Assembly (NCBI GenBank): GCA_964016885.1
Contig: OZ024755.1
Coordinates: forward strand, 7,502,001-7,566,000
Length of the DNA stretch: 64,000 nt
Origin: Eledone cirrhosa
Lineage: Eukaryota
Direction of reading: 5' to 3'
The notes below the pieces were generated by a model that saw only the letters and a list, made by a program, of their open reading frames with translations, was not told the origin of the DNA and did no database searches. The translations under genes were made by a program, and so were the position numbers. Every line of letters starts with the position of its first letter. Positions within the stretch are counted from its first letter, which is position 1. Positions 1 through 64,000 of this stretch are shown here, piece by piece.

Positions 1-424
1 TTAAGTGGAAAGTTGTCTTTCTTAGATGAAGCAAATTATCCAAGTTGTAGCCCCTGCATACCTACACGAATGTTGATGAGTGAGAGATGCTGTTAAAGCT
101 GGGATATTGTGTGAATATAGTAATAAACTCGTTTACACACACCACACACACACATGCACACACACACAGCTCTATTGTATGTATTCAGACCAGGATTAAC
201 ACCACCACCACCACCACCACCACCACCACCACCATTTGACTTCTCGGTATCTTTAGTAGGGATCATGTGGTGATATGAAATGTTAAAAAAAACATTTATT
301 AACTGACCCAATCTAAGTTTGACTTGATCCCTCAGTCATTTATATACCGATATGCGATATGAGATGTTAAAAACATTTATTAAATGAGCCACTGAAATTT
401 TCATTTCGTTTCTCTCTTCCTCAG

Positions 425-524
425 GACATCGTCCAGCACTGCCGCACTTCACAAAAATCTCTCCTTATGTATTGTTTTTAGTCAAGTTGTCTTCATGGTA
501 GGAATTGATAAATATGACTACAAG
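425..524 (+). CDS. Adhesion-class (family B2) GPCR, internal exon A (ICL1-TM2-ECL1)
   Basis: Pyrimidine tract plus cag acceptor, gtaagt donor at 525. Translates TSSSTAALHKNLSLCIVFSQVVFMVGIDKYDYK, with the family-B TM2 motif LHKNL. 100 nt, ends in phase 0. Confidence 0.9.
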
Positions 525-662
525 GTAAGTTGATTATATATATATATTGACGAGGTTCTAGTATCAACTATAATCTCGCTTGCACAAGTTGAAGTATGGA
601 ATGAACACTTTTTTAGGAAAGCACCTGTCACAGAGTGCTAACCAAGTGTATGTTTTGCAATG

Positions 663-709
<47 letters not shown>

Positions 710-761
710 TAGATAGATAGATACTATATGTGAATTTAATATAATGTTATATATATTTCAG

Positions 762-930
762 ATTGTGTGTCAAGTCTTCGCCATCCTTCTACATTATTTT
801 TTCTTGGCAACATATTCTTGGATCATGAACGAAGCATTTAATCTCTACATAGTAATTACATATTCTGCACATTCGCATCGAGATTCAAACGAGTCTGGTT
901 CATTGATGCGGTATTATATCATTGGATGGA
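762..930 (+). CDS. Adhesion GPCR exon B (TM3-ICL2-start of TM4)
   Basis: tttcag acceptor, gtaagt donor at 931. IVCQVFAILLHYFFLATYSWIMNEAFNLY...RYYIIGW matches the LHYFFLA.F.WM..E and Y..GW motifs. 169 nt, ends in phase 1. Confidence 0.93.
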
Positions 931-1014
931 GTAAGTATTTAACCTTTTTGATACTAAAATACCTGAAACTGCTCCTTGTTCCAGAAAACTGTAATTTTGT
1001 GATTTTATATCTAA

Positions 1015-1200
1015 AGGAACGATCGACTTTCGCAAATCGGATCGAGGAAACAATGTTTCCAATTGCTAATACTATCTATCGGTCGCAACGTAAAATAAAA
1101 TGTCTTGTTCAAGGACATAAGGCATCGCCCGGTCTGGGAATCAAATTCACCACCTCACAATTGCGAATCAAATTCTCTAACCATTCCGCCACCCGCCTTC
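1015..1200 (-). mobile_element. Second tRNA-derived SINE family (related copy at about 60990-61200)
   Basis: Minus strand starts ggcgggtggcggaatggttagag..gaatttgattccc..gtccttgaacaagaca. Both copies share ggaaacaatgtttcca..cggtcgcaac. Confidence 0.65.
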
Positions 1201-1811
1201 ATAAATCGATATAAACAGAATCTTAATAACGAGAAAATCCCCAATTCGACTCCTAGATTGTTTTCAAAATAATTTCAAAATAATTTCAAAATCATTGACA
1301 GTATATCTCAGTAAAAATATGGTAACGAAAGGGGGGCAAGAATGGCAACAGGCCCTAAAATGTTGCCTCAAATAGGAATTCCTAATAAGTATGAAGCCTG
1401 AACCGGGACCCACAAGGTTCACTCCTGTTTTAGGTGGAAAATTGTTTCAAAATGGCTTTTTTTCTTTGTCTTTTCTTTTGTGTGCCTGACTCTATGTTAC
1501 CCCAATGTAAAGAATGAACAAATTAACCAAATATACGTTATATTTGACTGAACAAGGGAAGTAAGTTTGATGGAGTTATGTCCCATGTATCCTAATACTT
1601 TTATAATGAATCATTTTTGGTTTTATTGATGCGTCAAATTGGGATATCCTGCCGAGGTTAGCTTTAGCCTTTCGTTCGTACATGATCAATAAAACAAAGT
1701 AGCAGTTATACACTGGAGTCGATCTAATCGACTTTCCCCTCCCTCAAAATTGTTGGCCTTGTGCCTAAATCAGAAACTTTTATTTAACTAACTTACCATG
1801 TGTCGTGGTGT

Positions 1812-1912
<101 letters not shown>

Positions 1913-1960
1913 TACATACATACATACATACATACATACATACATACATACATACATACA

Positions 1961-2033
1961 TGATGATGATGGCTGCCCCCTCGTTATCGAGTATGGCCAT
2001 TGCACAATAAAAAAAAATAAAATAAAATAAAAA

Positions 2034-2097
<64 letters not shown>

Positions 2098-2130
2098 ATT
2101 AAATAAAAAAAAAAAAAAAAAAAGGGGAAA

Positions 2131-2169
<39 letters not shown>

Positions 2170-2277
2170 TACATATATATATATATACACATATATATAC
2201 ACACACACATACATACACATACACACACACATACATACACATACACTCACACATATATACACACATACATTAATAAC

Positions 2278-2308
<31 letters not shown>

Positions 2309-5300
2309 GCAATAATAATAATAACGACAACAACAATAATAATATACATATTCATATATATATACACACACACGCACGCACACAAGCATATCTACACACA
2401 CACACACACACAAACACACGATAGCAACTAACAGTGCTGCGATCGAATGTGGCTTTTTAGCCCAGCCAATGATCTAAAATGTCTTGCACAGAGTCGGCAA
2501 CCAAAACATTTACTGGGAATAGTCGGCTGTGGTTGGAGTTCGTGTACTTTTGCATGTCGCTTGAGTCCTCCTGCTGATTTACATTCTCTACCACATGTTT
2601 GGCAAGCATGATGAGTAGCATCTCCAACAGCAGCCTGGTAGTCAACCACTGGTCTTACTTTATGACTGCGAAGATGACTTTCGAGTCCAGCTTTGCTTAG
2701 GCAGAGTCTCGCACAGACGCTGCATGTCAGAAACATAGGAGGACCCTCGCCGTCTGGAAGTGCAACAGCAATACCCTTCCTCACGTCCCGCTTTACTTTC
2801 TCGTGTGCGATTCGAGATGCCTCAAAGGCAACTTTTCCCTCATATACAGTCTTTCTCCATTTATTACGATCAGCAGCAATATTTTCCCATGTATCAGCAG
2901 AGATGTTAGCGTCTTTCAGAGAGGCTTTCAAGGAATCCTTATACCTCTTTTTTGGTTTATGTGGCGGTCGTTTTCCTTTAACCAACTCTCCATAGAAGAG
3001 TTGTTTTGGTATTCTAGAATCCTTCATCCTGGCAAGGTGACCACTCCAACGGAGTCGCTGCTTAAGCACAAGAGCTTCTATACTGTCACACATAGAGCTT
3101 TCCAAAATCTCGACATCACTGATGTGGTCCCTCCAGCGAACGCCATGTATCCGTCTGAGACACATCTGATGGAAACGCTCCAATTGCTTAAGGTGGCGTC
3201 GATATGCGACCCAGGTCTCGCAGGCATAAAGAAGACAAGAGAGTACACATGCCCTGTACACCCTTACCTTTGTCCTCCTGCATATGTCTCGCCGACCCCA
3301 GAGTCGCCTTTCTAGCTTTCCGAAAGCATCACTTGCTTTCCTAATCCTAAGTGAGATTTCACTGTCAAGGTTGCCGTATCGATTGACAGTGCTTCCCAGG
3401 TAGACAAACTGATCAACCACTCCAAGTCGTCTGCCATACACATAGATGTTTGGTTCAGTGTACTGCCCACCAGGTGCAGGTTGGTACATGACGACGGTTT
3501 TCTTGAGACTGACAGTCAAACCCAGGGCAGTGCAAGCGTCAGAAAATACATTCAAAATGTGCTGCATATCACTCTCTGTGTGCGCTACAAGATCGCAATC
3601 ATCTGCATACAAGAGGTCTCTTATGACTGATGTAAATACTTTTGTCTTCGCAGCAAAGCGCCTGATGTTAAATATGCTGCCTGAGGTTCGATATCGGATG
3701 TAAACACCATGCTCGCAATTCCTGAATGCAATACAGAAAACCATTGCAAAGTATATGGCAAACAGGGTCGGTGCTGGAATATCCCCCTGTTTCACTCCAT
3801 TTTTTACTGAGATAGGCTCCGACATGTTACCTCCGACATTAACCCAAGCCTTCATGTCGTCATGGAAAGACCTAACTAAAGCAAGGAACTTATCAGGGCA
3901 ACCAAGTTTCTGGAGAACCTTCCATAATGCATCTCTGTTGACAGTATCGAAAGCCTTTGTCAGATCGACAAAAACCTGATACAGATCCAAGCCCTGTTCA
4001 ATGCACTTCTCCTGGAGCTGTCTAGCTGAGAAGATCATATCAGTAGTGCCGCGTCCAACACGAAAACCAGATTGACTTTCAGGAAGGACACAATCTGCAA
4101 TGTGTGTCAGCAGACGGTCCAGAAGCACCCTACATAAAACTTTCCCCACGACAGAAAGCAATGATATACCTCTGTAGTTCCCACAATCATTCCTGTTACC
4201 CTTTCCCTTGTACAAGACCACCATTACTGCATCTCTCCAGTCCTCAGGCACGGATTCATTAGCCCATATCCTTCCAAACAGAGAGTGAAGATGTTGCAGG
4301 AGTCTCTCACCACCATATTGTAGGAGCTCAGCATGTATGCCATCCATACCTGGAGATCTTCCACTGTTCAGCTTCGAAATAGCCACTGCAACCTCCACAA
4401 GTGTCGGAGGTTCTGCGAGAGCTACTTTCACAGGACTTTCCGGAATGAGATTGAGGAAATCTTCACTGACGACAGACGGCTGATTCAAAAGATCATCAAA
4501 GTGCTCTCGCCACCTTCGTAGAATTCCCTGTGAGTCACGAAGAAGTTCTCTGCCATCCTTGCTGCGAATCGGTGTCACCAGAGAAGAAGACGGTCCATAA
4601 ACCTCACGCAAGAGACTGTACAACAGCTTTGTGTTATTGCAATCAGACGCAGTTTGTATCTCACTAGCCTTCTCACTCCACCACTGATCCTTCATCTGAG
4701 AAAGACTCCGCCTAACACGTGATTTTACATCCCTGAGCTCCTCATGCAACGTATTCCTCTCCTGTGGTTTTGCCGTCAAGTAGCGTGACAGAGCGCGCCT
4801 CTTATCAGCCAACAAGTCATCTATATGCACATCTTTCTCATTAAACCAGTCCTGATGTTTTCTCTGCACCAATCCCAGAACACGTCTGCCTACATCATAA
4901 ACCGACTTTTTAAGGGTCGGCCAATCCTCACCAAGATCTGCAGCCTGCATCTCTTCTTCCAATGTCCTCTTCACATTTTTATCCTTAAGACGAGCAGCAT
5001 TCAATCTTTTGGGCAGGGTAACACCAGGAGCCCGGATTTTACGTTTGGTGATTAGATTCACTTTTGCGCGTACCAGGCGGTGGTCCGTCCAGCACTCAGC
5101 TCCACGAAGAACACGAACACACCGCACATCCTGTCTGTCACGCATCCTGACTAGGACGTAGTCCAAAAGATGCCATTCCTTAGATGCAGGATGCATCCAT
5201 GTGGTCTTGAATTTGTTCTTTTGTTGGAACATGGTGTTGGTAACACACAGATCCAGCTCCTCACACATCTGCAGCAAGAGCATACCATTGCTGTTACACT

Positions 5301-6015
5301 TTCCCACCCCATGCCTTCCGATTACATTCCATGTGTTAAAATCCCTACCCACTCTAGCATTAAAGTCACCAAGCACGATGACTTTGTCTGCCTGAGGGAT
5401 ATTTCTTAAAACACCTTTCAAGGCATGGTAAAAGGACAGTTTTTCTTCATCGACAGAATTCATAGTTGGAGCATACACACTCACCAGGGTAGCATATCTT
5501 CCCTTGTCCAGCGGAACTCTCATGGACATAAGACGCCCACTAATCCCCACTGGGTATTCTTCCAATTTATTCACCAGTACAGTCTTAACAGCAAATCCTA
5601 CCCCAGCCTCTCTTCTGGTTCCTTCATCTCTTCCTTTCCAGAAGAATGTATATTCTCCACAAAATTCCGTAAGATGACCATCTCCAGCTAACCTCGTCTC
5701 AGACAAAGCCACGATGTCAAGATCGTAACGTCGAAGCTCCTTTGCAACAAGAGCGGTCCTTCGTTCAGGACGCTCCAAAGAATCCCTGTCAAGCAGCGTC
5801 CGTACGTTCCAGCAGCCAAGACTAAATGCCCTGTTTGGCTCTATTACAATGGCACGATGACGGGCGGGCCCAGGTTGTGATAACTTGGGGCCCCTGCCCT
5901 TATTGCCAATGATCCTTTTTGTTCCAGAACCCAAATTGGCAATTATCTCGTTTACATTGTTCTGGAACATCATTGAATTGGAAAAAAAAAAAAAAAAAAA
6001 AAAAAAGTAATAATA

Positions 6016-6050
<35 letters not shown>

Positions 6051-6353
6051 ACACTATTAATAATTATTAATGCACTCGTGCAATGCCTGTGCGTGACGAA
6101 TATTTTTAAAGTGAGGAAAGACTGTGCACTGAACCAATCCCACTCTCTGAGCGACAGTAGCTATAACCCGAAAAGAAGAAAAGATCAACATCATCGGTAA
6201 CTACTGAGCCGCAGGTTTTATATCGGAGTTAACCCAGTTTCCTGAGATGCCTTCTCCTAGAAGAATACCCTGACATGGGCTAGGGGTTCTTCACTCCCAG
6301 TGGTTTAACTGCGCGATCGGGCATCCAGCCCGATTATTTCTATGTCCCCGCGC
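1961..6353 (-). mobile_element. Apparently full-length RTE-clade LINE, antisense in GPCR intron B-C
   Basis: Single long ORF. The minus-strand 3' end has a ctcg-ataa-cgag hairpin followed by gcagcc(atc)n, an RTE-type tail. About 380 nt of 5' UTR. Boundaries are approximate and no TSD is recognisable among the microsatellites. Confidence 0.85.
2428..5973 (-). CDS. RTE LINE ORF: APE endonuclease, reverse transcriptase and three C-terminal C2H2 zinc fingers
   Basis: 1181 aa, uninterrupted. APE motifs WNVRTL, LSETR, SVYAPT, GDFNARVG, LDYVL, TDHRLV. RT motifs YRGISLL, QSGFR, FVDLTKAFDTV, GVKQG, LYADD. Fingers CSVC..HLRSH, CQTC..HAKVH, CRLC..HIRSQH. Confidence 0.96.
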   Translation of the reverse strand: MMFQNNVNEIIANLGSGTKRIIGNKGRGPKLSQPGPARHRAIVIEPNRAFSLGCWNVRTLLDRDSLERPERRTALVAKELRRYDLDIVALSETRLAGDGHLTEFCGEYTFFWKGRDEGTRREAGVGFAVKTVLVNKLEEYPVGISGRLMSMRVPLDKGRYATLVSVYAPTMNSVDEEKLSFYHALKGVLRNIPQADKVIVLGDFNARVGRDFNTWNVIGRHGVGKCNSNGMLLLQMCEELDLCVTNTMFQQKNKFKTTWMHPASKEWHLLDYVLVRMRDRQDVRCVRVLRGAECWTDHRLVRAKVNLITKRKIRAPGVTLPKRLNAARLKDKNVKRTLEEEMQAADLGEDWPTLKKSVYDVGRRVLGLVQRKHQDWFNEKDVHIDDLLADKRRALSRYLTAKPQERNTLHEELRDVKSRVRRSLSQMKDQWWSEKASEIQTASDCNNTKLLYSLLREVYGPSSSLVTPIRSKDGRELLRDSQGILRRWREHFDDLLNQPSVVSEDFLNLIPESPVKVALAEPPTLVEVAVAISKLNSGRSPGMDGIHAELLQYGGERLLQHLHSLFGRIWANESVPEDWRDAVMVVLYKGKGNRNDCGNYRGISLLSVVGKVLCRVLLDRLLTHIADCVLPESQSGFRVGRGTTDMIFSARQLQEKCIEQGLDLYQVFVDLTKAFDTVNRDALWKVLQKLGCPDKFLALVRSFHDDMKAWVNVGGNMSEPISVKNGVKQGDIPAPTLFAIYFAMVFCIAFRNCEHGVYIRYRTSGSIFNIRRFAAKTKVFTSVIRDLLYADDCDLVAHTESDMQHILNVFSDACTALGLTVSLKKTVVMYQPAPGGQYTEPNIYVYGRRLGVVDQFVYLGSTVNRYGNLDSEISLRIRKASDAFGKLERRLWGRRDICRRTKVRVYRACVLSCLLYACETWVAYRRHLKQLERFHQMCLRRIHGVRWRDHISDVEILESSMCDSIEALVLKQRLRWSGHLARMKDSRIPKQLFYGELVKGKRPPHKPKKRYKDSLKASLKDANISADTWENIAADRNKWRKTVYEGKVAFEASRIAHEKVKRDVRKGIAVALPDGEGPPMFLTCSVCARLCLSKAGLESHLRSHKVRPVVDYQAAVGDATHHACQTCGRECKSAGGLKRHAKVHELQPQPTIPSKCFGCRLCARHFRSLAGLKSHIRSQHC

Positions 6354-6821
6354 AAAAAAAAAAAAAAAAAAAAAAAAATTACTTATTGACACTTATACGT
6401 ACGACATACACACACACGCATACATATGCGTAGACACAGCAACACTCACACACACAACAAACACACACACACGCTACTCTACTCACTTACACGCACACAC
6501 ACACATATATATATATATATTACCGTCATTACTGATACAAGATTACCAGATTATGTCAACTGTTGACTTTCAAGAGTTTGTATAGTTGAAGCCGATCGTA
6601 TTACAGTCCAGTATTACTATAATTGCTTTACAGCATAGAGTTATGGCTCTCCACGGAGTCAACAAAAGAGAGTACCAGTGATGCGCTGGCCAGTCGCTGG
6701 ATCCGTGCCAAAAGCAGAAAAAATTATTATTAAAGTTGTTCTTAAGGCCAGGTCGCTGGTGATGGTGATGGCGACGGCGGTGGCGGTGGTGGTGGTGGTG
6801 GCAGTTGATGTTGTTGTTCTG

Positions 6822-6902
<81 letters not shown>

Positions 6903-6960
6903 GTTATTTTGAGTTGTTTTTTTCCTTTCTTTTTTTTTTTTTTTTATATACATACATACA

Positions 6961-6991
<31 letters not shown>

Positions 6992-7252
6992 CTTCACTGC
7001 ACTTATACCATTAAGTTCACGTGAAGATATGTCACTATCTTCACACCAATTATTATATTTTATCTGACGAAAGCGTACTTAAATATTAGTACCCTTGAAA
7101 TACGTATAATAAAATAAATATGGTTTTATAAAGATATTGTCCGTTTATAAATATTATTAATATTAATGATACTCCAGATTAATACCGTCGAGTGCTTCTA
7201 ATCTGTTGTAAAATTAACTTTGTTGAATAATCAACAGTCCATATAACTCATT

Positions 7253-7296
<44 letters not shown>

Positions 7297-7359
7297 CTAA
7301 TCTTTAATCATTTTATCTATAAATATTCTATTTATTATTATTATTTTTTTCTTTTACAG

Positions 7360-7426
7360 TCTTCCCTGCTGTTTTAGTTGGTGCATTCGTTGGCTCACAC
7401 GGGGAAACTTATTACGCACCTGATAT
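7360..7426 (+). CDS. Adhesion GPCR exon C (TM4-ECL2)
   Basis: ttttacag acceptor, gtaagt donor. Phase matches exon B: (I)FPAVLVGAFVGSHGETYYAPD(M). 67 nt. Confidence 0.9.
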
Positions 7427-8713
7427 GTAAGTATTAGTACTCCATACCTTAGATCTGGTCTTCACAAACAATGTACCTTCATGCAGTAGCGTATGAGAAG
7501 ACATACCTAGGTGTAACACGAGATTTAGTATGGTGCCCCACAAAAATATAATTAAACTTAAATGATGTGAAATATACCAACTGAAGAGGAAAGGTATCAT
7601 TCGTTTTTGTTGTTTAAATCAGTGCGGAATGGGCGATGCACATGACTCTTCTCAGAATCTCTGGGGTTAGAAGGAGGGTGGAATGTATCCTTAAATCGAA
7701 GACTAACCTGAATGCCTGCAACAGACTGGATACCAATAAATGCACCCAAGCGCCAGATAATTGTGTTAAATCAGGCAATACGTTTAAAATATTACCCAAG
7801 CATGCCACAGTGGGATTTGAACACAGGACACAAAGAACTAATATATATACCACGAGAGATCTCACGATAAGATACCAGCGTGTGTGGAATGCTCAGCCAC
7901 TTGCGTGTTAATTTCATAAGCAGGCTGTTCTGTTGAGAAAACAACTGAAACACTCATCGTGGAATCAATAGATGCCCATTCCATTTTGATATGTGCACCT
8001 GTGTAAGAGTGTATGGGTGCGTACATGAACGTGCATGTATGTGCGGGTGTATATATGGGTGTATATATGTGATTATACATATGTGATCCTGTTGAAAGCA
8101 CATGTGAAATTGTGTACCGAATGTCCGCTTTTTTCATAATGGAATGAGTGGACGACATCACGCGGATGTCATATGAGGTATTACTCGCTCTCTCTCTCCC
8201 CCTAACACAACATTAATACTAACCAATATTACTAAATAAACAAACAATTTATCTCCCCCCCCCCTTTTTTTTGTCTCTACATTTCTTTCCATATTTATAT
8301 ATTTAGACTTTGTTGATTTGTTTTCTATTTATATGACCCCCCCCCCTACCTCCTCACTCTCATTGTCTAATTGTTATGTCTCGCTTTATACTATCATATG
8401 TTAACGGTCAACAATGCCTGTTATATGCCATCTTACTGATTTATAGCAACTAAATAACCACCATGTATTGTTTAATAACTCCCTTTCTTTATTATTTGTA
8501 TTATCATTATTATTATCCGCATAATATTTTACTTATTCACTGCTCTATCTCTATAATATTTTGTATCAGTTTTTTTCAATTATCCCTTACATAACTTTTC
8601 AATGATTACAAATGATTACAACATTAAATCATTGCGTGTTCATATATATATATGTATGTGTATATATGTGTAATCCTTCTGATTTTTGTTTATATATTTT
8701 CTCTGTACAAAAG

Positions 8714-8774
8714 GTGCTGGATTGCTTGGGGACACATATGGCTGTTTTTAGGACCAGCTGTTGGAATTATAGCC
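8714..8774 (+). CDS. Adhesion GPCR exon D (ECL2 CW motif, TM5)
   Basis: aag acceptor, gtatgt donor. (M)CWIAWGHIWLFLGPAVGIIA carries the conserved CW and F.GP motifs. 61 nt, phases compatible. Confidence 0.88.
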
Positions 8775-9119
8775 GTATGTATAATTTTCTATTCTGAAAT
8801 TCCTTTGAATTTGAAGTAAAGGATATAAATATGAAAGCCATTTTATTCATTTATATATATATATTGAAAACAAAATTAAAAATTGACTAAAAATATTTTA
8901 ATTTAAGCCGAATTTGAACAAATAAATCGGTTTTTAAATTATATAATTTGTTCAGAACTAAAAATATGTTGGGAACTAACGTAACAATGATAGACAGTCG
9001 ACGTGGCTTGTAATAAATTAGGAAAAGCTCACAAGCTTGAAAGTAGAAAATCATACTTTTGTTTTAAGTAAATAATGTATATTTTCAATGTGTTTATTTT
9101 ATTTTTAATTTTGTGGTCG

Positions 9120-9700
9120 GTCTAGTGGCTTCTTTTGGAAAGGTGTCATGAGGAGGGAAAGCTGGTGATGGCAAGGTATAAAGCCTGTAATAGTGACATG
9201 CCATGAGTGTGGAACATTTTTACGACCTCGTCAATCCACCCATTATGTGGCCTTGTCATAGGTATGGGGAGGAAGATAGTGATCTGCAGCAAATTGTGAG
9301 GCCTGAGTGTTGAGTATATCTGTGACCCCATCAATCCATCATCGTCTTGGTTTTACATGGTGATGAAGACCCGCAGTGTCAACTAGCATTGTTTCCATGT
9401 GACCAAACGTTTTTAATTGTTGTTGATCTCTGAGCCAGATGATAAGTATGGTACCAATGATAGGCCTGATGTTGTCACACAGATTGTACGATTCCCCCTG
9501 GGATCATTCTCTCAGTCTAGTTCAGACACTGCTATGTAAGGGTAGAGATAAATATTGTGTTGATCAGTTTTGCTTTAGACTCCATAGATATGGTTATGTT
9601 CTTTAGGGGAGGTGCAAGTTGATAGTTGATTGAGTTTACCTTCTGTATTCTAATCTCTATAACTCTGTCCATATCTCTATCTGGTTTTACAACATACACC
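9120..9700 (-). pseudogene. Ancient LINE (RTE-like) 3' remnant
   Basis: KAKLINTIFISTLT and RPHNGWIDEV resemble the RTE post-RT motifs 'K..LY......LTY' and 'GRP...W.D.V'. Heavily decayed. Confidence 0.4.
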
Positions 9701-10401
9701 CTCATCCAGGTGACCTGACTATGGGACATATCATCAGTGTCACTGGGTGTTTTGCTTCTCACGACATACACTAATCCTCATTCAATGTGACCTGTAACCA
9801 CTGGATGTTTCTGGTCTTACAACACAGCCACCCTCACTCAGTTTACCTGGCTATAGGACACACCATCAACCATGTGTTGTGTCCAGGAGTCATTGAGTGT
9901 TTCGGTTCTCACAACATACACTCTCTTTTAGGTGACCTAACTGCGAGACACATCATTGGTGTTGTATCGTGCTGTCACTGAATGTTTCAGAGGGTTTTAG
10001 AACATACACTCCCATGCAGGTGGCCCAACAGAGGTTGATTAAACCTCAGGTTGTCTCCTAGTGGCATACATACTACTAATGATGACAGTCACACTACATT
10101 CATAGTGTTTTTGATATTTGATAACACTCCTCCAACTCATTCTAGCAATACCAAACGTTTCACAGGCTTTACTAAGGACATGTAAACCATTCTCTATGAA
10201 ACTACATTAGTATGCTTGGTCCCCCATCCGTCTCGTTGCAGTTTTCTATAGTGTTAGTGTCAGTACACGACCAGTATACTTTCTTTATTCAAGTACATTC
10301 AGATATGTTCTAGGTTCATATGTAGTTTTCTGGACATTTCCACTGATATTTACAGTGATTCTTTTCTATATGCAATAAACACATTCATGGGTAATATATC
10401 T

Positions 10402-10467
<66 letters not shown>

Positions 10468-10760
10468 CAAATAACGAAACGAAATTAAATTTCGTTTCGT
10501 TTGTAACTCACTTTTGTATGACTGACGCTTAAACAATTAAGTTAAAGATGTACATCCATATATGTATACTGAAATACTAGTATGTATATGAATACACACA
10601 CGTATACATATGTAGATGTACCAAGTTTTTTTTTTCACTGGTCACTTTACTGTGAGTGGCCAGCTATTCTGTATGTAAACACACAGACAAACCGGTTTTT
10701 AGAGTCATACTGGTTTTTGAGGAAACACCTTTCCTCTATTCTCCAGAAAGCCAGACAAGG

Positions 10761-10805
10761 AATATTGAACTAGTTTCGTTGTTGTTACAACTCATCAGCA
10801 ATATT
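10761..10805 (-). ncRNA. Type I hammerhead ribozyme, copy 1
   Basis: Minus strand reads aauauug-CUGAUGA-guug(uaacaa)caac-GAAAC-ua-GUU-caauauu: 7-bp stem I, 4-bp stem II, minimal palindromic stem III (ACUAGU), GUU cleavage triplet. Confidence 0.88.
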
Positions 10806-11231
10806 TACCTATCTTCCGGCCTCTCTAGAGAATCGTAAAAGCACATATCGTTATATGCTTTTTCTATGAAAATTAGTAGTGGGCAGACTAATTTGCATAG
10901 AGTGTGAGTAAGTACCGGTTCAACGGAGACGATAAAAACAAATAACGAAACGAAATTAAATTTCGTTTCGTTTGTAACTCACTTTTGTATGACTGACGCT
11001 TAAACAATTAAGTTAAAGATGTACATCCATATATGTATACTGAAATACTAGTATGTATATGAATACACACACGTATACATATGTAGATGTACCAAGTTTT
11101 TTTTTTCACTGGTCACTTTACTGTGAGTGGCCAGCTATTCTGTATGTAAACACACAGACAAACCGGTTTTTAGAGTCATACTGGTTTTTGAGGAAACACC
11201 TTTCCTCTATTCTCCAGAAAGCCAGACAAGG

Positions 11232-11276
11232 AATATTGAACTAGTTTCGTTGTTGTTACAACTCATCAGCAATATT
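11232..11276 (-). ncRNA. Type I hammerhead ribozyme, copy 2
   Basis: Identical to copy 1, 471 nt away. Confidence 0.88.
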
Positions 11277-11701
11277 TACCTATCTTCCGGCCTCTCTAGA
11301 GAATCGTAAAAGCACATATCGTTATATGCTTTTTCTATGAAAATTAGTAGTGGGCAGACTAATTTGCATAGAGTGTGAGTAAGTACCGGTTCAACGGAGA
11401 CGATAAAAACAAATAACGAAACGAAATTAAATTTCGTTTCGTTTGTAACTCACTTTTGTATGACTGACGCTTAAACAATTAAGTTAAAGATGTACATCCA
11501 TATATGTATACTGAAATACTAGTATGTATATGAATACACACACGTATACATATGTAGATGTACCAAGTTTTTTTTTCACTGGTCACTTTACTGTGAGTGG
11601 CCAGCTATTCTGTATGTAAACACACAGACAAACCGGTTTTTAGAGTCATACTGGTTTTTGAGGAAACACCTTTCCTCTATTCTCCAGAAAGCCAGACAAG
11701 G

Positions 11702-11746
11702 AATATTGAACTAGTTTCGTTGTTGTTACAACTCATCAGCAATATT
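11702..11746 (-). ncRNA. Type I hammerhead ribozyme, copy 3
   Basis: Identical to copy 1, 470 nt from copy 2. Confidence 0.88.
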
Positions 11747-12171
11747 TACCTATCTTCCGGCCTCTCTAGAGAATCGTAAAAGCACATATCGTTATATGCT
11801 TTTTCTATGAAAATTAGTAGTGGGCAGACTAATTTGCATAGAGTGTGAGTAAGTACCGGTTCAACGGAGACGATAAAAACAAATAACGAAACGAAATTAA
11901 ATTTCGTTTCGTTTGTAACTCACTTTTGTATGACTGACGCTTAAACAATTAAGTTAAAGATGTACATCCATATATGTATACTGAAATACTAGTATGTATA
12001 TGAATACACACACGTATACATATGTAGATGTACCAAGTTTTTTTTTCACTGGTCACTTTACTGTGAGTGGCCAGCTATTCTGTATGTAAACACACAGACA
12101 AACCGGTTTTTAGAGTCATACTGGTTTTTGATGAAACACCTTTCCTCTATTCTCCAGAAAGCCAGACAAGG

Positions 12172-12216
12172 AATATTGAACTAGTTTCGTTGTTGTTACA
12201 ACTCATCAGCAATATT
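12172..12216 (-). ncRNA. Type I hammerhead ribozyme, copy 4
   Basis: Identical to copy 1, 470-nt spacing. Confidence 0.88.
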
Positions 12217-12641
12217 TACCTATCTTCCGGCCTCTCTAGAGAATCGTAAAAGCACATATCGTTATATGCTTTTTCTATGAAAATTAGTAGTGGGCAGACT
12301 AATTTGCATAGAGTGTGAGTAAGTACCGGTTCAACGGAGACGATAAAAACAAATAACGAAACGAAATTAAATTTCGTTTCGTTTGTAACTCACTTTTGTA
12401 TGACTGACGCTTAAACAATTAAGTTAAAGATGTACATCCATATATGTATACTGAAATACTAGTATGTATATGAATACACACACGTATACATATGTAGATG
12501 TACCAAGTTTTTTTTTCACTGGTCACTTTACTGTGAGTGGCCAGCTATTCTGTATGTAAACACACAGACAAACCGGTTTTTAGAGTCATACTGGTTTTTG
12601 AGGAAACACCTTTCCTCTATTCTCCAGAAAGCCAGACAAGG

Positions 12642-12686
12642 AATATTGAACTAGTTTCGTTGTTGTTACAACTCATCAGCAATATT
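12642..12686 (-). ncRNA. Type I hammerhead ribozyme, copy 5
   Basis: Identical to copy 1, 470-nt spacing. Confidence 0.88.
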
Positions 12687-12931
12687 TACCTATCTTCCGG
12701 CCTCTCTAGAGAATCGTAAAAGCACATATCGTTATATGCTTTTTCTATGAAAATTAGTAGTGGGCAGACTAATTTGCATAGAGTGTGAGTAAGTACCGGT
12801 TCAACGGAGACGATAAAAACAAATAACGAAACGAAATTAAATTTCGTTTCGTTTGTAACTCACTTTTGTATGACTGACGTTTGTAACTCACTTTTGTATG
12901 ACTAACTTAATTGTTTATATATATATATATA

Positions 12932-12964
<33 letters not shown>

Positions 12965-13140
12965 TTCTTTTATCTTCTTTGTCTCTCCCTCTCACTCACA
13001 CGCACATATATATAAGTATATAAAGTGTGTGGAAAAAAAAATATATATATACACACATACATATACACATGTATATGTATGTCAGTGTATATGCATTGCT
13101 CTCTCTGCCTATATATATATATATATATACATATATACAT

Positions 13141-13179
<39 letters not shown>

Positions 13180-13344
13180 TACATATATATATACATATAT
13201 ATATACATATATATATACATACATATATACATACATATATATATACATACATACATATATACATATATATATACATATATACATATATATATACCTACAT
13301 ATATATATATATATATACATACATATATATATATATATACATAC

Positions 13345-13389
<45 letters not shown>

Positions 13390-13394
13390 CATAC

Positions 13395-13425
<31 letters not shown>

Positions 13426-13488
13426 CACATATATATATATATATACACATATATATATATATATACATATATACATATATATATATAC

Positions 13489-13523
<35 letters not shown>

Positions 13524-15000
13524 CATATATACATATATATATATACATATATATATATACATATATATATATACATATATATATATATACATATATACAT
13601 ATATATACATACATATATACATATATATGTATATATGTATGTATATACATGGTCTCAAAAGCTATCCTAAAGTAAGACAACGAGGAAGCAGCGGTCGTAT
13701 ATAACCACTCAGTGACGGAAACTCCAGATATTTCTTAAGTAACGTACCAGAATTCTAATGTCGAATCAATAGAAATCTTTAATATTTGCTAATGTCTTCC
13801 GTCGTTATAGATCAAATAGCCAGCTTCACAATACTATAAATCTCTTGTTTGTAGCTTTAACAAATATATTCAACGCTATTTTACATTCGTCAATAACAGT
13901 GGTAACCAATCTGCTTTCTGTACCCATAATTCTCCCGCTGTTTCATCTAAATCACCCTCTCTTCCACCTATTGTAAACATCTCTCAATATTGTCGTTAAC
14001 ACAGTAATAGAATACAGCAGATTATTTTTATGGGTGTCATGCAATGAGCTTGCTTCTTGCTCTGAGTTGAAAATGAATTAGAAAAGTGCACCAAACTGAA
14101 ATATTTCTCATTGTCATGGGAAATTGAAATAACAATTTTCATTGCCGTATGCTAAGAAAGACTGATCTGGACTGGAAAATTATTATAGTGAGAGTTTATT
14201 AAAAAGCTAGAAACACATGCCACTATATTTTCTATCCCCATAAGTCTTTACATGTAAAACTGTGGCATTACGCCTGACAAAAAGTCATGCGATGGAATGT
14301 ACTTCCATTTTGCTCACCAGGGGACAGCACTAGCATTCGTATAGTCAAAATAAATATAAATTAAGATTCCAAAGTCTCGTGTGATTAAATGACAAGCTTA
14401 TTTGTGAAGCACATATGATATATAGATTTAATCTGTTACCCTATCTTGTCTTTTGCGGTGCGTTTTTCATTATTTGTGCCTGCGCATGCGTTTGAAACAG
14501 CTCTGTGTGTTTGTCTTTCCTGTTTTTGTGCTTTTTTCCCTATTCTGTCTTCAGTCATTAGGTTGCGGGCTGTTACTATTCTACTCGTGTTTTTGGTCCA
14601 GGCTAGGCCTATCTTCTATTAAATGCTTTGCCTATGTAATTTCTCTGAGTCTTGCGTCAGTTCTATGTGTAGATAGGATCTTTATTTCTATGTTACCTGT
14701 TGAGCCTTCATGTTTGGTGTGTTGGTATAACTCTGATGAATTCCCTTATCCTCTTTCCTATGCTACGGGCCATCGCTCATATATATTTTATCCCCACCTC
14801 TCTCTCTCTATATATATATAAATATATACAGATGCGAGTCTACATGTTAAAAGCTCCTCTATCTGAGGAGCTTCCGATTCCAGAGTCAGGTTCGATCATT
14901 AATAGATCGTTCCTCGAGCTGATCGACAATGAAACATATGTAATATGTAATTAAATATGTATATGATGCAACACTGATTCATCGTTCTCCTATATATTAA

Positions 15001-15046
<46 letters not shown>

Positions 15047-15059
15047 TTTGTTTTGCAAG

Positions 15060-17639
15060 GTTTTTGATATGAAATCGTGTGTCGAAACAAACTAGCCAAT
15101 ATACGAAGAAATATTGTAAAAAAAAAGTTACTAACTGATATAGAAATTGATCAGATCAAGCTATTAGCACAAAGTCAGCGAAGGGAAAATGAAACATGTG
15201 TCAGTGAAAACGAGGTAAATTGTAACACTTCGAATCCCAGGGTTGGGGCGGAATCACTGACAACAGAACAAATTAAAGAAAGGATCGAAAAAGTGGAGGG
15301 AGTGCATGCTCAAGATGAAACTCCAAATGAAAACAATGAGATCGTAAATGATAAAGAAATGAATGAGAATGAACTTGCCAACTTGAAGGATGAAATTATG
15401 ATCGAATGGATGAAAATGAAAAAATCTGACATGGGGGAACGAGACACCCTCCTTAAGATCCAGAACTCCAATCAGAACCAAAAGATAATACACAAGACTA
15501 ACATAATTCTCAAAAACATTATCATCACAAACAAACTAAACATTACTGATTTAAATCATCTCTATTATGCATCGGCTAAAGTCACCACTCACTTATGTGG
15601 AGTGAAGAGGAAAAAACAAAGGAATTCCCACAAGAAATCTACTTGGCAAGAGAACATCAATCGCGAAATAAACCTTCCCCGATCTGACAGAAATTTTAAC
15701 AAACTATAAAGTAGGTGAACATGTTAAACAAACTAAGCTTAGAAAATTGAAAAGAAAGTATAGTATAAAATCAACAAGTGACATAGACATGCTGATAGAA
15801 ATAATCAAGCAAAAAGTGTCGGCCGAAGCTGCTCGTATAAGGCGCTTTGAAAAACGATCTAGATTCTATAAGGACAATAATATGTTCAAAAACAACCAAA
15901 GAAACTTCTACAGAAAAATTGGTAAATCAACAATAACTGCTAAATCAATACCACCCAGGAGGAAGTGCAAGAATTCTGGGAAAAGATCTGGGCCGAAGAA
16001 AAAGTTCATAATATACATGCCCCATGGATAGACAGACAAATGAAAGATACAGCTCACCTTGAGGAACAAATATGGGAAAATATAACAGTTGAACAGTTGC
16101 GTTTGGCTCTAAGAAAAACCAGCAAATGGAAATCCCCAGGAAAAGACAAAATATAAAATTTTTGGATAAATGCCTTCACAGAGTCTCATGAGCTGTTAGC
16201 CCAACTTTACAATGAAATAGTTAAGGAGCCAGAAAAGATACCATCGATGCCATAAACACGCTTGCCATACCAGTAGTAACCTACAGTTACAATGTCATCA
16301 ACTGGTCAAGCACAGAGATCCATAGGCTCGATATAAAAATTCGAAAATTCTTAACCATGCACAGAATGCATCACCCTAAGGCAGATACAGATAGAATATA
16401 TCTCCCTAGGAAAGAAGGAGGACGTGGGTTAATCCAGTTAGACATTGCGTTGAAAACTGCAACAATTAGATTATCTACATATCTAAGGGAATCACATGAT
16501 TGGATGATCAAACTCGTTTTGAAACACGAAAGCATCAAAAGATCATACTCCATTACAAAAGATGCACAAAGATACAGTAATGGACTACAAATTTCAGAAG
16601 TCCCATTTACTGCTGAAATGGAAAACACAGAAAAAGCAAAGCAGGTAAAAGTAACTGCAAAGAAAGAACTGCTACAGAAACTGGCTAAGAAATGGCAAGA
16701 AAAGCCTCTGTATGGAAAATACCCAGAACGAGCTAACAATCCTGATGTTAACAAAACTTTAACCCATCAGTGGTTGGCATCCTCTGGACTGAAATCGGAG
16801 ACTGAAAGACTAATTATATCAGCACAAGATCAGTGTCTGCCAACAAAAAATTACCAAGCCAACATAATAAAAAATGGATGCAGCCCATTATGCCGTGTAT
16901 GTAAAAAACAACCAGAGACCATTGACCATATAATTTCAATGTGCAGTCCTATAGCTCCAACCGAATACCTAAACAGGCATGACAGAGCTGCACAATACAT
17001 ACATTGGATAATGTGTAAGCATTTTGACCTGCCCCATCAAAAGAATTGGTGGGAGCATCAACCACCTCCCATACTTGAAAAAGATCACATCTCAATCTTG
17101 TGGAACTTTAGCATCCAAACAGACCGAAAAATAGATGCAAATAGACCTGATATAATATTGAAGGACTTTAAAAAGAGGGTATGCCTGCTAATTGATATGT
17201 CCGTTCCAATAGACAAGAATGTATCTATAAAAACATTTGAAAAATTGAGCAAGTATAAGGACCTGGAGATAGAAATTGGAAAAATGTGGAAATTGAGAAC
17301 TAAAACAATACCAGTGGTTGTAGGCGCTCTAGGAATGATACCTAAGGGGTCTAATGATTACTTATCGCAAATCCCAGGAAACCCGCGTATAGGAGAAATA
17401 CAAAAGATAGTACTAATGGGAACTGCCCATATACTAAGGAAGATTCTGTCAATATAAGTACATCACAAGTCTAAACACCTAAAGATGCATGTGTGAGTAT
17501 GTATGTTCTTTCTTGAACATGGCGGACCTTGTTGTCTCTTGAGGTCACTGGTTGTGACTTGGTGATAACTCGTATGAACATAAAGCAAGATAAATGCAGC
17601 TGTAATAATAAAAATAATAGTAATAATAATAATAATAAT

Positions 17640-17646
<7 letters not shown>
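15060..17646 (+). mobile_element. Decayed, internally deleted R4/Dong-like non-LTR retrotransposon (RLE type)
   Basis: Frameshifted N-terminal ORFs 15077-16156 end at KSPGKDKI. The C-terminal ORF 16357-17457 has RIYLPRKEGGRGL, a CCHC knuckle (CRVC..HIISMC) and RLE motifs (RPDII..LIDMS..KLSKYKDL). (TAA)n tail at about 17603-17646. Confidence 0.88.
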
Positions 17647-17677
<31 letters not shown>

Positions 17678-18414
17678 TGATATTGCAGTTATCTAAAATA
17701 GGAATCATAATACTGTTAGACCTCAATGTATTGTAGATCTAAATATTTATATATATATATATGCATGTGTATAGATGTTCTTGTGTTATGAAGATTTGTA
17801 GTTGGTTGTATAAATGGCTGTATGACCAAAGCTAAATTAACTACTCCATATGTCCTATAAATATACAACCGACCGTTCACATTTCATATACAACAATTAT
17901 TTGTATTTCAAAGGTGTATAATATATCTTCCATATATTATATACATTCATAGTAGACACGACTATAGATATTCCTCTACGTGTACATTATGTAAATTCAA
18001 AATATCGATACATTCATGTTTACTACAAATAAATGGAAACAAACTGGATACAATTTGATTGAGATGCTTACTCATCGATAATACAATCAGGAAAATCACT
18101 GTTTCTGTTTTGTTTTCCATTTATTTTTATGTATTCTCATATTTTTATAGTCATATTGAGAATCGTTTAGTATCTAGTTTGACATTGTTAACATCAAATG
18201 ATATTTGATATATATTTGCTATTATGATATTTGGATAATTCTGGTAGATTAATATATTCAGCTGTCAGCTGTCTGTGATTACTATAGTTCGATAAATGGT
18301 TTTAGCCGTAAATGCAATATATTCACATTAATATTTGTGGACAATCACTTTGCGTAACTTTTAGTATCAAACACATTTATCGTATGTAATCAATGTTGTT
18401 GTTGATGTTATTAT

Positions 18415-18780
18415 TATTATTCCCAGCAAGCATGCCTTTTGAAGTGTTCCAAAAAAGGGGCTAGACTAATGTTCTTTAACCATCCTTGAAAACTCCTCGA
18501 GATAGTATCTAGTGCTCCTATGACAATCGGGACGACCTTGAACTCATGACAGTCCCAAACCTTTTTTAATTCCCACTTTAAGTCATGGTTTTGGTTAGTT
18601 TTTTCCTTCTCCTTTTCTTGCACTCTTGTGTCAAAAGCGCATGCTACATCTACAATCAGGCATGATCTTTTTTCCTTGTCAAAGACCACCAGGTCAGGCC
18701 TTTTGTGTTCTAATTCCATGTCTATTTGTAACCTGAAATCCCATAGCATCTTCATTCGATCGTTTCCTATCACTGATTCT
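18415..18780 (-). pseudogene. RLE-domain fragment of a second R2/R4-type retrotransposon
   Basis: MLWDF..RPDLVVFDKEKRSCLIVDVACAFD..VVPIVIGALDTI resembles the C-terminus of the 16357-17457 ORF. Confidence 0.85.
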
Positions 18781-18797
18781 ATTATTTTTATTTCCAG

Positions 18798-18883
18798 ATC
18801 ACTATTTTAGTGTTGATCTTCACAGCCAAAGAACACAACGAAAACTCCTATACACAGAGTGAGAAAACCAACAAAACTATCCA
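18798..18883 (+). CDS. Adhesion GPCR exon E (end of TM5-ICL3)
   Basis: tttccag acceptor, gtaagt donor. ITILVLIFTAKEHNENSYTQSEKTNKTI(Q). 86 nt, phase 0 to 2, exactly what is needed to join exons D and F. Confidence 0.87.
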
Positions 18884-18942
18884 GTAAGTATACCTGCTTT
18901 AATGACGTCATAACCATCGCTCTAATAGAGTGTCTGTGAGTA

Positions 18943-19279
18943 TGTTTCTACTTTTGGCACAAGGCCAGCAATTAACCAGTGCATGACTGGTACTTTATTT
19001 TATCGACCCCGTAAGGATGAAAGGCAAAGTTAACCTCGACGGGATTTGAACTCAGAATGGCAAGTGCGTCAAAGCACGGCGTCCGACCCTCTACCGATAC
19101 TGCCAGTCTGGGAGTATATAATGTGTGCCAGGCAGTAGTGTACATTGTAAGCTGGTGTATATAAGGTGATATGGTTTTATAATATATAATTGTTTCTACT
19201 TTAGGCACAAGGCCAGCAATTACCCAGTGCATTACTGGTACTTTATTTTATCGACCCCGTAAGGATGAAAGGCAAAGTC
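18943..19279 (-). mobile_element. Two SINE copies just after GPCR exon E
   Basis: Reverse complement of the SINE body at 18943-19108 and about 19188-19279. Confidence 0.8.
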
Positions 19280-19452
19280 TAATATATAATGTCCTCTTCG
19301 GTCTTGGCTAAACATGTGTTGATATCTACACCTTGAGGTTTCTTCTCCAACACAAGCTATGTTGCTTTGTGGTAAATCAGCAGTTGCTCATGCATGCTAG
19401 TCACCCCTTCCATGTCACTAGAACTGTCAAAGGGAAAGGCAAAGGTCGATGT

Positions 19453-19805
19453 ATCGCAGCTCATATACACACTGTAAAATACTATATATACACTCTATAT
19501 GAAATTATTTAAGGGAAAAGGCACAGGCTGATATACTTTAGCACTAGTGTCATCGCAGCTCATATATACACTGTAAAATACTATATATACACTCTATATG
19601 AAATTATTTAAGGGAAAAGGGACAGGCTGATATACTTTAGCACTAGTGTCATCGCAGCTCATATATACACTGTCATATACTATATATACACTCTATATGA
19701 AATTATCTAAGAGAAAAGGGACAGGCTGATACACTTTAGCACTAGTGTCATCGCAGCTCATATATACACTGTAAAATACTATATACACTATATACACTCT
19801 ATATG
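19453..19805. repeat. 99-bp tandem repeat, about 3.5 copies
   Basis: atcgcagctc recurs at 19453, 19552, 19651 and 19750. Confidence 0.92.
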
Positions 19806-20007
19806 ATGTCGTCCAAGTGGTGTTAAAGGATACCAAAACTACTCATGGCCACCAAAACTACTCCATGATGAGCATGAAGCCTCTCATGGGTACCGCAAGC
19901 TAAGCCCTATATTAGCAGGGAAATCTACCTTTTAGACTTGTAATTTCTGTATGACCCTCCAAAGGTTTATATATAATGTGTAATGCTATTTTCATTTTTA
20001 CTTGCAG

Positions 20008-20134
20008 GATTCATTCAAAAGCGCTTTGGACACAAACAATATTACTGACCACAATTTGGTCCTTCGCTTTTATATCGTTGAAGATGACCGATAACATACT
20101 GAAGTACTTGTACGCCATGTTCAATTGTCTTCAG
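20008..20134 (+). CDS. Adhesion GPCR exon F (TM6-ECL3-TM7)
   Basis: ttgcag acceptor, gtaact donor. IHSKALWTQTILLTTIWSFAFISLKMTDNILKYLYAMFNCLQ, with the Y.F..FNSLQG-type motif. 127 nt. Confidence 0.92.
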
Positions 20135-20377
20135 GTAACTGAAAATATCTTTTATGTCTCTTACTCACATGTAGTCACACAGGATCACACTTACTCACAA
20201 ACTTAAACTCACACGCATACACACCGGGACCTGCTTACATACATCTGCACACACATGGTATAATCCCAACACACACACACATATGCAACAAATCTTCATA
20301 ACAAGCATAAAGAGGGAACTTTTGTTTAGGATTATGCATTTATTTAAACCTACTCTCTCTATATATATATGTAGAAC

Positions 20378-20510
<133 letters not shown>

Positions 20511-20965
20511 GAAGTTGGAAATAGCATGGAAAATATATTTAAGGGTCTGTTTTTCTTTTTTTTAATCCTTTCTTTGATTCGTCAAAGTGACATTATTGAA
20601 AAGATGACATTATTGAAAGAAATGACATTATTGAAAGAAATGACATTATTGAAAAAAAGGTTTATAAAGTATTACCGGTTTCGATGTATTATTAAAATTC
20701 ATCTTATCAAATGTTGAGTATTGAAATAAAAAATTAAAAAGAATTAATAGGAGTTAAAAACTAAAAATTAAAGATTTAAAATTAAAATCAAACGTTGGAG
20801 TAAGTCTTTTTCCCATTTTTCTTGCTAAAAATTCGGCTGGAGAATATATATATATACTGAATATATATATATACTGAGAATATATATATATATACTGAAG
20901 TAAAAGTTAAGTGGAAATATCCAAGAGTAATAGCACTCAGTCCATAGGACGAGTTTAGTATAAAT

Positions 20966-21130
20966 AATTACATCAGTGATATAAACAGGTACTTAAGTTT
21001 CGTTAGGTTGTGGGCCCCAATTCGTTTAGCCTGTCATGAGGTTTTTTTTATTTTTCTCATGACAGGCTGAACGAATTGGGACCCAGAACCCAACGAAACC
21101 TGAGTACCTGTTTATTTCATGTTGTAATTA
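20966..21130. repeat. Imperfect inverted repeat (about 75-bp arms)
   Basis: ataaacaggtactt..cctgtcatgag pairs with ctcatgacagg..gtacctgtttat around a T-rich loop. Confidence 0.9.
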
Positions 21131-21191
21131 ATTATTCATATATATATATATTGTTTTTTCTTGATATTATTGCATTCATTGTCTTTTTCAG

Positions 21192-21233
21192 GGGGCTTTT
21201 TTCATCGTCTTTTACTTTTTGCTACATGAAGAG
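21192..21233 (+). CDS. Adhesion GPCR exon G (end of TM7, start of helix 8)
   Basis: tttttcag acceptor, gtaagt donor. GAFFIVFYFLLHEE completes LQG.F.F.F..L. 42 nt. Confidence 0.92.
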
Positions 21234-21476
21234 GTAAGTATTATTTTATTCCACATCTATTACTGTTCATCTCAATCTTATTTACTTGTGTAAACCTTAT
21301 AATCTTTTCGAAAAAAAGAAAAATAATAATGACTCCACCCAAACTAAAAAATCTAAAAAAAAAAAAAGAAATTCTGTGGACACATGCCTCTATTGTACAG
21401 AAATCCTTGATTTTAATAACACAGGAAATAAAGAAAAGGTTGATTTAGACAAAGAATATCTTTCCAGCGGGTCCTG

Positions 21477-21510
<34 letters not shown>

Positions 21511-21524
21511 TTTGATATAGAAAT

Positions 21525-21575
21525 GGCTTCTACAGAACTAGAACTGTTTCATTCGGGAGAAATCATCAGGAAGCC
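21525..21575 (-). ncRNA. Type I hammerhead ribozyme in a small (TA)n-embedded element (about 21510-21672)
   Basis: Minus strand: ggcuuc-CUGAUGA-u-uuc(uccc)gaa-u-GAAAC-ag(uucuaguu)cu-GUA-gaagcc. Stems I and III pair fully; stem II opens with a U-U mismatch. Degraded relatives at about 23803-23955 and 40018-40070. Confidence 0.75.
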
Positions 21576-23281
21576 CTGATGTTTTATTAAATATTTATTA
21601 AATATTTGCACTCTGCTATGTATTGAGTACCTAATTTCCCGTGGTTCCCTCCGATTGAACCCGGGATAAACTTATATATATATATATATATATATATATG
21701 AAGAAAGAAAACCAAATCAAGCGAGAATGATGCTGTTTAAAGCAACAAAGAGAGAAATAAAATCTAAGGAGTGAGTGAGAGAGACATTCAAGGAGTGATA
21801 TGAGACTATACTGAAAAAAGCGAAAGAAAATAACTGAGAGAGAGAGAGAGAGGTAATGAAAGATTAAGTTTGGCAACGGTTAAAATAAGGAGTCTGTGGT
21901 GTGGGAGATGTGGTTGTAATGGAAGTATCATTTATTGGAAACGAAGCAATCTCTGCCATGTCCTGAGGCCTTTAATGATGATATAGCATCTTAGGTTAGA
22001 CGATAGTATTGTGGCATCAGCTGTTTAAACTGGGTTGGTATAGAGGTAGTAGTAGAGTTTATATGAACTATATAGGATTTTCAACACACACAGAAAGAGA
22101 GAGGAGAACTCGATCCAGTTTTGAACATGTACTTCATTTATCGATCCGGAAATAACATCTTAACTATAATAAAGTAAGGAGTGCGGGACTACGTCCAGAA
22201 TATATATTTTTTTTTATCCCGTTTGTAAAATAAGTTGGATTACTTTGAATAAATAATGAATGAATATTACATAATTTATCTACTAAATTTCGTTATTCTT
22301 GATTAAATATGAATAATATTGTTGCTTATTTTAAGAATCCCTTCTTTAAAATTCTCAAATGTCAACACTTCCGGTTAACGATCGCTTATATAAACATTCA
22401 TATATTTCCGTTACTGATTACATAAGACAATGTAACACAGTCTCTCTTCAATTTCTGTGTATATTGTCAATAACGATTTTATTTGATGTATCATATCTAT
22501 ATGCATATATACTTGCGTATAATATCATTATATACACTACACATGCTAGCAGAAAACCACCCGAAGGGGGGGTTTTCTGCTAGTGTATATAATGTATATT
22601 AAAAGAAAACTTGTGTGCGTATTTGAACTCGTAGAGTAGAGACGAATACTGAAAATCAGTGTATCCAATGTTCTAACGACTCCCTCAATTCGCCGCCTTT
22701 TCGGACAGTACTCTGTGATATATAATCAATATCATAAGTGAAACTGGTGAATATATTTCAGAGAAGTTCACTATTATAAAACTGACTTTCTGTTGATCTT
22801 CAATGAGATAATCTTTACCGTACAACATATATTACGGTAACTTTTATATTCTTTATTACCAATTTGAAGATTTTTCACTGAAAACTTGAAATATATGACA
22901 AAAATAAAATTGTTCTAAAATGTTTCTGCGAATTAATGAGATAGACTGACCACACGAATTTCAAAACATCTGACAGATTTATCGTGAAATCCTAACACTA
23001 AAACCAACATTAGTTCAACCTGTCAGTTATTGGTTTATCGTAGTCCATAGCTAGGAAATATCTTTAATTCAGCTTCCCCCACAGTTTGTTGGGTCATCTG
23101 TCAGTTGATGACATTAATTAGTTTGTTTCTATTATCGACAACAAATTGATATCATATTTATGAAACTTTCAGATAATCATGTTTGATCAGTGAGCTCTGT
23201 TACAAGGGATCAGTGTATCTTCGCTTATTAATCAACATTGGTTTTATGTTTCATCTAGTCTTTCAACAATCTTGCGATGTG

Positions 23282-23349
<68 letters not shown>

Positions 23350-24762
23350 GATACGATCTGATAAGTGATTCCAATCAATAAAGCAAGACAAATTGCTGCT
23401 CGCTGTGTGACCTCATAAGGGATAGTAATCTATTTGAGGACTTAATACGATATTCCTATGACGTGTCGTCACTCTAAGAAATATCAGTTCTATATATCTA
23501 AGTAACATTTTGTCGAACAACTAACTTGCTAACAGACTCGGACAATTGCACAATCATATATACAAACACACTCTTCCCCTCTCTCTCTTACACACACATG
23601 TCTGTCTATCTTTCTCCCTCTCTATCTATCTATCTGTCCCTCTCTATCTCTATCTTTCTCTCTCTCTTTATATATATATTTCGTTTCTGAATTTGTTTAG
23701 CAAGATTCTTTATCTGAAAACGTGTGTTGAAACCGATATTGTTATACTTATTGGCAACATGACACTCCCAAAGTATAACAATATATATATATATATATAT
23801 ATAATTTTATCCCGGGTTCAATCGGGGTTAACCACAGTAAGAAGAAAGGTGATCAATACATAGCAGAGTATAAATATTTTATATAGAAATGCCTTCTACA
23901 GGTCTAGAACTGTTTCATTCGGGAGAAATCATCACAAAGCTTCCTGCTGATTTCTTATATATATATATATGTATGTATGTGTACGTGTGTGTGTATGTGT
24001 GTGTTCTATTAGACAGTTTAATGATGGAATCACAGAATAGAAATTATATATGAAATGACCATGTTTTGGTAGATCAGGGCGGCACATGACCCATGTTTAG
24101 GCAAAGAATATAGATATACGACACACACCAAAAATGATCGGCTTTCGCAATTTCCGATTCCCGAATTTACTCACAAGGTATTGGTCATCCTAATGCTCTT
24201 GTATAAACTTCATTTACCTGAGATGCCACTCAGTGAAACTGAACCGAGACCTTCTAGTTGCTAAGCTAAGACCTTAGCCATATATTTAACAACCACGGGT
24301 TGCTATAAGGACCATTGAAACCAGAATTGACGTTGACGAAGTTTTATGAAGAAAAGTTTTCTAATATAATTCATGAAGATATATTTTTTTCTTATTCAAC
24401 TTTTATTTCTATCAGTTTTATATAACAAATCAGCCTCTCCTTTACACTATTTCATTTACACAAATAGTTGATATACACATGTAGATATCATATGTAGCAG
24501 AAATACAGGCATACATACACGTATACTCTCTCTCTCTCTGTGTAAAAGTCCGTGTAAAATGTAAATCGGTTTATAAATATATAATAAATAGACTATTGTA
24601 TATGTGTGTTTTATATATACATAACAGCCTACCAACTAAGATATTTACTATTGTATATATATATATATATATGCGGTATATATATATATATATACGCAAT
24701 CATATGTATATATGCATATATATGTACGTACTTATTTTTTATGAACTGTCACCCATTCATCC

Positions 24763-24897
<135 letters not shown>

Positions 24898-24922
24898 CAT
24901 ACATATACACATACGCACAGCC

Positions 24923-24957
<35 letters not shown>

Positions 24958-25360
24958 AAGTGGAAAATGGTCAAATAGACAAACAGACATACAACTATAT
25001 ATGTACAGCTGCCAATATATACGTATACGTTTGACATGAATATATTCTTCTATTTAAAATTCAATTTAACCCCTTTTCTTTCACGATTGCGATATAAAAG
25101 GTCTCCGTTTTTTCAGCAGTGTCAAATTGCTGCAATAATACTGAACATAATTGAGAGCAATTCAATTTAAGCAGATCTCACCAGTATATATAAGGCGAAA
25201 CTAAAAACGTTATTGACAGCGCGGCAAAAAAAATATAGACTTCGCTAAAGAATAAAAGACTAGATCGAAACTAAGTAGGTGTAGTTTATTTCATTTACTT
25301 TGTACACACACACACACACACACACACATACATACATACATACATACATACATACATACA

Positions 25361-25393
<33 letters not shown>

Positions 25394-25600
25394 TACTTTC
25401 ACTTGGGTTTTATTATTTTTTTGTTTATATTAAGCACTGGTTTTTTTTTTTTTCATTTTCATTTTCTAAATAAATTTATAAAAAGCCTAAACCCTTCGCC
25501 AATGTAAATATGTATGTATGTGTATGTTTGTGTGAGAATGTGCATATATATATATATATATATATATGCGCGCGCGTGTGTGTGTATGTATATATATACA

Positions 25601-25644
<44 letters not shown>

Positions 25645-25897
25645 GTATACATATATATTTACACACAAAGATACATGCACACATACAGATATATATATAT
25701 AGATATATATAAATATAAACATATACTTACACATACACAGACGTAGATATGTGTGTGTGTGTGTGTGTGTATGTGTATATATATATATATAAACGTATAC
25801 ATATATATTTACACACAAAGATACATACACACACACAGATATATATATATAGATATATATATATAAACATACACTTACACATACACAGACGTAGATA

Positions 25898-25952
<55 letters not shown>

Positions 25953-26148
25953 GTATACATATATATTAACACACAAAGATACATACACACACACAGATAT
26001 ATATATATATATATAAACGTATACATATATATTTACACACAAAGATACATACACACACACAGGTATATATATATATATATATATAAATATAAACATATAT
26101 TTACACATACACAGATGTAGATGTGTGTGTGTATGTATATATATGCAG

Positions 26149-26179
<31 letters not shown>

Positions 26180-26271
26180 GTATACATATATATTTACACA
26201 CAAAGATACGTACACACACACAGATATATATATATAAATATAAACATATACTTACACATACACAGACGTAG

Positions 26272-26313
<42 letters not shown>

Positions 26314-26518
26314 TTGTGTGTAGAGTAATGTGAAATATGTAGGAATTGTTGGTTATTTTCGTCTTCGGTTTTGTTATGTTTGTTAGTTTTATGTACTGTT
26401 TGTCAATGTACGACAATACATTTTTTTAACATTCCTCTACTGCAGGTCGTAAACATGGAGGTAGTGCTTCACACTGGCCCACACACACAGTCGCATGTGT
26501 ACATCGGTATCTGGTGTG

Positions 26519-26550
<32 letters not shown>

Positions 26551-26810
26551 GACAATTCCATATATACATCGATATATGGTATATATATATATATATACAT
26601 ATATACATGTATAGTCAGTGAAGGGTAGAGAGCGTTATATATATATATATATACACACACAATCGCATATATACATCAGTATATGGTGTATGTATATATA
26701 TTAAAGGTATATGTTCCTACATGTAATTAATACACACAGGGACATAAGTATAGTCCAACCATATGCTAGTGTGGTTCAAAGGCAAGTTAATAAATTAACA
26801 AGCCAGAACA

Positions 26811-27148
26811 TATAAAATTAGGGAGTGTAAACACAGAAAATATCCTAAAGAATATATAAAAAATTATAGATTCCAAAAAATTCACTGTACTTACTATATG
26901 TGCCCTTACCGCGGTTTCAGATCCCAAACAAATAGATAATCCAAGCGGATTTCCATTGAGAAAGAGATTCTGACGATGATCTCTTTCTCAATGGAAATCC
27001 GCTTGGATTATCTATTTGGATGTTCTATTTGTTTGGGATTTGAAACCGCGGTAAGGGCACATATAGTAAGTACAGTGAATTTTTTGGAATCTATAATATT
27101 TATATATTCTTTAGGATATTTACTGTGTTTATACTCCCTGATTTTATA
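26811..27148. repeat. Long inverted repeat (about 155-bp arms)
   Basis: Arms are near-perfect reverse complements around a tctgacgat loop; the right arm has a short insertion. Confidence 0.92.
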
Positions 27149-27326
27149 TATATATATATATACACATTTATACTCAGGGAAGGGAAGAGAGCGATATATA
27201 TATATATATATATAGTAATAATAATAAATTTGAAGACTAAAATCGAAAGAGGGCTCGATAAGATCCCGTTAAGTGTGAAAGCAGCGATTCTTTGCTTAAA
27301 CTTTAATCTGTTATTTTAATAAATAA

Positions 27327-27379
<53 letters not shown>

Positions 27380-28370
27380 CATGTATACTTAGGACAGGAA
27401 GGTCAAATGGATTTGCACATTGAAACTTCCCCTCTGATGCGCAAGTATGGGCAAGGTTGTTTGTGGAAAACAGGGAGTCACCCATGCATGCGGTCTCTCT
27501 CTTCAATACCATCGACGTTGTGTAAGGGACAGGCAATGGCGTTGCTTACTGATTTCAGAATAAACCACCTCACCCTTATCAATACCAAATATGCCACAAG
27601 ATCTGCATATCTCATGGAGGCCTAAAGTTACATTTCAAAGCCCATCATAATAAACAGGAAGTCCAAAATACACCAAAACTAATATGCAATTTATGTGGTC
27701 TTTATGTGGACAATTTTATATATATGTGATAGTGAATGAGAGTAATAATAAGAGAGAGATAGAAAGATTGTGTATGTGCGTACAAAAGAAAATGTGTTTA
27801 TGGCTTTTTAAAAGTATGTCTGGTCTAAAACGTCACATAGGATCTCATTGATATTGTGATGTTGTTGGGTTGTTGGTGTTGGAGTGTTTTTGTTGATGTT
27901 GTTTTAATGTTGTTGTAACTGTTGTATTATTGTTAATGCTGTTGTGATGTGGTTGTGTGCTTGTTGTTGATATTGTTATTGTGGTTTCACTGTAAACACT
28001 ACAAAGCAGAATTAAATATATATGGAAGGAAAAGATCTTCCTTATGTCTTATAGTATGTCTATTAATATTCACACACACACACACACATACACATACCCC
28101 CCCCCCCACACACACACATATATAATATATATATATATATAAATTGCAAGCCACAAAATTCAGCACATTTTCATTTATCATAATAAACTTTACCAAAATA
28201 CGCCTCAGGTTGTCATGGCGGCTTTCCCTGATAATTTTACATTATTTCTGCTTAATATCGACAACGACATTCTATACACACACATTTACACAAACTGACA
28301 CACACACACATACACACACTGACACACACATACAGATACATAAACACACACTCACATAGTAATATTGCAT

Positions 28371-28420
<50 letters not shown>

Positions 28421-29034
28421 TGGAGGGGGGGGGGGATTTATCTGAGTGTTTTTATATCTTCATATGGGTATATTTTTACGATTTTTTTTTTTTTATGGAC
28501 ACAATTTTATGTATTTATCATACTGAATGAGAGAGTTTCGTGTAGTAATAAGGAGAGAGAGAGAGAGAGAGAGATTGTGTGTGTGTGTGTATAGGTGTAC
28601 AAAAGAAGGTGCGTTTATGTAATGGTCCCTAAACAGGATTTCATTAAATGCATGTAAGGAACATTGTTATATTAAATAAACGGAACCTTTGTTTTTCATC
28701 AAATATCTTCCATAACTCATCAGAACTTTCTAAATGATAGAACACGCACGCACACACATACGTATATATGCATGTATATATATATATATAGTTACATATA
28801 TATGCAAACAAATACACGAACACGCGCTTGTAGATTTGCGCGTGTGCGTGAGAGTGTGTGTGTGTATATATTTATACATATCTAACTATATGGATATATA
28901 TAAATATTTGTACAATATATATATGTATATGTGTATATTTTTGTCTACTTACGCTCACACACACACGCACACGCACACACACACACACATATATCCAAGT
29001 AAATGTATATTTATACATCCATTACATCCATATA

Positions 29035-29066
<32 letters not shown>

Positions 29067-29111
29067 CACACACACACACATACACACACACACATATATA
29101 TATACACACAT

Positions 29112-29152
<41 letters not shown>

Positions 29153-29153
29153 T

Positions 29154-29185
<32 letters not shown>

Positions 29186-29486
29186 CTTAAACAAAGTGTG
29201 TGTACGTAATGATGTCTATATCTGTTTATATATGGTAGCTATTATAAATGTAACCACAACATCATGTTATATTTCGCTTCCATTTGTTTTATGGCGTATG
29301 ATATGATTGTTATTGTTGTAACTGCTGTTGTAAGCTTTTGTACTAGGGAGATACCGACAGTGTGGGGGTGGTGGTGCCGGGGGTTGCATGGGCTGGAGGT
29401 ATATAATAGACAATACCTATTATTATAGTAGTTAGTTAGGAGAGGGTATATCGTAACAGTGTGGTGGTAGTGAAAGATCTATATTA

Positions 29487-29526
<40 letters not shown>

Positions 29527-29667
29527 ATGTGTATATGTATGTGTGTATATATATATATATGTGTGTGTGTGTATGTATGTATGTGTATATGTATGGATGT
29601 ATATATATGTGTGTGTGTGTATGTATGTGTGTATATATATATATATGTGTGTGTGTGTGTATATGTA

Positions 29668-29714
<47 letters not shown>

Positions 29715-29717
29715 ATA

Positions 29718-29876
<159 letters not shown>

Positions 29877-29909
29877 ATGTGTGTATATATATATGTGTAT
29901 ATATATATA

Positions 29910-30329
29910 TTGCCGGTCAAGCAGCACTAAAACAATAGCATAAGGTCTTCAAAAGGCTTTTTATTAAGTATACAGTGTATTGCAAAATACACTATATATA
30001 CATTCATATATATAGAGCTATTTCAGAGCAACAATTCTAATTTTTAATTTCTGCTTGACCGGCAACCGCTCTGTATAATCAGTTCCTGATTATTTACTAC
30101 AATTCTATAAGAACCAAAACATCCAGGTTCTCAGCAAACGGGAGGAGTAGTTGGCTTTGATAAGCATAAATAAATGCAGAAACAAGGCCTTGTCAGCTTT
30201 ATCTCCCCCTGTTTGCTGAAATTAAAGTAAGTGAGTCTGTCACTACTCTAAAACAATGCATAAGGTCTTCAAAATGCTTTTTATTAAGCATACAGTGTAT
30301 TGCAAAATACACTATATATACATTCATAT

Positions 30330-30330
<1 letters not shown>
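29910..30330 (+). mobile_element. 321-bp-period element with about 85-bp terminal redundancy (retrozyme/pLTR-like)
   Basis: ctaaaacaat..cattcatata is repeated at about 29927-30010 and 30248-30330. The first 15 nt (ttgccggtcaagcag) are an inverted copy of 30051-30065. Flanked by TA-rich microsatellites. Confidence 0.7.
30131..30219 (+). ncRNA. Variant type I hammerhead-like motif
   Basis: ucagcaaac..ggcu-UUGAUAA-gcau(aaauaa)augc-a-GAAAC-aaggccuu-GUC-agcu..guuugcuga. The core has U3/A8 instead of C3/G8, plus one extra A. Confidence 0.6.
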
Positions 30331-33135
<2,805 letters not shown>

Positions 33136-33783
33136 CGGCAACTTTCAATAAATTGTTTACAGCATAGCACGTAATGAGGAAATTATTGAGTGATATAGAA
33201 TATATACGCATACACATGAATCTATATGCATTTTCACACACACACACACACACACACACATGTATGTATGTATGTATGTATGTATATATATATATATATA
33301 AAGAGAGAAAGTAAGGGAAATATATCATTTGAGAGAAAAGGTAAAATAATGATGTGGAAACGTGTATGTGTTTAAATGATGGAAATATACCAAAGTACCG
33401 TTAGAAATCACACACGCACACACTTACACACAGGCACGCACACACTTACACACAGGCACGCACACACACGGACACACCTAAACTCACACACAAATACACA
33501 CGGAGAAGCATCATACAGACATACACACACACAGCTAAACAAATATATATATATATAAATATATATAATAACAAAACATATATGAAAATAAGAAAGAAAA
33601 GTGTAATTTGAATACTAATAAAGCGTGATTTGGTGAGAGAGCAGCTTTTCAATGAAGATGAGAATCGTTTAGAAATTTCTCCGCAAGGCGAAACCGAACT
33701 GAAACGAGGAAACAGATGGGGTTAGCTAAGGTCCACAATCTCATTTTTATAGTGGGGTTTTGCCTCTGGCATTGGCTCTGGAC

Positions 33784-33832
<49 letters not shown>

Positions 33833-33915
33833 ATGCATATACATATGTATATATATGCATATGTGTTTATATATGTATTTATGTAAATGTACACACATAT
33901 ATATGTATATGTGTT

Positions 33916-34004
<89 letters not shown>

Positions 34005-34033
34005 GTATATATATATATATATATATACACATG

Positions 34034-34199
<166 letters not shown>

Positions 34200-34347
34200 T
34201 ATATATATGTATATGTTTTTGTATATATATATATATATATATATGCGTGTGTTTATATATATATATATATATATGCGTGTTTATATATATATATATATAA
34301 ACACACGCATATATATATATATATATATATCTATGTTGGTGTGATTG

Positions 34348-34388
<41 letters not shown>

Positions 34389-34678
34389 GTATTGTATTGT
34401 TTGTGTTTGTTGCTTTATAAGTGTGTTTGTATGAATGTGAGTGCAATTGCGTTTGCATGTGATTATATGTGTGTTTACTGTTCTGAGAATTTTGCTCACA
34501 GCCTCTCCCCCCTCCTCATCGTCATTAATATTATCACTATCATTATCTTCATCATCTCCTTCAATAACTAAACCACAGCTTCTAATATCCTCATCTTCGT
34601 CGTAGCCGCCATTTTCAAGACAATCCATCAGCAATAACATCAACTTCATTCTATTTCTACCATTATTAACATTACGAG

Positions 34679-34870
34679 GGTGGTGGATTGGCAGTATCGG
34701 TAGAGGGTCGGACGCCATGCTTTGCAGCACAGTTACGTCCCTTTACGGACTGAGTTCAAATCTCGCCGTGGTTAACTTTGCCTTTCATCCTTACGGGGTC
34801 GATAAAATAAAGTGCCAGTAATGTACTGGGGGTAATTGCTGGCCTTGTGCTACAGTTAGAAACAATTATT
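34679..34870 (+). mobile_element. tRNA-derived SINE, near full-length copy of the dominant family
   Basis: A-box-like tggcagtatcggtaga, B-box-like gagttcaaatctc, body ttaactttgcctttcatccttacggggtcgataaaataaagt. More than 10 copies in the window. Confidence 0.85.
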
Positions 34871-35180
34871 AGCTTTACCCATCACTGCTATTAACAACAG
34901 ATATACATTTTATGAGGTATAAAATGATTGCCATAAAAATGAGATACTACAAATGTATTGATTTGTCTCTTTCTTCGAGATATCGTAAATGGTTGGAACA
35001 TACTTGACATCAATGAATCATTGGCGACAACACCATAATGTATATAGAGACAGACAGACAGACAGTTAGACAAACAGATATAGCCAGCCAGGTAGATAGG
35101 AAAGAGCCAGATAGAGATAGAGGAGGATAAAACGTGTGTGTGATTTGATTGAATTTTTGAGTGGCCGATATATATATATA

Positions 35181-35240
<60 letters not shown>

Positions 35241-35368
35241 GAGTGAAAGCACCGATTCTTTGTTTAAACTTTAATCTGCTATCTTAATAAATATTTGCTC
35301 TACGGTTTTATGTATATATTATCCTTATCGAGCCCTCTTCGGACTTTAGTCTTCACATTTATTATTAT

Positions 35369-35405
<37 letters not shown>

Positions 35406-35886
35406 AGAGAGAGAGAGCGAGAGAGAGATTAATAAATAGATGTATAGGATTTTATTTGGTTTGATCGATAGGTGCACAGCGTTTCATTAAAAAGCGCTCT
35501 TCTTGACTTTAAACTGTGACGTTGCTTGATTGAGGTACAGGGAAGGGATGGGAATGTCATCAGGACGTACCTTGATAATTTAGATCTTACATGATACTGT
35601 CTTAAATCCTCAGATGGGTCTATATCACTGCAAGAACCAGAGACGAAAGCAGGGGTAACAAACATTCTCATTCATCAAAGGTCACCCAGAGAAGTTGGGC
35701 TATATACATTTTAAGTACGATTGTTGTGCTCCATCATAAGGACACTCCACGGACTAGAAGGTATAAAAGTATGCATGTATATATATATATATATACACGT
35801 GTGTGTGTGTATGTAGACATATACGTACATGTTCCATTCTGTCTTACAGTAATGAATATTAATTTGATTTGTCAGAATTCTCATAT

Positions 35887-36014
<128 letters not shown>

Positions 36015-36224
36015 AGAGAGAAAAGAGATATGAATCGAGATCCGACACAAATATACCAATAGTTAGAAATTTGCAATTCATTTGCAACTTGAAGATTTGT
36101 TTAAAAGGTTTGAAGATAAAATTAATAGAGGAGCGATTGACAAAACCGGACAGTTTTTCAGCTTGAAGGATTTTGAATGAACGTTTATCATTTTGATATG
36201 AAAGAAGAATATAACTTCAACACG

Positions 36225-36274
<50 letters not shown>

Positions 36275-36764
36275 TGTATGCTCATAGGTGCAACCACACA
36301 TAAAGACATACAAGTACCTAGGGATATATAACACTAGAATATTTGAACCTACCATATGAATATATACTTATATACATAAACATGCACAGATTTATACACA
36401 CATACATAAATACATACATATACATATACACATATGTGTGTGTGTATGTGTAAATACCAACACATACTCATATATATATCCATACATATATAAAATTATA
36501 GATATGTATACATGTTTTTGCAGCTACATATAAATACATGTACATATGTATGTATGTATATAGGTATGTATGTATCGATGACTAAAAGACTTTAATATAA
36601 AACACTAAATCTATTGTAATCAATAATAAAATCGGTAAACTAGATTACGTCTCAATGTCGGTTTGTGAAATTACATTAAATTTCTGGGTTTTATTTGAAC
36701 TGTAGAAAATCCAGTTTTAAACTTATTTAAGTTGGATACTTTACTGTAGACATATAGGCACATG

Positions 36765-37356
36765 TACATAAACACATACACCTTTCTCATACATACCCAC
36801 ACATAAACACATACACCTTTCTCATACACCCCACACATAAACACATACACCTTTCTCATACACCCCACACATAAACACATACACCTTTCTCATACACCCC
36901 ACACATAAACACATACACCTTTCTCATACATACCCACACATAAACACATACACCTTTCTCATACACCCCACACATAAACACATACAACTTTCTCATACAT
37001 ACCCACACATAAACATATACACCTTTCTCATACATACCCACATATAAACACATACAACTTTCTAATACATACTCACACATAAACACATACAACTTTCTAA
37101 TACATACCCACACATAAACACACACAACTTTCTCATACACCCCCACACATAAACACATACAACTGTCTCATACAGACCCACATATAAACACATACAACTT
37201 TCTCATACACCCCACACATAAACACATACAACTTTCTCATACACCCCACACATAAACACATACAACTTTCTAATACATATCCACACATAAACATATACAC
37301 CTTTCTAATACATACCCACACATAAACACATACAACTTTCTCATACACCCCACATA
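36765..37356. repeat. 31-33 bp minisatellite
   Basis: Unit cataaacacatacacctttctcatacaccccaca, about 18 copies. Confidence 0.92.
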
Positions 37357-38129
37357 TACACAGGCTCATGCATGTATTTTATTGTCACTGCTTCATCCTC
37401 TCAGTGGACAGAATAGCGAATGTTTTAACCTGGAGGTAACGAATGAGATACATTGATAGAGCTACCCAAACTCTCGGAGCTCGTTCTTGTGTATCACTAT
37501 CCTTGTGTATGACCACATCTATCACAATCGCAATAAATAGGGACATAGTTCGAGAACACAATATACTAAATGTTCCCACTGTTGTAGGTTTGACGAAAAA
37601 AAATGTCTTATCTAGTCCTTGGCTAGGAAAATTAGATGAGATTCATACGTGTATCCCACATCTGATACAAAACTCCACTTTGACCAACGAGATCATTTCT
37701 ACGTGGGCAATCGTCTTGCTAGACGATTTCTTAAGAAAACTTCTTAAATAAAAAAGATATCATTGATTGAATTTGAAACTCAAAATAATATTTTACAATT
37801 AAATAGCTCAAAGAAGGGAATCTTTCCGAGCCGTGTAATATAATTGGATATATGAGAGGGATGAACACAGATATATTGCCCGATATAGGTTTGTTATTTT
37901 TATTGATTTATTACTTTAAATCGAGTCAGGCAAACCATATTGTTTTAAATTAGTATTTTTTCAACCTAGCTAACTTGGTCATTTGCAATTGGAACACATG
38001 TATACTTATATCTGAGTTCATCCCTCTCATAAATAAAAAAGAAACAGTTTTCATTTTAATTCATTAATTGTCGACTCACCACATTCTCATGTAATTGCTG
38101 GTTTATCTATATTGGCTGTAGCTGCACCT

Positions 38130-38440
38130 GTCCGTGAGGTGGCAGTTGCAGTTTAAGCAGAATGGTCTACGAATTAACTTTGTTTTGGTAAATTTGAACT
38201 CATAATTAAAAGAAACGGAAAAGATTATGTCAATTATCTTATCTAAATACATGTCCCCTGATCGCACCATCTTACATAGCATTTGAATGGTCAACAAAGT
38301 ACAGAGCTGGTCGATGAAAGTTTTTGATTTACGATGGACGTGTGTATATCCATATTGCTGTGTCCATAGGAGAAAATTATAAGCTCTGCTATTCAATGGG
38401 TTACATCGCTAAGACGTAATGGTCATTCGTTCTGGAAATT
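38130..38440 (-). pseudogene. Ancient LINE 3' remnant
   Basis: LLWTQQYGYTHVHRKSKTFIDQL resembles the RTE-type 'LLW.P.HG....GRP..TYIDQL'. Confidence 0.45.
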
Positions 38441-38508
38441 TTGCTGGTATTTCTTGCAGGTCAATGACTTATAGGAGCTTTCATGTTGTCTCGTTGATAA
38501 TAGTTCTG

Positions 38509-38550
<42 letters not shown>

Positions 38551-39117
38551 ATACATACATACATACATACATACATACATACATACATACATACATACAT
38601 ACATACATACATACATACATACATACATAGTGAAATGTTTGACACATGTTACTTTTATGCCAGTTCAGTATTTTCTGATTTAAACACGTCAAAAACATTC
38701 TGTATATTGTTAAATAAATGAAAGGATTTCAAAGAACGGAATGTCAGAATTATTATCGGTTCTCCTCAACTAATCTTCTATACTGTTGGAAACAATTAAA
38801 ATAATGTTAAAATAAGTCTCTTTGTGTTTTAACCCTTTCGTTGTTAAATTTCTATTGAAAGATCAGCCTTTCATTTTTCAATTGCTTTTCGGAACATAGT
38901 TTAACAAAGATGCTTGAATAAAATGATGGTGGATGGGTTTATTTAAATATAAACTTTAAATCTGTTATGAAATACACTGCCTACCATTTACAAATATTTA
39001 AAAAAAGTCAACTATTTGGAGGGATTTAATAATATAACTAACTTTCACGTTATTAAACTCGTGATTGTAACGTAATAATTTAACAAATTTTCCTATATGA
39101 AATTATCATGGGAAGAT

Positions 39118-39151
<34 letters not shown>

Positions 39152-39256
39152 ATATATATTATATATATATATATATTATATATATATATATATTATATAT
39201 ATTTATATATTTATATATATATATATTATATATATATTATATATATATATATAATT

Positions 39257-39315
<59 letters not shown>

Positions 39316-39539
39316 TTATATATTTATATATATATATATTATATATATATTATATATATATATATAATTTATATATATATATATTATATATATATTATAT
39401 ATATTTATATATATATATATTATATATATTTATATATATATATATTATATATATATTATATATATATATTATATTTATATATTATATATATTTATATATA
39501 TATATTTATATATATATATATATTATATTTATATATATT

Positions 39540-39572
<33 letters not shown>

Positions 39573-39716
39573 ATATTATATTTATATATATATATATATA
39601 TTATATTTATATATATTTATATATTATTTATATATATATATATATTATATTTATATATATTTATATATTATATATATTTATATATATATATATATATATA
39701 TTATATTATATATATT

Positions 39717-39751
<35 letters not shown>

Positions 39752-39772
39752 TATATTTATATATATTATATT

Positions 39773-39803
<31 letters not shown>

Positions 39804-39819
39804 TTATATATATTATATT

Positions 39820-39850
<31 letters not shown>

Positions 39851-40165
39851 TTATATATTATATATATTTATATATATATATATATGATATTTATATATAT
39901 TATATTTATATATTATATATATTTATATATATATATATATGATATTTATATATATTATATTTATATATTATATATATTTATATATATATATTATTATATT
40001 TATATAAATATATATAATTTCTACAGGACTAGTACTGTTTCATTCAGATGAAATCTTCAGGAAGCTCAAGAATATTATATACTGTATATATATATATATA
40101 TAATATATATATATATTATATACTGTATATATATATATATATATAATATATATATATATTATATA

Positions 40166-40209
<44 letters not shown>

Positions 40210-40223
40210 TATATAATATACTG

Positions 40224-40256
<33 letters not shown>

Positions 40257-40280
40257 CTGTATATATATAATATATATATA

Positions 40281-40451
40281 GATTGACTTTGTTAGTTTCA
40301 GAAGATCCCGTTAAGGGTGAAAGCAGCGATTCTTTGCTTAAACTTTAATCTGTTATTTTAATAAATATTTGCCCTACGGTTCTTATATATTTGATATATA
40401 TATATCCTTATCGAGCCCTCTTTGGATTTTAGTCTTCAAATTTACTATTAT

Positions 40452-40456
<5 letters not shown>
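40281..40456 (+). mobile_element. (TA)n-embedded small repeat family (copies at about 27214-27330 and 35241-35372)
   Basis: Shared gtgaaagcagcgattctttgcttaaactttaatctg and ttatcgagccctc..tttagtcttca blocks. The second block is inverted in the 27214 copy. Confidence 0.8.
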
Positions 40457-40525
<69 letters not shown>

Positions 40526-40636
40526 CTGTATATATATATATATATATATATATATTATCTTCCCGTCATAATTTTTTTTAAATTTGAAAATATATATATA
40601 TATATGTGTGTGTGTATATACATATATACATATATG

Positions 40637-40668
<32 letters not shown>

Positions 40669-41600
40669 TGTGTATGTATGTATGTGTATATATATATATA
40701 TATATGTGTATGTATGTATGTGTATATATATATATATGTGTATGTATGTATGTGTATATATATGTGTATGTATGTGTATATATATATATATATATGTGTA
40801 TGTATGTATGTGTGTATATATATATATATAGTTGGCAGTGATTTCCAAATTCCAGAGGAACAATAGCTCTGAGAACATCACATATTTTACAAATAACAAT
40901 GTCGTCCTCACGCTCCAAATTGCTGGCCTTGTGCCTTCATTAACAACAATTAATCGTATTATATATAACGATACAATAGCGTTATGTCTATTTATAATAG
41001 ATATTGTAAATCTTCATAGCTTGTATTTATAGTTGAAAGAAATATATACAAATATATAGTTATATTAAAGCAATGTAACTGGGATTATTTAAATCTACCA
41101 TTCTCACTTCCACTCTCGCTTTTTTTCACATATATACACACGCACATATATACACATGTACATACATACACGAATATATATAACATACACGAATATATAT
41201 ATATATATATATATATAAATATGTTTATGTTGGGTCGGATTTTATAGGTTGAAAAATAACAACACACATGTGCTGTTGGATTGGCTTTAGATAAGAGTTT
41301 TGTCTGTTTGTCTCGAGCTGGGAAGCGCATCAAGTCGGCGCTTATCTTGGGTTCCCGTGGCGTGAAGGGACTGAGAGTCCATGACTCTCCCTGGACAGAG
41401 CGCCAATCTATCGCAGATTTAAACTCCAGCTATTGCTGATACTCCACTAGATAAGCTGTAGACTCATGTATATATTATATACAAACATAACTATTGAACG
41501 TCCTATCTTAAACGCGACAGCGCGGGTTCAGTCCAACTAAACATATAAACATGCATCTAGACCTCACCTAACCTACCATATACACACTAAACACAAATTA

Positions 41601-41631
<31 letters not shown>

Positions 41632-42006
41632 CTTTCAATGTGGTCTATCTTTCTTGGTAGGGTCTATACCGTAGTTAGAAGTCAATGTAATCCGTTAGCT
41701 ATACTAGCAATACATATTCTAACTTCATTGTTTCCGAAGAAGACGGTATTATCAAGCCCATATATTATGTCTGATAGTTTAGATTTCTTTAACTGTTATA
41801 GATCAGTCATTATATTAATATGATCAACTCTCCAAAACGATCGTAAAGCAACGAATGAAATAAGTAAAATAACTTGCCTGTGTTATCATTGTTAAACTAA
41901 TATGCAATATATATATATATATATGCAAAGATACATACATGCATGTCATACACACTCACTATATTTATATATAGAGAGATATATAGATCCGTGTATACAT
42001 ACCCCC

Positions 42007-42060
<54 letters not shown>

Positions 42061-42110
42061 GCATGCACCCTCACATGTATACTCAAACATACATATATTC
42101 TTTCATCCAT

Positions 42111-42147
<37 letters not shown>

Positions 42148-42862
42148 AACGTTTGATATATATATATACTATGCAGACATGCCTGCAATATCACATTTAT
42201 ACACAAACATACATAAATTCATTTATCCATACACAGTCACACACATATATACACATATATATATACATATATACACATATTCACATTTCGTTGTTTGTTT
42301 TCTAAAAGCGGCCAATTACGGCAAATGAGAAAATTGATTGCTTGTTGAACACTTGATATGTTTATTGAATATTTATCAAACTGGAAATTGAGAGAAAAAT
42401 ATCTCTAAATCACCAATAAATAATATTACAGATAAATAGCTCAACGAATCAATCAAAAAGAAGAGGAAGGAAAAGAACTCAGAGATATTGTGATGTTGAC
42501 GGTGGCGGTAGTATAAAAGGCTATGATAATAGTAAATTCATTTTTATGATTAATATGCTCAGTTGCAGACGATGGTTTGAGATATAAGTGATAGGTAGGT
42601 GGTGGTTAGGCGGGGAAAGATGTATCCAAGTGATATCTGTAGTGTTGTCACGCATTGGAGATAAACTAAACTGAACTGAACTGAAATAAAATAAAATGAA
42701 ATAAAATAAAACTTCTGACGTCTAAACACCCAAAAAATCCCCCAAACAAAACAAATAAAAACGTGAGAAATCAAGAAAATATTAAAACTTTAGAAATAAT
42801 AATGATTCTAACAAAAGCACAAGGTCAGAAACTTTAGAGATGGGGAGTTCATTATATCAAGG

Positions 42863-43845
42863 AGTGGCAGTATCGTAAGAGGGTCAGGCGCCATGCTTTA
42901 ACGCATAGAGTTACGGCCCTTTCCATTCTGAGTTCAAATCCTGCCGAGGTTAACTTTGCCTTTCATCCTTACGGGGTCGATAAAATAAAGTACCAGTAAT
43001 GTACTGGATAATTGATGGCCTTGTGCCAAAAGTAGCAACAATTAAATCAAATACAGTACTTAACTATTATTTTAGTTTCTCAACCTCGCAACGATGAAAA
43101 GCATAGTTGGCCACGGCAGGGTTTGAACGCAGAACCTAATGTTCCACACAGTAATGGTGTTCCACACAGTAATGGTGTTCCACACAGTAATGGTATTTTG
43201 TCTGACGCTCGTACAATTCTGTCAACTAGACACCCTTTTAGAAATAATTGTTTCTACTTTTGGCACAAGGCCAGCAATTACCCAGTGCATTACTGGTACT
43301 TTATTTTATCGACCCTGTAAGGATGAAAGGCAAAGTTAACCTCGGCAGGATTTGAACTCAGATCAGAAAGGGGCGTAACTCTGTGCTACAAAGCATGTTG
43401 TCCGACCCTCTACCGATACTGCCAAACCACCACTCTTTTAGAAATAATCGTTTCTGATATAGACACAAGGACAACAAATTTGGAGGAGAGTAAAATCGAA
43501 TAAATTGACCCCAGAGTGTTACTGGTATTTCATTTTATCGACCCCGTCAAGATGATTCGAACTCAGAACGTAATGGGCCATAACTATATGCCACAAAATA
43601 TGTACGACGCTCTAACGATACTGCCATTCTAACGACCTTTTAGAGATAATAATAATTGTTTCTACTTTTGGCACAAGGCCAGCAATTACCTAGTACATTA
43701 CTGGTACTTTATTTTATCGACTCCTTAAGGATGAAAGGCAAAGTTAACATCGGCGGGATTTGAACTCAGAATTAAAAGGGCCGTAACTCTATGCGTCAAA
43801 GCATGGTGTCCGACTCTCTACCGATACTGCTAATCCACCGCCCTC
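42863..43845. mobile_element. Cluster of the same SINE: one + copy (42863-43043) and three - copies (about 43243-43432, 43443-43628, 43653-43845)
   Basis: Direct sequence similarity to 34679-34870. Confidence 0.85.
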
Positions 43846-44151
43846 ATAATATTGGTGGTTTCTGAATTAGGCAGAAAGACAACAGTTTAAGGTGAAGGGA
43901 AAGTCGATTAAATTGACCCCAGTACATTACTGGGAATACCCATCATCGGAATCGACCGAGGACCAACATATACAGTCTCGGGGTGAAAAACCATTACAAA
44001 AGAAATTTTCAAAATATCCAAAACTGGTGCGACGGAGAGAGAAAAGTACTGTTAAATTGGAAACGTGGTCCAAATACTTACAACAGGGGGTAGTTAGCTA
44101 ATAGCACGCATCCCTGACCTGACGAGGGTGTTAAACTGGTAGACAGTTTAA

Positions 44152-44370
44152 CCCTTTAGCATTTACATTACTCTATATGTACTATTATATTTTCACTGTA
44201 AAGGCTTCACCTCACATAATATCTCACATAATATCCAATCTATGAGATTTTTATATCATTTATTTTGAAAGTAATACCTTAAAATCAGTATAAACGTTCG
44301 GTTACAGCCAGTTTGAACAGAAAGAGGTGAGGGAATTCTGGCCGGATATGGCCGGTTAAATGCTAAAGGG
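44152..44370. mobile_element. piggyBac-type MITE
   Basis: TTAA-CCCTTTAGCATTTA ... TAAATGCTAAAGGG-TTAA: 14-bp TIRs starting with CCC, and a TTAA target-site duplication. Confidence 0.85.
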
Positions 44371-45477
44371 TTAAACCTAAAACCCAAGTAGGCCACTGCT
44401 TGATTTGAACTATGAATGGAAAGAGTCAGAACAAATACTGCAAAACATCTCCAGGACGCTGATATTTTCCCCAATCTTGGACTGGTATTTTATTTCAACA
44501 AGCCTGAAAAGATAAATGGTGAAGTTGATGTCGGTGGTATTTGAACTTAGAAGTCTGGAACAAATACTATAAAAGTGTTTAGAGTTCAATGCTGTATCAA
44601 TTCTGCCAAATCTCTGCCTTGATTTCACATGTCATTACATGATGATAAAATTAGGTAGAAAGACAAGAAAAAAAATGATTTCACTAGACAAAATATAGTG
44701 TCAAACGTGCGGCTTTCTCTGCTGCTGTCAGCCATCATAACTGTCTTATATATATAATAATACCTGGAGGGAAATGGTTAATTTGGCACAAGACAGAATT
44801 TACCCAGTAATAATGGTATAATCAATTAGTATGGTTTGTCAGTATCTAAATTCCACGTATCTACTGAAATTCATATTTTGTATCTCGGCTGAAATCGAAA
44901 ACAAAATTGATTTACTACATTTGGGAGAGAGTTGCAGTGTGAATTCTTCATTGCCATTACCAATAGCTGTATTTCTCACTATATTTCTTGTTAGTTGTTG
45001 ACATGCTTAAGGCATTATCCTCTTGTTGTTCTGCCAGTAGAACTATCTAATGGCCACGGCTCACGTTCGTCTTCTTTATTATCTTCTTTCTTTTCATCTT
45101 TCTTCTCTCAAAGGCATAGTTTTACGGTGTAGCTAATATATATACATATACATTCATACATAAATACATATATATGTGCATACACACACACACACAAACA
45201 CGTACATGTTTATATATATATATATATATATATACGTATATATACACGCATATATATGCATATATACATACACACATATGTATGTATATATATATATATA
45301 TATATGAGTTTGTGTTGGTGTGTGTGTGCATAAATATGTAATTTCTTTTTAATATTTCGTCAGTTAAATAGATTATTATTTGGTGGTCATTTACATTACA
45401 GCGTATATTGTCACTTTTGAAAGTTTGTAACACGCAGAGAACGCGAGGGTAGTGTGACCGACAGACAAACAGATTAG

Positions 45478-45526
<49 letters not shown>

Positions 45527-47281
45527 TACGTATGTTGCAGTATACAGAGATATATAGATAGTGACAATTGGAAAGAGATATAGACATTTTGTTAGAGAGA
45601 CAGACAAACATTTATATAGATAGTTAGTTATATATAAATAGACAGATGGATAAATAGATAGATAGGCACATGGATAAACAGATAGATAGACATATGGATA
45701 GATAGATATATAGATGGATAAATAGATAGGTGGGGAGAGAGAGCGATAGTCAGATAAATAGAGAGATATGGACAGTTGAATAAACACACAAGAAGACAGA
45801 CCGCTAGTTGGATGGATAAATATACAAATTGATCGGTAGCTAGATAGATAAAGAAACGAACGGATAGATAGATATAGGGTATGGTTGATAGATAGATATA
45901 GAGACAAACGTATCGATAGATATAGAGACAGGTTGATAGATAGATAGATATAGAGACAAAAGGATAGATAGATATAGAGACGGATTGGTAGATAGAGAGA
46001 TGGATAATATATAACGAGAAAGAGTGAGATGGATAAATTGAGAGACAGAGACTGAGAATGAAGCAGTGAGATATACATCTTAAAGGAGTGCCAAGTCCCT
46101 TAGTGGTTATGTTTTTAATGCACTTCGTCAAGTTTGGTGATATTCAATGTTTAGTTTGTTTCAATGGGGAAATCTACGATTGTAATGAGCAAAAGATTAG
46201 CCAGACATACCATGTCCGTGATACTAAATGTTATAATATATACTTTCTCATCTCTCTTGCCGCATATCTTCCGCTTCACCCCGTTTACCCTCGCATGCCT
46301 CTAATCTTATTTGCTTGTGACGATGAAAATTCTTGTTAATAAAATGAGAGAAAACGTGACGAACGCTACGAGAGGCCATTTTGTCTGTCTCCCATATACA
46401 ATCTGTTGAAAGAGTCATCGTAAGGAAAGGCAAGTTCAATATAGATACGAGAACATTCTTCGCAGAGACTTGGAATTATATCTACACTCACCCCGACCTC
46501 TTGAATATACATATATGTGTATATATATGTTTGTGTGTGTTTATATGTGTATATTTATATATATTATATATGGATATTAACATCTTATGTATTTCATATG
46601 TATATATTCATATCATTTATCTAATTATATATATATATATAGATGTATGTATATATGTATATATATATATATATATATATGGATTTTGTACACCTATAAA
46701 GGAATGTATGTATGCACACATTGATACATATATTTACATAAGTTATCACGTACAAAGACCCACAGGAATTAATTGATATTACACACACACACTCATATAT
46801 ATACATATATATATATATATGTCTGTCATCTGTCTTTTTTTTTTCTTTTTTTACTTTGTGTGTAGGTATGTATGTATCTATGTTTATACATGTATATATA
46901 ATGATATTAATATCAAGATGATATCGAAATGATATATAAACAAATCCGACAGTTTATTTCCGGACACGAAAACACGTAGACCAATGCTTCACCCCTGTAT
47001 AATATACTTATGGCAACAGACTGGCAACATTGGTGGCAGCTCTGGCAACATTACTAGGACCATCTCTCACAGAATTCTATTAAGCTAGCCTGCATTTTTA
47101 TCGGCACACATCCTTTGACATATTTTGTCAAAGAGGCATAGCGTCTTATACAAACATACACGCATACACGTGTTTAAGTATACACACATATGAACACATA
47201 TATACATGAACAGTCTAACTTATAATAGATATACAGAAATACACACTTATATATTAAACTCATATTTATTCACCTTTATGA

Positions 47282-47338
<57 letters not shown>

Positions 47339-47507
47339 AACGAGTAGGACCCCGACGGCTGAGCTCAAGTCGTTTCGACGGCTAATTCTGGACTCTTGAG
47401 CTCAGCCGTCGGGATCCTACTCGTTCCTATTACCCACTCTACTACCCTAAGTATTGAGTACTTTGGTGTGTTATGGTCCATCTGGTTCCGTACCACATTT
47501 CCCTCGT

Positions 47508-47538
<31 letters not shown>

Positions 47539-47758
47539 TAAAATAACAGATTATATATATATATACACATACATGAACAGAGACTTATACATAAGGACAC
47601 ATACATGAAAACAATCACCTATGACAACACACACATACATGAATACATACACATTCATGAACATTAACATAAAAACATATATAAACATGGATTGGCCAGC
47701 TGGCGAGTGAAGGCCGCGGGTGTAACTGGACATTTGGAAACTCTGCTTCGAAGAATCG

Positions 47759-47855
47759 AGACGTATCTGAGGATCTTGGGATTTTAGAGTCAGGTTCGAT
47801 CATTGCATCGATCGTGCCTCGAACTTGTCGCCAGAGAAACGATTGTAATATGTCT
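47759..47855 (+). ncRNA. Type I hammerhead with elongated stem II
   Basis: agacguau-CUGAGGA-ucu[about 56 nt]aga-GAAAC-gauu-GUA-auaugucu. Stem I has 8 bp including one G-U. A related copy with a broken stem I lies at about 14860-14950. Confidence 0.68.
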
Positions 47856-47964
47856 AATAAATTTTATTCGTCGCACCACTGATTCTCCGTTTCTTATATG
47901 ATATTAGACTCTGCTCCGTAAGAGCATCGAGTGCTCAAACGGCCTACCGCATACGGCCCACACC

Positions 47965-47995
<31 letters not shown>

Positions 47996-48407
47996 GGAAA
48001 AAGTATGACCCCGACGAGCTCAAGCCCTTTCGACGGCTATTTCTGGACTAAAATAGAATTTTTAGCCTGGTGAATAAATAGCCGAACTTTTCAAGGGGGT
48101 ACTTCCTTATATGGGAAGATTGTAGTTGTCAAGAGGATTGGTTAAAATTTGTTGTAAACACAAATAAGTCTATCATGGCATTTGGTGGGAAGTAGGGGTG
48201 GCTGAACTTGCCTGTAGAACAATAGGGGGGGGGGAGTGGAGCGGTCAAGCGTTGAAAGTGATATGTATACATTAGATTCTAAGGATTGAAACGGCTTGAG
48301 CTCTGCCGTCGGGGTCATACTTTTTCCTATTTCCCACTCTACTATCCTAAGTATTGAGTACTCTGGTGCGTTATGGTCCATTTGGTTCCTTACCACAATT
48401 CCTTTGT

Positions 48408-48439
<32 letters not shown>

Positions 48440-49544
48440 GAGAGAGATAGAGAGAGAGGGGGGGGGGGGTGAGATTAATAGATATATAGATTAATAAATA
48501 AATATATAATATTATAAATGAGAGGCTATTTGAATTGTGGTAAGAAATAATTTTCATTTGTTGATTAATGGAAGGAAAGCAGCAAATGTTTGATGTTAAA
48601 AAGAATGGATGGCTTCAGCTTTTTCATAAATCTCCTTCGTGAACTTCACACGAGAAGAAAGAAAAAGACGTGAAGGAATGAAGTACTGTGATGTTTCATA
48701 ATGGAGATATTGGATATTGCTTTTCATATATCACTTTTGTTTGCAGCGTCGGATTTATTTTAAACTCTAGAATAGATCAGTCTTTAAGTTGACGGTTTCA
48801 ATATATGATTGATTGATTCTTCATGTCACTAGAAGCTAAATACCAGATGCCTGCTTCTTGGTCACTTTTGCTGTCAAAAAGAAATTTGGACAAAGTAAAA
48901 CCCGTTATGATGTTGACCAGTAGTCTACTGTAGCATGGCTTTTATGGGTCGCTGTTTAAAAGAGTTTTACAATGTGCTTATAAACACGAAATGCAATAAT
49001 ATTTGGGAGATGTGCAGATTTTAATTGACAGCTTCTATAAAAACAAGTATGATTTTGTCATTTATATCACTGAATAAAACTTTCTCGTTTGGCATGAACA
49101 TACTTTCTCTAACACACGTATTTTCTGTTCGTTTTCCTAGAAGCACTTAATCTAAAACATCATCCTATTTGTGTCTTATATCTATTATATACAAACATGA
49201 AATATATTCAATCTTCTATTTTGTCAACATGACTCAGAGTCTGCTATACTATCTACTTTATATATACACGGCAATGTGGACACTAGCATGGTTAAGATGT
49301 TAACTCTTTCCATATCAAACCTCTCTTGGTTCTGCCATATGAAACTGTTAGTTTTAAAATATTTATATATATCTAAAAGCTTTCCATCATATTTCCACGT
49401 GAAAACCTTTGTAAAGTAATGTTTCAAACATCAACATTCAAATGAGAAAGTTAGTTACTAATTAAGTAATATTGTTGACGTTGTTGTTGTTGTTGTTGTT
49501 ATATCTATCCCCATGTTAGGGTTTAACTGGCATTTGATAAGGTT

Positions 49545-50170
49545 GCATTTTATATCCCCTACTCTCACGTCCTCACATTTTCTTGTATGTAACCTCACCT
49601 ATAATGTTCTCACATCTTCCAATACGTAATCTCCACTCACAAGCCCGCGCACATTCCTATATGTAACCTCTACTCTAAGGTTCTCATATGTTCCAATACG
49701 CAACCTCCACACACACGCGTCCTCCCATCTTCCTATATGTAACCTCAACTTTTAGGTCCTCACATCTTCCTATACATAACCTTAACTCGAAAGTCCTCAC
49801 ATGTTCCTATACGGAAGCTCCACTCATAAGTACTCACATCTTTCTATACGTAACCTCTAATCTAAAGTACTCACATCTTTCTATAAGTAAACTTTACTCG
49901 AAAGTCCTCACATTTTTCTATAAGTACTCACATCTTCTTATAAGTAAACACTACTCTAAGGTCCTCACATTTTTCTATAAGTAAACTCTACCCACACGCC
50001 CTCACATCTTCCTTTACGTAACCACCACTCACAAGTCCTCACATCGTCCTATACGTAACCACCACTCTAAAGTCCTCACATCGTCCTATACGTAACCTCA
50101 AGTCACAATTCCTATAAGTAACCTCCACTCACAAAACCTCACATCTTCCTATACATGACCTCCACAAGTC
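49545..50170. repeat. Degenerate ~40-bp minisatellite
   Basis: Unit of the type cctcacatcttcctatacgtaacctccactc. Confidence 0.85.
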
Positions 50171-50274
50171 CTGTTCAGTTTACGATGCTTCAGTTGATCA
50201 GCTGTGGTGTATTCACCCATATTCCTATTTTAGGGTTTATTTAACAAACTATGACATTATTTACTACCATTATT

Positions 50275-50718
50275 TGTTGGATTGGTTCAAATCCCGCCGA
50301 GGTTAACTTTGCCTTTCATCCTTACGGGGTCGATAAAATAAAGTACCAGTAATACACTGGGTAATTGCTGGCCTTGTGCCTAACGTAGAAACAATTATTT
50401 GTTGGATTGGCAGTATCGGTAGAGGATCGGACGGCATGCTTTGACGCATAGTGTTACGGCCCTTTCCATTCTGAGTTCAAATCCCGCCGAGGTCAACTTT
50501 GCCTTTCATCCTTACGGGGTCGATAAAAAATAAAGTACCAGTAATGTACTGGCAAATTGCTGGCCTTGTGCCAAAAGTAGAAACAATTATTTGTTGGATT
50601 GGCGGTTTATCCCGCCGAGGTTTACTTTGCCTTTCATCCTTACGGGGTCGATACAATAAAGTACCAGTAATGCACTGAGTAATTGCTGGCTTTGTGCCAA
50701 AAGTAGAAACAATTATTT
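50275..50718 (+). mobile_element. Three head-to-tail SINE copies (truncated, full, truncated)
   Basis: Repeated attatttgttggattgg..cccgccgagg..gtagaaacaattatt. Confidence 0.85.
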
Positions 50719-50969
50719 GTTATCATTTAACAAGTCCATCTGCGGATTTGCATCAGACATTAAATGCATGTATCAATGTGGGTGGGTGTATATATGTATG
50801 TGTGTGCGTATGTGAGTGTATATGCATATATTTACATGCATATTTATGCAGTGTGTGCTTGAATGTTATTTGTAGATGAACTGATTTATATGTTTATATT
50901 CAGGTGCAGCATAAATGGATATGTACACTCACACACGTGTGTGTACACTAGATGTTGTTTTATAAGTGT

Positions 50970-51024
<55 letters not shown>

Positions 51025-51265
51025 ATATATACACATATGTATGTATTTATTTATATGTTTGGTGCATGATTCTGAACGCCTACATATGTGTGACATTGTA
51101 TTTATTTAAAGATTATACTGTGTGTGTATGTGTGTGTATGTGTGAGTGTGTCTGTGTGTGTGAGGGAGAGATGTTTTTATGCATTTGCGATTTTTGCGTT
51201 GTTTGCGAATGTCTGTATGTATGTACTTATGAGGGTCCAAATATATGTATGTATGTATGTATGTA

Positions 51266-51298
<33 letters not shown>

Positions 51299-51619
51299 GT
51301 GTGTCTGTGAATATATGTGTCCATTGGATGACAGCCTCTATACAGATGGTCATACGCTAACAAAGTGGAAGCAGTGATTTCCATTTTGTTAAATTAGTGG
51401 TGATGATGGTGATGGTATTGACGGTTGTTGTGGAGGGAGCTACTGATGATAGTGGTGATGATGGTGATGGTATTGACGGTTGTTGTGGAGGGAGCTACTG
51501 ATGATAGTGGTGATGATAGTGCCAGTTATACGTATTTCGGTTATCTTATTACACCTGTCTCTATATCTCAGTACAAAATTGTAATTGTATATATATACAT
51601 ATATATATATGTATATATT

Positions 51620-51858
<239 letters not shown>

Positions 51859-52203
51859 ATGTAGGGAAGAAGGATATATTTTTCATTATATGTAGGTGTG
51901 TGTGTGTGTGTGTGTGTGTGCTTGTGTATGTTTGTATGTTTGTATGTGTGGGTGTCTCGATTCCGTGGGTGTACGTGAATATCTGTATCTCTGTGTGTGT
52001 ATATATGTGTATTTCTGTGTATGTATGTATATATCTGAGATAATGTTTGTCTGTGTGTGCGTTCATGTATAATTATGTATACGTTTCACCGTCTCACACA
52101 TTTGGCCGACATATGTACACGCTCATTTAACTTCCGTGTGCATGCATCTGTATGCGTGCACACGCGCGTACACACATGCACATGTTTGTGCATCCTATCG
52201 TGA

Positions 52204-52295
<92 letters not shown>

Positions 52296-52747
52296 CTCAT
52301 ATCAACATATGTGCGTGTGTGTCTGAGTCTGGTGACAATATGTGTGGAGGTGTGTATGTTTAATGACCACATGTATGTGCATCTACGTGTGTGTGTGTGT
52401 CTAATAACAACATTACGCGTGTATGCGTGTGCTCCTGATGTCACCATATGTGTGTGTATGTGCGTATGTGATGACACCATATGTGTGTATATGTGTGCAT
52501 GTGCATCTGACATCATATCTGTGTGTATGTGTGTGTATCTGATGACACCATATGTGTGTATGTGTGTGCGTGCATCTGACATCATATGTGTGTGTATATA
52601 TGTGTGTGTGTGCATCTGACAGTGTGTGTATGATGATCACATACGTGTGTATGTGTGTGTGTGTGTCTTCATTACCCACCTGTATGATTAATTTAGAGAT
52701 AGGGGCCCTTTCCTCCCCATTTCTGTCTGTCTGTCTTTTCCTACACC

Positions 52748-52803
<56 letters not shown>

Positions 52804-53171
52804 AGCGCGCACACTTTGTCTCTCTTCCTCAGTGAGTGTCCAACCCCCTCTCTCTCTATCTCTCTATTAATCTGTATTCTTCATTAAAATGCAGTCCTAG
52901 ACACACGTGTGTTACATTAGATTTCTGTGTGTCTGCTCCTGCATATATTTCTTCCTGGGCCGGTTGACATAATGTTTATTGTTTGTTGAACAAACTTTCC
53001 TTTATTTTCATTAACAACATCGCCATAAACAACAACAACAACATCGCCATAAACAACATTAACAACAACAACAACAACAATAACGTTATTGAATTATTAA
53101 AAAAAGTAAAGTATTTACACAGAAAAACATCCGGAGATGAATTAATCTCTGGTCACTGACGTAGTAGAGAG

Positions 53172-53219
<48 letters not shown>

Positions 53220-53909
53220 GATGAGGATGATGATGCAGGGAAATTATTGCACACCCTGACACCAAATTGCGGATTTCTGATTAACAATCGGTTCTCAAAA
53301 TTATGACTAAGGAATCCCCTCTACTCCGGTTTTGAAATCAGAGTCACCCTCCTCCTAGTCAGACAACCACCCAAGGCTGACGGGTTCTTTCTACCTGGGG
53401 CAATTGGTTTCAATGCACCAATAATTCGCCTTTGCCCTTTGTCAGATCAGTTGTCAGAGCCTATATGAAATGCAAGCCGTTTGGGGTAGTTTATTGGCTC
53501 CTCAGGGAAAGAATCAATGGCAAAATCAATTGAATCTAGCAAGTTTAAGAAGTAATCATACTAAAACCGTAACAAAAAATAAACTGTAATAAAAAATAAA
53601 CTGTGGTTCAAAATATCTTATAATGTTGATCACAGAATCCGTGGATAAATATTAAGATATGACTAGGAGTTCAGGGAAATCATTTTTATTAATGACATAT
53701 GGAAACAAACTGAAATCTCCAGGATATTATGTAAACTATATCAGTGATTGAAATAATATTGTATATCTAAAGTATGTTCTGTTCATATTTTATTGTTAAT
53801 CCCTTCTCAGACTTTCTATCAACAAGAGTTAGGCTAGGGAGGGGGAGGTGTTGGTACGAATTTACTCATTGTACTAAGAAGATATTATAAACAGCCACAA
53901 ATAATAGAT

Positions 53910-53969
<60 letters not shown>

Positions 53970-54539
53970 TATCTTGAGTTTCACACTAGCATACGACAGA
54001 ATCCCCAAATTTTAAATCTTGACTCTTGTTAACCGAAATAGAGGAGAGTAACGTCCACCGTTTTGAATGATATAAATCGAATTTTATAGATTTGAAATCG
54101 TAGCATTGTTTACTGCGTTAATGTGAAAAGAAACAGGAAACGCGATCCTTCTCTAGAACTGTCTTTGTAAACTGCTGAAAATGTAATTTTGCTGTCAGTA
54201 TCTGATTTTAAATACATTTGCAGTAAATCGGATATAAACTATCAACGGCGATTTGGTTAAATATATGATTTCACTGTGGGGGAGTAGATAACTGATTTTT
54301 GAGTGAGCTAACATTGACCGGACATAAGTACACGCATTGAAGGTTAGAAGGCTGGGTGTATATATTCCTTTGCTTAGATCTCAAGGCATGTCTGTCTTTT
54401 TCTCAGTAAGTCATCGATTTCAGATTAATAAAGTATCGGACTCAGAACCTAGTGCGAAGGTACTATATGATATAGTATATTTCTTCTTGGGTAACGCTAG
54501 CTGTGCCATCATTTAACTACGCTGCAAGTGGCATCTTCG

Positions 54540-54815
54540 TCTGGGAGGTGCAGTCTGCGACTAACCCAGGTACTGCTGCTCGGCGGGCTTAGGATGCCTA
54601 ACTCTCCAAGTACAGGTCATTTTCCGCCAGGTTTGCGGTCGTGTCCTTGGCAGTGGTGACTTCTGGTGTCCTTGGCCCTAGGGCTACCTCCCTATTCACC
54701 ATCATAGGCGCTGAGCTGGCCAGCCGCAGGTGTGAGCCTCGCGAGCTGGAATGGCTCTTCCAACGCATCTCCCTTACCATCCTCCGGGGAAACGTCTTCT
54801 ATATCATGTCCACCG
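54540..54815 (+). pseudogene. CRE-clade non-LTR retrotransposon C-terminal (RLE) fragment
   Basis: GC-rich island. LSKYRSFSARFAVVSLAVVTSGVLGP...EPRELEWLFQRISLTILRGN matches the CRE-type pattern 'KY...FVPLAVET.G..G...LFQRIS.AIQRGN' (from memory of the family). Confidence 0.7.
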
Positions 54816-55043
54816 GGGCTGTGGGGAGGCCAGCACGCGGAACCACATTTGCTCACCATACGGATTAATAGGCAAAGTTAGAAACTATTGTATTTAACGA
54901 CGATGATAATTGATGTTGATCAGGAATTCTGACACAAAGTTAGGACAAGAATGAAGAGTATGGAAGGACATAAATAGGAGACAGGACAGAAAGTATCCCA
55001 TCCTAGACCCTGAGTTTTATAACAACTGCTATAATAATAGTCA

Positions 55044-55400
55044 TCTGATTAATGTATCAATCCCCACAGACGATAATATATCTATCAAGGAAGTGAAGAT
55101 TTATCCAAATATAAATATTTAGAAATAGAAACAACACGAATGTGGATTAGAGAAAAAATTAAATAGAAAAAATACCTATAATAATAGGTGCTCTGGGAAT
55201 GATAAAAAATCACAGAAACTCCAAGACTTATAAATATATACAACATAAGATATAGCACTACTGGGCACTGTGCACATATTACGAAGTGTACTCACAATAC
55301 AATACAAATAACAACACCAAAAACCACACTACACATACCCAAGGTGCACAGAGCTGGTCTCGGTAATGCAGTGATGACACGCAATAAAAATAATAATAAC
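55044..55400 (+). pseudogene. Decayed 3' end of an R4/Dong-like element
   Basis: Frameshifted LINVSIPTDDNISIKE / LSKYKYLEIETTRMW / IPIIIGALGMIK / IALLGTVHILRSVL, followed by a (TAA)/(CAA) tail. Confidence 0.75.
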
Positions 55401-55693
55401 AACAACAACAATAATAATAATAATATTTATTAATTTTTTTATTGTTATTTTTATTATTATTAATGATAATAATAGACACATTTTTTCAGCTATGTCATGT
55501 TTCCTGATACAAAACATGTAAGTACAGTTTTAAATAGAGATGGACGTGTGAGGTGGGTTACGTTGTTGTTGTTGTTGTTGTATTATTCTACATAAGCTTT
55601 TATCAGATTAAATAATAGACTAATAGACAACCCAACACAATTTTTGTAGTAGCTGAAAAAATATGGGAAACCACAATTGTAAGAGTAAATAAG

Positions 55694-55771
<78 letters not shown>

Positions 55772-55937
55772 GGAATATATAAAAAATACAAGAGTGTAGT
55801 GTATAAAATTATGATAAAAAAGAAAATATTAATAGCGACAAGAACAACTATAATACTAATAAATGACAACAACCAAATCATAAGAAAAATATCAATATCA
55901 TAACAACAACAACAATAACAATAGTTATTAAAAAAAC

Positions 55938-55972
<35 letters not shown>

Positions 55973-57683
55973 CAACAACAATAACATACAAAACACAAAA
56001 GAGATGGAAAAACAAGAATCGTTTGATGACAAAAAAATGAAAACAAAAAAAAGCAAGCAAATATAAAAAAAGCAAGGAAGCAGGGGAGGTAAGCAATGTT
56101 AAACATAAATAACTTCCTAAAACAAACTGACGAAATAAAACAGAATGAAAACAGGGTGAGGGGCAGGAGGTGGGCAGGAGAGAGTGGGAGCAAGAGAGAA
56201 AGAGTGTACAGATGTTAAGTGACAAACATACGCATGCGCAATGGCGTAAACAAATGACGAATGAAAACAACGGCTTAAAATGTGATTGTGTCCGAAACGT
56301 TTGGCTTGGACGAGTTAATCTTTCTCTCACCCCTACGTTATTCTTTCACCCCCGTCCCACCACTTTGTCACTCACCCGCGCCTCCTCCGTCTTTCTGGCC
56401 GTATTTCATTTCATTTGTACGCCATTTTGTTACATGTTTGTCTCTTTATGTGAGTGTAGTGGTGGTGGGGAGGGTGGCCATCAGCCAGAGAGGGGCATAG
56501 ACATTGAGAGGGTAATGGTAAGAGTTAAATTAAGAGAGAGAGAGAGAGAGAGATAAAATAATGAAAATACGCATGTGTGTGTGTCTGTGTCTCTGTGTGT
56601 CTCTCTGTGTGTGTAAGAGAGAGAGAGAGAGAGAGGGGGGGATTAAAGAGATAAGTCAAAAGAGACAAACATAAAATAATGAAAATACGTGTGTGTGTGT
56701 GTGTGTATGCCTCTGGGTGTGTGTATGTGTTTGTGTGTGTGGAAATGACCGAAGAGAGTGAGAGGGAATAGTGAGAGATATATAAAGTGAGAGAGAGAGA
56801 GAGAGAGAAAGAGAGATAGGAAAAGCCCTAAACAGGATTTGTGTTTATGTGTAATAGTGTGTGTGTGAGAGAGAGAGAGACGGACGGAGGATCGTAGGAC
56901 TGAGAGTGAAAGAGAGAGAGACACGTTAACAGAAAGAGAGAGAGAGAGAGACGAAGGATCGTAAGACTGAGAGTGAACGAGAGAGAGAGAGAGAGATGAA
57001 GGATGGTAGGACTGAGAGTGAAAGAGAGAGAGAGAGAGACACGTTAACAGAGAGAGAGAAAGAGAGAGAGAGACGAAGGATCGTAGGACTGAGAGTGAAA
57101 GAGAGAGTGAGAGATACGTTAAGAGAGAGATAGAGAAATAGAGAGAGAGAGAGAGAGGATAGCAGGGACAGAGTGGAAGAGTGAGAGACACCTTAAGAGA
57201 AAGAGAGAGAGAGTGTCAAAAGATCTAAAACAACATGGCGTTAAAATGTAGTATTTTGTTTATATTTTGTGTTGTGTATATTTCTCCATTTCTATCTCAG
57301 CGCCGTAGCCACTTCCAGGGCAGCCATTTGGCCCATCTAAACAGATCCTTTGTAATAATTTCCAGCCATCAAATCGTTCATTACCCACGAGATAACAACA
57401 AACATCATAGCTGGAGAGCTCAGTGATCACACATGCACACATACACTCACACATACACATATATACACTCACACATATACAGACACACAACACATAACAT
57501 ATATACACTCAAACATATACATATATACACTCAAACATATACAGACACACGACACATACCATATATACACTCAAACATATACAGACACACTACACATTAC
57601 AGTTATGCACTTTATGCACTTATACATACGTCTTTCGACTCATCTCTTTCGATCGTACGAAAACAGAGGCAATGACCCCTTCC

Positions 57684-57738
<55 letters not shown>

Positions 57739-57909
57739 TTGAACATTCTATCACACACATGCATCCAAACAGAAACATATGCACAGTCACATATATGTAC
57801 ACATACATACATACACACACATATATATATAAGAAGAAATAAAACTCACCTCCTACATATATATATATATATATATACATACATATATATATATATATAC
57901 ATATATATA

Positions 57910-57940
<31 letters not shown>

Positions 57941-58007
57941 GTCGGTGTATATGTACATTTAGATCTACCCATTAACAACACACACCCATATACATGCATA
58001 AATATTC

Positions 58008-58056
<49 letters not shown>

Positions 58057-58573
58057 AGATGGACGACATACAGACAAGACTATAATCACATAAACACATA
58101 ATAAACACAAGAGGAATGAAATCCAGAGTGAATATACAACAGAACAATAGGAAACAAGAGACAAACATGGGATCAAGAAAACATCTTCCATTGTATAAAT
58201 TTGAATAGCGGCCATTGCTAGAGCAAGCGATGTATCGGTTACACTGGCACGGCGTTAATTTGATTAAATAGTAAGAAAAATATGGATTGCCAACTCAATC
58301 ATAATAAGTGAACGTCTGCAAAACGTGTGCAGTACGTGTGTTGAACGTGTGGTGAGGAGTTTGTAAGACGTGTGCCAGGAAGAGGCCGGGGACCGATCGC
58401 TACAGTCGTTATTATAAATGCCGGGGTTAACGGAATCAAATACACAGATGGTACTTCCACTATATTGCAATTTTTTTAATTAATACTAACAGGGTGGCCT
58501 CCCCTCTTTTTACTTTCTTTCCTCTGTTTCTAGCGTATGTATGTAGATATACGCATTAACGTGTGTGTGTGTG

Positions 58574-58609
<36 letters not shown>

Positions 58610-58686
58610 GTGTGTAAGTGTGTGTGTATGTATACGTGCATGCACACATATATATGTATATTTGTATATGCATATATATGTATATG

Positions 58687-58719
<33 letters not shown>

Positions 58720-58762
58720 ATATATATGTTTGTATATGTATATATATGTGTGTATGTATGTA

Positions 58763-58819
<57 letters not shown>

Positions 58820-60148
58820 ATATATATATATATATGTCTGTATATATATATATATATATGTCTTTGTATATATATATATATATATGTCTTTGTATATATA
58901 TATATATATGTCTGTATATATATATATATATATGTCTGTATATATATATATATATATGTCTGTATATATATATATATATATGTCTGTATATATATATATA
59001 TATATATATATGTCTGTATATATATATATATATATATATATGTCTGTATATATATATATATATATATATATGTCTGTATATATATATATATATATATGTC
59101 TGTATATATATATATATATATGTGTCTGTATATATATATATATATATATGTCTGTATATATATATATATATATATGTCTGTATATATATATATATATATG
59201 TCTGTATATATATATATATATGTCTGTATATATATATATATATATATGTCTGTATATATATATATATATATATGTCTGTATATATATATATATATGTCTG
59301 TATATATATATATATATGTCTGTATATATATATATATATGTCTGTATATATATATATATATGTCTGTATATATATATATATGTCTGTATATATATGTATA
59401 TATATATGTCTGTATATATATGTATATATATATATGTCTGTATATATATGTATATATATATATGTCTGTATATATATATATATATGTCTGTATATGTATA
59501 TATATATATGTCTGTATATATATATATATATGTCTGTATATGTATATATATATGTTTGTATATGTATATATATATGTTTGTATATATATGTATATATGCA
59601 TGTGTATCGTATATCAACACAGGCTTACATCTATGCTCATTTTTATGTTACAAAAGTGTGCATCGTTGCGATAAATGTATACAGTAAAGCTAGTGCACAC
59701 AAGCGTATATCTTAGCGTAAACAAACTCCATCCGTCATACTCTCCATATTTCGCTTCGCGCTCTCTCTGTGTCCATTTATTTCGCTTTCTCATTCGCCAT
59801 TTTATTATCATCTGCTATAATGTGTGAGGTAACGTTTCACTATTTCCCCATGTATATCTCATTTTAGTCGTCCTTTGCAAATAAATTGCTCAATTCGTTG
59901 AGGTTTAGTTTAGAATTTCACCTCTGTATGTAATCCTTTTACCACATGCTCTCTTTATAGGCAAGTTTAACACTGTAATGACGGCTGGTAAACTTTTAAG
60001 TACTATTACAATAAATATGTTATAGGTTACTGTAAATATTATAGATTACTTTACATTATGGAACTTTTGTATAAATATTAATATACACAAGCAAACAAAT
60101 CCGTCTTTCGCGTTTCTTTATCTTAACTATCTATCTATCAACCTTTAT

Positions 60149-60184
<36 letters not shown>

Positions 60185-60346
60185 GATAACAAAATATCGT
60201 TATAGGTAATCCAAATAGAGGTTGTGAATACTTCTTATTATGGATAATTTTAGCGCACGGCGTTGCTTGACTCAACAAGAGGTTTACGTAGATGACGAGT
60301 TTATGATTTCACTTGTATTATATGTAAGTTTATCTTCGAGTAATAA

Positions 60347-60699
60347 AATTGAAAAAGTGGAGAATAACATTGTCAACAGTACAAAAAAGGGGATTTATTT
60401 GCAGTCTAACAATTGTTTCACTGATAGAGTTGTAATTGTCTAAAAATTGCTGAACACTAAAAGCAGTGCCACTCAATTTTAAATACGATCTTAAATACGA
60501 TGTTAACTCTATTACATCTTCGGAAACTGTTCGCAAACAGTTTCCAAAGATCTAATAGAGTTAACATCGTATTTAAAATTGAATGGCACTGCTTTTAGTG
60601 TTCAGCAATTTTTAGACAACTCTATCAGTGAAACAATTGTTAGACTGCAAATAAATCCCCATTTTTTGTACTGTTGACCATGTTATTCTCTACTTTTTC

Positions 60700-60703
<4 letters not shown>
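60347..60703. repeat. Long inverted repeat (about 170-bp arms)
   Basis: Centred on ggaaactgtt-cgca-aacagtttcc, inside an element flanked by (TA)n. Confidence 0.9.
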
Positions 60704-60743
<40 letters not shown>

Positions 60744-60861
60744 TGTATACAAGGATGCAATTCACTTCTAGCACTCAACGCCATATTCCCAATGGGCAAT
60801 TTTATTTGGAAGAGAGCGGACTAAAAAAAAAATGTGTTTTTGCTTTGGTTGTCCGCCCCAG

Positions 60862-60896
<35 letters not shown>

Positions 60897-62012
60897 TGGT
60901 AACACAACAGTTAGTTCACCATACCGAGAACAATTGTTTCACCTTAGTAGGGTTGACAACCAAACCAAAAACACATTATATATATATATATATCGTTCTG
61001 ATCGATCGACAAACTCCCAGACCTCATTCGCTTGCCGAGTGGGGTGGATCTCGTTAAATGGGGCCAAGGAAACAATGTTTCCATTACTGATACAATCTAC
61101 CGGTCGCAACTCCTGGCAGAAGGAGCAACGTGAAATACAGTGTCTTGGTCAAGGATACATCGATTGCGAATCGTACTCTCTAACCACTCAGCCACGCACT
61201 TGAGATGGTCAATCGCGAAACTCGTGTCAAACGTGTATAAAAATAAAGATGATATATTGATACTCGTTTCTACTACTTATATATATATATATACAAACAC
61301 AATAATTGTTTTGAGTGTGAGTTTATCATCTTCATAAGCGACATATGATTGAGCGTAAAGTGTGTCACAAAATAGATATGTGCCGCTAATAAAGCCGTGA
61401 ACTCTCTGGATTATATGTGTATGTGTAGGCTTAAATATGAAGTGTGTGTGGTTACTTTTTGAGTGTATGTTGCTTTGTGAAGGCGTGTAGATAAAGTCTC
61501 TTCTGTTTGTGTATATCATTTGCGGTTGTGTGCACATGAAACGAAATGCGTCCATGATGTGTGCTTCTTTGTGAAGGTGTGTTTTCGAGTTTGTGTTACT
61601 TCGTGACTTCGGGGACATAGAATCTGGTGCGTGTGCGTGTTTGTGAAATATGGTCGTGTGTACATGTAATATAGTGTGACCGAATATTTATCGTTTGAAC
61701 CAATGGAGGGCCAACAGGCACAAAAACGTACACACGTAAACACGTAAACACACACAGATATACACATACACATTGTCACACACGAACACACACACACATC
61801 CCTACCCAAACACGCACATAAACACGCAAACATACGTGAACACAAACATGCACACACAGTGTTCACACACGTACACACACATGCACGTGTACACACACAT
61901 ACACACATACACATGCTCACACACGTAAATCCACACATGCACACACATACACATACTCACACATGTAAATCCACACATACATAGGTGTAGCTTGGACAGT
62001 GTTATCAATACT

Positions 62013-62097
<85 letters not shown>

Positions 62098-62190
62098 GCA
62101 TACATAGGTGTAGCTTGTACAGTGTTATCAATACTGACACACACACACACACAGGCATACATAGGTGTAGCTTGTACAGTGTTATCAATA

Positions 62191-62243
<53 letters not shown>

Positions 62244-62286
62244 GTATATGTACATATTTCTCTCTCTATATATATATATCTCTCTC

Positions 62287-62319
<33 letters not shown>

Positions 62320-62437
62320 ATATGTACTAGCTTACTAGCTATGACAATAGAGCGGCATCTTTAAAGAATATTGAAACTCTACTTCGGTATTCAGTACTCG
62401 TTCTTTCATCTATCAATTACACAGATAATGCTGCAAG

Positions 62438-62510
<73 letters not shown>

Positions 62511-63044
62511 GCTCATACATGGAAGCCACCACTGACACACGTGCACAAAATTACACATACTTTTATACATAGAAGCTCTGCAAATTGACTCACACACACG
62601 TATACATTCACACAAACATGCACGCACACACACACATACAAACACACACACACACACATACACACATACGCCCCTGTATATCATATGTGTAGACGTCTGT
62701 AATACCCGATGACTGACGCCTGCTTCAGTTTCTCTACATATGTTGTGAGGTTTATATCTGAGTGTCTTAGTTTCGCTCCAGTGATAACATCTCACACTAG
62801 AATCATTGAATCTTTAACTTTAAAGTCTCACTTCTCTCCTCCACACAATTAGGGCTTGACTTTAGCATGGGTCCTTCACATCTGATAGAATCATAGGAGC
62901 GGCGTCGTGACATACGGCATGTCTTGGACATTTAAACATGGCGAATCCCCCCCCCCCCTCCTCTCCATTTACTGTTATACGTTGATTAAATGAAATTTAT
63001 AGTAGAAGCGAGGTGAGGGGAGGATTGTCTGAGGAGGGGGGGTG

Positions 63045-63099
<55 letters not shown>

Positions 63100-63744
63100 A
63101 AATATATATATATATATATAAAATGAAATTTATAGTAGAAGTAAGGCGGCGGGGGGCAGATTGTCTGTGGAGGGGAGGGGTGGGTGATTATGTACTGAGA
63201 CAAGGTCAAGACTTAAACTTTAGTCAAAATATGTAACCAGTCTCTGTCTCTCTCTCTCTCTCCTTCTCTTTCAATCCAGTTGTCTGTCTATCTATCTCTC
63301 ACGCCCTCACTATCTTTCCCTCTCTCTCTCACCCTCTCTCTCTCTCTGTTTTTGTCTATCTGTCTATCTCTCACGCTCTCTTATCCACTTCTCTCTCACT
63401 ATCTCTCTCACTATCTCTCTCTCTCTCCCTCACTCACTCTCTCTGTTTTTGTCTACCTGTCTATCTATCTTTCACGCCCTCACTATCTCTTACCCACTTT
63501 CTCTCTCACCCCATCTCTCTCTCTCTCTCTCGCTCTCTCACCCCATCTCTCTCTCGCTCCCCCCCTCTCTCTCTCCTGTGCTCTTCGAGAAAATTAAGAG
63601 AGCGTAGAGAGAGTTGGTCTGTTGAATAGATATGTCTGGTGATTAGCGGAGCCGGTCGTTGAACAAAGAGGAAGGAATGAGTGGAGCCATCTGTCGACGT
63701 GATGACCAGCAAGAAGGGGAGACAATGGCTGTTGTGCGGTGTCG

Positions 63745-63812
<68 letters not shown>

Positions 63813-63938
63813 AGGAGCGTGTGTGATTGTTTAATAGGTTTGTATAGTTAAGTGCATTAAACATGCATTGAATAAGAACTCAATACTATTTGTGGAGTTA
63901 AAAAATTATTTTATTATCAGATGAAAAAACACACACAA

Positions 63939-63998
<60 letters not shown>

Positions 63999-64000
63999 GA

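Follow-up and report, generated by a model that had tools for sequence, protein, structure and literature searches.

The window, by which we mean the whole 64,000-nt stretch of Eledone cirrhosa DNA analysed here, contains at 10461-12879 a tandem array that TRF reads as 5.1 copies of period 470 with 99% matches. The array comprises 5.15 near-identical 470/471-nt units on the minus strand and has a GC content of 0.33-0.34; one substitution and the length of an A-run are the sole differences among its five full units. No stop-to-stop frame of at least 100 aa lies within 10461-12879, and the array carries no RT or GIY-YIG ORF. Its parts are listed below, with monomer positions numbered from the predicted cut site such that position 1 is window 11238.

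10394..10463, no strand: (TA)n target microsatellite, left flank (TRF)
10461..12879, minus: long arm, 5.15 units in tandem; its 3' end in the RNA sense is at monomer 307 (the "long" fixed end) and its inner end lies near 241
10461..10529, minus: "tail", monomer 239-307, the segment that separates the two fixed ends, lacking at the other end
10761..10805, minus: type I hammerhead 1, predicted cut 10768|10767, stem I of 7 bp, stem II of 5 bp, ACUAGU stem III
10768..11238, minus: cut-to-cut monomer of 471 nt, the predicted circle
10850..10898, minus: promoter-like block, octamer ATGCAAAT at 10898-10891 and TATA-like box at 10855-10850, 43 nt downstream; present in every unit
11232..11276, minus: hammerhead 2, predicted cut 11239|11238
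11362, 11832, 12302 and 12772, minus: further octamers of the array
11702..11746, minus: hammerhead 3, predicted cut 11709|11708
12172..12216, minus: hammerhead 4, predicted cut 12179|12178
12642..12686, minus: hammerhead 5, predicted cut 12649|12648
12880..12902, minus: 23-nt duplication of monomer ~245-267, at the junction between the arms
12903..12917, plus: short inverted second arm of 15 nt, monomer 224-238, ending at the "short" fixed end
12916..12962, no strand: (TA)n target microsatellite, right flank (TRF)

An earlier note on this DNA had described five 470-471 bp units plus a partial sixth. The five units stand, but 12880-12917 is a 23-nt duplication followed by a 15-nt inverted arm and does not continue the partial sixth unit. 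Elsewhere in the window, an apparently intact 1,206-aa LINE frame with AP endonuclease, RT and C2H2 fingers, which we take to be RTE-like, occupies 2428-6048 (minus strand), and broken frames resembling a non-LTR retrotransposon, including a 410-aa piece without a Pfam match, lie at 15068-17457 (plus strand). An exon-sized match to the secretin-family GPCR domain 7tm_2 (E 2e-10) lies at 717-1214 (plus strand); the array may sit in or near the gene to which this match belongs.

The motif CTGATGA-N-GAAACTAGT occurs exactly five times on the minus strand, at 10769, 11240, 11710, 12180 and 12650, and in none of 100 shuffles. A search with Rfam hammerhead models, which the earlier note had proposed, matches the array to HH9 with 37.7 bits and an E value of 1e-7, short of the gathering score (52), and a whole-window Rfam scan at gathering thresholds gave no match; weak sraA and miRNA matches were set aside as chance matches to AT-rich hairpins. 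Among 11 variant cores, hand-picked from repeated variants in the Eledone cirrhosa genome, pairing is kept in 96.8% of cells and both partners differ in 7 of the 12 stem I/II pairs, a level of covariation reached by 0 of 500 shuffles (a count that is not a p-value, since the sequences are related), and the catalytic core is nearly invariant. Together, the HH9 match, the five exact motifs and the covarying stems bear out a complete minus-strand type I hammerhead in each unit, as the earlier note had claimed. Its placing of the GUU|C cut between 10768 and 10767 holds, as do its 7-bp stem I and its ACUAGU palindrome; stem II is present too, with a predicted length of 5 bp and an AACA loop, not 4 bp.

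The monomer is predicted to fold far better than its shuffles (z -10.3 as a linear molecule, -10.2 as a circle); covariation over the whole unit is weak, being seen in 3 of 148 pairs among 7 close variants. The predicted fold of the monomer circle contains stems I and II but no stem III, the pairing probability being 0 for both A15.1-U16.1 and C15.2-G16.2. Two fragments, on the other hand, co-fold through the ACUAGU palindrome at a predicted -31.6 kcal/mol, compared with 2 x -14.1 kcal/mol for the fragments on their own. These predictions agree with the dimer-type stem III that the earlier note had proposed. In the predicted fold U17 lengthens the palindrome and can pair with A14, and the GUU triplet and this U17-A14 pairing may weaken cutting. 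The triplet at the cut site varies elsewhere, being GUC in older subfamilies and GUA in family B, a homologous 472-nt family; at one two-armed insertion (L055) all counted cores have GUC instead of GUU, and GUC also occurs naturally at L163. In Xenopus, one of nine predicted retrozyme dimers cut in vitro, according to the accessible text of a recent preprint (Li, Clavereau and Pollet 2026, bioRxiv 10.64898/2026.07.22.740005).

The octamer lies at monomer 341, with the TATA-like box 43 nt further on, 100 nt before CUGAUGA, and both elements are kept in family B. Genome-wide, the octamer-TATA-CTGATGA pattern has 22,304 matches, compared with 25 in the control, in at least six sequence families; L131-L140 include at least four further hammerhead repeat families with an octamer-TATA block at similar spacing. 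We found the same pair of elements upstream of host U6 genes: 7 of the 15 top loci have an octamer at -76 to -78 (two exact, five with one mismatch) and a TATA box at -30, while the octamer is absent in 6 of 15 and 2 of 15 are pseudogene-like. The exact octamer occurs in 0 of 8 distinct host U2 upstream regions. The spacing from octamer to TATA is 43 nt in the unit and 46-48 nt in host U6, that is, 3-5 nt shorter in the unit, and the unit contains T4/T5 runs that could stop Pol III. The block resembles, and probably is, an snRNA-type internal promoter. Transcription from it would start near 10825-10821 (monomer 414-418), and since the implied start lies ~55 nt before the cut, the first hammerhead of the transcript would be complete. 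Host U2 genes form a tandem cluster (G000:C3:307349256-307453739), as do variant U6 genes with two different upstream types (G000:C19:31780605-31840331).

Exact cores of the family of the window array (family A) number 9,305 across the 3.0-Gb genome, with none in the control, and exact junctions between the long end and (TA) number 2,535, again with none in the control, which sets a minimum of 2,535 insertions. A looser ACUAGU pattern, which also takes in family B, matches 23,712 times and 4 times in the control. The genome-wide copies that the earlier note had anticipated are dispersed at thousands of loci, and its description of the array as a young non-LTR retrozyme is supported as well. 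Tandem repeats with type I hammerheads are known as non-LTR retrozymes (Cervera and de la Pena 2020, PMC7229834), and we hold it nearly certain that the element described here is an animal non-LTR retrozyme. Its kind is known, but the family is new, young and abundant, and on sequence grounds the window array is one of at least 2,535 insertions of that family. We found no description of this 470-nt family in a literature search that covered subscription papers thinly. Longer and more complex arrays also occur: one of a related subfamily (L177, G000:C1:95645000-95654900) is long and satellite-like, has unit variants that alternate and shows a higher-order repeat of 9 units, and a family B array at G000:C3:12272007-12315580 has at least 75 units of variable length.

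We then read 85 insertions, made up of the 28 best-scoring loci including the window, 17 along contig C1 taken in position order from the looser ACUAGU matches, and 40 more; young and long arrays are over-represented in the first and third sets. Ends were counted over the 149 arms of these insertions. The RNA-sense 3' end falls at monomer 305-308 in 77 arms and at 232-241 in 63, or 140 of 149 in all, defining two fixed sites ~70 nt apart and a tail of 69-74 nt between them. All 59 two-armed insertions are oriented head-to-head, and 51 of the 59 have one end of each kind. Inner ends, by contrast, are spread uniformly over the unit (KS p 0.44). The permuted outer ends that the earlier note had expected were not found: outer ends lie at the two fixed sites, and only inner junctions are random. 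Some loci scored as "one-armed" carry second arms too short for BLAST, the window with its 15 nt among them. TA repeats adjoin 73 of the 78 arms checked, namely 49 of 52 in one set and 24 of 26 in the other. Family B has two fixed ends of its own, near 257 and 316, and otherwise follows the same pattern. At L056:5217-6807 an arm passes from family A to the 472-nt family B at a shared hairpin (A position ~290) and ends at the short end of family B; this arm reflects either a template switch or later recombination between two retrozyme families.

We considered Pol III termination as a general cause of the 307 end. A T5 run at 301-305 would fit, but in family A only; family B ends near 316 between T4 runs, and an array in which position 305 is G (L047) still ends there, so this explanation was rejected. 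What the ends do resemble is the footprint of Penelope-like elements (PLEs). GIY-YIG frames are abundant in the host genome (150 scored of 10,597 first-look candidates); the long frames at L081 and L084 match both RVT_1 and GIY-YIG, and that at L083 matches RVT_1; those at L081 and L083 are intact. From the cysteine linker between their domains the RT/GIY-YIG frames appear to be Neptune-like, a name we use after Craig et al. 2021 as far as its accessible text defines it. Inverted PLE copies at six loci (L086, L092, L093, L095, L098 and L100) have one long and one short end and lie in (TA)n. Published in vitro work with a PLE protein showed that it cleaves AT-rich DNA on both strands, extends each of them and initiates at two sites within the RNA, which bound the tail (Frangieh et al. 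2024, PMC11167929, accessible text). Because host PLEs have the same two-end layout and a PLE protein uses two internal start sites in vitro, we read the retrozyme ends as a PLE footprint, and mobilisation of the retrozyme by PLE-type machinery is very likely.

Retrozymes and PLEs also meet at their targets. Three of the 85 family A insertions (L036, L156 and L201) lie in (TA)n adjoining the end of an autonomous PLE, which indicates that the (TA)n target is common to both. Nested insertions in (TA)n beside PLE ends occur at L091 and L092; that at L091:6938-7157, in (TA)n at a PLE end, belongs to family A, measures 220 bp and has two arms and both fixed ends but lacks a hammerhead. PLE tails in five host families measure 37-64 nt, and none of these equals the 69-74 nt retrozyme tail exactly. 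The last 14 nt of one host PLE family (L095:7050-7063) are complementary to window 10799-10812, on the 5' side of stem I, which may be chance.

The arms also bear on the template from which they were copied. The cut site is crossed by 127 of 149 arms, and at least two cut sites by 86, and of the seven inner ends nearest the cut none stops exactly there, all running on by 3-21 nt; a cleaved linear monomer is therefore not the simple template. We compared variants at the 51 loci with four or more pieces, excluding A-run and edge positions (an exclusion that also drops the U17-to-C change of all counted L055 cores). At 13 of the 51 loci, 16 substitutions that occur at no other sampled locus are present in every unit covering the position, in both arms alike; of 131 unit-level variants, by contrast, 4 are common to both arms in register (the same rank counted from the end) within 37.9 kb of overlap. 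The locus-wide private variants, set against such rare in-register sharing, favour a one-unit bottleneck, as from a monomer circle. Two points weigh against a circle. In-register sharing is more frequent than out-of-register sharing (5 of 862), with a Fisher p of 0.02 that rises to 0.23 when the fold-back locus L182 is left out. With 85 insertions read of at least 2,535, "private" variants may moreover derive from source loci outside the sample. On balance, a circular monomer was probably the usual template.

The strongest rival retains the same element and the PLE enzyme but takes as template, in place of the circle, read-through RNA of an existing array that stays linear, multimeric and uncleaved, any circles being a by-product. 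For the anole PLE, hammerhead cleavage is not needed and unprocessed RNA is the main substrate in vitro (PMC11167929, accessible text), the GUU site may be slow, and variants common to both arms in register at L052 (rank 5) and L200 (terminal units) fit a multimeric template. Against this, in-register sharing is rare beside the 16 locus-wide variants, daughters of such a template would never be longer than their parents without extra amplification, and 13 of the 23 arms with four or more full units have no minor variants common to units. We regard the linear multimer as unlikely.

The other 10 of those 23 long arms do have minor variants common to units, which indicates that local amplification also lengthens arrays. 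Could an insertion of about one unit have grown into the whole array later by local tandem duplication, like a satellite? The preprint of Li, Clavereau and Pollet, in its accessible text, favours local duplication, higher-order repeats exist (3 units in L045, 9 units in L177), and the window units are too alike to tell at the window locus. The L045 pattern had also suggested a trimer circle, which we rejected: the pattern stops short of the neighbouring units and points to local duplication there. Yet both arms are often multimeric while precise fixed ends are kept, and the variants common to units cluster in the longest arms, which makes local duplication an improbable general account. More improbable still is a template that is never covalently closed: the RT would reach the 5' end of a cleaved linear monomer and jump from there, time after time, to a 3' end. 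Jumping would give the same unit order, and the same fixed variants if one molecule were reused, but it is opposed by the absence of stops at the cut among the seven nearest inner ends and of added bases at unit junctions.

Could the array instead be what remains of an autonomous PLE, truncated or collapsed, with the unit as its pseudo-LTR (pLTR)? PLE pLTRs bear type I hammerheads and give the same end pattern, and Xenopus retrozymes resemble pLTRs in the accessible text of the 2026 preprint. Nevertheless, among the matches listed, the unit has no homology to 40 GIY-YIG stretches, nested insertions aside, or to five PLE ends; the 40 stretches, read of 10,597 first-look candidates, are a small share of the genome's PLEs. 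Local alignments of the priming region to the five PLE ends are no better than shuffles, and no PLE ORF joined to a homologous unit was found at nine loci with other ACUAGU cores or, among the matches listed, at ten other octamer-hammerhead loci. On this sample of PLEs, we consider a pLTR origin of the array very improbable. An assembly artefact, which the low-complexity flanks might suggest, is most improbable in view of consistent anatomy at thousands of loci with differing flanks, lengths and variants.

The reading that we prefer, and think probable, is that the window array is a two-armed, head-to-head retrozyme insertion in (TA)n, pasted by a PLE enzyme and copied from a circular RNA monomer. 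Its cycle would begin with the octamer-TATA block of one unit directing a transcription start just ahead of the hammerhead. Read-through RNA would then cut as a double hammerhead, since the ACUAGU stem III requires a second copy. Monomers would be ligated, and a monomer circle, with its single hammerhead, would cut itself poorly and so stay stable. A PLE RT-GIY-YIG protein would nick both (TA)n strands and prime at monomer ~307 and 233-238; each cDNA would circle the template for a varying number of turns (giving, in the window, 5.15 units in one arm and 15 nt in the other), and the two cDNAs would be joined by short homology.

Taken as a whole, this cycle describes a self-promoting RNA circle parasite with a captured U6-type promoter, a dimer-only hammerhead, PLE priming twice on one circle and both cDNAs rolled, a combination that we put forward tentatively and rate somewhat below even. 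If true, it would give direct evidence, from a genome, that target-primed reverse transcription proceeds by rolling circle in an animal, and the element would serve as a substrate on which to test that reaction in vitro. PLEs have been proposed as retrozyme helpers from co-occurrence and pLTR similarity (accessible text of PMC7229834 and bioRxiv 10.64898/2026.07.22.740005). The family described here provides a mechanistic footprint, with priming sites, target, arm geometry and candidate promoter mapped to the base in thousands of young copies, which makes the questions "circle or linear multimer" and "which PLE" directly testable.

Among known systems, the element is most readily compared with animal non-LTR retrozymes, with which, as far as the accessible text of these reports goes, it shares tandem non-coding units with a GC content below 45%, one type I hammerhead in each, a self-paired monomer (here a prediction) and co-occurring PLEs. 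Its stem III resembles that of axolotl HHR_Amex1, which has one pair and a palindromic tetraloop and needs dimers (PMC7229834). The 470-nt unit exceeds the 170-400 nt of the retrozyme RNAs in that paper and lies within the 51-972 bp range of the 2026 preprint. That preprint argues that retrozymes derive from PLEs; unlike its retrozymes, ours showed no pLTR homology in the 40 GIY-YIG stretches and five PLE ends. Fixed priming ends, head-to-head arms and a promoter are not described in the accessible portions of these two papers, and our wider literature search, with its thin coverage of subscription papers, found neither fixed two-site ends nor a U6-like block in retrozymes.

With EN+ PLEs of the Neptune/Naiad type (10.1101/2021.04.23.441226; PMC11167929), again as far as their accessible text goes, the insertions share an arm that is inverted and truncated at its 5' end, a tail confined to one end, targets that are (TA)n or AT-rich, and two internal start sites. 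Unlike those elements they have no ORF, carry a hammerhead with a full stem II and form multimers of a 470-nt unit, and their tail is longer than the 30-40 nt of published EN+ PLEs and than those of the five host families. Newt satellite 2 and schistosome Sm-alpha offer a third comparison, since each is a tandem hammerhead repeat with a promoter in the unit ahead of the ribozyme (PMC2220036, PMC6765202, accessible text), as the candidate promoter is here. The same two papers cite reports of Pol II transcription with an snRNA promoter for newt satellite 2 and of Pol III transcription for Sm-alpha. The block in the present unit resembles the upstream region of host U6 rather than U2.
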